A DNA stretch of 63,156 nt, filler included, from Trichomonas gallinae (GCA_008369845.1; 5 parts of 5 records of this genome joined end to end with filler, not necessarily neighbours in it); one strand, 5' to 3'. Positions 1 to 63,156 are shown, numbered from the whole stretch's first letter. The notes: a model not told the origin generated them from the letters alone. Made by a program: numbers and translations.

Positions 1-65
1 TAGTATATTGGTTAGAATGGATCCTTGACACGGATCAGAGGCCAGTTCGATTCTGGCCTGGGACA
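1..65 (+). tRNA. tRNA-Val(GAC), 5' acceptor strand truncated by the window start
   Basis: D-arm TAGTATATTGGTTAGAAT; anticodon stem GATCC/GGATC with loop TT-GAC-AC (anticodon 27-29); T-arm GCCAG-TTCGATT-CTGGC; 3' acceptor CTGGGAC plus discriminator A; followed by a Pol III oligo-T terminator. Confidence 0.9.
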
Positions 66-344
66 TTTTTTTCTTTTTTTTTATTATTATCAAAACTTTA
101 TTAATAAACAATAATAAAAGAATTCTTTTAACACCAAAGCTATATCATTATGATGATGCTTCATTGTGTTAATAGTTAGCTCAACAATAACTACTTGAGA
201 ATAAATCAGCAAATCAATTAATACAATCACTAATAAATTATGCTATATGTCGCGGTATTTTTCCATATGATGCATAAACTCAAGTATATATACAAACGAT
301 CATAAAACTATGATTAATATCTAATATTTTAATTTATAATAGAA

Positions 345-1343
345 TTACTCTAAAATTTTGCAAGTAATACCTTCACAAGGTGTTGCTCTTGTAATCTTGG
401 ACTCATCAATGCCGATGGATTTGAGCGTTTCGAGGATAATTTCTTCATTTTGTTTTGTAGTGAAAACAAATGGATTTGGCCCAGCATCAAACGAGTATGC
501 TGCAATATTTGAGTTCTTCGATTCATTTAGTTGATGAATTGCAGCGACAACTTTAAATGATTCATCATTCATGTATTTAATTGGTGGATATGTTGCCAGG
601 CAGTCAGCATGTAATTCATTTGATTCTCTGATGATAATTTCAGCAAGATGTTCGAAATCTTTGTTGTTTATATATTGTTTCGCATCTTGAATTCTCTTTG
701 GAACGACTTCTTTAGCTCGCCACTGGATCCAAGGAACTGTCTGAACTGTGAGCTGCATTCCCTTTGTCGACAAAACGTCTTTCTTCTTCGCTGAGACAAT
801 TACTGAGAAAACAACGAAATCTTCCCAATGTTCTTGAGTTGCAGTTTGTTTGGCAACGGATTCAGATGGTGAACCAGGAAGCCATTCTACGAAGCCGCCA
901 TATATCGATCTGCAGCCGCTGCCTGAGACTTTGCGCGCAAGTGAAGTTAAATCGACGCCTTTTTCAGCCCAGTACTTTACAGGATCATCTGTCTTGCCAA
1001 CGAGTGCGGCTAGAGCACCAACAAATGCTGCTGCACCAGCTGCCGATGATGCGAGGCCTGCTGCCGTTGGAAAAGAATTTGTCGATGAAATATTAAAGTG
1101 TAATTTTCCATTATCATTGAAGAATTTGATAGCTGTGAGTAGTCTTGATGTAATTTCAGCCTTTTCACCGTTCAAAAAGAAATGGTCAGTTCCATCATTT
1201 GAATATTCAACTGTTGTAGTCGTTGTTCCGAAATTTAAAGTAACTGATAATGATCCGTGTATAGGAGTGATCTCAGGTTCATTCTCTTTTCCCCAATATT
1301 TCACTAAAGCAATATTTGGATGTGATGAACATTGAACTTTCAT
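345..1343 (-). CDS. MVD: Diphosphomevalonate decarboxylase (GHMP family); likely start is MKVQCSS, not the upstream AT-rich ORF start
   Basis: Motifs NIALVKYWGK, PTAAGLASSAAG, SGSGCRSIYGG and FDAGPN. Confidence 0.95.
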   Translation of the reverse strand: MKVQCSSHPNIALVKYWGKENEPEITPIHGSLSVTLNFGTTTTTVEYSNDGTDHFFLNGEKAEITSRLLTAIKFFNDNGKLHFNISSTNSFPTAAGLASSAAGAAAFVGALAALVGKTDDPVKYWAEKGVDLTSLARKVSGSGCRSIYGGFVEWLPGSPSESVAKQTATQEHWEDFVVFSVIVSAKKKDVLSTKGMQLTVQTVPWIQWRAKEVVPKRIQDAKQYINNKDFEHLAEIIIRESNELHADCLATYPPIKYMNDESFKVVAAIHQLNESKNSNIAAYSFDAGPNPFVFTTKQNEEIILETLKSIGIDESKITRATPCEGITCKILE

Positions 1344-1661
1344 TGATAGAAACTGCGTAAAATAGATATTTGCAGCATAACAATTCTCTATAAACAAATT
1401 AAACTGAATATAAAAAAAATTATTATTGACGTGTAAATTAATTATTTCTGTCATATGACATTTTACACTAATCATTATGGATATACCGACTTATATTCTG
1501 AATATGGGACAAATTCATGTGAGAAAGGTCTACCTATCTCTAAATATTGTCGTGGTAAGTAACATACCCAATTTTTTAATTAAAATTTTTAATTTTGTCA
1601 TACAGCACTTTACAAAGTCAGATATTACCGAAAAGTGGCAATAAATAAATTAGATATTTTA

Positions 1662-1679
1662 AAAAGTGACAAACGGTTA
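1662..1679 (+). promoter_or_regulatory. Trichomonas-type core promoter: M2 (AAAGTGAC) followed by M3-like AACGGTTA upstream of Vps29
   Basis: AAAAGTGACAAACGGTTAG lies 10-28 nt before the ATG at 1690 and matches the described T. vaginalis motifs 2 and 3. Confidence 0.55.
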
Positions 1680-1689
1680 GAATTGCAAA

Positions 1690-2247
1690 ATGCTCGTCCT
1701 TATCATCGGCGACATGTTTATTCCATACAAAGCTCACGAAATATCCCAAGTCTTCCGCGAGAAACTTGGGCCGAACAAAATCCACAAAATTCTTTGCACT
1801 GGCAACGTTTGCGTCAAGGAGGGTCTCGATTACTTGAGGACAATCTGCAATGAAATTGTCGTTGTTCGCGGTGAGCTTGACGATGAAGGAATTTCTAACA
1901 TTGATCAGACTGTTCTTACAATTGGCGGATTTAGAGTCGGACTTGTCAGCAGCATTGATATTTTGCCACCACGTGATCCAGCCGCTTATGCTCTTAAGCA
2001 GCGCGAGCTTGATGTCGATATTCTTATCCACGGTGGCACACACAAGGCATCCGCTTATGTTTACGATAACCACTTCTACTTAGACCCAGGAAGTGCAACA
2101 GGCGCTTTCACACCATTAAATCCAAAGCCAACTCCATCATTCATTCTTCTTAATGTTCAAGGCAAATCTGCCGTCGCATATATTTATACCCTTGATGACG
2201 AAAGCTCAATTTCTGTCACAAAGGAGCGTTTCAATAAGGAAGAATAA
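1690..2247 (+). CDS. VPS29: Retromer subunit Vps29
   Basis: MLVLIIGDMFIP, ILCTGN, VRGELD, LDVDILIHGGTH, PGSATGA, PSFILL; 185 aa. Confidence 0.95.
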   Translation: MLVLIIGDMFIPYKAHEISQVFREKLGPNKIHKILCTGNVCVKEGLDYLRTICNEIVVVRGELDDEGISNIDQTVLTIGGFRVGLVSSIDILPPRDPAAYALKQRELDVDILIHGGTHKASAYVYDNHFYLDPGSATGAFTPLNPKPTPSFILLNVQGKSAVAYIYTLDDESSISVTKERFNKEE

Positions 2248-2669
2248 GATAGTTAAATATACTGGATCTTAAATTCGCATTTAACCCAGTGGGCTTTGGT
2301 CATTACTGACCTTTATCTAAATAGTAATACTAGATTTTGTATAAAAAATATCCGGCATTTAAGCCTTTAACGGAAAGTCGAGAAATTTAATAATTTTATT
2401 TTAATCCATACAAATAAGCGTTTCCACACATTTAATATAGTAGAATTAAGGTCATTCATACGACAAAGCTTCAAAAATTATTAAATTGTGCAAATAGAAA
2501 TTTATTGATTAATGAGAGTTTTATTTCCATTAACTTCTATGACCATATATGATATTTCTATGCTACAACTACTATAGAAACGATTGATAAGCTATTCAAA
2601 AATGAAAATTATTTATTTTCACAATAGATATTGTAATAATAATGAAAAAATTTTGATGAAATTATTTTC

Positions 2670-3671
2670 TTATTTGTTGGTGGTAGTTGGTGTAGTTGTA
2701 TTGTTCGATTCTGTTCGAGCTGCTCTTCTTGCTTTGAAGATTTCATCACTTGAACGTGTTGTAGCCTTAACACCGAAGAAATTAGATACTCTAAGTTGAG
2801 CTGCCTTAGCAAATTCTTCTGGATTTCCACCATTCTCTTTCATTGTCATTGGCTCGAGAATATAAATGTCAATGAAGTTAAATGGCATAGAAAGGCACAT
2901 GAAGCAGTATTCCCAGAGGTTGTTTTGGACCCAAGCGAATGAATTCCAGCCTTTCGGAACTAATGGCTGATTATATCTAATAAGGACTGGTTGTACTTTA
3001 TGGTCTGATAGGAATGCACTCTTGTGATACTTTAATGAGATATCTCCAGCGTTTAATGTCCCTTCTGGGAAAATTAAAACTGGAAGTTTATCTGTAGCGT
3101 TGGCTCGTTCGAGTACAAGTTGTGCTTGGCCAACACTTTTATCTCTGCGAACGTAAATTGGATCAAGGCAATCAATCATATATCTCATGAGCCAAATTTG
3201 ACTGAGTTCATACTTACAGACAATGGAACAATGGACAGCAAATGAAACTATGAACGGATCATGAAAAGCAGTGTGATTTGAAATGAGAACACGAGATTCT
3301 GGATCAATTGATCCATGAATTCTGATTCTAAGTGTTCCGAATGCCATGGAAACGAACTTGATGGAGACATATAAGCAGTTATAAAAGAATTTCTTCATGA
3401 TATTGTGGTTATTATTAGTTAATTTGAGCTGAATGTAGCGTCCAACAGCAACGAAAAGGTTCATTAGGAAGAATCCACCGATGCAAATGACCAATCTGAT
3501 CGGTCCTAGGAAGAGAAAGAAGCAAATTACTTGATAAACGCGATGATACCATTCGTAATGGTGATTTTTCCATTGATTGTCGAACTCTTCGTCACTGATA
3601 TTCATCAGGTCGGTCTGGTTGTGGTATTCTGGGTGGTCAGCTGGCACGCACGAATACGGGAATATCTTCAT
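2670..3671 (-). CDS. Lysophospholipid/glycerolipid acyltransferase (PlsC/LPCAT-like)
   Basis: NHxxxxD catalytic motif (NHTAFHD), FPEGT motif, N-terminal TM segment. Confidence 0.9.
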   Translation of the reverse strand: MKIFPYSCVPADHPEYHNQTDLMNISDEEFDNQWKNHHYEWYHRVYQVICFFLFLGPIRLVICIGGFFLMNLFVAVGRYIQLKLTNNNHNIMKKFFYNCLYVSIKFVSMAFGTLRIRIHGSIDPESRVLISNHTAFHDPFIVSFAVHCSIVCKYELSQIWLMRYMIDCLDPIYVRRDKSVGQAQLVLERANATDKLPVLIFPEGTLNAGDISLKYHKSAFLSDHKVQPVLIRYNQPLVPKGWNSFAWVQNNLWEYCFMCLSMPFNFIDIYILEPMTMKENGGNPEEFAKAAQLRVSNFFGVKATTRSSDEIFKARRAARTESNNTTTPTTTNK

Positions 3672-4261
3672 TTTTTATTATTCTGAAAGTGATCGCAAAA
3701 ATTTTTCAAATTTCTGAGTGAATTCAATTTTAATCATATCCGCAACGTGTGTTATTATCGAATTTCAAAATGGTCGAATGTTCAACGATGAAAAATCCCC
3801 GGGGCTGGAAAAAATAAGAAGGGGTCATCGATTTTTTTCAAAAGTTTACATATCAGTATTCCATCACAGAAGGTATATATCATACATACGCATCCTGTTG
3901 GAAATACGTGTTGAGGGATTCTTTTCTATCAATGATCGATCATTCTTCCGATCAATTTTAGTGATCAAATTTTATTTGTTAAATATATAGTATATATAAA
4001 ATAATTCTAAATCTATTATTTATTTCTGTAAAATACCCATTATTCCATCAAATTTTGATGAATTTATTGAATAAAAATCGATTTTTCTTCAAAATGATGA
4101 ATTCTCAACCAAAATTTTAACATAATTGTCAATGTTTTTCAACCCTTTAAAATAAGGAAACCGATTATATAGATGTAGGATTTATTATCAGGCATGACTT
4201 AAAATTTGACACGTAGAATAAAATTTTTGACTCGATCGTCAAGTTTTCTATTTTGTAAATC

Positions 4262-5023
4262 ATGCCTAAATATTCAGCGAAACTTGTTGATGATCCTAGC
4301 ACTCCAAAAGCAGAAAATGCAATCCGCTTCATGTGCCTTTCAGATACACACGGAGCAATTTCACAAATCCTAGAGTCTACAATTCATCCGGCTGATTTTT
4401 GCTTATTTGCTGGCGATATGACGCTATTTGGTGATCCACAGCATGCTGAAGAAGCTAAACAGTATATATTAAATCTTCCTGTTAAACACAGAATCGTAAT
4501 TTCCGGAAACCTTGATCTTCCTTTCGACACAAAGAATTACAGCCATTTCAAGCAATGGTTTGCGAGATTCAACTATGCTGACGGTCCAGAAGGCGTCAAG
4601 AAATCATTCGTTCTTGATGATAAGATTACTTATCTCGAGCATCAAGCAATCACTATTGACAACGTGAAAATATTTGGATCTCCTTACACTCCAGCATTCG
4701 GAGACTTTGGTTTTCCAACGACCAAAGATACAGCTCCATCGACTTGGAAAGAACTTCCTGCTGATACAGATGTTCTTTTATGCCATGGCCCACCACACAT
4801 GATATGCGATGCCACAACATCAGGATTTCACGCTGGTTGCCCAGAACTTCGCAAAGCAATCGAGAAAGTTGGACCAGCTTTCGCAGTTTTTGGCCATATA
4901 CATGAAGCTCATGGTCATGAAATGCTTAATAATACACTTTGCTGCAATGTTGCTATTGTTAATTCAGAACGCGAAGTTGCTTATGGACCAACATACATTG
5001 ATTTGATTCCAACATCCAATTGA
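4262..5023 (+). CDS. Calcineurin-like metallophosphoesterase (MPPED/239FB-like)
   Basis: SDTH, AGD, GN(L)D, FGSPYTP, DVLLCHGPP, GCPEL and FGHIHE motifs. Confidence 0.9.
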   Translation: MPKYSAKLVDDPSTPKAENAIRFMCLSDTHGAISQILESTIHPADFCLFAGDMTLFGDPQHAEEAKQYILNLPVKHRIVISGNLDLPFDTKNYSHFKQWFARFNYADGPEGVKKSFVLDDKITYLEHQAITIDNVKIFGSPYTPAFGDFGFPTTKDTAPSTWKELPADTDVLLCHGPPHMICDATTSGFHAGCPELRKAIEKVGPAFAVFGHIHEAHGHEMLNNTLCCNVAIVNSEREVAYGPTYIDLIPTSN

Positions 5024-6675
5024 TTTTTCTTCAATAAACTATCATTCTCTTTCCTAATACATATTGAAATCTTATTTCAAAATCATGCTTGAATCGACAA
5101 AGTGTTTTTCATCAATAATACACTTTATCAAACAAATGTAATTTTCTAATATTAGCCTATGTTGTCGGTAAATTGTTTTTTTTTTTGAAAATTTCAAAAA
5201 TTTTATTGTTGGCCATTGGCTATAAGTGGAAATTATTATATACGAGACATTAAACGATTTAAACTATTTTATTTAGTTTAATATTGAAGAAAATCAAAGA
5301 ATATTTTCAAATCTGTTCATTTACATATTAATTTGTTCTTCACAGTGTAGATCAACTAGTTTTAATTTTTAAAATGGCATTATTAAATGATAAATCCATT
5401 ATTGCATATCTAGAGAACCAATATTGCCAATTTACCGAAAAACATATATTTATTTCAAACGCGTCATACACACGCAGATACAAATAGTATTTAAGCAATT
5501 TCTTAAATTAAATATATATGTTACCCCACCTATTAATGAGATATGCAATAATATCATCCATTTAATTCGCAGTTAATATATGTAATACTACTCATAATAT
5601 GCTTAAATGATATACTAGTGTTGGTCCAAAATTATCGCTGCAGGCTGAGATATAATGAGTAAAATTTTAGCGAAAAAGTGACGGTTTGAAAATTTTTCCA
5701 AAAATGAAGTGAGTCCATATTTCGATCTATGCGCTTTCTAGTCATCACTTCATTGATACATTAGCATTTTCTTCCGTCTGCGGTCATTAATGTAAGTTTT
5801 TTCATGAATTATTAAGAAATCGATAATATGGCCATTTTCAATTAAACGTTTTCAACGGACAACACCCGATAATTATTAGTTTGCACTTCATTATACTATG
5901 CATTTAATCTTCTCTTCTAACTGATTTCATACGTACCTTGCTCTGCTATTCAGATCGAGCTCAGCAAGAAAGTTATTGCATATTATAACTTATATCCTAT
6001 TTCACAAATTTAAGTAGATGGTTATTATGATATAGAAATCATTCCAACACTCTTTTTTATTCTAATTCATATAACTCTTTATTCAGCACTTATTTTAACA
6101 GGAGATACACATATAATTCTATTTTAGACTAATAGTATCACATATTAAGAATGATCTCAATTATAGCTCTACTCATTGCCATATTTTTCGCATATTCAAT
6201 AATATTATTTCAGAATTCCGCTATATTAGCAATAAAATACATGTGAGCAACATATAAATGTATATAATATTCTGCTTTCAACCCGAAATGCTTCAAAATA
6301 ATTTTATTCAATAATTTCATTGAAGACAACAAAAATTTTTGATTATAAAAATCTCCCGCACAAGAGCACAAGAAGAATAATATGGAGAACAAAGCCCAAT
6401 TAAAAATATTAAGACATTGAGTCAATGTCCGTTAAAGGAAATTAAAAAATGGCTATAAATGTATAAACCACAGGATATAAAGAGAAAAATTGTCCATGCC
6501 GAATAGGGTAAAAAAGGGTAATTTTTGAGATTTCATTTTTGAACGGGCCTCAAAATTTGAGAACTGGATTCTTTAAATTTTGCTCACTTTTCGCACATAT
6601 TCCGTGTTATATATCACCTAAAGAGTACTTTTGATTTGAGAGGCTACGGTTTTTGTAAAAATAAATTAGTAATAA

Positions 6676-7365
6676 ATGAAAGCTAAATTCCGTTTTATGA
6701 CAAAGAACCAGGAAGTCCAGATTGATTATACTCCCTGCCAGACATTCTTCGAGACAAAAATGAAATTAGCGCAGCTTTTAAATGTAGATAAAGATTCTTT
6801 GCAAATTTTATTCAAGGCCCAGCCGATAGATGATTCAAAAACATTCGCAGATATAGATTATGAGGCAGGAAATATACTTTTCATATCTTTTACTCAGGCT
6901 CACCAGAAAGTTGAAAAACAAAAGACAGAAACACCAACAGTAACAAAGTCAGTTCAATACCTTCCGCCTAGAGGAGATAGGTCATTCCTACCTTCACAAG
7001 AAAAAATAGATGCAATGGTTACGCTTTTAAAGGAATTAGGCTTTGAAGAAGATTTATGCAAAAAAGCTCTGAAAGCTGCTTGCTATAATTGCGATCGTGC
7101 AGCAGATTATCTTTTATCAAATACTATACCAGATGATTGCTGCACTGAAATAGATAAATTATGCTCTCGTCGTGACCAGTATTGTAAAGACTATAGAGCA
7201 GCTTCACAAAGGAAGTACAATGAATTAGACACAGAGAAAATTGAAGCTATAAAGAGAATAGAATCTCAGACCAAAAAATCACGCGAAAGTGTTATACAGG
7301 TTTACTTTGCGTGTGGTTATGATGAGCAAAATACTATATCATGTCTTCAAAATTTCAATGAATAA
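6676..7365 (+). CDS. UBL-UBA domain protein (Rad23-like)
   Basis: N-terminal ubiquitin-like fold (LQILFKAQPIDDSKT); UBA LKELGFEEDLCKKALKAACYNCDRAADYLL; second Rad23-like UBA (VIQVYFACGYDEQ). Confidence 0.8.
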   Translation: MKAKFRFMTKNQEVQIDYTPCQTFFETKMKLAQLLNVDKDSLQILFKAQPIDDSKTFADIDYEAGNILFISFTQAHQKVEKQKTETPTVTKSVQYLPPRGDRSFLPSQEKIDAMVTLLKELGFEEDLCKKALKAACYNCDRAADYLLSNTIPDDCCTEIDKLCSRRDQYCKDYRAASQRKYNELDTEKIEAIKRIESQTKKSRESVIQVYFACGYDEQNTISCLQNFNE

Positions 7366-8171
7366 ATAATTTTATTTAAATGTTCATTAATTGCAATCAG
7401 TTTTTTGATTATTACTGGGGAAGTTTATTGTTGATTTCAACTTAAGTTCCGAAATCCTTAATTTGATATTCCCGCCAAAATCTTCAAGTGGCCTGATATG
7501 ACATATAAATGACTAACGATATGTAATTACACCAAATTAGATCAGATTTTTATTGGCTCATCATTCTACTTCATAATTTGATTCGCAATTTCAATGGACA
7601 ATAATTAATAAACTTGATTTTGTGAAATATGATAGAGTATCATTTTATCAAGCATTTACGAGTATTATGAGTAAATTTGAGATATTGGCTTTATTTGGGG
7701 CTAATAATAATGTTTAAATCTCATTTAATGGTAGGGAAAGAATTATAATCATTGGTGCTAATATATTTGAGTTATTCAAAAGATTAGTATGGATGAATTG
7801 GAAGATATTGATATTGAAAAATGTTCTCATTGATGTGTTGAAGAATTTTTAGTATTTGTAAGTTAGTTTGATGCATATACATAATATGAAAACATAACTA
7901 TTTGTAAATTAAATCGCATAAAAAATGATATAAATTCTAATTATTTGACTCATGAGTGCATTTACATCTATTTGAGTTCTACTATTGGAATTTACTCGCA
8001 AATATCAAAAATAATGCGAAGTGATTTTTTTATTTTTTAAATTTTGGACAATTTATCGAGAATTTTATGTTTTATTAATTGGAAAATTATTTATTCCTCT
8101 AAATAAATCCGCATGAATGCGAGAACATCAAAAATCCCAAAAATTCTTATACGTTTAAAATTATCAAAAAA

Positions 8172-9326
8172 ATGTATTCCAGTCCATTTTCATACAACTC
8201 TAAGGGAGGATTCTCCCGTGCGATGCAGTCTCCTGGCCTGAACCAGTCTCCTGCTCGCTCAAATCGAATCTCTCCATATTCCAAAGATAGATTTGTTTCT
8301 CCAGCAAAATCTCCAAGTCGCTCTCCACTTCGCCAAGGCACAAATTCTATTGTTGACGCAAGTGCTAACAAAAGACAATCGACACCCACAACACCGAAAA
8401 GCCGCAAGGCACCAATCGCTGAAGATAGTATTTTAGATGCTCCAAACGTTCAGCAGTGTTTACCACTCAAGCTTATAGACTTCAACAGCCATGGAGATCT
8501 TGCTGTCGCCCTCGGAAATTCAATTTACATTTGGTCCCAGGGACAAGTCAACGTTTTGCTCGAATCAAAGGGCACAAAGTTCGATTCTGTCTGCTGGTGC
8601 GATGAAGGACTTATTCTTTCTGGCTCAGGACATTCAGAACTTTGGGATGTTCGCAGACAAAGCGCGATTAAAGAGTTTGTTGACCACGAGAACCGCTGCT
8701 GCGCAATTAGCACATGTGGAGAACTCGTTGCCACTGGTGGAGATGATGGACGCATTTACGTTACTGATCTTAGAAGTTCAGATTCGAGATCTATTGGTGC
8801 TTATCGCAAATATGGCGAAGTATCAGGCTTAGCATGGTCATATGATGGCAGATTCCTTGCTGCTGGTTTCAACGGAGCTGTTGCTGTCGTAGATAAAGAT
8901 GTGTATCAAACAGCTGGACGTGTTCAAGCTTTATCTTGGACACAGAGTGATATATTGTATGCAGCTGACTACGACCAGGGTGTTATTCAGATGATAAGAG
9001 CAACAATGGGACAAGTTGTTCATGAAGTCGACACAGAAGCGCCAATAAGTGGATTATGCTATACAGACAGCTGGGGACTTGTATCTAGCAGCAGTTTCAG
9101 AGGCGAATGGTCTATTTATTCACCGCGAAACCTCGATCTCATTAAGGAGTACAGCGGACATACTTCAGGAGTTATCAATATAACAACATGCGAGGAAAAG
9201 AACTTAATCGCAACAATAGGAATGGATGAGACTCTCAGGATTTGGAATTTGAGAGAACAGTGTCCACAAGCTTCTCCTTCTGTCAGGAGACCGCCAAGCC
9301 CATTCGGAAACTTTGGCATTCGTTAA
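8172..9326 (+). CDS. Cdc20/Fizzy-family APC/C activator-like WD40 protein
   Basis: SP/TP-rich N-terminus with C-box-like DRF, ILDAP before the propeller, LAVALGNSIYIW, DETLRIW and a C-terminal IR tail. Confidence 0.8.
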   Translation: MYSSPFSYNSKGGFSRAMQSPGLNQSPARSNRISPYSKDRFVSPAKSPSRSPLRQGTNSIVDASANKRQSTPTTPKSRKAPIAEDSILDAPNVQQCLPLKLIDFNSHGDLAVALGNSIYIWSQGQVNVLLESKGTKFDSVCWCDEGLILSGSGHSELWDVRRQSAIKEFVDHENRCCAISTCGELVATGGDDGRIYVTDLRSSDSRSIGAYRKYGEVSGLAWSYDGRFLAAGFNGAVAVVDKDVYQTAGRVQALSWTQSDILYAADYDQGVIQMIRATMGQVVHEVDTEAPISGLCYTDSWGLVSSSSFRGEWSIYSPRNLDLIKEYSGHTSGVINITTCEEKNLIATIGMDETLRIWNLREQCPQASPSVRRPPSPFGNFGIR

Positions 9327-9976
9327 TTGTCGATATAATATTAATGTTTTATTAAAATAATTCTATATATCATTATAATTAACTTTTGAGTTTGCATTTG
9401 AGATAAACTACCATAACTGAATTATAATCAATGTTGAAATAATCTTAATCATTTTTTGCCAAATAAATTAAAATTTGACACGTAAATCACAAAAATGTCA
9501 ATTTATTTAAAAACCTTTATATCTTCGTCGGAGCGAAATATTAGACCTACTTATTACATGTGCATTGTAGCAGTTCATCGACCAATCACTATAATGGTAC
9601 ATAAACGTCCATTTGATCTCTTTTAACAACAATTTTCTTTTAAAGTCTTGTTACTGGGAAGTCCTACAGCTGTAGGCATGTTTTTGCTATTGCATCAGGC
9701 TGGTACGTTTGATTGCTTGCGAGCATTCTCATTTACCATCTTTATTCTTTAGCATCGACTTATCCATGGTTGTTTATTTGTAAAGATTATTCTTGTGTTC
9801 CCAAAAAATATATTTTTCATTCATAATTTTAAATAATTCAGTTAGTCAAAATATTATTTGACGTCATTTGTTGATTTTTGATAAAGAAATGAGCATACCA
9901 CACCTTGTCAAAATGACTATTTTACTGCCTCCACTGCTTCAATGATAATATAAGTTTTTGAGAATGAATATTAAGT

Positions 9977-10215
9977 AATTGAAGAAGGAAATATAAAGAA
10001 TATCCATATTTAACGCCAAAATATTGAGAATTTACAGTATCTCTTCACCATTTTGTTGTTTTTATAAAACAAAAATATTGAGGAATTGAAAAAGAAAATA
10101 TAAAGAATATCAATATTTAGCGCCCAAATATTGAGTATTTACAGTATCTATTCTCCATTTTGTTGATATAAAAAAAAATGATAATTTCAAGAGGACAATA
10201 TACAGAATATCAATA
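9977..10215. repeat. Diverged tandem repeat, about 100-107 bp unit, about 2.3 copies
   Basis: AATATAAAGAATATC.ATATTTA.CGCC.AAATATTGAG.ATTTACAGTATCT..TC.CCATTTTGTTG occurs near 9990 and near 10097, with a partial third copy near 10197. Confidence 0.8.
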
Positions 10216-10298
10216 ATTCTTCGTTCATGTATAGTCAATTCATTATTTTATTGACTAAAAAGATTGAATTGTTGAACTTGAAAAAAACTATTTTATTC

Positions 10299-12785
10299 TT
10301 ACTGAATAACGTTCTTGACGAGTTCGAGGATGAGTGGAGCAAGTGTTGGGTCGTTCATTCTGATGCCTGCCTGCACGCGTCCATCAACGAATGAAAGGAA
10401 GACAATAAGTTTCACGCCCTTTGATGTCTGACCTGAGAAGTAGGCAGTGTTGTCCTTCTTTGCGTTGAAGTAGAGCCTCTTTGAGTTGAACTGGTTCTTG
10501 GCGACGGAGATTGAGTCGACTCTTGGGTTATCGACCTGAAGGGTAAGTTCGGATGATGGTGGTAGTGACTGCCAGAATTTGATGAATTCTTCGCGCGAGA
10601 ACTTTCCGCCTTCTTGCTCTGTGACCAAAATTGTTTCGAGCTTCATTGGCACGTGGAAGATGATTGGCGATGGAGAGTTAGTGAGAATAGCAACATCAAG
10701 ATCTGGAGAGACCTTTGCATTCTGCATGTACGATGCATCGAAAGTGATGTGAACTGTGACAGAAATAGACTTTCCGGAAGGAAGGTCCTTCGGGAATCCG
10801 TTCTTTTCTGGTGCGAAGCCGAAGAGGTTCTTGTTGAACGCGATATCTCTGATGCTGTCAGTGTTCTCGTTGAAGTTTGTGATGCGCATTGCGATCTGGC
10901 TTTCTTTACCGATCTGCATAAGAGCTGCTCTGACTTCGAGGCTGTTCGATGACTTTCCTTCAACGACAATTGGGAGTTTGAGGTTCTCAGCTCCATCAGC
11001 CTCACCTGATAAGCCTGATAAACTCATGATCTTGATGCTGTCGACGAATTCGCTCGGTCTCTTGTTGTATAAAACTGAAAGTGTGCCGACAAGTGGCATC
11101 AATTCTTTGACGAGATCAACATCATAAGAGAAGAGCTCTGTCTTGATGAGTGGCTTCGTTGCTGGCATGACTACATCCTGGCAATAATCTTGAGCTTCAG
11201 AGATCAACCAGTAGTACTGGAATGCGCGGTCTCTGATGTCAGGATTGTCGATCTGAGATGTCGCCATTGTGATGACAGACTGGAACATGTCCTGTCCGTC
11301 TTCTTGATTGACCAAGAAGTACTTGAAGACTGCTGTGAGTATTGACATCTGAACATCTGGTGTGTCCTCGAGGAATCCATCGATAAAATGGGCATCAAGG
11401 AGGTCGCCAGCGTTGCCGATTCTGTCCGCATATTCACCGAGAATCCAAACCATTGCTGCCTTAGCTCTGTGGTCGTCGAGGTTGCCAGAGAGAGCTCCGC
11501 AGATGTTGGCGAGGATGCCGAGGTACTGGTTAGGATAGCGGCGGAATATATCGGCGGCAACGACGATGCATTCTTGGACAACGAATTCGATCTTGTTATC
11601 GACGAGAGCAACGATCTTATCAACACATGACTGTGCAGCAGCTTCGAATGTGATAGCGATTTTGCCGATTGCTGCGATAGATTTACGAACAAATTCGACA
11701 TCTGCCTGCTGAGCGTAATCATAGAGTTCTTCGAGAACCTTTCCGACATTCTGAGCACTGCAAAGCGTAAGAATTACATCGAGCTTAGCGAGTTTGATGT
11801 AAGAAGGATCATCAAATTTGCAGAAGAAGATAGAGACTTCTGATGAGAAGAGTCTCTTGTAGTGCTGAAGAAGGATGAGGATAGACTTGATTGCAGCGTA
11901 TTGTATTGGAGCTGTGTTGTTTAATAATGTGACCAAAGGAAGGGCAACGCGAGAAAGTGTTTCGCGGATCTTGGATGGATCATCGACATAAATGTTCATC
12001 TGGAGGCAGCAGCGAATAGCGGAAAGGGCAACAGCAGCATTAGCATGAGAAAGTCTTGTAGCAACACGAGAAATGATACCACGAGCGTCATTAGCATTAT
12101 CTGGCTTGAACTGGCATGTAAAGTCCAGGATCTGAACTTGTGCCCACTCGGTCATCTGATCGATCGAAGCAAGAAGGTTGTTAATCGTGGTAAAAGATGC
12201 TTCGAAAAGTGGTGTTTCTCTTGCCATGTTGATCTCGAGGAGTGCGGAGACCGCATTTGCAGCAACGTTCGGATTCGAATCTTCAACAAGTCTCTTAAGC
12301 TGTGCACCAAGCTTGAATTTTTCGACAAACGAAGATCTACCCTGGTGTATTGATAAAATGGACAAGGCAGCAGCTTTTCTCACGTATGGATCTTCAGATG
12401 AGCATGCGCGCATAACGATAGGTATTAAGCGGTCGATGTTTGACTCGTTAACGAGGCGTCCAATGAGTCTTACTATGATACCCTTAAGTTGTGGATCGGG
12501 CTTCTCAAACTCACCGAGAAGAATCTGAACAGTAACATCTGAGAGTTGTGGCTGGACTTCCATATATCTCTCAGCGAAAATGCCAATGAAACGGCGAACC
12601 TTTATATCAGTCTTAGGGTCCGAGCTTCTGTAACCGGAAATATTTGGGAAAGCCGATGAACAATCGACGTTCTGTGCCTCAAGTGTGACTATTCTCTGGA
12701 AAGCTACGTCACGGTCCTTTTGGTCAGGAGATGCCAGCTTCAATGTCATCTCCTGGAGCTCGCCTGCTTGATGCATACGCGACAT
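10299..12785 (-). CDS. Beta-adaptin (AP-1/AP-2 complex beta subunit)
   Basis: DPYVRKAAA, DSNPNVAANAVSAL, EWAQVQIL, FFCKFDDPSYIKLAKL, DVEFVRKSI, WILGEYADRI, DNPDIRDRA, plus a C-terminal ear domain. Confidence 0.95.
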   Translation of the reverse strand: MSRMHQAGELQEMTLKLASPDQKDRDVAFQRIVTLEAQNVDCSSAFPNISGYRSSDPKTDIKVRRFIGIFAERYMEVQPQLSDVTVQILLGEFEKPDPQLKGIIVRLIGRLVNESNIDRLIPIVMRACSSEDPYVRKAAALSILSIHQGRSSFVEKFKLGAQLKRLVEDSNPNVAANAVSALLEINMARETPLFEASFTTINNLLASIDQMTEWAQVQILDFTCQFKPDNANDARGIISRVATRLSHANAAVALSAIRCCLQMNIYVDDPSKIRETLSRVALPLVTLLNNTAPIQYAAIKSILILLQHYKRLFSSEVSIFFCKFDDPSYIKLAKLDVILTLCSAQNVGKVLEELYDYAQQADVEFVRKSIAAIGKIAITFEAAAQSCVDKIVALVDNKIEFVVQECIVVAADIFRRYPNQYLGILANICGALSGNLDDHRAKAAMVWILGEYADRIGNAGDLLDAHFIDGFLEDTPDVQMSILTAVFKYFLVNQEDGQDMFQSVITMATSQIDNPDIRDRAFQYYWLISEAQDYCQDVVMPATKPLIKTELFSYDVDLVKELMPLVGTLSVLYNKRPSEFVDSIKIMSLSGLSGEADGAENLKLPIVVEGKSSNSLEVRAALMQIGKESQIAMRITNFNENTDSIRDIAFNKNLFGFAPEKNGFPKDLPSGKSISVTVHITFDASYMQNAKVSPDLDVAILTNSPSPIIFHVPMKLETILVTEQEGGKFSREEFIKFWQSLPPSSELTLQVDNPRVDSISVAKNQFNSKRLYFNAKKDNTAYFSGQTSKGVKLIVFLSFVDGRVQAGIRMNDPTLAPLILELVKNVIQ

Positions 12786-12940
12786 ATTGCTTTAATAAAT
12801 GTATCGTCAAATTTTTTTATGATCGTTTAGCAGCGGTTGATATCTGTGAATTGTATACATCATTATTATCGAAATGGTTGACCAGAATAAAATTGTGAAG
12901 AAGGCTTATCTGATTAAATAACCTTAAGTTGCGAAACCAT

Positions 12941-13225
12941 TTTTTAAAATCATTCACACACATCTATTATGGAAAATTATCTCCTGAAGTTTACGCAGTT
13001 CTTTTGAAAAGTTTTTTACTTTTTTATTATTATTTATTTATTGAAATATCAATATAAATAGTTTGTATTTTATTTAAAATGAGAACTCATTTTGAGTGAA
13101 CAGAAAATTGAATAATAAAAAAATTGTTTAGATTTTTTAATCATTTATATCAGTATATTATGGATAATAATCTCCTGAAGTTTACATCGATCTTTTGAAA
13201 AGTTTTTTTTTATTGCATATTATTA
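12941..13225. repeat. Diverged direct duplication, about 90 bp core, about 190 bp offset
   Basis: TATTATGGA.AAT.ATCTCCTGAAGTTTAC....TCTTTTGAAAAGTTTTTT occurs near 12965 and near 13156. Confidence 0.75.
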
Positions 13226-13654
13226 TATTTTGTAGCAAATGATTATATTGAGTCAACAAAATTTTGTATGAAAAAAGTTATAAAGTGTTCGGATTTCGAA
13301 AATGAAAATTGAAATGAAAATATGCATCGTCTATAGATATACATAATGAAACTCTAATCCGAAAATGAATTTGTTATTACATGTCAAAAATAATCTTGTA
13401 AACTTGATGAGCTTTGTCGTCAGATTATTAAGGATTTTTGTCAAGTAAAGTTATGCCATGAATATTACTCAGAGCATATGGCCGTATAAATATGCATGGA
13501 TAAAATCTTTTTGTTAATGTTTTATCCATTTTTTGTTTTTTGTTTATCATCAAATGAAAACATATTTTTATAAAACGCGATGTATTATCTGGAAGCCAAA
13601 TCTCCCCCATCAATAGTAAGTCAATATAGCCTTTCCATAATCATAAATTAAAAC

Positions 13655-13830
13655 AGCCTCCCCATACAAAAAAAGTCATCCCCTCAATATCGAAAAATCA
13701 AATTATCTCCCCATAATAAAAATGCCATCCCCTTATTATTAAAATTTCAAAAGAGTTCCCCATAATAAAAAAGTCGTCCCCCATTATCAAAAAGTCAGAA
13801 TATCCCCATAATAAAAAATCCATCCCCTAA
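13655..13830. repeat. Four-copy 46-49 bp minisatellite with paired CCCC runs abutting a start codon
   Basis: C4 runs start at 13660/13680, 13709/13729, 13758/13778 and 13804/13824; unit is about CCCCATAATAAAAAAGTCATCCCC...TATCAAAAA.TCA. Confidence 0.8.
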
Positions 13831-13837
13831 TTTTCAT

Positions 13838-15259
13838 ATGAGATCGATTAATGCCGAAAAGAAGATATCTGTTGAAGATGCGCACGCTGCTGCTGTTCGA
13901 AACGAGTTAGTCGATGACTCTAATGAAGTTTCTCCCGAACTTGTTCTTTCTTGGTTGAAAGATTTTGGATCAAATTTGGATAAATCTGAATTTCTTATAG
14001 ATTACTATCAAAAATACAAGTTTGAGTACCACATGACATCAAATTTTGGTGAATTGGTCCCATTTCTTGAGTTTATTGTACAAACAGTTGATCATAATAC
14101 AGATTTGAGAACGACATTTAGCCGAATTCTCCCAAATATTGCAAATAGTGAACTAGCAGACGAGTTTCTTAATTCTGGGTTAGTGAATGAGTTCATCAAT
14201 CGCTTTCCATTCTGTGGATCACCTTTAATTTTGGAAAGTTTTGTTTATTATTCGAAGGAACTTAAATTTTACTGCATACAGAATGGAATTTTACAGAAAA
14301 TTGTTGCTTTCCTGGAGAATCCGACAACGTATGATGATGTTATCGATGTATTTGCTTTGATTTCAACATTCATCAGGGAACATGATGAAGTCTATCAAAA
14401 TTTCTTGCCGATATACAATAACATTCTAGCTTTTCTGTTTGCAAGGCCGGAATATTTCAAACACACGCTTGGAGGATTAAAATACTTTATGTATGATCAA
14501 AATTTAGCCATACAGTTCCTTCTAAACCCACATCTTGCTGATCTACTGCATGTTCTTAACCCAGAAGTCGCTGTTTTGCCACTAGCAAATATTATTGAAT
14601 ACATGTTTGATAATTCAGATAAGTATTACACCATGAAAATGCAAGATTCGGAGACAACTATGACAGTTAACAAAGTTCCAGAACTCATTAAAGCTCTTAG
14701 AGGTCAAAAAATTTTCGAATTCGAATATTTTCACAGTCTTTTCTCTAAATATAGAGATAATCAAGAAATGATGTCGCATATCATCTACGGTATATCTTCT
14801 TTATTCGCTGTCACAGATTATGCAGTCGAATGTGAAAATACAGGAATTACTTTAGATTTGATTCAGTTTCTCAACTCTGATGTAGTTTTCGCAGTGAAAA
14901 TAGAATCATTCAAGTGTCTATTAAGGATATTCGCCATGGCACAAATCCCGCAGATGGTGAACATGATAAATATGGGATTTTTCGATGTTTTGTTAACATA
15001 TTTCGACGAAATCAAGTGGTCGGTCTTTTCTGACCTTATGTCCATGTTGTATCATGCACAGAAATATATGGAGATCAGAGAGAATGAAGAATTCGCGCAA
15101 ATGATGGAAGAAATTTTCGATAATGAATTTCTTGACAGATTATACGAAATGACTACTGATCCTGATAAGTTTGAAGATATTGAGGGCTATGATCCTGAAA
15201 CACACCCATTTTATGATCTACAAGCATTATTAAGTCGATTTGATATAGAAGTTGCATAA
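13838..15259 (+). CDS. Hypothetical alpha-helical (ARM-like) protein
   Basis: 473-aa ORF with amphipathic helical patterning; Inr-like TCAT immediately upstream. Confidence 0.7.
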   Translation: MRSINAEKKISVEDAHAAAVRNELVDDSNEVSPELVLSWLKDFGSNLDKSEFLIDYYQKYKFEYHMTSNFGELVPFLEFIVQTVDHNTDLRTTFSRILPNIANSELADEFLNSGLVNEFINRFPFCGSPLILESFVYYSKELKFYCIQNGILQKIVAFLENPTTYDDVIDVFALISTFIREHDEVYQNFLPIYNNILAFLFARPEYFKHTLGGLKYFMYDQNLAIQFLLNPHLADLLHVLNPEVAVLPLANIIEYMFDNSDKYYTMKMQDSETTMTVNKVPELIKALRGQKIFEFEYFHSLFSKYRDNQEMMSHIIYGISSLFAVTDYAVECENTGITLDLIQFLNSDVVFAVKIESFKCLLRIFAMAQIPQMVNMINMGFFDVLLTYFDEIKWSVFSDLMSMLYHAQKYMEIRENEEFAQMMEEIFDNEFLDRLYEMTTDPDKFEDIEGYDPETHPFYDLQALLSRFDIEVA

Positions 15260-15637
15260 GTTAATGATATTATTTGACTCTTGTTTAAACACTGTTTTTT
15301 AATTGTATATGTTTTTGATTCTTTTAACATTCATGAATTTAAATTATTTGACATTTTAAATTTACATTTGACGTGTAAGCTTCAATTTTCAATATTTTAC
15401 TTGACAAATATATTTACATGACAAAATTTAGAATACGTCAAAAATTTACCAGATTAATTTTTAGCAATTATTAGCATATATGAATAGAATTTACGTGAGA
15501 TACCAGTTCCTATATATTCTTGTTTATGTTGAAGAGGTGCATCCCGCGTCAAAAATTAACTCTAAAATATAGGAATAAAAATTTTGAAAAAACAGTTTAT
15601 ATAAAGAGAAAACTAACAAATATTTTTATTAATGTTT

Positions 15638-18535
15638 TCAATGATGATGATGGTTGCAATGATGGCAGCAGTGCTCATCGTGACAATGATGTTCTTCTGC
15701 GCCAGGTTCTGGCTTGAATTTTGGCCTTTCTTTGGCTGCAAGCAGTTCGTGCATTCTCTTCGTGATCCTGATGAGTTTTCTGTCCATATATTTGATGAGC
15801 TGAGGTTCGATCGTTTTATCATCATCCAAATCTTCTTTGAGTGTCTTAAACATATCATTGAGGAACTCCTCATCGAATCCTTTCTTCTTAAGTTCTTCGT
15901 CGTCAAGAGTCAAGTAATAAGTGAGAACTAATGCCAAGTCACCATCTGGATTGCAAAACTTCGGCTGCAGATCATATAACTGCATGAAAAGATCAGCCAT
16001 CTCTGGTCCATCATAATCGAAATCTTCTGCGATGACAGACTTAGCTATTTGCTGCGTGATTACTGATCTCTGGTTGATCTCGTTGCTGTTATTAATCAAA
16101 ACTTCAAGGAATGCTGGCCCGAGATATGTTATAGTTTTAACATCATGCCTGTAGTTATCCCAGACATCTTCAAGCGTCGCCAACAAAGACATAAGTGGCA
16201 AACTGATAAATCGGTCAACGAGATCGATAGCAAGCTGTATTGTGCCGATAATGTCAATGTGCCCAGTGTTACAGTCAGACAATCTGTCCAATATCATGTC
16301 ATATAATTTGACTGCATAATTTTCTTCGATTATTTCTTTCTCGAGGGCAATTTGCAATGGTTTGACGAGTTGCGGCAAGATTGAATTAGGAACAAGTGGC
16401 ACCCACATTATCAATGTCTGAACGAGAAGCTGTGACTTTCCCGGGAATTTGGAAACAAAATGAGAAAAAGCATTGTACATGGCAAATTTTTCTTGCGAGA
16501 AACCAAATGGCAGATTTTGCCCGAAGACGGCCAATCTACCCTGCAAGCCGCAGTAAATCAACTCATTTACCGGCTTGTTTGGATCTTGAAGATTGTCAAT
16601 GACTGTCTTGAGAATGATGTACGCGTTATTTACAAGATTTCTATTAACAGACTTCTTCACATAATCAACGAATTTGTTATATATAGAAGAAAGTTTTTCG
16701 CTTGGAACTTTTTTGTGCAAAATCGCAGCAATTTTCACTCCGCGACGAATGATGCAGTCATCTGATGAATCAATCATCTCGTCAATGATGTCATAAGGGA
16801 AGGTGTCATTGTTTTTCTCAGCGCAGAATCTAGCAAATTGGACAGCGAATTTGGAGTCTTTTGATTCCATAATTTTTGCGAATGAATTTTGTATTAAATT
16901 ATTTTTGTCGTAATCAAGATAATCGAGTGCAACTTTAGCGGCATGATAAGACTTGTTGTTATCAATTATCTCGCAAATAATCGGAACAATTTTATACCTG
17001 CCTTCAGCCAAAACGTTTTCATATTGATCAATGATATCATATATTCTCTCTATTGCTGTGATTCTCAGTCCAGGCTCTAAACCTGCTGTTTCAGCAATAC
17101 CGAGCAGATAGCTTGCGATTGTTGAGACATCTGGTTCATTTGGATCGTGAATGCTAAGCGCTACATGCTGTATATACTCGAAATAAGCCGGAATATTTAT
17201 CTGAGAGAAAGATAAACTTGCATCAATGATTTTCCAAAGGCAAAGTCTTGCTTCGAATATTCCAGCATCGAGTAATTCTGTTAATAACTTCATTGCCTGT
17301 ATTCCTGAGTCTCCATAATTAAGAGATAATGATTCTACGATTGATGGAATAATTGACGAAATGAATTCTTCGTTTTTATGGGTAAGTCCTTCAGCGGATT
17401 TGCGTAATGCATAGTACAGGGCTTGTTTGAGCGGATAATTATCTGTGAATCCAGCTTTAATCGCATCAAGAAATTCATTAAAGCTTTTTTCGTCGAAATT
17501 GCGGTAGAAGAATTCGAGGATACTCCATATTACAATAGCACCAGGATAATTAACAGATTGAAGCTCTTCTTTGAGAATATGAATTAAATGTTTTAATTGC
17601 ATGTGTGTGAAGATTCCTGAGACGGACTCAAGAGCCTGCAAGCTTTTCTCATGTATTGTATGTGTTTCTCCAATGAAAGTTGATTCATATGAAATTAAAA
17701 TATGAAAAAGATATTCTAAGTCGCTGTAACAAAAGAATGGAGCAAAAGGTAAAATGTATGCAAGATTTTCGAGCCATTCACCAACAGAATGAACGTGCTC
17801 AGCTTCAAAAATATCGGATAATATTTTATTTTCTTTGTTGAACAATTCTTGGTGTGAATCTTTGAGGTAATTCAATGACATAACGAATTTTTCGGTTAAA
17901 TGTGGATGTCTCTTGCTATTTGCGAAAAGAATTTTCCAAACTGCATTTAAAAATGGTTCTTGAATCTCAGGAGTAATCTTTTCGAAATCTAAAAGTCCTA
18001 TTATACGTATTAATGCAAGTTGTTGGATCTCTGTAAGCGAAGATAAATCTTGTTGAATTAAATTGCATAAAAATACTGTATTATACTTAAAAAAGTCGTT
18101 ATTTATATATTGGTAGACATTTGCTATTATTTGAGCGGCCTGAATGTAAAATTTATCGCCATTTCTGCCGAGATTTTTGAAAAATTTATTTGAATCTTTA
18201 CCATAGTAAATAGAAAACAGCGAAATTCCTTCCAAAAACCCAGAAAATGCTGGGTTCTGGATGACATTTGGTAACAATTCGTTTAATTGATTCCAAATTT
18301 CGTTTATTTGTTTTTTATTGAATAAAACATTGTGTTTCGATATGTAAGGCGATAAATTATAGCAAAATCCAGCGAGAATCCTTTGATTATATGTGTTAAT
18401 AACGATTGAAAATAATTCAATAAATGAATCAATTGATATGTTCAGTGGAAATGACGGCCTATAGTATCTTTCGCCACTTTCCATGATTTCAGCACCTTGT
18501 TGATCAAGAAGAGGCAATAATTCATATGGATCCAT
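15638..18535 (-). CDS. Large HEAT/ARM-like hypothetical protein with a His/Cys-rich C-terminal tail
   Basis: 965-aa ORF, all-helical composition; ends EEHHCHDEHCCHHCNHHHH. Confidence 0.75.
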   Translation of the reverse strand: MDPYELLPLLDQQGAEIMESGERYYRPSFPLNISIDSFIELFSIVINTYNQRILAGFCYNLSPYISKHNVLFNKKQINEIWNQLNELLPNVIQNPAFSGFLEGISLFSIYYGKDSNKFFKNLGRNGDKFYIQAAQIIANVYQYINNDFFKYNTVFLCNLIQQDLSSLTEIQQLALIRIIGLLDFEKITPEIQEPFLNAVWKILFANSKRHPHLTEKFVMSLNYLKDSHQELFNKENKILSDIFEAEHVHSVGEWLENLAYILPFAPFFCYSDLEYLFHILISYESTFIGETHTIHEKSLQALESVSGIFTHMQLKHLIHILKEELQSVNYPGAIVIWSILEFFYRNFDEKSFNEFLDAIKAGFTDNYPLKQALYYALRKSAEGLTHKNEEFISSIIPSIVESLSLNYGDSGIQAMKLLTELLDAGIFEARLCLWKIIDASLSFSQINIPAYFEYIQHVALSIHDPNEPDVSTIASYLLGIAETAGLEPGLRITAIERIYDIIDQYENVLAEGRYKIVPIICEIIDNNKSYHAAKVALDYLDYDKNNLIQNSFAKIMESKDSKFAVQFARFCAEKNNDTFPYDIIDEMIDSSDDCIIRRGVKIAAILHKKVPSEKLSSIYNKFVDYVKKSVNRNLVNNAYIILKTVIDNLQDPNKPVNELIYCGLQGRLAVFGQNLPFGFSQEKFAMYNAFSHFVSKFPGKSQLLVQTLIMWVPLVPNSILPQLVKPLQIALEKEIIEENYAVKLYDMILDRLSDCNTGHIDIIGTIQLAIDLVDRFISLPLMSLLATLEDVWDNYRHDVKTITYLGPAFLEVLINNSNEINQRSVITQQIAKSVIAEDFDYDGPEMADLFMQLYDLQPKFCNPDGDLALVLTYYLTLDDEELKKKGFDEEFLNDMFKTLKEDLDDDKTIEPQLIKYMDRKLIRITKRMHELLAAKERPKFKPEPGAEEHHCHDEHCCHHCNHHHH

Positions 18536-18861
18536 TCAGCTTACAAATAATATAATAAAAGTGACAAAATTTAAACTTTTTGAAAAGTGACAAACATTAA
18601 CCTTACAAAAGTGTCAATTTTTGAACTCAAGAAGGGACAATATAATGGAGTCATGTTCGCGTTTCGCAAATATTTTTAACTTGATAGATGCAGAGATCTT
18701 ATAAATAAATGATTTTTCCATAAGCAGCAATTTGGATTATCCTTAGAATGAATAATCTGCATTTTGTCAATTATCACTTTTCATTGCACTAAAAACATCA
18801 TTTTTAAAACCAAACAAGATCTTTATTAGGAGCAAATAAATATAATAATCACATTTAAATA

Positions 18862-19713
18862 TCAATCAAACATGCTAGATATATGTACAGCAGGATTGAC
18901 AACGAAATAATTCGCATATGCATCTATATATGACTGAATTGGACAATAATTTCGATGATAGCTTAGAAAAACAGGATTTTTAGATATATATTCTGCGGAA
19001 TTCTGCTGTGTAACATTGAATAATTTAACGTTATTATCTATAGGATAATTAAATACTAAAACACTATTGCGAATCTCGGTATATTCATTACCATATTTCT
19101 CCCAAATATGCAAAAATTTTTGACAGTTGCCCAAAACAAAAAGTGAATCAGAAAAGTAAATTTGGGAGTTTCTCCCTACATACATAAATATAGATCCCGT
19201 TGTCCAGAAGTTTACTACATTCAGGTATTTAATATCTTTATTGTTTGAATATAATTCGAGCGAAAAACTAGAATGATTATTATCTGTAAATATAAGGTTC
19301 CTTGATACCAAATTAGAGTCAATTCTTCCAAAAGTATTCCACTCTGACTTACATTTTGATATGTTGGAAGACCTGAACTGGCATATATTACTTGATATAT
19401 AAAATGCGTGGGCTTCACTTTGGCCTGAAGTTATTTCAATAAAATCTATTTTAGTGTCATTACGAATAAAAATTGCATGAATAAGTTTTGTTTTGCAATT
19501 TTTAAAAGTTGAGCATTTCAGTATAAGCGGATTAACAGTTACAGTTCCTCGGTTATTTGAGGAACAATTCTGAAAAACGCACCAAGCAATTCGTATTGTT
19601 GCATCAAGAGCTGAATAAATTGCTGCCCCATCTTCTGCGGATGAAATATTGATAAAGGTGCTTTGCATCACTGTCATAGGATGTTTGATTTCCAACCGTT
19701 TGGATGTTATCAT
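18862..19713 (-). CDS. Hypothetical protein, pectin-lyase-like/beta-helix type trichomonad family
   Basis: 283-aa ORF with repeated FxNC motifs (FQNC, FKNC), GAAIY and SNISKC. Confidence 0.6.
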   Translation of the reverse strand: MITSKRLEIKHPMTVMQSTFINISSAEDGAAIYSALDATIRIAWCVFQNCSSNNRGTVTVNPLILKCSTFKNCKTKLIHAIFIRNDTKIDFIEITSGQSEAHAFYISSNICQFRSSNISKCKSEWNTFGRIDSNLVSRNLIFTDNNHSSFSLELYSNNKDIKYLNVVNFWTTGSIFMYVGRNSQIYFSDSLFVLGNCQKFLHIWEKYGNEYTEIRNSVLVFNYPIDNNVKLFNVTQQNSAEYISKNPVFLSYHRNYCPIQSYIDAYANYFVVNPAVHISSMFD

Positions 19714-20307
19714 TCAAAAAAGAACCAAAATTCATATTGCCAATTTTCACAAGAATAAGATTAAACGTATTGTCGTTTGCCAGTCAATTTGACAATTGTC
19801 ATTTGACAGTCAATTCTCAAAGTATGTTCATTTTTCAAATCAATCCGAATAAATAGTAAAAATCGAAACACTTTAAATTACTCAAACCTGTTGAAACACT
19901 AATATCTTTATATGTTGATATATTGATTAACAATCACATGATGTTTGCATCAATATCAAAGTAATATTTTCAACATTTTAGCAAAATGTTTGACACTTTT
20001 GCGGTTTGAGCGAAGCGCAAAACCACATAAAGTATCAATACATTTTGAAATAGTTGTTATTCTTTTCAAGGTGAATTCAAAATTGAATGAAACCGTGAAA
20101 AGAATCACAACTATTTCTAAATCGAAAAAATTGAAAATATCAGAGTATGAAACAGATTCGCAGAAGTCCAAGGATGAAGCAGCTATATTCCTAGGAAAAA
20201 TCTAATAATTGTTATTATTATCAACAAAGTGCTAAATCAGATAACTACATCATTGCAGCAGCAATTTACCCCTGCTTAAATTTTTCACACCCCCTAAAAT
20301 TAAAATT

Positions 20308-21144
20308 ATGTCGAAAGATTCTTTTCCCGCGTTACTGAGTAGGATTGACGACATCATCGAAGAATTAGTTTTGGTGAAGGAAATAGAGGACCAAAACTAT
20401 CGTATTCTGCTCAGTATGACCGTTAAACTGCGAGATCAGCAACTAGAAAATCTTAAACGTATACAACTTTGCTCTGATTTGAAGAAATCAGTAGAGCAAG
20501 TGATGGCATATTCGACAGTATCCGATCAAATCGTATGCCAATTCGAGCAACTGAAGAAGAAATATCCAAAACAATTAAATAATGTATTTTACGACTTCAG
20601 AAACCCAGAAACATTCAAAGAACCAGCTTTAGTTATGTCAATAAATGTTTTAATATCATTACAAGTTCAAGGATTCGGTAACGATGTCAGCAAAGTTTTA
20701 GATTTAATGAAAATACGACATTTACAGTATAAACTCATTACAAATTGCGATGAACTACACAAGAAAGCGTTCTCAATAGCTACATATTCAAATACTCTCA
20801 GCGATGAACCAGATTATTCACAACAGAAGTTTGACGCGATTTCAGCTGAGCTAGCTAAGTACCGTGAGGAAGTAAGGAGATTGCAAGAAGAAAACAAATC
20901 ATTGCACGAAAAACTTGCTGAAGAAAAAAATAGGAATGATATACTGTCGAGAACAATGAACCAGTTATCAGAAGAGAAGCTGCAGTTAGAAAAGAAGTTT
21001 GGAATGGAAAGAACTGAATATAATATTAGAATTCAACATTTAGTTAAAACAGCTTCTGCATCAGCTGACAAAGACAATGAAATCGCTTTACTACGTGAGC
21101 AAGTCAATACATTACAAGCAATTCTTGAGAATAGGAAAAAATAA
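20308..21144 (+). CDS. Hypothetical coiled-coil protein
   Basis: 278-aa ORF with heptad E/K/L/Q-rich C-terminal half. Confidence 0.75.
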   Translation: MSKDSFPALLSRIDDIIEELVLVKEIEDQNYRILLSMTVKLRDQQLENLKRIQLCSDLKKSVEQVMAYSTVSDQIVCQFEQLKKKYPKQLNNVFYDFRNPETFKEPALVMSINVLISLQVQGFGNDVSKVLDLMKIRHLQYKLITNCDELHKKAFSIATYSNTLSDEPDYSQQKFDAISAELAKYREEVRRLQEENKSLHEKLAEEKNRNDILSRTMNQLSEEKLQLEKKFGMERTEYNIRIQHLVKTASASADKDNEIALLREQVNTLQAILENRKK

Positions 21145-21707
21145 TTTGAATATAACTAATTAAACAGATCTAATGTCACGCACTCATAGTAGAACCGAAT
21201 TCTTCAGTGCTGACAAAAACAAATCAATCATAGAATATAATTATATATTAGATTTGCATTGTCATGAAAAAGAATTAACTGTATTTTTAGTATTCTTATA
21301 CAAGTATCATTGTAATAGCTACTTCCCAACTTTCAACGAAATTTTAAAATTTTTCTTTCTATCGGAATCCATCATATATTCAACTCATATAAATCAATTA
21401 GATTGTTAGCATATGAGACTGAAGAGTTAGAATCATTGTATTGCTGTTTATTAAAAAAAAAATATTTTTCAAACTTCTATTTGGTTTAATAAGACCTTGA
21501 AAATCCATATAAAACACCACAAGGATAAAACATTATTGAGTATATAATGTTTTAAACAAACTTCGATTTTGAATATTTTGAATGAGTCTCCAAAAGAGGA
21601 TGAAGAATTGCGATTAGAATGGAATATTTTGCGTGTTAAAAAGCGATTGCTTCTGTGTTATAATAAGATTGCATTAATTTTGAAAATAATATAAAAAGAA
21701 AAAGTAT

Positions 21708-21780
21708 TGCCTACGACCGGAGTTGAACCGGCGACCTTGCGCTTACAAGGCGCACGCAATAACCACTATGCTACGCAGGC
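21708..21780 (-). tRNA. tRNA-Thr(TGT)
   Basis: Reverse complement GCCTGCG-TAGCATAGTGGTTATTGCG-TGCGC-CTTGTAA-GCGCA-AGGTC-GCCGG-TTCAACT-CCGGT-CGTAGGC-A; complete 73-nt cloverleaf with a T-rich tract downstream. Confidence 0.95.
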
Positions 21781-21863
21781 TGTTCGAAATATGTGAAAGT
21801 GATTACTATAGCATACTATAATGTAAAAAACCTTAATTTTGCGATATCGTCTTCCAGTCAGAA

Positions 21864-22544
21864 ATGGGTGCCGGATCCAGTCGTCAGAAAGAATTCTCTG
21901 ATGCTGTTATACAGAAACTTGCCGAAGATAAGCTAGTCGTTGATGCCAAATTCACAATTAAACAGATTAATGCTTTAAAAAATGTTTATATCAAATTACG
22001 ATCAATTATTAACGAAAAAAGTGTTTTAACAACTGAAGACTTCTCAGAAGTTTTGGGACTTGGCAGTCCTGAAATAGCTCGGCACGTTTTCGATTTCTAT
22101 AGAAAGAAAGATCTTGGAAACAACAATACACGAAATACTGGAACATTAGATATATTCGAAGAGAGAGAATCAAGCGTTCTCATAAAGTCTGGCGAAGTTT
22201 TACCACAATTTACTGCTTTCGTTTGGACAATTGCACATCTTTGCACAAAAGACCCAGAAGAATCAATTAATGTGTGTTTTGAACTGTATAGTAGGAATGG
22301 GGTAATGAATACGGAAGAAATGAGTCAAATTATTAAATCATCAGTAACAAAGTCTTCATTGATGCCCAATTTCTCAAATGCTAAAATTAATAAACTTACG
22401 GTTCAATTATTCGAAGAATTCGATGCGAATGGTAACTTTCAAATGGATATCGATGAATTTCGTCAAATTGTTCATTTAGCTCCTGGTATCATTGATTCAA
22501 TACAACCAAATATTGCTGCGCTCAATACAGACAACTTCAATTAA
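21864..22544 (+). CDS. Myristoylated EF-hand protein (calcineurin B/NCS-like)
   Basis: MGAGSS N-myristoylation motif; canonical C-terminal EF-hand DANGNFQMDIDEF; degenerate EF-hand FELYSRNGVMNTEEM. Confidence 0.8.
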   Translation: MGAGSSRQKEFSDAVIQKLAEDKLVVDAKFTIKQINALKNVYIKLRSIINEKSVLTTEDFSEVLGLGSPEIARHVFDFYRKKDLGNNNTRNTGTLDIFEERESSVLIKSGEVLPQFTAFVWTIAHLCTKDPEESINVCFELYSRNGVMNTEEMSQIIKSSVTKSSLMPNFSNAKINKLTVQLFEEFDANGNFQMDIDEFRQIVHLAPGIIDSIQPNIAALNTDNFN

Positions 22545-22813
22545 TTTTTTTCATTTATATTTTTCTTTTTTGTTTTGTAAATATTCTTTGTTATTAAAAC
22601 TATCATACAGCGCATAACATACACTATACTTACATACATTCTGTTTAAATATGAAAAATTAAATTTTTCTTGAATATATTTTATTTTGCTCATTATTGAT
22701 TATAATTTATATTAACGAAATACATATTTCATGAATTTTGATATGTTGATTAGCTAGAAATATGAATTATTAAAATATATACAAACATGATTTTTAAATA
22801 ACATAACAATATA

Positions 22814-23257
22814 TTATAGTAAGCCGAGCCTGAACATTTGCTTTCTGATATTTTGATTCTGTTGACCTGCGCATGCGCGAAGTTCTTTGATAGAATATGC
22901 AGAAAGATATTCTTGATGATCTTGCGTAATTAATCTAGCGAATTCGTCTGATATAAACTGTTTCAATTGGTTTTTCTTTCTGAAATAAGGGTCTGATGAA
23001 ATATTCGGAAAAATCTTTTTTGGCGAAAAAGTAGTCATCGAAGACTGTTCAGTACTATTTGACTTTTGCGACATCTGGAAATCAAATGGATTATGAGCTC
23101 TCGTGCTTTCGATTATTTCAGCAGATGTTGGTTGAAATCCGCCCATAAGTTCAGCCCTCGATATTGCTGATAGTTTGTCCTTCTTAACCGGCTTCTTCTG
23201 CTTCGATTTCTGGAAAATGGCGCTTGTTGGTGGAAAATTCGATATTTCACTTTCCAT
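22814..23257 (-). CDS. Hypothetical protein
   Basis: 147-aa ATG-initiated ORF with coding-like composition between AT-rich spacers. Confidence 0.6.
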   Translation of the reverse strand: MESEISNFPPTSAIFQKSKQKKPVKKDKLSAISRAELMGGFQPTSAEIIESTRAHNPFDFQMSQKSNSTEQSSMTTFSPKKIFPNISSDPYFRKKNQLKQFISDEFARLITQDHQEYLSAYSIKELRACAGQQNQNIRKQMFRLGLL

Positions 23258-23348
23258 GATTTTTTGATGTACGTTAACTATCGTCTTTGCTTCAAATAAA
23301 ATTTTTGTAAAGTCAGATTTTTTGTAATGTCAAAAATATATTTATTTG

Positions 23349-24569
23349 TCAATTTTGGATTCTCTTCGTTTCATGTTGTTCTTTCTCAATTGCTTTCCTC
23401 AAGTAAGGAATGAATTCGGAAAGTGTGAGAGGTTTTCTATGAGCAAGAACAAAGGCAACTGTTGGTAATCGCCTCAATTGTCTTCCTGCGAGTCCTTCTG
23501 ATTCTTCTGCGGCCTTATACAAGTCCATTGATTCTTTGAATGAGTCTCCAAAAGAGGATGAAGAATTTGCGAAGATTTTGACTGAATCAAAATCCATTAT
23601 TGCAGATTCCATCTTGAGAATCATTGCTCTAGATAGCTCGTTGATACAATCAACAAAAATTGTATAACGAGCTTTTAAACATGGAGGACCAACATATTGT
23701 TTGATGTCAGATCTTGATAAGAATGCAACATCAATGCATTCTGTGAGATTTGATGTCGCCATGATCATGATGTTCTGGATGTTTCTGAGCTGATCAATCT
23801 GAGTCAACAAAGCATTGACAACTCTGATAGCATCTGATGGATCTGCTCCATTCATTGACGACTGTCTTGCTGTGGCAATGCTTTCGACTTCATCAATGAG
23901 CACAAAAATTACTGCCGATGAGTCACTGGCGAGTTGATGAATTCGATCAAATAATTTTTTGACCATTTTTCCTGATTCTGCAAACCACTTGGAAAAGAGT
24001 GAATGAGTATTAACTTCCAAGAGTATTCCACGACTGTAGCGTTCAGAGAGGCGAATCGTCAGTTTATGAGCCAAACCTCTACAAATTGTAGTTTTACCGG
24101 TGCCAGGTGGGCCATAAAGCATGATAATTCTGTTGCATGTGACTATGTCAGGTGATACACCGTAGTCTGCAAATGCAAGTGAGGTTTCCATAAAATTTAC
24201 CAATATTTCTTTCATATCGTCGTCAAAGTCACTTGAGATGATGGAATCCCAGTATTTGACGAAGTTGGCAGAAGGAAGGATAGTTTGTGTAGACAAAGAA
24301 AGGACCTCGTCTTCATTCTCGATCTTGTCTTCGAAAGACTTCGAGTAATTTAGCTTGTATGCATGAACTTCAATAGGTGGCTGAGTTCCATAAACTTCAA
24401 TCGACTCAATGGCCATCGTATACATAGGATTTGGGAAAGGAATGGATTGGACAATGATTGGCTTATTCAGAAACACTCCTATGTTCTGATTAGCGATCTG
24501 TTCGACGATTTTCCTCATCTCTGTGGCAGTCACAGGTGTCACCTGTGTGAGTTGTACCTCAATTTGCAT
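23349..24569 (-). CDS. PCH2: Pachytene checkpoint protein 2 / TRIP13 AAA+ ATPase
   Basis: NRIIMLYGPPGTGKT, HSLFSKWFAESGK, VLIDEVES, PSDAIRVVNALLTQID, YVGPP, GRQLRRLP. Confidence 0.95.
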   Translation of the reverse strand: MQIEVQLTQVTPVTATEMRKIVEQIANQNIGVFLNKPIIVQSIPFPNPMYTMAIESIEVYGTQPPIEVHAYKLNYSKSFEDKIENEDEVLSLSTQTILPSANFVKYWDSIISSDFDDDMKEILVNFMETSLAFADYGVSPDIVTCNRIIMLYGPPGTGKTTICRGLAHKLTIRLSERYSRGILLEVNTHSLFSKWFAESGKMVKKLFDRIHQLASDSSAVIFVLIDEVESIATARQSSMNGADPSDAIRVVNALLTQIDQLRNIQNIMIMATSNLTECIDVAFLSRSDIKQYVGPPCLKARYTIFVDCINELSRAMILKMESAIMDFDSVKIFANSSSSFGDSFKESMDLYKAAEESEGLAGRQLRRLPTVAFVLAHRKPLTLSEFIPYLRKAIEKEQHETKRIQN

Positions 24570-24913
24570 CCTTTCAGATTTTTTAATTAACTTTTGATGT
24601 GATGCGAATAATCGTTCTCAGTTACTATTAATGTGAAAAATGACATGTAAAGTAATATGTCAAATTTACCAAAATATACCAATAATCTTGTAAAACTTTC
24701 ATTCTAATAAGAATATATTATGCCATGGCACATATTATGTTGTTTGTTGTTTTGTCCAAACGTGGAATCATATAATTATAAAATATTTAATTTGAATCCT
24801 ATGATTGTATTTAGATTTAATTATTTAAAAATATACATTTACGAAATAAACAGTCTCTGAGATAAGAAACAAGATACAATATGTAATAAATACTTTTAAT
24901 ATATAAAAAAAAA

Positions 24914-26011
24914 TTAGAATGTAATTGGAACAGTTTCGAGTGGTTTGGATGGCTCATTACCAATCCTAGAGAGCATCTCCTTGTATAATTTGTTTCTGTA
25001 GTCTTTAACAGTATATCTCTTATTATCAGAAAGGGCAAGTCTGATTGGTTCAGTAGATGCTGACTCTTCTTCAGTATTATGAAATTGTGCAACATATGGA
25101 TGATTCAAGCATTGTTCAACGCTCATTCTCTGAGTTGGATTGAACACTAAAAGTTTGGAAATAAAATCTATCGTATCTGCATCAGCCATTGGGAGCTTCT
25201 GCGGTAATGTCATTCTTGGCTGGCTGTAACTCAAGTTTGCAATCATAGTTTCTGCGAATTCAGAATGCATCGATGCAATATCAGTGGCTGATGGCGGTCC
25301 TGTCAGTGAAACAACACGTTCCATCTGATCAAGTGTTGATGTGCCTGGGAATAATGGACGGCCAGCGTACAATTCGGCAACTATACATCCAACAGCCCAC
25401 ATATCGACACCTTCGTTGTAGTGGTTGGAGCCGATAATGAGCTCTGGTGATCTATACCATCTGGTGGAGACATAGTCCGTCATCACTGACTGACAAATGT
25501 CACCTTCAGAAAATGTACGAGCAAGACCAAAATCACACAGCTTAACTTTCGAGTCTGAATTAATTAAGAGGTTTGATGGTTTAAGATCGCGATGAATTAA
25601 TCTGCGAGAGTGAAGATATTTTAATGCAACGAGAACTTGCCAAACAATAAAGCGTTTGTGAACATCCATGAGAATATTTGCGCGAATAACTGAGTGAACA
25701 TCGGATTCTAGCAGCTCAAATACGACGTAAAGATCGAGATTATTTACGGCTTTGTAAACAGCGAGCAAATCGACAATATGAGGATGGCCACGGAGCTGCC
25801 TCAAAAAGGTAATTTCGCGGAATGTTCTTTGAGCATCTGTTGAATTTCGAAAAGCGCCGAATATCTTTTTAAGTGCAACCATTTGGTGCGTAACTTTATC
25901 CATTGCTTTCCAGACAACACCGTACGCACCTTTTCCGATCTTGTTGACGATCTCGTAACGTGAGAGAATGTGCTTATCTATTTTCTCAACGTTGTCGGTC
26001 CGTGCTGCCAT
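24914..26011 (-). CDS. MAP kinase, ERK7/8 (MAPK15) subfamily
   Basis: GKGAYGVVWKA, FRNSTDAQRTFREI, HRDLKPSN, DFGLAR and TDY activation loop. Confidence 0.95.
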   Translation of the reverse strand: MAARTDNVEKIDKHILSRYEIVNKIGKGAYGVVWKAMDKVTHQMVALKKIFGAFRNSTDAQRTFREITFLRQLRGHPHIVDLLAVYKAVNNLDLYVVFELLESDVHSVIRANILMDVHKRFIVWQVLVALKYLHSRRLIHRDLKPSNLLINSDSKVKLCDFGLARTFSEGDICQSVMTDYVSTRWYRSPELIIGSNHYNEGVDMWAVGCIVAELYAGRPLFPGTSTLDQMERVVSLTGPPSATDIASMHSEFAETMIANLSYSQPRMTLPQKLPMADADTIDFISKLLVFNPTQRMSVEQCLNHPYVAQFHNTEEESASTEPIRLALSDNKRYTVKDYRNKLYKEMLSRIGNEPSKPLETVPITF

Positions 26012-26588
26012 GAAAATAACGATTATTGTAATTTACAACTTCAGAATTTAGGATTTACACCAAATAAATTTGCGCTTTTTCGCCTGTTTTTAAATGCTTT
26101 TGATGTAATTAAATCGGAAAATCAATTTAAAATGTGAAAACTGCAATAAATTATTTACATTGAATTTTATTTTATTGATTTCAGACTTTTATAAATAGTC
26201 ATTTAGTATGTACACATTCTATATCCATTGAATTTGTATTCCCTTTTAGCTATATGCAAAATATTATTATTTTTTATTAAATTTGCAATTAGACTTTTTA
26301 AACCTTCGAATATAAAACCTTTCCATCATTCTATTACAAATGAATCAAGAAATAGAACATAGGAATAGTCGCAATTTGAAATCAACGACAATTTGGTGAA
26401 AAACTTGCTCAAGCGATTTAATTTCCATTCAGAACGACAATAGATATCTATATTAACTCCTTTTTCTTATATATGAATATTCTATACAATTTTGCAAAAG
26501 ATCTTTACATGTCATACTTATGTTTTACATAACAAATGTAAAGAAAAATATTTACATGACAAAATTTTATTACAATTTGGCAAACAGT

Positions 26589-27060
26589 ATGAAATACAAA
26601 ATTAGAACAGTTACCAATGATAGTATTTAAGTAGAGCTCAATGATACGAACACAGTTGGAGATCTTATCGATGAATCCTGCAAAATGCTGGGAAAATCAA
26701 CAGAAAACGTTTTTTTAATATATGCGACTAAAAAATTTACTGATAGAGCTCAAAAATTATCAGAACTTAACTGCATGGAAGGCAAGTTCATTATTCTATA
26801 CGTTTCTGCCCTTGCATCATCAACAAAATCTACCCAAGTTGCACAAAAACCAGTTCAATCAGCTGAAAATTCCTAAGAAAATGTGCAAAAGGAAGCTTAT
26901 TCAGATAAATCCAAAGAAAAGTAAGATAATAAAGGAAAAGAAGCAAATTTCCAATCTGTTCTTTCTGATTTAATAGCAATGGGCTTTCCCGCGTGCGAAC
27001 GAGCTCTCCGAGTCTCAGATGGGAATCAGAATTTGGCATTAAATATGTTTGTAGATTATT
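26589..27060 (+). pseudogene. UBL-UBA pseudogene with three in-frame TAA stops
   Basis: A single frame reads MKYKIRTVTNDSI*VELNDTNTVGDLI...VFLIYATKKF...ENS*ENVQ...KEK*DNK...LIAMGFPACERALRVSDGNQNLALNM; stops at 26628, 26874 and 26922. Confidence 0.8.
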
Positions 27061-27958
27061 ATTATAAATGTTATATTAGATTATGCGTAACCAACTTATT
27101 TTATGATTCAATAATTGGTATGGAAAAAATTGTGTTAGTTTTTTCCTCATCAATATCTTTTCTATTGCACTCTTGAATTATATCTTTTTGGTTACTTTTA
27201 CATAGCAGATATTGGCAAAAAGTGCTGCTTTACATGACAAAATAGATATAAATCTGTCATGTAAATTGTCAGAATGTATATAAGATAATTTTTTGAAACA
27301 TCGAAATTTCATTGCAAGAACAAGAAAAATGAAGTGATATTTTAGGCCAGCACAATCTCCAGCCATCGATTAATACTGCGTTGGCCTAGAAGATTGCGCC
27401 ATTTTTCTTGTAAAAAGTCTCTTGTTTGCAGATGGTTTGTAAGAAGATATTGGAATTGCATGAATGGATGCATCATGATATCACATTATATGGCCATTTA
27501 TAGAGGTTCAAGCCATTTTTATTAATAATTTAGATAAATATTAAAATTCTCATGATATTCTCAATTCAAACATAAAATATGGTGCTATATACAAATGTAG
27601 TTTTAGTCATATAACGATAGAAGTTTCGTTTTAGTTGGTTGGGAAAATTGAATTTGAATTTTGATTGTGCATAAAGAACGTTTATTTTTAAGTGTTGTTT
27701 CATTAAAAGGCTACTTAGAAGCACTCATTAGATCATAAATAAACATGGCAGGAAATCAACTCACTTTTTTATCAAAATGAACGTTTTCGAGCCCATAAAC
27801 ACTCCTATTGACACCAATATAAGCATCACAACATTCCAAATGATCATAATCGATGCCTCTCAAATATTTTCCCAAATGTCAAAAATGATTTTAAACGATT
27901 TCGCCGATTTTTCTACAAAAACAAGCTTATGGGTATGCACAGGAGTGATCAATCAAAG

Positions 27959-28016
27959 ATTGAAAATTGCCGCGAAAAAATTTGATGCATTCAATTTTTT
28001 GGCGGCAATTTTCAAT
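27959..28016. promoter_or_regulatory. 58-bp near-perfect palindrome with two E2F-like sites directly upstream of the thymidylate synthase ATG
   Basis: ATTGAAAATTGCCGCGAAAAAATTTGATG|CATTCAATTTTTTGGCGGCAATTTTCAAT; 26 of 29 positions pair. Confidence 0.65.
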
Positions 28017-28024
28017 TCTGTAAA

Positions 28025-29467
28025 ATGGAGCCTATCCCTGAGTTTCCCTTCTACTTCAAGCAGCAGATTACAATGTTGAACAAAACTGGACGCACTGGTA
28101 TTGTTACATTTTGGTCAAAGCGTAGCTCAATTGAAGAATTACTCGAAAAATCATCAATGAACGACGCTGATAGACAATCTTTGATGTCTATTGGAAACTT
28201 ATATACATTCGATGGTATGAAATATATCATTCTTAACTCATTCCTTACAAATGATCTCAGTTCATACATTTTCTACGGAAATGATATGAACAAGACAATC
28301 AAAGCTGTTGAAGCAATCTTCACACACGGCTCTGATCAGTACAACGATATCAAAAATCAGTTAGAACAAAATATGACAGTTGATGTTGAACCAATCATGA
28401 AAACATTCGTTGACCGATACAAAGATCACGTATATTTCATCAATTTCGGCAATGAGCAGGAGTTTTTCGATACAATACACAAAGTTGCTGACGTTCCTCC
28501 AAGAAAAATAGAGTTAGCTTTTTATAAGTACGAATTTAACCAGCAAAGCAATCAATTCCCATCAGAAAAGTCCGCATATATCATAAGAGACAATGATTTA
28601 CAGAGATTGTGGAAGAAAGCTCTTCATAAAATTAATGAGTTCGGTGATTTTAAGAAGAGGAACTCTATTGGTGAATCTTACTACGAGCTTATTGATTTTG
28701 TCTATGTGCTTGAAGCAGAAAACAGAAAGATTGATACAATAAAAACAACTTGTGAATTTCCAATCAGTGAGGAGTTCCTTGAACATTATGTTCCTGAAAT
28801 TATCTCCCCAGAGGTTCCAAAGGGACTCTCATACACATACGGAAACAGAATCAATCGCCATTTAGATGCAACAATCGAGAAAATCAAGAAAGACATTGTC
28901 ACAAGACAAGCCCATATATCACTTTGGCTAGACAAAGATGTAGAATCTCCAAATCCTCCTTGTTTGACTGATATTGATTTTAATGTCCAGAAAAATATGC
29001 TTTTTATGACTTGCCACTTTAGATCTCATGATGTATTTGGCGCATTCCGTGCAAATATCTATGGATTGACAATGCTTCAGAGAAAAGTTGTATCTAAATT
29101 AGAAGGAATCAAGGAAGGCCCACTTATTGTTGTTGCTAACTCATCCCACTTCTACGAAAGAGACATGGATAGTGTTAAATCAATGACATTTGGCCCAGAA
29201 TGTAATGCAGATAAACGTGGCTACTTCACTGTTGGTGTTGAATGCATGACAATTGTGATTTGCCACTATGATTACGAAAATAAGCTCCTTCACAAATGGA
29301 CATTTGATGCACACACAATAGATTTCAAAATTATGGATGAAATCTCATTCTACATCACTGATGTTCACCATGCTATGTACTTAACAAAGGAGGTCTACAC
29401 AGCTGTTATCTGTGCACAAACGGGCCAAGAATATGTTCAGGATGAAACATGGCCGAAATTCAAGTAA
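28025..29467 (+). CDS. thyA: Prokaryotic-type thymidylate synthase fusion (MtrA-like N-terminal domain + ThyA fold + DUF4346-like C-terminus)
   Basis: YTYGNRI, TRQAHISLW, catalytic PPCL (Cys codon 28961), FRSHDVFGAFRAN, SSHFYERD; C-terminus DKRGYF...HHAMYLTKEV...GQEYVQD; N-terminus GIVTFWS...IGNLYT. Confidence 0.88.
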   Translation: MEPIPEFPFYFKQQITMLNKTGRTGIVTFWSKRSSIEELLEKSSMNDADRQSLMSIGNLYTFDGMKYIILNSFLTNDLSSYIFYGNDMNKTIKAVEAIFTHGSDQYNDIKNQLEQNMTVDVEPIMKTFVDRYKDHVYFINFGNEQEFFDTIHKVADVPPRKIELAFYKYEFNQQSNQFPSEKSAYIIRDNDLQRLWKKALHKINEFGDFKKRNSIGESYYELIDFVYVLEAENRKIDTIKTTCEFPISEEFLEHYVPEIISPEVPKGLSYTYGNRINRHLDATIEKIKKDIVTRQAHISLWLDKDVESPNPPCLTDIDFNVQKNMLFMTCHFRSHDVFGAFRANIYGLTMLQRKVVSKLEGIKEGPLIVVANSSHFYERDMDSVKSMTFGPECNADKRGYFTVGVECMTIVICHYDYENKLLHKWTFDAHTIDFKIMDEISFYITDVHHAMYLTKEVYTAVICAQTGQEYVQDETWPKFK

Positions 29468-29913
29468 TATCATTCATATTTTTCATTCACGGACTTAAAT
29501 TTTCTATGTTTATACTTGGTATATAATATATAAATAAATTAACATGCATAATATCATTAAATTTTTTTTTCCATTATTTTCATCTTTTGTAAATTATTTT
29601 AGATTCACATCCATATATTATCGATGTGTTCATAAAGTTTCCACGATGCAAAATTAGTCAAATCCTCAATGAAAATATTTTATTGATATATTTCTTTATT
29701 TATAATGATAAATTGCGATTGAAAAGTTTTTTATTAGGATTGTTTGCTGTTGTGAAGATTCTTGCCATCAAAATCGCTTTTTGTAAATGAATATAAAATA
29801 TTACAGTGACCCCTTATTGAAGCCTGTAAAGGGTATCGAAGCCGGAAACGGTTTTCTCTCAATTTTGAATACTTTGGCAAAATGGTCGGGAAAATTATAG
29901 ATCTAGAATGATA

Positions 29914-30013
29914 NNNNNNNNNNNNNNNNNNNNNNNNNNNNNNNNNNNNNNNNNNNNTTAATTAATTAANNNNNNNNNNNNNNNNNNNNNNNNNNNNNNN
30001 NNNNNNNNNNNNN
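29914..30013. other. Assembly gap with artificial linker
   Basis: 44 N + TTAATTAATTAA + 44 N; the linker has stops in all six frames. Confidence 0.97.
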
Positions 30014-31006
30014 CACCTTAATTTTTCCGCCAAAGGTTATTCTATGGCGAGGGCCTTCACCATACTATTGGCTGGCATGGCACGAGCCTTGCAGGAAATG
30101 TGAGTTTAATGAAAATTTATTTTTTATTGTGAAAATTTGAAAAATAATTTAGGAAAAATTCAAACTCCATTTGTAATTGTTTAAATCCTTAGATATCATA
30201 CATATAGCATCTTGAGGGTGTTTATATAATATGTGCAAAGTTTAGGGCAATTTCCTAGAGCCCTTCGAAGTTTCCATACCTTTGTAAGACCAATTTTTTT
30301 CTCGAAATTTGCTTTAATTGACCTGTAAAGAACAAGAGATTAAACTTAATATTAGTTAAGATAATGAATATGTTCTATTAATGAATATCTTGAATAGTAT
30401 CTTTAATAGCTAGTTAAACTATAATGATACCTAAAATTCACTATTTTCTAATGGAATATATCATAATTTTTGAATGTAAAGCTCTATTGAATGATAAACA
30501 ATAATCGATGATATAAATTAAAGTTATTAAGACTTATTATCTAAATAGTATGGTTTATCTACGTATTTAATAGGTTACTATATGTCTAAATTTATACCTT
30601 ACCTTTCATTTGATTGATGAATATAATTCGATTTGATGAATATAATTATTTTCAATGATCTTTATTTTGTCAATTAGTTTAACACATATTTTGATGTTAT
30701 ATGGTAAAATGATTAAAGCTATTTACAATGAAATTTTAGAAAATGAAAATGAAATAAAATATAAAGAATGTAATTAATATAAAAAAAAGTTTACATAATG
30801 AAGATGAAATTAATTAAGGCTGCTTGCAATACATTAATAAAAAATGAAAAAAATATACTTCCAAAAATTAGATTTAAGCGTTAAAAAATTTATATAATGA
30901 TGATAGAAAAGAAGAAAGCTATTTGAAATACGATAAAAGAAGATGAAAATATTGATACTGAAAAGTTTATATAAATGGATGTGAAAACAGTTTTGTGAGG
31001 TGTACC

Positions 31007-32569
31007 TTACATTGCTTCGCCAGGTCCGTCTGGTATATCGAACTCGTTGGCGAATGGATCATCTACATCGTTGCCGTAGATAGGATTATCGTTTTCAACA
31101 ACCGGTGAATCATTTGGAATGTTTTCTGGCTGCTCGAACATCATATCTGGGATATCCGCTTTGCGTGTTGCCATGTAAACGATGCCAGCAATGAGGCCAA
31201 CAGCTGCTACACCTGCAACTCCTGCGATGATTAAACCTGCTGGACTTGTATCTGGGCTAGATTCCTTTCCAATAACAGCGCCTCCGTTCTTAGCACCGTC
31301 TGCATTATCTGATTGCTGCTTGATGATTGTGCTTATATCGATGACCGGTCCATCAGGTGCAATTTGATTTGATTCTGTGTAAACGATTGGATTGTATTCT
31401 TCGTCTGGTGTTCTGTTAGGAGTTGGATTTGCGGATGGCAGAGGTGATCGTGATGGCGATGGCTTTGGTGTTGGATTTGGAGATTGAGGTGGTGGTGCTG
31501 TTTGTGGTGGATGATCTGGTAGAGCTGTTTGAGTTGGCGGTGGGGATGGTGCTGGTGAGCGTGCTGGAGTAGGTTCAGGTGATGGAGCTGGTGATTGAGC
31601 TGGAGTTTGTGGTGGTAATGGAGTTGGATCTGGTGGATTTGCAACCTTCTCTTGTACACAGTTGTAAAGCTGATAGAAATAAAGGTTGAGGTTAAAATAT
31701 CTTGGATAGCACTCAGCAAAGTTAGCTGCGCCGTACATCCAACCAAGTCCACCAACTTTCTGTCCTCTGTTATTCTCGTAGCAGCAGTTCTGGAGCGTTA
31801 AGTATCCAATGAGCCAGAAGACGCCGTTATACTGACATCCACACTCGCGAATGACGCAATTATTCCATGTAACGGAACCAGCATTGTTTTCGACAAGGAT
31901 ACAGCGGTCAGTTGCAAAGCACTTATAGTGGTTGCAGTACTTAACATTGTAAGAACCAGCGCTGTACACAATTACGCCAATGCCATTCGGTGCATTGTTT
32001 TCAGCAACATTGCAATATTTGATGCTAGATTGTATGCACACATCGGCAACAGCATACCCACAGCTTCCAATGTTCGTATTCTTTGATATATTGCAACTGT
32101 CAATTTTGATTTCACCGCGTTTGGCGTAAAATGTGCCGGTGTAGTCTCTAATGACCTTGCCACAGCCTGTATACGTGCTATCGAGGATATAATTCTTCTG
32201 ATATCCATTAAAGCCAACAGCTGTGTAAGATGTCTGGCCATAGTAGGCTCCTGAGACTGATTGGAAGCACATCTTGGACTGTACAATGGATCCATCGTTA
32301 GTAAACAAGATTGCACCGCCACCATCTTTGTATGGCGTGTGAACGTCATGAATGAATATGTTTTCTGTGAGAAGTTTAACTGTTGGTGGAAGTCCCCACA
32401 TCGTAATTGCTCGATATGACTGACTAAATTCGCAATTGTGGACATAATAGTATCCAGGCCTCTGCGATTTATCGAAACCTAAGGATGTTAGTGTCTCGTA
32501 CCTTGTTACATCTGGGTAATAAGTGTCCCAATCAGTAACGAGTTTGTAGGTTATTAAACCAAGATTCAT
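31007..32569 (-). CDS. Type I surface protein: beta-helix-like ectodomain, Pro-rich stalk, TM helix and NPxY/acidic cytosolic tail
   Basis: GGGAI and CNxxxN repeats; P/S/T-rich linker; TM GLIIAGVAGVAAVGLIAGIVYMA; tail ENDNPIYG...DDPFANEF. Confidence 0.85.
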   Translation of the reverse strand: MNLGLITYKLVTDWDTYYPDVTRYETLTSLGFDKSQRPGYYYVHNCEFSQSYRAITMWGLPPTVKLLTENIFIHDVHTPYKDGGGAILFTNDGSIVQSKMCFQSVSGAYYGQTSYTAVGFNGYQKNYILDSTYTGCGKVIRDYTGTFYAKRGEIKIDSCNISKNTNIGSCGYAVADVCIQSSIKYCNVAENNAPNGIGVIVYSAGSYNVKYCNHYKCFATDRCILVENNAGSVTWNNCVIRECGCQYNGVFWLIGYLTLQNCCYENNRGQKVGGLGWMYGAANFAECYPRYFNLNLYFYQLYNCVQEKVANPPDPTPLPPQTPAQSPAPSPEPTPARSPAPSPPPTQTALPDHPPQTAPPPQSPNPTPKPSPSRSPLPSANPTPNRTPDEEYNPIVYTESNQIAPDGPVIDISTIIKQQSDNADGAKNGGAVIGKESSPDTSPAGLIIAGVAGVAAVGLIAGIVYMATRKADIPDMMFEQPENIPNDSPVVENDNPIYGNDVDDPFANEFDIPDGPGEAM

Positions 32570-34048
32570 TTGATTTAAAATGATAATTTTTATGGTTTTT
32601 AGCTAATTTTGTGGTATATAATGATATGAGATGGATGATAAAGAAATTCCATTTGTATCGGAAATATTGAATTGAATTTGAAAAATGCTTTTGAGAAGCG
32701 AATTCAAATATATAATCAATGAAATATTGTTGTATATGCCATGGGTCGTGTGTTTAACCAAGAATTGTAAATAATTTTGAAAAAAAATTGAGATAATCAT
32801 TCAAACTTATTTTAATCAAAATAACAGACATCATTCATATATATCGATTTTTAAATTATTTTGTAAATCAAGATTTTTTATTTATTTCTATATTTTGATC
32901 TATATCTTGTGATGATTATAACGATATAGATTTTATAATTCAACGTTTAAATTTCAGATATAATTCAAAAAAAAAAAATATAAAATTTTATATTGAAACA
33001 CTATCAAAACGGAAAAACACAAAAACTAGTTTAATATATTTATAAACTAATAATATGAAATATTTTACAATATTGCCAGTTTTTTCCCCGATTAATTATC
33101 GGTTCAATTTCTATCGTGTTTCAAATTGAAAATAATTATAGTTTTATGATATATGAACTCAATATGATGTGTGATCGTTGTTTCGCCCGTAAAATTCCAA
33201 AAAATGGCACTTTTTTGTCTTTTTTTAAATCAGAAAACTTTCATCTTATGATAGCAATTACCATATAATGTCTTTTCCAAATCTAATATTAAAAATCTCA
33301 AAAATCTCAACCGTGATATATCCATTTTCTAACCGAAGATTTCCCACGAAATGTTGATTGGAAACTAAAATATGAGTCATCTATCTATAATATCTGCTTT
33401 AGTAATTTTTTTTTGGTTTTTTTAATGAGCTAAACTCGGGGTAAATTTTGCACACAAAAAGAGAAAATAAAGGTTATATTTTGAGAGAAAAAACGAATTT
33501 TTCATCAAATCAATGACATGAAAAACATTTTAAAAATGCAATATTATCCTTATATTGCCCGTTTCATTCTTGAAAAAGTTTACGAGAACTTTGGAAAACA
33601 TTTGTAAATTTGCCATTAATATTTTAAGAAAATGTAGAATAGTTTTCTTGGTATACTTCGAAATTAGTTGTCTTAAAAATGTCAAGTTTAAGAGAAAGTC
33701 TGTATATGGCATGTCATATCTATATTTCTATATCAAGAATCGTTATAATTTTCATCATGTCGCAAAACATTTGTCCAAAATGAAAATATTTTTGACACTG
33801 ATTCGTTAGTTAATATGTTAAACAATAAAAGGATTTTGAGAGTGTCATTGTAAAACATAGGCATATGGCATTGCATTACTGTTATTTGTAGCTAGTAATT
33901 TTAGTTCCTTTTGTTGTAAATGCTGTTTGCAACTAGTAAATTATTTTCCAAGAGAAATAAGGATTCTCAATAGAATTCAACGTCAAATCATGATGAAAAG
34001 AAAATTAGGATTTACTAGTCGTTTTCTGCTGTTTCAAGTTGATATGAT

Positions 34049-35600
34049 ATGATTAAATCTTTAAGGCAATTTTCAGTCTAAAGTGCATCGAAAATGATGC
34101 TAATCAAATTAAATACCATGAGTAAACAGTGCGGAATGTTGACGAGAAGTGCAATTGATTCCACAAAGCTCACTCCTGGTTATTTCGAGAACCTAGCAAC
34201 AAAATCATATACATGCAGAGCTGTGTGGAAGGAATCAATAGAAAACCAGCCGAATAATCCATAGTTCTGCGATTTTCCAAAATCAAACGCAGAGCCCAAA
34301 TAACAGAAATGGGTAATAGCTTCGCATTGGATCACTCAATTAATTCAATGATGAGAGCATTCCTTAAATACTTGAAGAAGAAAATAGTTGATTTTAGAGG
34401 CGCAATTGTCGATCATAAATGAATCGAGAAAAAGTCATCGAAAGATTCTTTGTTGCAATCAACGACCGGATCTGGATCAATAGAAGCAATGAGAGTCTGA
34501 GCAGTGAAATAACGCTAGACGTTGATATAGAAGAACTCGTTGGAAGAAACTCAATACATCAGTCGAAATTAAGACTTGCTTTACTTGACATCTTCTTTCG
34601 GAGTCGTTGAAATTATCAATAAATTAGTCACTTCTCTCTTAGGATATACACTTGAACAAGCTCTAGGCCAGCACATCAGCTCATTCTTTATAATGGGCGA
34701 TGAAGACAAACTGAACCCAAAGCTGGAGATGATGAAATCAATCATCGTCGATTTTGTTGAGGAAGACTTCACCGCTTTGTCTGACAACGGAACAGAATTT
34801 GTTTGTCATGTGACAATCATAGGAATAAAAGGAAGCAGCGGTGATATCAACTCATTAAAGTTTATTTTCAGAGATCAAACAGCTCTTTTGCAGCAGATAA
34901 ATTCTGCCGAAGAAGCAAAAGCTAAAAGTGAATAATTACTTTAGCAGAATCTTCCAAGAGACATTGTTGTTCAGTAAAACAGAGGCGAGAAAGACATTTC
35001 GTTTGTCGTTGAATCTGCTACAGTTACATTTATTGATATACAGATATTCTCCGAATATGCAGCAGGTCTAATTCCACAGAAAATCATGGAAAACTTGAGT
35101 TTGTATTTCGCATCAATTGACAATATTGCTGCTTAATATTAATATCAGATGATTACAAAAATCAAACTGATTGGATACATCTACATAGCTGCAGCTGGTT
35201 TGTTTAATCTTGACTCTCCACCCGAAACTCATGCAGAACAAGTAATAATGCTTGGCTTAGATGCATTAACAGAATTGGATGAAGTCAACATGAAACTCGA
35301 TGCATCTTTGACGATAGGAATTGGAGTCTAAACTGGTGGACATTTAATTGCTGGCGTTTTGGGAACTGATAAACCAGCCTGCGACAATATAGGTGATGCA
35401 ATCAATGTTGCAGCTAGACTGCAAAGCACTGATGAACCAAATCATGTCCACATTTCTCATGCTACATATATGGCTTAGTAAAAGGAATGAATTTCGACAT
35501 AATTCCAACATTCCTGCATGGAAAATGAAAGCAAGTGACCTACCTCGTCAATTCCATGCAAGGAGGTTTCAACACAACAGGAAGCTTCATGAAATCTTAA
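34049..35600 (+). pseudogene. Transmembrane adenylyl cyclase (PAS + class III cyclase) pseudogene; 5' boundary approximate
   Basis: PAS-like INKLVTSLLGYTLEQALGQ; AKAKSE*LL*QNLPRDIV; VTFIDI; KIKLIGYIYIAAAGLF; GIGV*TGGHLIAGVLGTDKP; GDAINVAARLQS; HGK*KQVTYLV; many stops and frameshifts. Confidence 0.9.
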
Positions 35601-35721
35601 TGTTAAATAATTTTTTCTTTGAAATTTTTTATTTTTTTTTTTGCTGATTAGATTGATAAAATGCAAAATATTTGAAAGTTAATACATTGATGTTTAGCTA
35701 CCTGGGTAAAATAAAATAGAC

Positions 35722-38700
35722 TTAGTTGTATTTCTTGATGAGCTCAGAAGCCTTCTTGACGAGCTCGAGATCGTCGGACTCTTCGATGACTTTGAAAGCG
35801 ACTGGGTAAAGGTTTGCATAGAATCCCTCAGCCTTGGAGTACATGCATGTCATGTACTTGGCCATTGAATCGAGGATGGAGAGGGAAAGGATGGACATAA
35901 TTGGGACAGAGCATGATGTAGCGCACTGTGTGGCAATGTTTGGAAGCTGATCGATGGCCTGGCATGTGGCGACGACAACATCGTCAACCTCTTCCTTGCC
36001 TGTGATCTGCTTGAGGACCTCGAATGCGAGAGCACCGATGTCCTTGCGCTCGTGGAAGCACTTCTGGAGGAGAGCGGCTGGCTTAGCGATGCCCTTCTCA
36101 GCGAACTTGACAGTCTGGAGCTTGGCAACTGTGAGGAGTGTCTCCATCATGTGGAACTGGATTTCCTTGGATGTGATGACCTTGGCGGAGGCGAAGTCGA
36201 GAGCCTCGAAGATCTTTGAAGCAAGCTCGGCCTTCTCGTCGTACTTGGCGTAGACGCAGCACATGAGGGCCATGCAGTCGTTTACGTGCTTGTCAGAGAG
36301 GGCTGTCTCTGTGAGGGCTTCAGCAGAGCGCTGGCAGATGACCTGGAGGTACTCCTGTGGGATCTTCTCAATGATGTGCTCCTGTACGACATCGTTGAAT
36401 GAGGCAAGGATGAAGCCAGCTGTCTTGTTTGTAGCGTTCTGGATAGCCATGATAAAGAGCTTGTAGAACTGAAGGCAAAGGTCCTGGTTTGTCTTGAGGA
36501 CAGCGAACTGGGCAGCGAGGATAGCGAAGAGTGTACCGAATGTGAGGGATGTGAAGTCTTCACCGGACTTGCAGTAGACCTCGGCGTTGTCAGCGATAGC
36601 CTTGAGCTGAGCAACAGAGAGGTTGTAAGCCTTGAGTGAGATGTCCTTGAGGGCGATGTGGAGGTCGTCATCAATGCTCAAGTTCTGTGGGTTGATGATT
36701 GTGGACTTGATGATCTCCTGGGAGATGACCTGAGCCATGAGGGCTGTGAGGCCCTTGACCTTCCTTCTGTTCTGCTTCTGAACGGAGTAGAAGGAAAGGA
36801 CGATGAGGAAGATGACTGGGTCGAACTGAGTTGTCTCGTGGAAGGCAGCAAGGATCTCAACGAATTTGTCGTGGTTTTGCTGTGCTGTGCCCTCGATGAA
36901 GATGGCCTTGACGAAGTCTGGGTCCTGGATATTAGCAGAGAACAAAGCAAGTGTCATTGGTCTGTAGCCGATTGTGAACAACTTGCCTGCGATAACGCGC
37001 TTGTTCTCCTCTGTGTATCTCTTGAGGGACTCGTAGACGTTGTGGAACATCAATGTGTCCTCGTCGATGAGGAAGAGCTCGTCGAAGTCCTTGTCCTCGC
37101 AGCAGTCTGAGCATCTGTCAACGATAGCGGCGCAGACGATAGAAGCAGCCTCAGATTTCTCAATGATCTTGACGCAGAACTTGAAGAGTCTGGCGATGGC
37201 AGCCTTGTCGACCTTCTTGACGACCTCGCACCAGAGTGTGTGAACGATTGTTGTGATCTCTGAGTGAGCAAGGCCGATTGTGTCGACACCGCAGCCGACT
37301 TCGTAGACGTTCTTGAGGATGTTGAGAGCGTAGTTGCGGGACTTCTCGTCGATGTGGAGTGTGTATGGGACTAAAATCTCGAGGAAGTCGTGGTCATCCT
37401 TTGTGGATGTGAATGAGCAGCCAACGCCACTGGCAACCTTAGAAACCTCGTACATGAGCTCGAGGAGCTTTGTGCAGTCCTTCTTGTCAGCGAGCTTAGC
37501 GAATCTGGCGAAGAATCTCTCGAATGTCTTGTCGTTCTTGCCAGCTGTAAGGATAGACTGAAGCTGTTCGTTGTAGTCGTATCCGAATGGCTTTGTCATT
37601 GCGTGTTGGATGATTGTGATGATTGCGTCATCGATTCTGTCCTTGCCGATGACGGAGAAGAGTGTTGGGATGAACTCTGGGAATGAGGAGTCCAAAACCT
37701 TCTTGACTAAGTTGTCTGGCATTGGGAGCTTGTCGTAGACAACTAAGATCTTGAGGGCCTTGATGACTGTCTCAGAGACCTGGTCAGCCATGGCTGGGCC
37801 TGGGACAGCGATTCTTGTGACGGCGTAGAGGTTCTTCATATCCTTCTCGTCCTTGATTGCGTTCTGGACGATCCAGATGATTGTTGGGAAGGCAGCCTCG
37901 TAGAACTCCTTTGGTGGTGGTGGCTTTGTGAACTGGATTGGGAGTGGGACGACGTCGTTGAAGGCGATCTTGAGCTGATCAACAGCCTGTGTTGTGTTGT
38001 TGCGTGCGAGAGCCTGGAAGTACTGTGTGTAGAGCTTGTAGTTTGCGTATGATGACTCGACGTTCTTTGTGAGGATCTTAGCGTTGACGTCGCTGAGCTT
38101 GAATGTGCCAGCAGCGAGAACTTCGTAGCCTGTGTTTGGTCTTTCCTTTGCTTGCTTGATGAGGTAGGCCTGGAATGCCTGCATGCGCTCGTCTTCTGGG
38201 CAGTAGAATGGAGCGATGTCGTTGGCTGTTGTTGGTGTTGGGATTGTCTCGAGGCCGCAGATGACGCCGAGGAATTTAGCGACAGCAACGACTGTCTCTG
38301 TGTCCTCGTCGTCTAAGATGAGGAAGCGAGCGAGGTGGGCAACTGTCTCTGTTGGGAATGTCTCTGTAGCGGACAAATCCTTGCTGAGGAAGAACTTGCA
38401 GAACTCACGGATCAGGATTGGGTGTGTAAGGTATGCGCATCTCTCGAAGAAGAGCTTGAGGAGGTCGGCGTGGAATTCGTCAAGGTCCTTGATGATCTGA
38501 ACGCATTGGTCGAGTGTTTCTTGATTGTTAACGATATCTGTCTGGATGGCGTTGAAGAAAGCCTCACCGATCATCTGGATTCTCTCCTGGTTGATAGCCT
38601 TGTTTGTGATGATGAATCTGAGGGCCTCAATTGTGAACAATGGGCATATGTCGAAAGCCTTCTTGACGACATCTGGGTAGGTCTCGAAGATGCCGAAGTT

Positions 38701-39684
38701 AACAGCATATAAGATAGCACCATATGGATTCAATTCCTGAACCACAGTCTCGAATGTTGGAGCATCTTTGCGCTTCTCTGTGAACTGGACGAGCATTGGG
38801 CCGAGAGCGTCCTCGAATGATGTGATAGCGTTGGAGAGGTTTGGTGCAGCAAATGATAATTGGATAGCGACGTTGAACTTGTCTGTCTCATCATATGTCT
38901 CTGGGACTGGCATCAAGTTGAGGATACGGCCAATATAGTTGAGTGAGCGCTTTGAGCAAGAAGAGAACTTGAATGGAAGTTCTGGGGCGAGCTTCTTGAG
39001 AATAGCGATCTTAGCCTCGTTGTCAACCTTCTCGAGGAGGGCGAGGATGAACATAAGAGCAACCTCAACCTTAGATTCGAGTTGAAGGAATTTCTTGATG
39101 TCTGTGATGAGCTCGTCAGCATTTGTCAAGTGCTGCATGATAGCCTTGAGATCGGATTCAAGGCCACCTGCTGGGTTCAAGTCGAGATTCTGGATGGCCA
39201 AAGCGCCAGCATAGAGTGTCTCGATCTTGTCTGGGTACTCGACATAAGCGAGCTTGAGAGCATCGGCTGCGTGCTTTGGTGTCTTTGTTGCGAGAGTGGC
39301 AAGTGGGATAGCATGCTTTGTCATCTCTGTAGCGTTAGGATCAGCCTTTGTGACAAGCTCGAAGAAGACCTTGTTGTAGAGTTCGTAGTCATCAATATTC
39401 TTCAATAATCTTGGGTACTGGGAAAATGCATCCAAATACTTTGTTGCCATAGCAACATCAGCTGGGTAATGCCTGGATGTCAATGTAAGGGCTAATAAGA
39501 AGAACTTCTCGCTTAAAACTGGATCGATAAGGCCGATAGCATGCTCGTAAACTTTAAGAATGTCCATATCAACAGTTTCAGCGCTAATTATAGACTCGAT
39601 AAATGGTTCCTTGTTCTCGATCTTCTGGGAAACCAGAACACCGATTGTTTTCTGGAAAAGGACGGTTCCATATGAAGAAATCAT
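35722..39684 (-). CDS. Large (about 1320 aa) HEAT/ARM-like hypothetical protein with strong codon bias; start MISSYG
   Basis: Long ORF of helical composition, rich in CTC/ATC/AAG/GAG codons; Inr TCACT just upstream of the ATG at 39684. Confidence 0.85.
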   Translation of the reverse strand: MISSYGTVLFQKTIGVLVSQKIENKEPFIESIISAETVDMDILKVYEHAIGLIDPVLSEKFFLLALTLTSRHYPADVAMATKYLDAFSQYPRLLKNIDDYELYNKVFFELVTKADPNATEMTKHAIPLATLATKTPKHAADALKLAYVEYPDKIETLYAGALAIQNLDLNPAGGLESDLKAIMQHLTNADELITDIKKFLQLESKVEVALMFILALLEKVDNEAKIAILKKLAPELPFKFSSCSKRSLNYIGRILNLMPVPETYDETDKFNVAIQLSFAAPNLSNAITSFEDALGPMLVQFTEKRKDAPTFETVVQELNPYGAILYAVNFGIFETYPDVVKKAFDICPLFTIEALRFIITNKAINQERIQMIGEAFFNAIQTDIVNNQETLDQCVQIIKDLDEFHADLLKLFFERCAYLTHPILIREFCKFFLSKDLSATETFPTETVAHLARFLILDDEDTETVVAVAKFLGVICGLETIPTPTTANDIAPFYCPEDERMQAFQAYLIKQAKERPNTGYEVLAAGTFKLSDVNAKILTKNVESSYANYKLYTQYFQALARNNTTQAVDQLKIAFNDVVPLPIQFTKPPPPKEFYEAAFPTIIWIVQNAIKDEKDMKNLYAVTRIAVPGPAMADQVSETVIKALKILVVYDKLPMPDNLVKKVLDSSFPEFIPTLFSVIGKDRIDDAIITIIQHAMTKPFGYDYNEQLQSILTAGKNDKTFERFFARFAKLADKKDCTKLLELMYEVSKVASGVGCSFTSTKDDHDFLEILVPYTLHIDEKSRNYALNILKNVYEVGCGVDTIGLAHSEITTIVHTLWCEVVKKVDKAAIARLFKFCVKIIEKSEAASIVCAAIVDRCSDCCEDKDFDELFLIDEDTLMFHNVYESLKRYTEENKRVIAGKLFTIGYRPMTLALFSANIQDPDFVKAIFIEGTAQQNHDKFVEILAAFHETTQFDPVIFLIVLSFYSVQKQNRRKVKGLTALMAQVISQEIIKSTIINPQNLSIDDDLHIALKDISLKAYNLSVAQLKAIADNAEVYCKSGEDFTSLTFGTLFAILAAQFAVLKTNQDLCLQFYKLFIMAIQNATNKTAGFILASFNDVVQEHIIEKIPQEYLQVICQRSAEALTETALSDKHVNDCMALMCCVYAKYDEKAELASKIFEALDFASAKVITSKEIQFHMMETLLTVAKLQTVKFAEKGIAKPAALLQKCFHERKDIGALAFEVLKQITGKEEVDDVVVATCQAIDQLPNIATQCATSCSVPIMSILSLSILDSMAKYMTCMYSKAEGFYANLYPVAFKVIEESDDLELVKKASELIKKYN

Positions 39685-42541
39685 CTGAAGTGAGATAAAG
39701 TTCTCAAAATTTTTAAAATAAAATTGAATTTTTCTTTTCAATTTTTATAAAATAATCGTTTGGTCATATTATAACCATTTTATAGCATAATACTTAAAAC
39801 TGTTTTTAGATTTTTATTTTTTAAATATATTAATTATATTTCTTTAATATATGGGACCTCGAAATATAATAAAATTGGCCATATATATATTCAAAAGCAA
39901 AAAGCAATAGAAAAAAATATTATTTTGCTAGAGAAGTCGAAAACTCATATTATCTTTTCTTATTATATATAGGTGTAGATTTATATAAAAAATTTTTTTG
40001 CGAGGGAAGTCGATAATTCATAGTTTTGAGGGTGGATAGCTCATTCGATATAAGTCGAATTTGTAAATATTTTATCGATAAATATTCACCTCACCTTTAG
40101 GGTCTAAAAAATATTTTTGGTAAAATTGATTGAAAAATATTACCGATTTCGTGGTGGGATTCTCGTAAAATGCACGTGAGGTATCATATATTGTGGATGA
40201 GCAAACGAAACAAACAATATTAAGAGATATTAATTGTAAATCTGACGAAAGGCTTCTCGTAAAATGCAGGAGCCGTAATCTATGTAATACTGATGTGCCT
40301 GACTACAGCATGCTTGTACATGGACAACTGAACTACGATTCAGTATTGAAACGATAGGTTTAATATCAAGGTTTAAAGTTCTATAAATCGCTTTGTAGTG
40401 AAATAAGTATTATAGATAATGTAATGGCAACATGAAAATGGACGAAACTTAAAGATTTTAATGATCGATTGATCGAACTCAATGTAATCCTGCAAATAAC
40501 TACATTAGAAGATGTTCTGACGAATCAAACGATTTTAAGTTTGCATTTACGTGCGCAAAAATTATCAAAATGAAAATATTGGAAATTATAACGATTCTTT
40601 GTGATTTTAGTAATACGTAGCTTATGTATATGGGATTTAGTGGGATAAAAGTTCAAAATATTGAGATAAATTAATTTTGAATTTATCTTTGAAAAACGAT
40701 ATCTTATATCTACTAACACCGAGTATTTGAATTTTTTGCAAAACATTTTGTCGAAAAACTTGAAATAAAATTATGACTGTAATAGTGAAATGGGCGTATT
40801 TTGATGTAATTTGATACCTATGAGTTATACTTTGGCTATTGAGAAAAAGGCGTGCGTATGGAAGGCAGTATTTCTACACAGCGCGTAATTGATTCCGGTT
40901 AATTAATTTAATAACTGTCACATTTCATATAAACGTGTTTTATCATTTATGTTGAATGTGTTTTAATTGTATTCACGAAAAACAAGAAAATAACGAAGAA
41001 CGGTGAATTTAAAAAGTGAAGTAACAATTATCTGGAATTTCGTAATTTTGGAAAATCATAAGATCAAACCGATAATTATTGTAAATGCATTCACCAAATG
41101 AGGCATATAAGTATGGTGTAATGAATGTGTAGCCTATGATGATATACTCGCTGCAGTAAAGCTAAATCAATATTCATCGCTTAAATTTAATCAATATAAC
41201 AACCTATTGTAAGTGTATATATATTAATTTGCTCAAATAGTCTAAATATAATCCGTAGAATTGTCCGTTTACGATTAAAAATATTTAGATATGAAAATTT
41301 AAAATATGAAATATTTAATCAACATGTATTAGCTATTCCAAATGTCGATATACTAGAAGATAAATTGTGTTTGCTATGAGAATCGTATTAAATGGAATTT
41401 TGATAATTCAGTTTGAAAATTTGCTCTTATTGGCTTTATAAGAGTAGGAAATTATTCAGAAATGTATGCAATCTGTTTTAAGAAAGCAAATTCTGTAAGA
41501 ATAACAATGAGGATAATTAATCTCAGATAATTTCCCAATTATGTCAATAAAGTAAGGCATGGCTAAGAGATTGAACTCTTCACTTATTCGGTTGTCACCA
41601 TGCAAGAATATTCTGCAATTCTCCCGTATAATAATCCAAGATTTTCGGTCTTTACGAAAAAAGATAAATATAAAGTCGCATTTTTATGATATTCGGAGTA
41701 TCCATATGATACGGAAGCATAAATCATCAATAAATTCAATAGATATATTAAGCTAATGAGTCGATAATTCTGTGTGTTATTAAAAAGAGTGCGTTTATCG
41801 TGAGAACATTCATGCACAATAAACTTAGCCTGCTTGGCTTGTAGACACTTCAATCTGTTCTCTTAATAATCCAATGGTGCAAGATTCAAGGAATCGTAAT
41901 AAATTTTTCTACGAAGTTCCATGTAACGAGGGTTCTTTGTATTGGACGTAAACGATTCGTTTATATATTTGGCTGGAAAAGGCTAAATTTAACAGAAATC
42001 TCATACACGTGATTAAATTTTTCGTTGATATAATACATATGACTGATATTGCGATGTTTTAATTAATTCAAGATCACACATAGAAAATTGAATTGTACGA
42101 AGCTTTATATGAAAATTAATCAAAATTCTAGATTGGCTTTATAAACATATAGTATAAACCTTCGAGTGCGTTATCAAAAAATCGGTGAAAAATTTTTGAA
42201 TCGATAATTTTGGATGAATTTTAACTAGCATTAAGAGCTAAGCTGTTAGGTAAAGGATTCAAAAAGCAACAAAAATTATTTTGAGATGTTTACAAATTGA
42301 CACAGTTAATGTTATTGCCAAAATTATGATAAAAATACTGAGAAACCTCAAAGTCCGACATTCTTTTATTTTTTGTTAATATTAAATTTTTACTCCACAT
42401 TGAATTTCATTTATTTTGGAATATCGATTGATGCAACAAATATTAATATTACAAGAAAATAACCATTAAATTTTTCTAGCAATAAAGCGAATTCTGAAGT
42501 TTACAAGCATTCAAAATTTTGCTTGTTATAATTTTCAATCA

Positions 42542-43561
42542 ATGAATATCTATACATCTCTTCCAGAGCTTGGTCAGTACACGTTCCTGTCTTATATCAA
42601 CAGCGGATACTTGTCGGGCTGCTGGAAGGCTTTAAACAAGAAAACACAGGAAACTTTTTGTATTAGATCCATACCGAAAGCTGCGATAGAATCGCCTGAG
42701 TTAAGTGCTAAATTCGCGAACCACATAAACATGTTCAAGCTAATTGACAACAAATACGTAGCAAGTTTGATCGAAATTATCGAAGATGATAAAGCAATTC
42801 ACATCGTTACAGAATTACCCGATGGTCAGTCCCTCCATGATTACATAGTCAAAAATGGTCCAATGCACGAAAAATACATCATCGAAATGATAGCTAGGCT
42901 ATTTTATATTATTCAATATCTTAATGACAAGTTCATGATCAATTTTATGCCGATGACATATGACAATATCTTCATAGATGACAGCGGACATCTCACTAGA
43001 TACATTTATCCGTTCGACGATTTTCTCCATGAAAATAATAAACTTATCATGTCAATGTTTTCACCTCCCGAAATCATTTCCAGCAGGAAATCACATCCAA
43101 ACTCCATGGCGTGGTGTTTGGCAAGCCTCACTTATTACTGCCTTCTTGCGAAATTACCTTTCGAAGGCAACACTGAAGAAGAATTAGGAAAGTCAATTCT
43201 CACTCAGCATGCAGATATTCCAACAACAATATCAGAAGAGGCACAGCAGTTCCTCAACCGTGCTTTTGTGAAAAACCCTCTTATGAGATGCTCCGTAATC
43301 GACCTTTTCGTTACAGATTTCTTAAAGGGAGTCAATATGGAACCAAGTAGTTACAGCGAAAGAAGAAGTTCTGCGCAAATTGCACAGACCAAATCATTTA
43401 TGTCGCTTAGAAAGATGCCTTCATTCACCATGAGCCCATCTATGGACTTCAATGATGCCTCGTCGTTCTCTAAGAAGCCAGCTGTCAAATTATCTTATAA
43501 ATCAAATATTGTCGGAATGAGGCGCATGTCGAAAGGACAGCTTAAGACTCCACTTGGATAA
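42542..43561 (+). CDS. CAMK-like pseudokinase
   Basis: Kinase-fold spacing is retained (SGYLSG, IVTELPDG, SPPEII, LPFEG, NPLMR), but VAIK Lys is Arg and HRD and DFG are absent. Confidence 0.8.
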   Translation: MNIYTSLPELGQYTFLSYINSGYLSGCWKALNKKTQETFCIRSIPKAAIESPELSAKFANHINMFKLIDNKYVASLIEIIEDDKAIHIVTELPDGQSLHDYIVKNGPMHEKYIIEMIARLFYIIQYLNDKFMINFMPMTYDNIFIDDSGHLTRYIYPFDDFLHENNKLIMSMFSPPEIISSRKSHPNSMAWCLASLTYYCLLAKLPFEGNTEEELGKSILTQHADIPTTISEEAQQFLNRAFVKNPLMRCSVIDLFVTDFLKGVNMEPSSYSERRSSAQIAQTKSFMSLRKMPSFTMSPSMDFNDASSFSKKPAVKLSYKSNIVGMRRMSKGQLKTPLG

Positions 43562-44564
43562 TGCGTATTTCTTATTTGTTTTATTTTTATTTTGTTTAAA
43601 AAAATATATTGCATGAATTCATTTCTTTTTTGTTCTTCTACATTGTTATATAATTATAAACAGGTTAAAGCAACTTATCATGGTGCTTTTGATTGATAAT
43701 TCATAATATAAAATTTTGAACTCTTTAATTGTTAATAATATCACTATGGAATATAGTAACAGACTAAATATCTCACAAAAAGCATCATATGCATAACTGT
43801 AGCTTCACTTTCTATTATAAAATTCTTCATTTATCAAATAATCGGAGACTATCTCCTTTCTAGGCGCAATCGTCAATGATTATTTAGTTCACATTGCAAA
43901 AAGGTATCATTAAAAATGTTGGAAATGTCTCATTTTTCAACTTCAGCATTAAAATCGAAGATTTATTTTTAGCATGAAACAGTAGGATGATTTAAGTCAC
44001 CAATCGCAAACATTCTGTAGAATAAAGAATAAGAATGGGAGTAATCCTGTGATTAACACAGAAAATGCGAAAATAAAAAAAATCGATTTGTTATGTGAAA
44101 CAAGAAAATAGTTGTGTATTTTCAACAAATCCAAAAAAAAAAAAAAATGAAAGAATATCAAAACATTCGATCGAATTCGCACAAAACAGGTAAAATTACT
44201 AAAATTCTCGAATAAATATGTACATTATATTATATAGATGTGAATTACACCATTTTTGGGTAAATTACTGATCAGTGATTTTATTAGATTTTACGGGCGT
44301 GAAATTGCTTAAAATTTTAGTTAAATGTATTTTATATTGTATAATATTGTTTTATACTGATTTGTGGGAGATCCGCAATTTAATTTTTTTTTAAGATGTT
44401 TACATTGTAAATTAGTCAAATGCCTTATTTTGAGTTTAAACTCTTTCATATGCAATAAAATGCTCAGATACATCAAATAAAAAAGTGATAATGATGTCTG
44501 TCACTTTTCAAATAATTGAGATGTTTACGAAAACCGATTATTGAGAGAAAATAAGATTTGTATA

Positions 44565-47108
44565 ATGTCTAAGTATGGTGTTGTGCAATTCTTGCACATC
44601 CCATCGGGAAAATACTACATGATGCCCATCTACGACATGGTGAAATCAAATATGAAGGCGGGCGAAATATTAAAAACATTTACGACATTCATTAATTCAC
44701 CGGAAGAGTTAAACTTATCAATTCGCTCAGTATCTGGATTTTCGTTCGTTCTCGATGACAATGATGATGCCTTTGGATTATGTCCGATGCTGCAAATCCT
44801 TCCAAACAAAAGATACGAAACAGAGCCTGCATTCTTCTTTTTGGCCGCCAATGCAGCTAAAGACAAAGCGCCAAGGTCAATAACAGTTTCTTTCCCAGTT
44901 ATTTCTACAGATTTACAGCCTTATTACAATTATACTCTTTCATTGAAATATCCGTTAAAGTTAAAGAAGATTTTATCCCATCTTGCTCACATCCATGACG
45001 TCCCTGATGACCAAATCGACTCGTCATTTAAGATTTATTCGGTAAATGGCGATGAGTATCCATTAAATCAAGCTTTGCTCAAAATTGTCGAGGATTTCAT
45101 GTACAACAGGATATATATAGTATATGACGCTACAGAAAAAGCAAAGAAAGTCATGCGCTTGCGCTATCTTTCCGTCAAGGAAATCGTTGATACAGAAGGA
45201 ACTTACGTTGAGACTCTCAGAGGTTTCGAAGCTAACGTTGGCGGTTTCTTCAAGAAGACTGGATGGGTTCCAAAGGAATTATACACGATGTTGTTACAAT
45301 CAGCAAATTATATCTTAAGCTTGCACGAAGAAATGTACAATGACTTCTTGAAAATCGATATTGATTTCATGGCTTGCGTCGGATGGGTGTTCAAGAAGTT
45401 TGTACCATTCTTGAAGATTTATTTAAACTACATGGCAACATTCGACCAAGTAATTGGCATCATCAAGAAGTACATGCTTGATCCACAGTATGAGGCCATT
45501 TTTGAAGAATTCAGAATGTCCGAATACGCAAAACAAATCAGATTCGACGGAATTCTCATCAAACCAGTCCAGCGCGCGCCAAAATACAAACTTCTCATTC
45601 GTGAAACATTCAAGCATACGTCAAAGCATCACCCAGACTACAAGAATCTTATCGATGCGATGAATATGTGCACAGTCTCAATGAAAACTCTCGATGACAA
45701 TGTCATGCACTTAGAAAGACGCCAACAAGTCTTCGAATACAGCAACGCCTTCAAACCAAAGGCAGCAATTATTCAACCAAATCGCGAACTTCTCCATTTG
45801 GCTCATCCACAGAAGAAAGATACATACGGCTTCTTCGTCTTCTCGGATGAGCTGTGGATTGCTCTCTACAAGAAAGGTATGTATAATCTCAAACGACAAT
45901 TAAACTACAATGAAGTTGTAATGCTTCCTTACGCAAACAATTCGATTTGTCTCAGGGTAGATGGTGAGAATACCATTTATGCGATGCCAGATACAGAATC
46001 AAGAGATGAATTAGTTAAATATTTCCGCGAAGCTTCAATTTTACGTCAAAGTTCGATCGGATCCGATGTAACAATGACAATAGAAGCCATCCCACAGAAC
46101 AGCTGCCCAGTTCCTTCACTTCACAATCATTGTATGGTTTATGTCAACGATTACTTATATATATACGGCGGCCTCATGAAAGATAACGCACTAAACGAAG
46201 ATTTATACATGGTCAACACTCATGATATGAGCGTTCAAGTATTCAAATCCAGCCCAAGGTGGCCCCAAGCTCGCCAGCAGCCAGGCATGGTCGTAAGAGG
46301 TGCCGAGATCTACATTTACGGTGGAACGAACGATGGAAAGGCACCATTGGGAGATTTGTGGAAATTCAACACAGCAAGACCAAGCTGGTCTCAAGTTGTC
46401 TGCTCTGATGACGTCACACCACCTCCGGCGATTGCTCCAGCCATGTACGCGACAGACGAGTTCATAATCATGGTCTGCGGAACAGAACTTCTCGAAGTTT
46501 GGAAATTCACATTCGCAGACCTGAAGTGGACGAAATTCAGCAACAGCGGTCTATCACTCAAACCTGTCCTTGGCGGAACATTGGCGCCTGTCTACAAGAA
46601 CGCATACATACTTGTAGGAGGCACGTGCATTGACGGCAAGTCAAACGATAACGTTATTCTTTTAGCGAAGGGAGGCGAATATCAAAGCTTGGCAGAAGTG
46701 AATGGTTTAACTTTAATTGACAGAAATTCGAGAGCGAGCTGCTTAATCAAGAACGCCGTTGTCGTGCCAGGAACGAGACAGGACCCGTACATGCTCTGCC
46801 TGATGTGCGACAGCCACTCGTGGATTGTTCCGAAACTGATCGGAAACTACGTCGCTGCAGACAACGCTGCATCTGCTACAGACGGAAAGGTTCTTTATTT
46901 ACACGGCGGCCTCAATGACGTCAATGAAGTCATCTCTGTTTTGTATAGGATCACACTGAAGACTGAGCTGAACGAGATAGGCAACATCATAGGAATGCAG
47001 GACCCGTTCGGAGAAGACGCTTTACTCAAGAGAATGGTTTTGGTCCCAACTTCAATCAAAGACGCTCCTTATGTAGAGGCTGATGCACCAGCTAAGAAGA
47101 AACAGTAG
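44565..47108 (+). CDS. RhoGEF (DH) + PH-like + Kelch-repeat protein; start MSKYG
   Basis: EIVDTEGTYVETL, LIKPVQRAPKYKLLIRE, HPDY (DH domain); FFVFSD (PH); YIYGG/YLHGG Kelch repeats. Confidence 0.9.
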   Translation: MSKYGVVQFLHIPSGKYYMMPIYDMVKSNMKAGEILKTFTTFINSPEELNLSIRSVSGFSFVLDDNDDAFGLCPMLQILPNKRYETEPAFFFLAANAAKDKAPRSITVSFPVISTDLQPYYNYTLSLKYPLKLKKILSHLAHIHDVPDDQIDSSFKIYSVNGDEYPLNQALLKIVEDFMYNRIYIVYDATEKAKKVMRLRYLSVKEIVDTEGTYVETLRGFEANVGGFFKKTGWVPKELYTMLLQSANYILSLHEEMYNDFLKIDIDFMACVGWVFKKFVPFLKIYLNYMATFDQVIGIIKKYMLDPQYEAIFEEFRMSEYAKQIRFDGILIKPVQRAPKYKLLIRETFKHTSKHHPDYKNLIDAMNMCTVSMKTLDDNVMHLERRQQVFEYSNAFKPKAAIIQPNRELLHLAHPQKKDTYGFFVFSDELWIALYKKGMYNLKRQLNYNEVVMLPYANNSICLRVDGENTIYAMPDTESRDELVKYFREASILRQSSIGSDVTMTIEAIPQNSCPVPSLHNHCMVYVNDYLYIYGGLMKDNALNEDLYMVNTHDMSVQVFKSSPRWPQARQQPGMVVRGAEIYIYGGTNDGKAPLGDLWKFNTARPSWSQVVCSDDVTPPPAIAPAMYATDEFIIMVCGTELLEVWKFTFADLKWTKFSNSGLSLKPVLGGTLAPVYKNAYILVGGTCIDGKSNDNVILLAKGGEYQSLAEVNGLTLIDRNSRASCLIKNAVVVPGTRQDPYMLCLMCDSHSWIVPKLIGNYVAADNAASATDGKVLYLHGGLNDVNEVISVLYRITLKTELNEIGNIIGMQDPFGEDALLKRMVLVPTSIKDAPYVEADAPAKKKQ

Positions 47109-47512
47109 AGTTTTCTTTTTTTTAATTATGTAAATTATTTATTTTTTGACATTAATTAACCATTTTCTCAACACATCATCAAAATCAAACTATCTTAATA
47201 AACACTTCATATTTGTTATAATCTCTAATATATAAAACACATTTTAATTTTGTTATATTTGATGATAACTATTGCAATATGATATTGATTTATTGCTTAT
47301 TGCAACAGTTTTTGCTAATATTTGACATTTTGTTGAATATTTAGTTTAAAAGTTGGTTATTTTAGAATGATTAACCAAAGTGAAACTTTTTAAATAGATA
47401 TTGAATTTAATTATTCTTCATTTTAGTCATAAGAATTGTGCTATAGTGGAATTATTTAATGATTCGGTGAAATGAAAAAGAAAATTTTGAAAAATTAGAA
47501 AAAGAAAAAGTG

Positions 47513-47583
47513 TGGTCCCGCCAGGAGTCGAACCTGGATTTCGGGATTCAAAGTCCCAAGTGATAACCGCTACACTACGGGAC
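47513..47583 (-). tRNA. tRNA-Gln(TTG), first base lost in the gap
   Basis: Reverse complement GTCCCG-TAGTGTAGCGGTTATCACT-TGGGA-CTTTGAA-TCCCG-AAAT-CCAGG-TTCGACT-CCTGG-CGGGACC-A. Confidence 0.93.
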
Positions 47584-47683
47584 NNNNNNNNNNNNNNNNN
47601 NNNNNNNNNNNNNNNNNNNNNNNNNNNTTAATTAATTAANNNNNNNNNNNNNNNNNNNNNNNNNNNNNNNNNNNNNNNNNNNN
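47584..47683. other. Assembly gap with artificial linker
   Basis: N44-TTAATTAATTAA-N44. Confidence 0.97.
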
Positions 47684-48010
47684 AAATAGGTTCAAGAACA
47701 TCATGATTTTTAGCATGAAAAAAAATTGTGATGTTTACATTTTACAATACGGTGCACCCTTAATTTCGGAGATATGAAAATTTGTAATTCGTAACAAGCT
47801 CCTGATAGACTATCGTAGTCAATATTAGTATCTATATGATGCATTAATATTATATGTGTGGTATAATATATTTTCCATTCAAATATTCGATATTTTGATG
47901 ATATTGTTCATTAATATGCTTATATATGACGAAATATGAGCATCGGTAAAAGCATTTTCGAATCTGTTGACTCTGTCAAAAGTTTGTCCAAAAAAAATTA
48001 AAAATTTTTG

Positions 48011-49414
48011 ATGTCTAACAGTCCTGTATCTGTTAAACCGGAAGAAATCCCACAAATCGTCAATGACCTTCGCGCATACTTCAAAACAAACGCTACCGTC
48101 AGCATCAAGTGGAGAGAGGATCAACTGAACGGTCTTATAAAATGCTTATATGAACACGAGCAAGAATGGACAAAAGCAATGTACGATGACATGGGAAGCC
48201 ACATGTTTGAAGCAAGGATGTTCATTGGAAATGTTGTTTCCGAGATTCAACATACGCTCAAATATTTAAAGACATGGCTGACTCCTGAATCTCTCTCCAC
48301 TCCATGGGCGCTTTATCCAGGAGAGACTAAAGTTGTTCCTGAGCCATATGGTGTTGTTTGCGATTTCATTCCTTATAATTATCCTGTTTATCTTGGATTT
48401 TCAACATTAATTCCTATCATAGCTTCAGGAAATGTTTGCTTATTCAAGCCCTCAAGCAATACACCTGCTTGTGCTAAGCTTTATCAAGAATTATTCCCAA
48501 AATATCTTGATCCACAGGGTGTTCGCGTTGTTTGCGGTCCCACAAGCATCTGCGATATAATTCTTGATCAGAAATTTGACTTCATTTTCTATACAGGCTC
48601 CCCATCAGTTGCTAAAAATGTTATGCGTAAAGCAGCCGAGCATCTGACACCAGTATTGCTAGAGTTGGGTGGAAAGTCACCAGTATACATTGACAAGGAT
48701 GCTAGCATGAACAGAACAGCAAGAAGATTAGTTTTAGCTAAGATGATGAATGGCGGACAAACATGTGTCGCTCCAGACTACTGCCTTGTTCACAAAGATG
48801 CTGTTGAATCTTTCAAGACTGAAGTTCTTGCTACACTTAAAGAATTTTATGGTGACGCTGAAAATCAGTTCAACGATAATCTTACTCGCATTATCAGCAG
48901 GCGCCATTATGATAGAATTTGCGCGGCTGTTGATAATTGCAAAGGACAAATTTTATTCAACGGATATCGTGACCCAGAAAGACTCTATATTGGCCCAACA
49001 TTCATCGAAAGCCCAGCTATTGACTCTCAATTGATGAAAGAAGAAATATTTGGCCCTGTTCTTCCATTCGTTGTCGTTAATGATGAAGACGAGGCAATCA
49101 GCTTCATCAATGATCGCGAAAAGCCACTTGCTTGTTATGTTTTCACTACCAACGACAAAACTTTCGAGAAATTCAGAGATCTCACGTCATCTGGTGCTTT
49201 ACTCCAAAATGATGCTACATTCCATGTTTCATCACCATACGCACCATTTGGTGGCGTTGGAAACTCTGGAATGGGCCAATATCACGGACCTTACGGCATC
49301 AAAGCTCTTTCACACTGGAAACCATGCTTCAAGCACTACAACATGTTTGATATTTCCAAGAGAAACCCGCCGTATACCGAAAGCAACCTCAACTTTATCC
49401 TGCATTTTGCTTAA
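48011..49414 (+). CDS. Aldehyde dehydrogenase, ALDH3 (fatty aldehyde) family
   Basis: EPYGVV, PYNYP, FYTGS, LELGGKSP, catalytic GQTCVAPDY, EEIFGP, EKPLA, PFGGVGNSGMGQYHG. Confidence 0.95.
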   Translation: MSNSPVSVKPEEIPQIVNDLRAYFKTNATVSIKWREDQLNGLIKCLYEHEQEWTKAMYDDMGSHMFEARMFIGNVVSEIQHTLKYLKTWLTPESLSTPWALYPGETKVVPEPYGVVCDFIPYNYPVYLGFSTLIPIIASGNVCLFKPSSNTPACAKLYQELFPKYLDPQGVRVVCGPTSICDIILDQKFDFIFYTGSPSVAKNVMRKAAEHLTPVLLELGGKSPVYIDKDASMNRTARRLVLAKMMNGGQTCVAPDYCLVHKDAVESFKTEVLATLKEFYGDAENQFNDNLTRIISRRHYDRICAAVDNCKGQILFNGYRDPERLYIGPTFIESPAIDSQLMKEEIFGPVLPFVVVNDEDEAISFINDREKPLACYVFTTNDKTFEKFRDLTSSGALLQNDATFHVSSPYAPFGGVGNSGMGQYHGPYGIKALSHWKPCFKHYNMFDISKRNPPYTESNLNFILHFA

Positions 49415-49794
49415 TTTAATTCTTGTTCTTTTTAAGTCTCCACTCACCTTTTATACAATTAACATATTTCATTTTCTATTGAATAAGTTGCAATTGAAGA
49501 CTTTAAACAGTATTAAAAATTATATATTTACAAAGCATTAAATTTTCTTAGCTGAATATCAGCCATAACATTTTAACCTTCAAATCATTATAATTACATA
49601 AGTATAGCGTTTAGATTTCAAAATTATTTTGGAATTATTTTTTCAAAAATTATATTTATTGTTGTGAAATAACTGTTGAGATGAATCTAAATATAATGAT
49701 AATATATAAAAGAATTGATTCTGTGTTTATCGATTTTTTAAAAATAATATAAAGAAATATTTATAAATAAACATAACAATTTATATGCTATAGT

Positions 49795-50673
49795 TTAGAA
49801 GAATTCATCGCTGAAGTCTTCAGGCATCATAACAGCAATTCTTCCTTCTTCTTCATTATCTAGTGCGCAAAGCATAAGATAATTTGCTGAAATTTTTGTT
49901 ATTTCAGTTCCAGTAAATGATCTAGAAGGTGCACACGAGTGTGTTTCTAAGTTATATGGATAAATAACACTATCTTCTGTAAGGAAAGAAATATACTGAG
50001 ATTCGAAACATGGAGCATAAACCATGCATTTTAGGAGGGCTTTCTGGCCTCCATCCGTATGATCAATTAATTTTTGATTTTGATAAACGGCAATACCCAA
50101 CTGATAACCAATTGCTAGGTAATCATTATATGAAGCAATACCAATGGGACGCATTTTTCGGATTTTTGTTAAAGGATTTAATTCGAGTTCTTTCTTTTCT
50201 TCGGAATTTCTATTCCAAGTAATAAGAGTACCATCCAAGTAAGCTGCTACTATGTTTTCTCTATCAATGAAGTGAATATTGCAAGCAGGCATCGAAGAAT
50301 TTGGATCTTGTTTGTAAGGATGCTTAAGAACTCTTGTATCATTAAGAACTATGCCTTCTTTCGAAGTAGAAACTGCAATTTGATCATCGAATATATTGAA
50401 ACTTAATATTTCAGACTCAGCTGAGTAAATTTTGCGTGGTTGGTCAGAATCGCGAATATCGTGTCTATAAATATCTTTTCCATCCATAAAATATAGATTT
50501 TTCTCGTCATCTGTAGCCAAACCATTAATCGGAGCCTTATATTTATAATCGTAAACAATTCTACAATTTTCTGCATCAAAAACGCCAACACGGCCTGTCT
50601 CGCACCCAAACGCGCACAATGACGAAACACCATAGAAAGCTGCGAGCTCTGTAACAATTTCTCCTATTTCCAT
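49795..50673 (-). CDS. WD40/beta-propeller hypothetical protein
   Basis: Repeated beta-strand units (GCETGRVGVFD, AAYLDGTLITWN); 292 aa. Confidence 0.7.
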   Translation of the reverse strand: MEIGEIVTELAAFYGVSSLCAFGCETGRVGVFDAENCRIVYDYKYKAPINGLATDDEKNLYFMDGKDIYRHDIRDSDQPRKIYSAESEILSFNIFDDQIAVSTSKEGIVLNDTRVLKHPYKQDPNSSMPACNIHFIDRENIVAAYLDGTLITWNRNSEEKKELELNPLTKIRKMRPIGIASYNDYLAIGYQLGIAVYQNQKLIDHTDGGQKALLKCMVYAPCFESQYISFLTEDSVIYPYNLETHSCAPSRSFTGTEITKISANYLMLCALDNEEEGRIAVMMPEDFSDEFF

Positions 50674-50674
50674 G

Positions 50675-51080
50675 TTTACAACGTGTTTGGATACAGACCC
50701 TTTTTTATTTTGTTATTTAGGGGGAGATTTATAACATATGAACCAGAACTAGTTTTGTCCAATAAAAATTCTATTTTTATATTATTTACAATTACATAAT
50801 GCTATACTTTTGATATAACTCTTTCATATCATTAATCAAATAAAATACGATAATTTTTTTTTCATTGCTGCATCTCAATCATACAATGGGTGATTTTACT
50901 TATTTTACAATGCGTTTGGATATAGACAGCCTTATAATTAAATATTCTAATGGAAATTAGTTTTATCCAATAAAAATACTGTTTTTATATTATATATGAC
51001 TACATGATACTATATTCTTCATCTGCAGTTTAAATTCAATTAATTATAACATAAGATAATATTTTTCTATTCTATTGCAT
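50675..51080. repeat. Diverged tandem duplication of the upstream region of the WD40 gene
   Basis: TTTACAA.G.GTTTGGATA.AGAC occurs near 50676 and 50904; TAGTTTT.TCCAATAAAAAT.CT.TTTTTATATTAT occurs near 50750 and 50958. Confidence 0.75.
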
Positions 51081-51292
51081 TTTGCTTATAGTTACATTAT
51101 ATAATAAGTAAGATTATTTAGTTTACAAGTATATAGCTTAATTTTTGCATTAAATTATAATAAATTTGTTATTTTTTATTGAATAAATAAGAAAACATAT
51201 ATTAAAATAGATAAATTTGCAATTGGATAGAAATCATAATAATATCTATTTATATATTTCAAACAAAAAAACAAAAAATAATATTATAAAAA

Positions 51293-53125
51293 TTATTTGG
51301 TCTTTCCATTCTTCTTTTGCGGCTCTTCGGTCATTGTTTCCTCATTCTTCCTGTCTAATTCATCCGTTTGTGTGTATAATGAAACCTTGTCTCTTACCAA
51401 AATCAAATTTGTCGTCATTCTGAGTTTTGTCAAGTTCTCTTGGAAGAATTTCATTGCTCCACCAAGCTGAGCTTGTGCTGTCTCCTCAATTCCTCCTATC
51501 AAAACTTTGTTCATGAATTTGATTGGATCATGAAGATTGTTGTCTTTGTTGATAGAATATCCGCCAATTTGGAATGAAAGGGCCAAAGCATTGATTATCT
51601 CCATCTTATTCGCCAAAAGCTGTGAATCTGATTCTAAGCTCGAGCAAACCATCATATATTTAGATCCTTTCCTCTTCATGCCCATTCTCTTGTTCTCTTC
51701 ATTCTCCTCATGCTTAGGAATTGGAATTGGCGCGTCATTCTGCAAATCAATTGCTCTATTGCCAATTTCTTTAGTTATGTATGATTTGAGATCAGGCTGC
51801 TGGAATAATTCGATCATATCACTGCCAAATGATGTGACAACTGTTAAAAGCGAAGATAAAATTGATCTATTCTTATTAAGAACTTCTGTTAAGTCTCTGT
51901 GCGACCGCAGAAGTTTCTTGTACTGCTGAAGCACTTTCCAGTATTCTTGGTACACTTTTTTGCGCTGTGAAGTCTGCTCGCTTAATTTGACGATAATTTT
52001 GTCAATTGTCAGATTTTTATCGTCAATGTCAACAATATAATTATCAATTTTTTCAATTAGCGCGAAATTCGTTTCTAAGACTTTGTCTGCCTTGTTGTGA
52101 CTGACAAGTGACGCGTCGCTTACATATGAGCGCTTTGTTCCACCTCTAACTTCGTCTTCGAGCTTATCTACTGTTTTCTTGTATTCTGCGAGCAATTCAA
52201 GCTGTTTTTGCAGGTTATTGGTGGATATTATTTGGCTAGAGCTGACATTGAGCTGTAAATCCGAAAAACTGATTCTTTGATTTAATGTTTTGTCAGATTC
52301 TGTTGGAATCACTGAATCAAAGTCTATTCCTTCTTCTACTTCACGTGGAGCTTCAAATCCGTGAGCAATATCAAGTTCTTCGTCAATTATATCTTTAATT
52401 GATTGAACTAACATTCTAGACGAGTGACACGAAAAATTATCGAACTTGCGACGCTTTGTCATCGGATCTGATGCATATTGAACCTCTTCTGCTTTTAGTT
52501 TTTCATTTTCGTCCAATAACTTTTTGTGCATCATTAACAGGCCATTAAGGCTTCCGAATTCTGTTGTAATTGCTTCACTTGATTCTCCACTTTGTTCTAC
52601 AATGATTTTACGTTTATTTAATTCATAAGCTAATTGTTCTAAGTGATGCAGATATTCATCTTGTAATGCAAAAGATGTTATTTGATCATTTACACATTTA
52701 GCTTTAAAACGTTCTTCGAATCTTGCGAGAGGAGGAATTGTTGTAAATCTCAGAATTTCATTTTGTAATTTTAAGCAATCTGTCATATATTTAGCTCTAG
52801 GATGCGTCATTGCGTGCTTATTGTATAGTTTATAGAAATCAGAGCTTTCCTGTAATGACTTTATTTCGAATTGCGCTTTTTGGAGTTTTTCTTGTAAATT
52901 TTTTAATTGTTTTTCTTTTTCTCTGTTGCTCTTTGTGACTTCATCGTATTCATTAGACATTAAAGGCCACAGTTCATGGACTTCATTTAAAATATCGTTT
53001 TTTTCTGATGCAGTTGATACTGTTATTGCTTTACCAAGAAGTTTAATTCCATGTTGCGAATGCGTTGAGCCCGGAGGCGCCACTGGAGGCAAAGGCTTTA
53101 ATGATGATAGTCGTGGAATGTGCAT
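51293..53125 (-). CDS. Hypothetical coiled-coil protein
   Basis: 610-aa ORF with several heptad segments. Confidence 0.8.
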   Translation of the reverse strand: MHIPRLSSLKPLPPVAPPGSTHSQHGIKLLGKAITVSTASEKNDILNEVHELWPLMSNEYDEVTKSNREKEKQLKNLQEKLQKAQFEIKSLQESSDFYKLYNKHAMTHPRAKYMTDCLKLQNEILRFTTIPPLARFEERFKAKCVNDQITSFALQDEYLHHLEQLAYELNKRKIIVEQSGESSEAITTEFGSLNGLLMMHKKLLDENEKLKAEEVQYASDPMTKRRKFDNFSCHSSRMLVQSIKDIIDEELDIAHGFEAPREVEEGIDFDSVIPTESDKTLNQRISFSDLQLNVSSSQIISTNNLQKQLELLAEYKKTVDKLEDEVRGGTKRSYVSDASLVSHNKADKVLETNFALIEKIDNYIVDIDDKNLTIDKIIVKLSEQTSQRKKVYQEYWKVLQQYKKLLRSHRDLTEVLNKNRSILSSLLTVVTSFGSDMIELFQQPDLKSYITKEIGNRAIDLQNDAPIPIPKHEENEENKRMGMKRKGSKYMMVCSSLESDSQLLANKMEIINALALSFQIGGYSINKDNNLHDPIKFMNKVLIGGIEETAQAQLGGAMKFFQENLTKLRMTTNLILVRDKVSLYTQTDELDRKNEETMTEEPQKKNGKTK

Positions 53126-53700
53126 TTATTGAGCACTTTTTACACGTTAATTATCAACTCTTTACAAAATCGAATTTTCTCGCCATATATGTGATATACT
53201 ATCGATATAGTATCCAAAAATCGCAGAGAAAATGAAAAATGGAACAAAAATTTTGATTTGTTGATATTTTGCTTTTTCAGCCATTTTATAGCTGTCATTA
53301 TTTTATTTAACTGATTTTATGTCTAATTTATTGCTTACACAGGCTTATATCATTAAAAATCAAATTTAATAAATTGAATCTTAAATATTTGGAAATAGAT
53401 ATTTTATCATGTTTAAATTAATTTTGAAATGATCTTATAGGTGATACTAAAAATAATCCTAAATCCGATAAATCATTGCATTACAATGACTAAGCATTTT
53501 ATGAATATGTTTCTGTGCTATATTAGAGTATAGTGGGAAGGAATAATAATATATTTTGCTTGAAATGAGAAATTTTCAAGATAATCCCAAAAAATCACAA
53601 TATTTTAAGGGCAAATTTGAGTTAGAATCATGATATGTTTGTATTGCAATCTTAGTCAAAATCGACTAAAAATAACTGTTGTCATTATTTTTGATTCATC

Positions 53701-54138
53701 ATGGGTAAAGGAAAAAATAAAACTTCTTCTGTATATGAAAATTATTCCAGATCTTCAAGCACAAAGTCGAAAATCACGTTCCTTCATGAGAAACATGGCT
53801 TTTTCGACTTAGAATTTGATAGTTTTGACACAATTTCCAAAGACATAGAATATAAAGATATTGCCATCATATATAATGGCGAAATACAAAAAGATGAAAA
53901 GAAATTATCAGAATTCTATGGATATGATTATCTTGTTTGTTATACACCTTTATCAAACATATCATTTTTGAGTCAAACAGATCCAGAATTCAAATCTGGG
54001 ACTCAATCGAAAGATTTTATTATTTCAGAACTTCAAAAAATGGAAATACCTCTTGAACGATCAAAAATTTTAGCAGAACAATATGGTAATGTTCAACTAG
54101 CTGCAAATGCGTATTTTCAAGATAAATATCAGACTTAG
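53701..54138 (+). CDS. Divergent UBL-UBA-like protein, possibly a decaying/truncated gene
   Basis: IIYNGEIQKDEKKLSEF (UBL-like) and ISELQKMEIPLERSKILAEQYGNVQLAANAYF (UBA-like); coding-like remnants (KEEKAKQAPQAQAQN) follow the stop. Confidence 0.5.
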   Translation: MGKGKNKTSSVYENYSRSSSTKSKITFLHEKHGFFDLEFDSFDTISKDIEYKDIAIIYNGEIQKDEKKLSEFYGYDYLVCYTPLSNISFLSQTDPEFKSGTQSKDFIISELQKMEIPLERSKILAEQYGNVQLAANAYFQDKYQT

Positions 54139-54696
54139 GTGAAATTGTAGCAATTAAACGTATTGTGTTTTATTAAACATGACTTGTTATTTTAGGAATA
54201 TAACTTCTCATCCCATCAAAAGTCTTTATAGAATTAGCAAAGAAGAAAAGGCAAAACAAGCTCCGCAAGCACAGGCACAAAACTCATATGTTGACTGGAA
54301 TTAACCAAAGTCCAGACCAAGAAAGCCAAGTGTTACTAAGAAACAGTATTAAATACATTGATTTTTTTTTGTTCTTATTTTGACTTAGATTGATTTTAAC
54401 TTAGAAAATTGTTGAAAATATTATGTAAGTATATCAACTTTCGATTGACAGAAATAACAAGATGTCAAGCATGTGTATTTACATGACAGATTGTCATATT
54501 TAGGGATATTTGTATGGTTTAGATGTCAAAATTTTGTGAAACTCGATTTTTAAAAAATCGTCTTTTCTAGACGTTTTTTTTTTCCCCGCCAATCATTGTT
54601 AGCAAAAAATGATACTAACACAATGTTTAAACTAATCAGCAAATTTTTGATTGAAATTGAGCTAACTAATTAGCTAAAAATGCAATTAGATTAGGT

Positions 54697-55497
54697 TTAA
54701 TTTTCAAAGAGATATGATGGAGCACGAATACGACGAAGACCTTTGGAGATATCATTTGATTCGAAACATTCCCACTTTGTTGGTAGAAGTTTGAGGATTT
54801 CTGGGTCTTTGACAACTTCTTTCATCTTTGTAACAGGATTGATGATTGTTCTTCTATGGTTATCGTTTGGTTGATTATTTGGAAGTTTTCTGGCTTCTTC
54901 TTCGATGGCTCCGTACATTTCACTTGGAATAAACTTAGCAACTGTTGGTGAAAAGATCATTGAAACGGCTATTTGCATTGAGACAAGGATATCATTAATA
55001 TTTAATGCAGGCGGAATTCTTCTGATTTCAACTGTCTTGGAACTGCTGACCCATGACTTCTTAACCTTAGTTAAAATAACAATAACATCACCTAAAACAA
55101 AATTGAACGAAACTGATATCGTATCACATTTTACATTGTCGAATTTTGCACTTGGCTTCATGAAGAAGGAAAATATATTGAACTGACCTCTTTTGTTGTC
55201 ATAGATTGAGTCAAAAGTCATGTCCTTATTGATATCCATTAATACTCCCATGTCAGAAACCATTTCTCGTGTAAATTTCAACATTTCAACCATTTCCGAT
55301 CTATATGAGCCAACGATTGGTGCTTGAGCGTTAAGGTCATCAACTACAACATCAATGTATCCAGGTAAATCTTCCATATCTACAGTCTGTGATTCGGCAG
55401 ATGTTGTATAATGGTATTGTGAATAACTATTACCATGTAGCTGCCCACTCTGCATCAGTCTTTTCACAGCTAAAAGAAATAGAGAAGTTTCAGGCAT
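54697..55497 (-). CDS. Hypothetical protein, distant paralog of the divergently transcribed gene at 56113
   Basis: 266-aa ORF; colinear similarity to its neighbour (see findings). Confidence 0.8.
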   Translation of the reverse strand: MPETSLFLLAVKRLMQSGQLHGNSYSQYHYTTSAESQTVDMEDLPGYIDVVVDDLNAQAPIVGSYRSEMVEMLKFTREMVSDMGVLMDINKDMTFDSIYDNKRGQFNIFSFFMKPSAKFDNVKCDTISVSFNFVLGDVIVILTKVKKSWVSSSKTVEIRRIPPALNINDILVSMQIAVSMIFSPTVAKFIPSEMYGAIEEEARKLPNNQPNDNHRRTIINPVTKMKEVVKDPEILKLLPTKWECFESNDISKGLRRIRAPSYLFEN

Positions 55498-56112
55498 TTT
55501 GATTTTTCTTCATTGTCAAATTGACAAAATTGACAGTCAAATTTTATCATTTTCTATAGATAGTAAAATGTAAAAATGTCAACATGACAGCATAGTTTTT
55601 TTTTTTGATTATCAATATTACTGAGACCATATTAATCATTATTGATTCCACTTTTGCATTCATTGATCTCGAAATATAGGAATATCCAAACTATTATTTC
55701 CAAGTTGTGTGAATACTATCATTTGTTTATATATAATTATCATCAGTTGTGTAAATGAATGCATTCTTAGTCTACCCGTCTCATCTTAAAAAAAAGCCAA
55801 AAAAACTTAAATATCTATTAAAAACTTCGAGTTTTCTTTATGAAATAGCAACATTTCTATCATATTGTCTATCAAATTCATGAGTAAATTAAGATTCTTG
55901 ATCAATTGTTTTAGGTTGTCAGATTGACAAAATAAAAGTGACAGTCAAGTTGACATTAACAAAAGTGACATTCATATCTTAAATAATTTTGTCATATTTT
56001 TATATTTTCGGCATGATTTTGAGTTTTTCAGATTTATCGTCACTTTTCAAATAAAAATTTGAGAAATTACAAAATATTGTCAAAATGTCAATTTGACACC
56101 AAAGCTAAAAAC

Positions 56113-56894
56113 ATGTGGTGGTTCACTGCTGTTATGGCCGCCGTTAGTTTTGCCAATGGGTTTATGAACAAGTTCTTGGCAACATATGGCGCGCAAGCAG
56201 GGGGAAGAGGATACTACACACAAGAAGGATTTTATAATTATTATTCTAGTTCTTTCCTCCATGAGCAAACAGTTCCTGCAAAGTTCATGGATAAATTCTT
56301 AGAAATAGTCATAAAACATTGTGTTCGAGACCAATCGGCAGCAATCGCTTCAAAAAGTCAAGAGTTACTTGATTATCTGCAAACAATTAAATATTTTAGC
56401 TCATATCAATACGGAAAGTGTGTACATAGTGTTAACACTGTTGCCTACAACAAAAACAAAGGAGAACTGTTCCTTAAAATTGTGACCTTCGTTCCTTACA
56501 TTGTCATGGTCAATGGTGAAAAACAAAAAGCAGTCAAAACCAATTTGCTGTATCTCTCAGTCCATTTCGAAATGGCGAAGGATTTCATTATCCTAGCGAA
56601 AGTGAAGGCGAACTGGTTCAAGGGTGTTTATAAAGAGGAATTACGCTTCATTGACAAAAAAGAAATCACGAAGAATACCATCACTCAAGCGATTGCTATG
56701 GCTCTGGCACCATGCATTCTCGGTGTTGTTAAGATGCCAGCAGCTTTCGTCACACAGATTGAGATTATGGCGAAAACACAAGATGCACCATATGCTGTAG
56801 CTGAAGGAACAGGTAATCCAGTCCCAGCCGAATATGATTTTTGGAGGTGGATTTCAGAGATGAAGGATCACAACGACAATCCACAGTTAGTAAA
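56113..56894 (+). CDS. Hypothetical protein with a putative signal peptide; 3' end lost in the gap
   Basis: First ATG gives MWWFTAVMAAVSFA; frame is open up to the N gap. Confidence 0.8.
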
Positions 56895-56994
56895 NNNNNN
56901 NNNNNNNNNNNNNNNNNNNNNNNNNNNNNNNNNNNNNNTTAATTAATTAANNNNNNNNNNNNNNNNNNNNNNNNNNNNNNNNNNNNNNNNNNNN
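56895..56994. other. Assembly gap with artificial linker
   Basis: N44-TTAATTAATTAA-N44. Confidence 0.97.
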
Positions 56995-58103
56995 TTACAT
57001 ACATATCAGTAGTATAATCTATATTATAAATTTCGTCCAAATCGCTAGAGAAATGAGAGTCGGAACACCTTTGGAAATTAATTATTCTTCACAAAACTTG
57101 AAATTTCGTTGTCCACAAATGAATTTCATCAACAGATGTCATTGGCTCAATGGATTTATCTTCAGAAACAAATTTGGTTCTCATGTGAAGGCATAAAGCT
57201 TACCGCTGCATTGCAATCGACTGATAACAACGTGAATAGTGAAATTTCATAGACATTTGTTGACATTACAGCATTATTGTTTTTTTCATTTTACATTTCA
57301 TGATTTAAGAGCCTAGTCTAAGAAAATTCAATTGCTTATCATCAATTTATTAGAAATACAACATCCTATGACTATATATCAATTTGAAGAAATTTCTCAG
57401 ATAAAAAATTTAGTTTAGCAATATATCTCACTTCTATAATCACTACTATCATCATACAAACAGTATGTAAGCAAATCAATGAAATTTGATGTTTCTTTTG
57501 TTGAATAATTTAAGTTGAAATAATATTTCATTTTCAAGACTTTGTTGTAATTTATTAATATTCTTATGGTAAACACAACTTAATTGATCAGGTTGTGGCT
57601 GATTGCATTGATGTAGTTTGAATGAATGCCGAAATCATTCCCAATTCGATGCAAAATCCATTATTAATATATTTGTACTCTTTATATTATCAGTCAAACG
57701 AATTATTTTCATATAAACATCTCAACATTCATTGAATTAGTAAATACAAAAATCTTTAGAAATCAAACTGCCAAAATATTGCTCATAATATGCACTATTA
57801 GAATCATTACAGAAAATAAAAATTTTCAATTTGGTAAAAAATTAATTATGAAACAATCAGTAAATTGTTGCATTTCATGAATTCATCAATGAAATAGCTT
57901 TAATGCTAAATCTAGCTCATTGTTTTATCAACATTTAATTGAGATAAAACAAAACCATGATTTTGTTGAGTTTCTTCATGATCAAAGCATTCTCCATTGA
58001 CAGTGGAATAACGTGAGATATGTAGCTAGTTGAGAAACTTTGTATTTATTGTGATTTTTCGAAAATAAAAAAATAAAAAATTTAAACGTACAGTTATATT
58101 GTA

Positions 58104-59840
58104 ATGAGCAAAATTCCGATTTCACCGAGAAGACTTAAGATTCAGCAGTCATTGAAGCCGAAAACACCACAAAAGCAGGACAATGTGACTAAAATCACGC
58201 TGATTCGCAACGATTCTGACAAAATTAAAGCAAAAAATTACGAATTCACATCAATTAATAAGATTTTCTCAGATTCATTGGTACTACTGCAACTATCAAA
58301 CAACCCAACGACACTCTATAATGAATATGGCACGAAAATCACATCAGATGACGAAATTAAACCTAAATCTAAAATTTACGTATCATGTGGCGAACCATTC
58401 TGCAAGACAGTTGTTCAAGTCACACCAGAAAAGAAAACAGCACCAGTTGTCGAAGAAGAAAAACCAGTTGAAGAAACACAAACAGAATTTTATTCGCCAT
58501 TTGCAGATTTCTTGAAAGATCGCAAAGAGAAGGAGAAACAACAAGAAGAAGAGAAAAAAAAGCTTGAACAGACAAAGAAAGTCGTCAAAGAAGAGAAAGA
58601 AGAAATAAAAATTCCAGATGAGCTCAAAATATTGCCATATCTTGTTATTCTATCTACAATGCCATACGAGGAGCGATATAAAGTTCCATACAGTGAAATG
58701 TTACTGAAAAAACTAAGAGATTACCAATTAGAATTGATTTCAGACCATTTAACAAGAGCTGGTTTTCTTAACACATTATCAAACAAATTCATTATAGAAA
58801 AAGTTAATGAAATCGCAATTAACAGTACAAACGAGATGAAATTAAATGAAATACAAATTGTATTTACAGGAGGAAAGTTTTCTGGAAAAACAGCAATTGC
58901 GAAAGAAGCAGCTTTGAATGTTTACAGAAAGATTCAGCTATCAAACACACCAGATTCCATACTTTTTGTTCCATTAAATTTCTCAAAAGTCGATTTCATG
59001 AATCCAGACTCAATATTCTTATGGATGGCAGATTCTATAATCTCTGCTCTTGAATATTGCGTCATCCCATTGACTCCTTTCTATTTGGATTTCAAAGATT
59101 TGTTTTACGGAATTTTAGATTCACCGACAATTCCAGTTCTTAACGCGAACATAGCATCTATTCCAAGTCTGAACGCGAAGATGCTCAACAAAATCATGAA
59201 AAAGCTTTATGAATCTTATCATAACAGAGATGGACTACTAGAATTTGTCACAGAAGCAATTAACCTGCCAATATCTATTGCACAATCATTCAATCTTTCA
59301 GCATTCTTGTTAATAGACACAATTAGCCTTTGCTCTGTTGAAATTTCGAAATGTTCAAAGTTCCCTGATTACATTAAGTCAGTAAACATCGAAGAAATCT
59401 TTAGAGCAATGCTTCAGACCACTTCTTATATCATTGCAAATGAAGATGCTTTTAATTTGGATGCAATTGATATCCAAACATACGATTTGATTGAATATGA
59501 AGCAAAAACTATATCTATTGATTTCAGTGGCATCTCAAATGGCCAAGTTTCATCAGAAAGTCTTGTTTTAGACCATTATTTCATATCATCTGATGAATGT
59601 GAAGGTTGCCCTGGTTATCTTGACATGTTCATATCGTTGTTAGATTCAGTTGCAGACTATGAAAGCAAAAGAGTACAAGACAACAACAAACACTGCATTT
59701 CTATGATAAATCGATCAAAAGAAATGAAAATTCGCACGCAAATGCTTAAATTGCTTCAGGTTATCAACTCAGATGGCGTATTTTCTGATCTTATGAACAT
59801 GATTTCTACTCCAAATCGCATGAAATTCGAAATTGAATAA
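58104..59840 (+). CDS. Doublecortin (DCX)-like domain protein with coiled coil and a P-loop-like domain
   Basis: LYNEYGTKITSDDEI...IYVSCGEPF is a DCX signature; IVFTGGKFSGKT is Walker A-like. Confidence 0.7.
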   Translation: MSKIPISPRRLKIQQSLKPKTPQKQDNVTKITLIRNDSDKIKAKNYEFTSINKIFSDSLVLLQLSNNPTTLYNEYGTKITSDDEIKPKSKIYVSCGEPFCKTVVQVTPEKKTAPVVEEEKPVEETQTEFYSPFADFLKDRKEKEKQQEEEKKKLEQTKKVVKEEKEEIKIPDELKILPYLVILSTMPYEERYKVPYSEMLLKKLRDYQLELISDHLTRAGFLNTLSNKFIIEKVNEIAINSTNEMKLNEIQIVFTGGKFSGKTAIAKEAALNVYRKIQLSNTPDSILFVPLNFSKVDFMNPDSIFLWMADSIISALEYCVIPLTPFYLDFKDLFYGILDSPTIPVLNANIASIPSLNAKMLNKIMKKLYESYHNRDGLLEFVTEAINLPISIAQSFNLSAFLLIDTISLCSVEISKCSKFPDYIKSVNIEEIFRAMLQTTSYIIANEDAFNLDAIDIQTYDLIEYEAKTISIDFSGISNGQVSSESLVLDHYFISSDECEGCPGYLDMFISLLDSVADYESKRVQDNNKHCISMINRSKEMKIRTQMLKLLQVINSDGVFSDLMNMISTPNRMKFEIE

Positions 59841-61335
59841 TTTTATTTTTTTTTGTTTAATAAACATGCTTGTTTCTTTCTCTATTATATTGCATAATCA
59901 TCTTGCTCATTATCTTTTAAATCAAATTCAATCACTGCAAGTTATATATAAATTTATTTCTAAAATATTGAATTATCTAGAAAATATTCAAATTATATAT
60001 TATAGCTTCGAAATTATTTACAATTCAACCGGTGAATTTGAACAGAATTGAGTCCATAGCTTTCGTATAAAATACCGTATTCAACTTGATCAATATCTTA
60101 TGGGTAAACAGGTCTATGCTCCTGTGACACATGTTAATTCCTTTAAAAAATAGATGAGAGATCAAAATTCAAAAAATCTTATGTTCACACTTATACATGC
60201 AATGATTAAGGCCATTTCATGCTTGTTTTCTTCTAAGGAGAAAGAAACAAGCACATTTATTAAACAACGAATGTTTTTTAAATATATAAATTTTCTTTAT
60301 GGGCTCAGAAAGCAAGAATGAGTAGTCTAAAAGAAGAGGAATGGAAACAACGAAATCAAATAAACGTGTGTAAAGCCCAATTCAAATAAAAGTCTGTGTT
60401 TAATGAATCAATGCTATAAAACTATTAAGTTATAGTATAGTTTATGCAGCACTCATCTGTGGTTTATAAAATGCTGAGTTTTCTATTATAAATCAATGCT
60501 ATGGATCAATTATAGCAAAAGAAAAAATGATCTTGATTTCTGCCATGTAAAATACTTATTCAACAAAAGAATGATTTACACGACAGAAATCAAAATCATT
60601 TTTCTGAAAAATCATTCATAAAAATTGTGTGAGTTACAATAACGGTTAGACCAAATATAACTAAAGCGTTCAAAAGGATGTCGCACGTCTTCTTGAACAT
60701 TTTAGTGACAAAACTCAGGTCTGATCAGGCCTACAAACATATTGCCTTCATCGGCAATAGGTATCTCCCTGCTCTCACCAAATCCTATTTCTCTTACCTT
60801 ACACACCCTGTTTTCAAGGATGTCTCAGGTTTGACAGTTTATAAATGCACATTCAAACACGGCGTAGCTTCAGTTATTAATGTACAAGGTAATCCATGGG
60901 AAACAACTCAAAAGAAACCCAATGACCTTTAGCCTTCGGGCAACAAAATATGAGGCGTTTAGTAAATATTTTGTGTGCAATAATTCTTTCATTTTTTTTA
61001 TATTTTGATTGGCCCATGAAATTTCACTTTTAGTTTATCTTTTCTTTCCAATATATTTATCTATATACGTAGAATATATCCATTTCCATTATTATATTAG
61101 ATCAATTTTCAATATTATTAGAATTTTTTTTTAAATATCGAAGAAATGAACTTCTCATGAGATAATAATTAGAACCAGAAAGTTGTTCTATATGAGATTT
61201 CATATATAATATAAAAAAATTATTAAATTTTTGTTTTTTTCTTTTTCGTTTTAATAAATTGGAACATGTAAAAGGCCTGAATGAATTCGTAAAATTTTAA
61301 AAGTTTAAATTTGCGAAAAAACAGCCAATTTCAAT

Positions 61336-61581
61336 TTATTTTGGAGCATAAGCACGTTGGAGCTTAGCGAATGTGACCTTAAGGTGGCGCATTTCGCCAG
61401 AGCCCTGTGCACGCTTGCGGTGAGCCTTCTTTGCCCAGTCGTAGTGGCGCATTGTGGCATCTGGATAGCCACACTTGGCGCACTTGCCCTTTTGGATATG
61501 GTAGCAGCGGTTGCCACAGCGGCGGCAGATTGTGTGTGTCTTGTTATGTCTTGGACCAAATGATGGAGTGCCAGCACCCAT
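61336..61581 (-). CDS. RPL37: 60S ribosomal protein L37 (eL37)
   Basis: GTPSFGPRHNKTHTICRRCG...YHIQKGKCAKCGYP...W..KA.R.R..G.G.MRHLK zinc finger. Confidence 0.97.
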   Translation of the reverse strand: MGAGTPSFGPRHNKTHTICRRCGNRCYHIQKGKCAKCGYPDATMRHYDWAKKAHRKRAQGSGEMRHLKVTFAKLQRAYAPK

Positions 61582-61587
61582 TAGATG

Positions 61588-61610
61588 AAAAAGGTCGGAA
61601 CAAAACCGTC
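61588..61610 (-). promoter_or_regulatory. M3 (GACGGTTT) + M5 (CCTTT) core promoter of a ribosomal protein gene
   Basis: Minus strand reads GACGGTTTTGTTCCGACCTTTTTCATCTAATG; the M3/M5 pairing is characteristic of Trichomonas ribosomal protein genes. Confidence 0.7.
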
Positions 61611-61939
61611 GATTTACAATAATCGTTCTTATTACCGTCTTGTTAAATTTTAGTGTTTCTATGATCTATAATATATAATAATTCAATTTTCATCCAAAAA
61701 GTTAGAATTTATCAAGTTTTCAAATTTCAAATTAAAAAATATTGCAATTTGAGGGCTTTAATCCAAAATTTACACATATCAATGATATTTATGTCTTTCT
61801 TGCTAATTTTTTTGTCCTCATAAAATGCAATAACATGTTATATGAAAGACTTTTTATTATTTCGGTTGTGGTTCTGGGATCATTTCTTAAGACACTTCAA
61901 CCACTGATTCATAATCTATTCTAAGACGAATGAATCTGA

Positions 61940-62039
61940 NNNNNNNNNNNNNNNNNNNNNNNNNNNNNNNNNNNNNNNNNNNNTTAATTAATTAANNNNN
62001 NNNNNNNNNNNNNNNNNNNNNNNNNNNNNNNNNNNNNNN
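61940..62039. other. Assembly gap with artificial linker
   Basis: N44-TTAATTAATTAA-N44. Confidence 0.97.
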
Positions 62040-62672
62040 CCAACGATGCACGCAAGAACAGGTGACCCAATGGGCATCAACTCTATTTCTCCAGGTCCAG
62101 GTGCATACAATCCATCAGATGCAAGCAAACCTAAAGGACCATCATTCACCATGAAAGGCAGACACGAGTCAGTTGATCGTCCAAACACAGCTCCATACAG
62201 AGACCTTCCATCCACCATTGGTCAAGGACCAAAGATTTCCCTTGCTTCACGACACGCAACAAGAGATGCTGAGAACACACCAGGTCCGAACTACATTCCA
62301 CCAGCACTCGGTGCCGATGCTCCAAAGGTTGCGATGTCATATAGACACGGAGAAATCAGAGACTCAAGGGCAGATAATCCAGGTCCAGGCGCTTATGGAT
62401 ACACGCCACAGTTCGGTAACGAAGCTCCAAAGGCGTACATGCACACAAGGAATGGTGATCCAATGGGCATCAATTCTGTTTCACCTGGTCCAGGTGCTTA
62501 CAGTCCAGATTATTCCACACAGAAGCCAAGAGCTCCATCATCATCAATGCACATCAGGCCTAAGGATAGAACAGCTGACACAACACCTGGCTACACAGAT
62601 CTCGGCTCAACACTCAAGGGCCCAGCCTTCACAATCGGCTTGAAGGAGAACCTCGGAATGATTCCTGTTTAA
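62040..62672 (+). CDS. ODF3/SHIPPO-1-like PGP-repeat (flagellar) protein, 5' partial
   Basis: Repeated PGPGAY motifs with P.(F/Y)(T/S)M..R spacers; internal DNA repeat GDPMGINS.SPGPGAY x2; frame runs into the gap. Confidence 0.88.
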   Translation, partial: PTMHARTGDPMGINSISPGPGAYNPSDASKPKGPSFTMKGRHESVDRPNTAPYRDLPSTIGQGPKISLASRHATRDAENTPGPNYIPPALGADAPKVAMSYRHGEIRDSRADNPGPGAYGYTPQFGNEAPKAYMHTRNGDPMGINSVSPGPGAYSPDYSTQKPRAPSSSMHIRPKDRTADTTPGYTDLGSTLKGPAFTIGLKENLGMIPV

Positions 62673-63156
62673 TTTAATTACATTTTTGTCTTTTCAGTAT
62701 ATTTCTTTGTCAATATTTGCTTTAATTTACGATACTACTAAAATAATTATAAATGTATAACTTTCTAACATTTTAAATCAAATCTTTTTTCATTAATTAT
62801 TAGTGATATGCTTTAATATAGAAAATATATTGAATCAATACCATGATATGGGTCTTTCTATTAATGGAATTCTTTGTAATATTATGATTTTGAAATATGG
62901 AATTAATAATTTTTTCATAGTATATTAATGGAAGAATGAGTGAGATTGCTGTTGAAGGCTTAGTTATTTTGAATTCTCTTTGTTATCCGATTTTTTGGAT
63001 TTTTGAAGAAATTATAATCTGACATGTAAAACATTTTACATATAAAAAAACTATCGGTGTCAAAAGTTTGATAGCGTTAAGGGATGGCTCAACTATTCAA
63101 TTTTTATAAAAAAGGGGGTAACATTAAATTAATGGGGTACTGACCTTGTTGGTTCT

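Follow-up and report, generated by a model that had tools for sequence, protein, structure and literature searches.

A three-domain thymidylate synthase-like gene in Trichomonas gallinae, a candidate route to dTMP related to a bacterial fusion that replaces ThyX

Could a trichomonad make its own dTMP? To our knowledge, trichomonads are classically said to lack thymidylate synthase (TS) and dihydrofolate reductase (DHFR), and Wang in 1983 and Wang and Cheng in 1984 reportedly detected neither TS nor DHFR activity in T. foetus and T. vaginalis and saw no thymidine nucleotides formed from uridine. These parasites are treated as strict thymidine salvagers, and drug ideas build on that. A passage of a 2023 paper (PMC10474468) describes T. 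vaginalis as having no de novo purine and pyrimidine synthesis. An intact TS-family gene that is kept across parabasalids makes the salvage-only view directly testable, and we analysed such a gene in Trichomonas gallinae.

The gene lies in the window, i.e. the whole 63,156-nucleotide stretch of T. gallinae DNA (GCA_008369845.1) that was analysed. An earlier note, made from the sequence alone, had described an intact 480-aa ORF with ThyA catalytic motifs, a nucleophile codon at 28961 and host-like composition and codons, and all of this agrees with our data. The frame is uninterrupted; YTYG stands at residue 270, RSHD at 333-336, N344 follows, HFY is at 375-377 and the Cys of PPC is residue 313. 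GC and GC3 are both 0.36, and in codon likeness to the others the ORF ranks 4th of the 24 window ORFs. The note had also called the protein a prokaryote-type fusion, which is borne out, but it missed the MtrA-fold and DUF4346 domains, the bacterial carriers without FolA and the ciliate-type copies. The features are as follows.

28025..29467, plus strand: uninterrupted ORF of 480 aa for a three-domain thymidylate synthase-like protein, ortholog of TVAG_343240 and TRFO_07675
28034..28513, plus strand: N-terminal MtrA-fold domain, aa 4-163 (VIA-align to 5laa with Z 13.9, rmsd 2.5 and 137 aligned; profile E 1.7e-13)
28568..29194, plus strand: short archaeal-type TS core, aa 182-390, with C313, R294, R333, S334, D336, N344, H375 and Y377
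28961..28963, plus strand: codon of the catalytic Cys313, invariant in 136/136 aligned family members
29210..29443, plus strand: C-terminal PterinBD-DUF4346 domain, aa 396-473, with D396 and G399 invariant and H449 in 135/136
28032..29492, plus strand: 1461-nt contig of run X2, opening 7 bases into the ORF and running on for 25 bases beyond the stop

Pfam reports only two families in the protein, i.e. Thymidylat_synt at 279-386 (E 2.3e-13, 50.4 bits versus a cut-off of 24.3) and PterinBD-DUF4346 at 396-473 (E 1.2e-11). These matches, like the TIGR03283 match below, exceed chance by a wide margin. Both the fold and the Pfam score, which is over the cut-off, place the protein in the ThyA superfamily (PF00303). 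The MtrA family PF04208 matches a relative (P0012) and has no Pfam match in the window protein, which resembles MtrA (5laa) in the fold of residues 4-163 and differs from it in having no membrane anchor and only 13% identity. An AlphaFold2 model was built from a 26-row alignment; its mean pLDDT of 87.7 makes the single domains reliable, whereas with a pTM of 0.51 their placement relative to one another is not. The best structural matches of the TS core are AfhB (9iqc, Z 22.8, the top Foldseek and VIA match), MilA (5jnh, 20.3) and ThyA (19.1). For the DUF4346 domain no known structure stood out (Z up to 6), a result that is uninformative about its fold.

C313, P312, R333, N344, E221, Y255, Y272 and R275 are invariant in all 136 aligned members, and D336, H375 and Y377 are present in all 87 parabasalid, ciliate-type and unnamed metagenomic members. 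The window protein has the three domains in the order MtrA-like, TS and DUF4346 together with the invariant residues of the family. G57, Y60 and G64 of the MtrA fold are, like D396 and G399 of DUF4346, invariant in the 136 proteins, which together with the near-invariance of H449 indicates that both added domains are under strong constraint. No core catalytic residue, and none of the invariant residues in the two added domains, is lost in any of the nine parabasalid-type proteins. In the alignment to solved TS structures, C313, R294, R333, S334, D336, N344, H375 and Y377 correspond to E. coli C146, R126, R166, S167, D169, N177, H207 and Y209, where R126, R166, S167, H207 and Y209 carry the numbers that we take to be those of the E. 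coli enzyme.

Several sites that define canonical ThyA are changed: the second phosphate Arg (R127) is Q295, H147 is L314, Q165 is F332 and the folate-packing F176 is A343, with R294 being kept. An R21-like R212 is present in 4/9 parabasalid-type proteins. Canonical ThyA and DHFR-TS share with the window protein the fold (Z 17.8-19.1) and the catalytic Cys, Arg, Ser, Asp, Asn, His and Tyr, whereas the canonical ThyA model (TIGR03284) scores 32.8 bits versus a cut-off of 108.35, and the DHFR domain of eukaryotic DHFR-TS is absent, the N-terminal domain here having the MtrA fold. The top NCBIfam match is the methanogen-type TS TIGR03283 (residues 186-383, E 1.6e-32), covering model positions 2-200 of 201 with the pattern YTYG.R, PCL, FRS.D, N and H.Y. 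Its 112.7 bits are below the cut-off of 174.55, and the window protein has two extra domains and occurs in eukaryotes. By these profile scores TIGR03283 is the closest relative of the TS core, and the protein is not a member of it. Membership of canonical ThyA, DHFR-TS and TIGR03283 was rejected, as the curated cut-offs are not reached and there is no DHFR domain.

The same domains in the same order, with common invariant residues, make up a prokaryotic fusion that is 23-29% identical to the window protein over the whole length and whose Atlas clusters have members in Myxococcota, Cyanobacteriota and Chloroflexota. The window copy differs in being eukaryotic and in belonging to a subclade with ciliate-type and unnamed metagenomic proteins. 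With P0021 as the query we fetched 16 bacterial loci and then searched whole genomes. The fusions were counted with the full-length profile; DUF4346 alone missed the fusion in genome G127. Five carrier genomes all have SHMT, and FolA, ThyX and dNK (0/5) were not found in any of the five; PF00303 matched the fusion in four of them, with a weaker second match in G003. The genome G001 is a single 8.2-Mb contig, in which the fusion is the sole TS-family match, SHMT is present and a whole-genome search found no dNK.

Two larger samples show how the fusion is distributed. In the order of G004, 75 of 81 genomes have the fusion (some copies partial or frameshifted), one has ThyX and none has FolA, and the search for thymidine kinase gave one marginal match (22 bits). 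The best PF00303 score in this order is 51 bits, so there is no canonical ThyA. Among 53 genomes of the class of G001, 27 have the fusion (two of them broken), 22 have ThyX, one has both and five have neither; FolA is in 0/53 and no protein passes the TIGR03284 cut-off (0/53). ThyX thus occurs in 1/27 of the fusion genomes versus 21/26 of the others, with a Fisher p of 4e-9 that overstates independence because bacterial genomes are kin and of uncertain completeness. Thymidine-kinase matches were observed in 17 genomes of this class, all partial at 20-25 bits in frames of 360-416 aa. A bare TS core of ~285 aa is present in 16 genomes without the fusion and coexists with ThyX in 13 of the 16, which indicates that only the three-domain form displaces ThyX.

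Cells without ThyX, canonical ThyA and thymidine kinase must obtain dTMP in some other way, and we saw no candidate besides the fusion. We conclude that the fusion takes the place of ThyX in bacteria and that its job is likely dTMP synthesis without FolA. It would thus share its probable job with ThyX (PF02511), an unrelated family that is nearly mutually exclusive with the fusion in bacteria and is not matched in the window protein. ThyX and the fusion do co-occur in G127 and G084, and 15 of the 81 genomes in the order of G004 have a second short TS-fold ORF. The displacement of ThyX in whole bacterial groups without FolA and thymidine kinase makes the family a biochemical puzzle, and T. vaginalis, in contrast to most bacterial carriers, can be grown in culture and manipulated genetically.

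Two variants of the architecture were observed on the way. A stand-alone short TS-fold protein of ~270-290 aa is encoded in G085-G109 (class of G001) and in 15 genomes of the order of G004, mostly alongside ThyX or the fusion. A version of ~800 aa (G129:C11 and G130:C27) carries a second TS core and a DUF4346 copy in one frame. The neighbours of the bacterial fusions (87 proteins in 14 loci) include no conserved folate or B12 genes, and a dCMP deaminase gene is near the fusion in 2/14 loci. In those places, L001:4108-5240 and L002:4107-5262, dCMP deaminase and HAD hydrolase genes lie just upstream of the fusion, and L003 and L011 likewise have a HAD gene close to the fusion.

Based on these gene patterns, the trichomonad enzyme probably converts dUMP into dTMP through the usual covalent TS mechanism, with no standard dihydrofolate reductase involved. 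Two TS cores would pair, as in established TS chemistry, with R333, S334 and R294 of the partner holding the phosphate; N344 would select uracil, and H375 and Y377 would hold the deoxyribose. C313 would attack C6, the methylene would come from methylene-tetrahydrofolate and the product, to judge from the bacteria, would be dTMP. Since T. vaginalis has a class II ribonucleotide reductase, according to a section of PMC3019208, the enzyme would join it in trichomonads to give thymidylate from salvaged uridine or cytidine, as a dTMP route that would run beside thymidine salvage, conceivably under certain conditions only. An active enzyme would be set apart from human TS by its two added domains and by the folate-site residues, and the earlier note's idea of a drug target hinges on such activity.

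The partner of canonical ThyA, a FolA-type DHFR, was not found in the two sets of bacterial genomes searched (81 and 53, the fusion carriers among them), and the likeliest explanation would be that the added domains serve the reducing step. We consider it plausible, at somewhat short of even chances, that these domains act as a unit which regenerates the reduced pterin or delivers a reducing equivalent, standing in for FolA much as the DHFR part does in DHFR-TS. The ThyX genomes in the class of G001 are also without FolA, which may mean no more than that these bacteria rely on a different reductase.

The earlier note had proposed an unrecognised route to dTMP. dTMP synthesis is the best-supported job in view of the bacterial gene patterns, but "unrecognised" is too strong: the T. 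vaginalis ortholog already goes by "thymidylate synthase family" at NCBI (KAI5529241.1), and a table of transfer entries in Alsmark et al. 2013 (PMC4053834) lists its accession XP_001325718.1 as "No_tree", a label whose meaning we infer, the tabulated entry carrying no TS annotation. In the literature covered, which leaves subscription journals mostly outside, no paper presents the gene or the three-domain family as a dTMP route and none mentions TVAG_343240 or DUF4346, and no measured activity was found there for any family member. The gene's database name is known already; the prokaryotic fusion is undescribed in that literature, and the family as a whole is uncharacterised. The eukaryotic members of the three-domain TS family and the clade they share are new here.

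The absence of FolA (0/81 and 0/53) could also be read in another way. The TS core might be a dUMP hydroxymethylase, in which water and not hydride quenches the methylene intermediate, so that the folate stays unoxidised and no DHFR is needed; hydroxymethyl-dUMP would be either the product or an intermediate that is reduced in a second step. The E. coli TS positions C146, L143, D169 and N177 are numbered in an excerpt of PMC13326640, where D169 with N177 is given as the dUMP-methylating pattern, D169N with N177D as the dCMP hydroxylase signature and a change of L143 to D or E as the pyrimidine hydroxymethylase pattern. The position of L143 is polar here (N310), and all 24 ciliate-type proteins have an acidic residue there (E in 21, D in 3), so that by the rule in that excerpt hydroxymethylation has a place among the candidates; the structural match to MilA fits this reading as well. 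The same position varies elsewhere in the family, being Y in 34 of the 54 unnamed metagenomic members and N, S, K or H in prokaryotes, and the bacterial carriers have no other recognisable source of dTMP. We regard a hydroxymethylase as unlikely. The known enzymes AfhB, MilA and T4 dCMP hydroxymethylase resemble the window protein in their compact core (Z 17.5 for the T4 enzyme) and the polar L143 position, and they differ in acting on cytosine nucleotides (N177D), whereas N177 and D169 are kept here.

dTMP synthesis could be the job in bacteria and yet have been given up in the parasite, whose copy may serve in another job or rarely work while the cell lives on thymidine salvage. The classically reported negative assays fit such a change, as does the long parabasalid branch in our tree (1.15), along which the function may have drifted, and the R127-equivalent is Q or H in 9/9 parabasalid-type proteins. 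In a 2026 transcriptome paper (PMC13164389), the T. vaginalis gene TVAGG3_0320270, named "thymidylate synthase family", is transcribed, with a logFC of 7.0 after peptide stress at a logCPM of 10.7. If this gene is TVAG_343240, as its name may indicate, the strong induction under stress only would be in keeping with a rarely working enzyme. The retention of the core catalytic and added-domain invariant residues in 9/9 proteins, purifying selection and the class II ribonucleotide reductase of T. vaginalis, which would supply dUMP, all argue for a working dUMP-to-dTMP enzyme, and we doubt that its job has changed.

The MtrA fold brings cobalamin to mind. A corrinoid bound by this domain could pass on a methyl group or carry the reducing step, with His449 of DUF4346 as a possible ligand, and T. 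vaginalis does have a B12-type ribonucleotide reductase. In the part of PMC4915002 that describes MtrA, His84 and Glu54 are the cobalt-ligand pair and G57 and N64 lie in the nucleotide-tail pocket. The fold match is to cobalamin-bound MtrA, and G64 and N71 of the window protein align with G57 and N64 of that pocket, but neither His nor Glu is found at the columns aligned to His84 and Glu54, and the TS core keeps the full set for methylene transfer; a corrinoid role is improbable. It is more improbable still that the TS core hydroxylates pyrimidines with the help of flavin, as does phage AfhB, its top structural match, since the D169N and N177D that are diagnostic in the PMC13326640 excerpt are absent, D336 and N344 standing in their place, and the AfhB reaction requires oxygen whereas the hosts are anaerobes.

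A separate question is whether the gene belongs to the trichomonad. The first homolog search returned 28 proteins with a near-identical Logan copy on top, and two Logan copies differ from the window protein by 3 and 5 residues. The T. vaginalis protein TVAG_343240 (71% identity) is encoded on a 34.7-Mb contig and the Tritrichomonas foetus protein TRFO_07675 (41%) on a 168-kb contig; five further unnamed proteins are 35-58% identical. The X2 contig over 28032-29492 has 59 differences, and 37 among the 40 listed are synonymous; the three residues that change in it are also those at which the protein P0002 departs from the window protein. Runs X3, X4, X5 and X6 gave no matching contig. With these orthologs, synonymous differences and host-like codons, the gene is a host gene as judged from sequence comparison. 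The ends of the X2 contig fit a transcript, a weak hint as the RNA status of the run is itself guessed. A 5-mer 13 bases upstream of the TS ORF, which we take to be Inr-like, is uninformative, preceding 17 of the 24 window ORFs.

The earlier note had placed the gene on the same contig as eukaryotic genes, and Pfam indeed finds a kinase, a PCH2/TRIP13 ATPase and an adaptin on the same gap-free piece (1-29913), but the adjacency of the kinase is uncorroborated, as the contigs of X1 and X2, two related runs, both leave the window at 27046. This point falls inside a UBA-containing pseudogene with three in-frame stops, which suggests a strain-specific rearrangement or a mis-join just upstream of the TS gene and leaves the gene's host status, for which the orthologs are the basis, untouched. 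The pseudogene, a degraded ubiquitin-like/UBA gene, spans 26589-27068 (+) with stops at 26628, 26874 and 26922. The window is a scaffold put together across four artificial joins, each marked by an identical 44N-TTAATTAATTAA-44N linker, at 29914-30013, 47584-47683, 56895-56994 and 61940-62039. A high-copy repeat with a depth over 1000 in X1 lies at about 29836-29910.

That bacterial or symbiont DNA was mis-assembled onto the host scaffold is hardly credible: the gene is only 450 bases from an N-linker, the related contigs diverge at 27046 and no long X1 contig covers it (possibly a filter effect), but the orthologs lie on the 34.7-Mb and 168-kb contigs, the two Logan copies join them in one clade (100/100), the codons are host-like and the prokaryotic relatives are just 23-34% identical.

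Where did the gene come from? The family was sampled with three word-index searches, two metagenome scans and one genome scan; P0049 (761 aa, no family likeness by eye) was left out as a clustering error. A metagenome scan with the window protein alone found no relatives among 593 stretches, and a scan with a nine-protein alignment found 72 loci. Six of the loci (L020-L022, L024, L026 and L027) carry the same full fusion on contigs of 1.7-3.2 kb with GC 0.20-0.28 that end in CCCCAAT repeats at one or both ends. This repeat and gene-sized chromosomes with a mean of 2.3 kb mark rumen ciliates, as stated in a portion of bioRxiv 10.1101/2022.01.05.474053. In the six fusions an insert of ~45 aa enlarges the TS core, and the L143 position holds E or D. 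A search from L020 returned 110 proteins, of which 24 are 77-99% identical on contigs of 1.5-3.2 kb; one cluster has 271 members.

In a quick tree of 99 rows, 68 rows fall in one clade (SH-aLRT 100), i.e. 7 parabasalid-type, 7 ciliate-type and 54 unnamed metagenomic proteins. A mixture-model tree of 38 rows hand-chosen from the 99, in which the midpoint root is for drawing only and several rows have odd composition, gives 100/100 for the clade of parabasalid, ciliate-type and unnamed proteins. Its six parabasalid-type rows, three of them named or from the window, form one clade (100/100). Four Pacebacteria-like proteins, of which only P0166 is named Pacebacteria, adjoin the eukaryote-containing clade with a branch support of 90/96. 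The protein is a prokaryote-type fusion and not a eukaryotic TS or DHFR-TS, as the earlier note had anticipated. No cyanobacterial donor is indicated, and the nearest named prokaryotic protein is from Pacebacteria; the donor is unsure because the family sampling was limited to the searches and scans above.

The gene was likely acquired from prokaryotes, and the note's picture of a laterally acquired and domesticated gene stands, the acquisition being old, with orthologs in two named parabasalid genera, purifying selection and a transcript-shaped contig. The shared clade may reflect transfer between eukaryotes, two separate acquisitions from a single unsampled donor or carriage by viruses. Viral scans with P0010, P0131 and P0147 found no relatives, a scan with alignment A5 found one distant locus (L089, 23%), and 21 phage records match the TS core only at 24-31%; these searches appear to give no support for a viral donor. 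The distant locus, L089:9941-11380, encodes a 479-aa fusion on an 81-kb IMG/VR contig. Eight unnamed members of the eukaryote-containing clade (P0117, P0119, P0131, P0139, P0147, P0152, P0155 and P0163) are encoded on contigs of 119-315 kb, which could be from giant viruses, jumbo phages, bacteria or other protists; their protein clusters gave none of them a name.

We speculate, tentatively and with more doubt than belief, that the family is a third kind of TS, in which a ThyA core has its reducing step served by its own MtrA-fold and DUF4346 domains and by neither FolA nor ThyX, and that parabasalids and rumen ciliates received one branch of it from Patescibacteria-like prokaryotes, which left Trichomonas able to convert dUMP into dTMP. 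If true, this would overturn the textbook thymidine auxotrophy of Trichomonas with an enzyme that has no human counterpart, in anaerobic eukaryotes of at least two supergroups. The clade shared with the ciliate-type copies would mean that one metabolic gene has spread among unrelated anaerobic protists.

Beyond the first linker, a 520-aa ORF at 31007-32569 (-) has a Pro-rich repeat stalk and a hydrophobic C-terminal segment, with no Pfam match at E 0.01, and looks like a trichomonad surface protein. The ORFs at 54697-55497 and 56113-56946 are neighbours of ~270 aa each that lie head to head and have similar-looking C-terminal halves.
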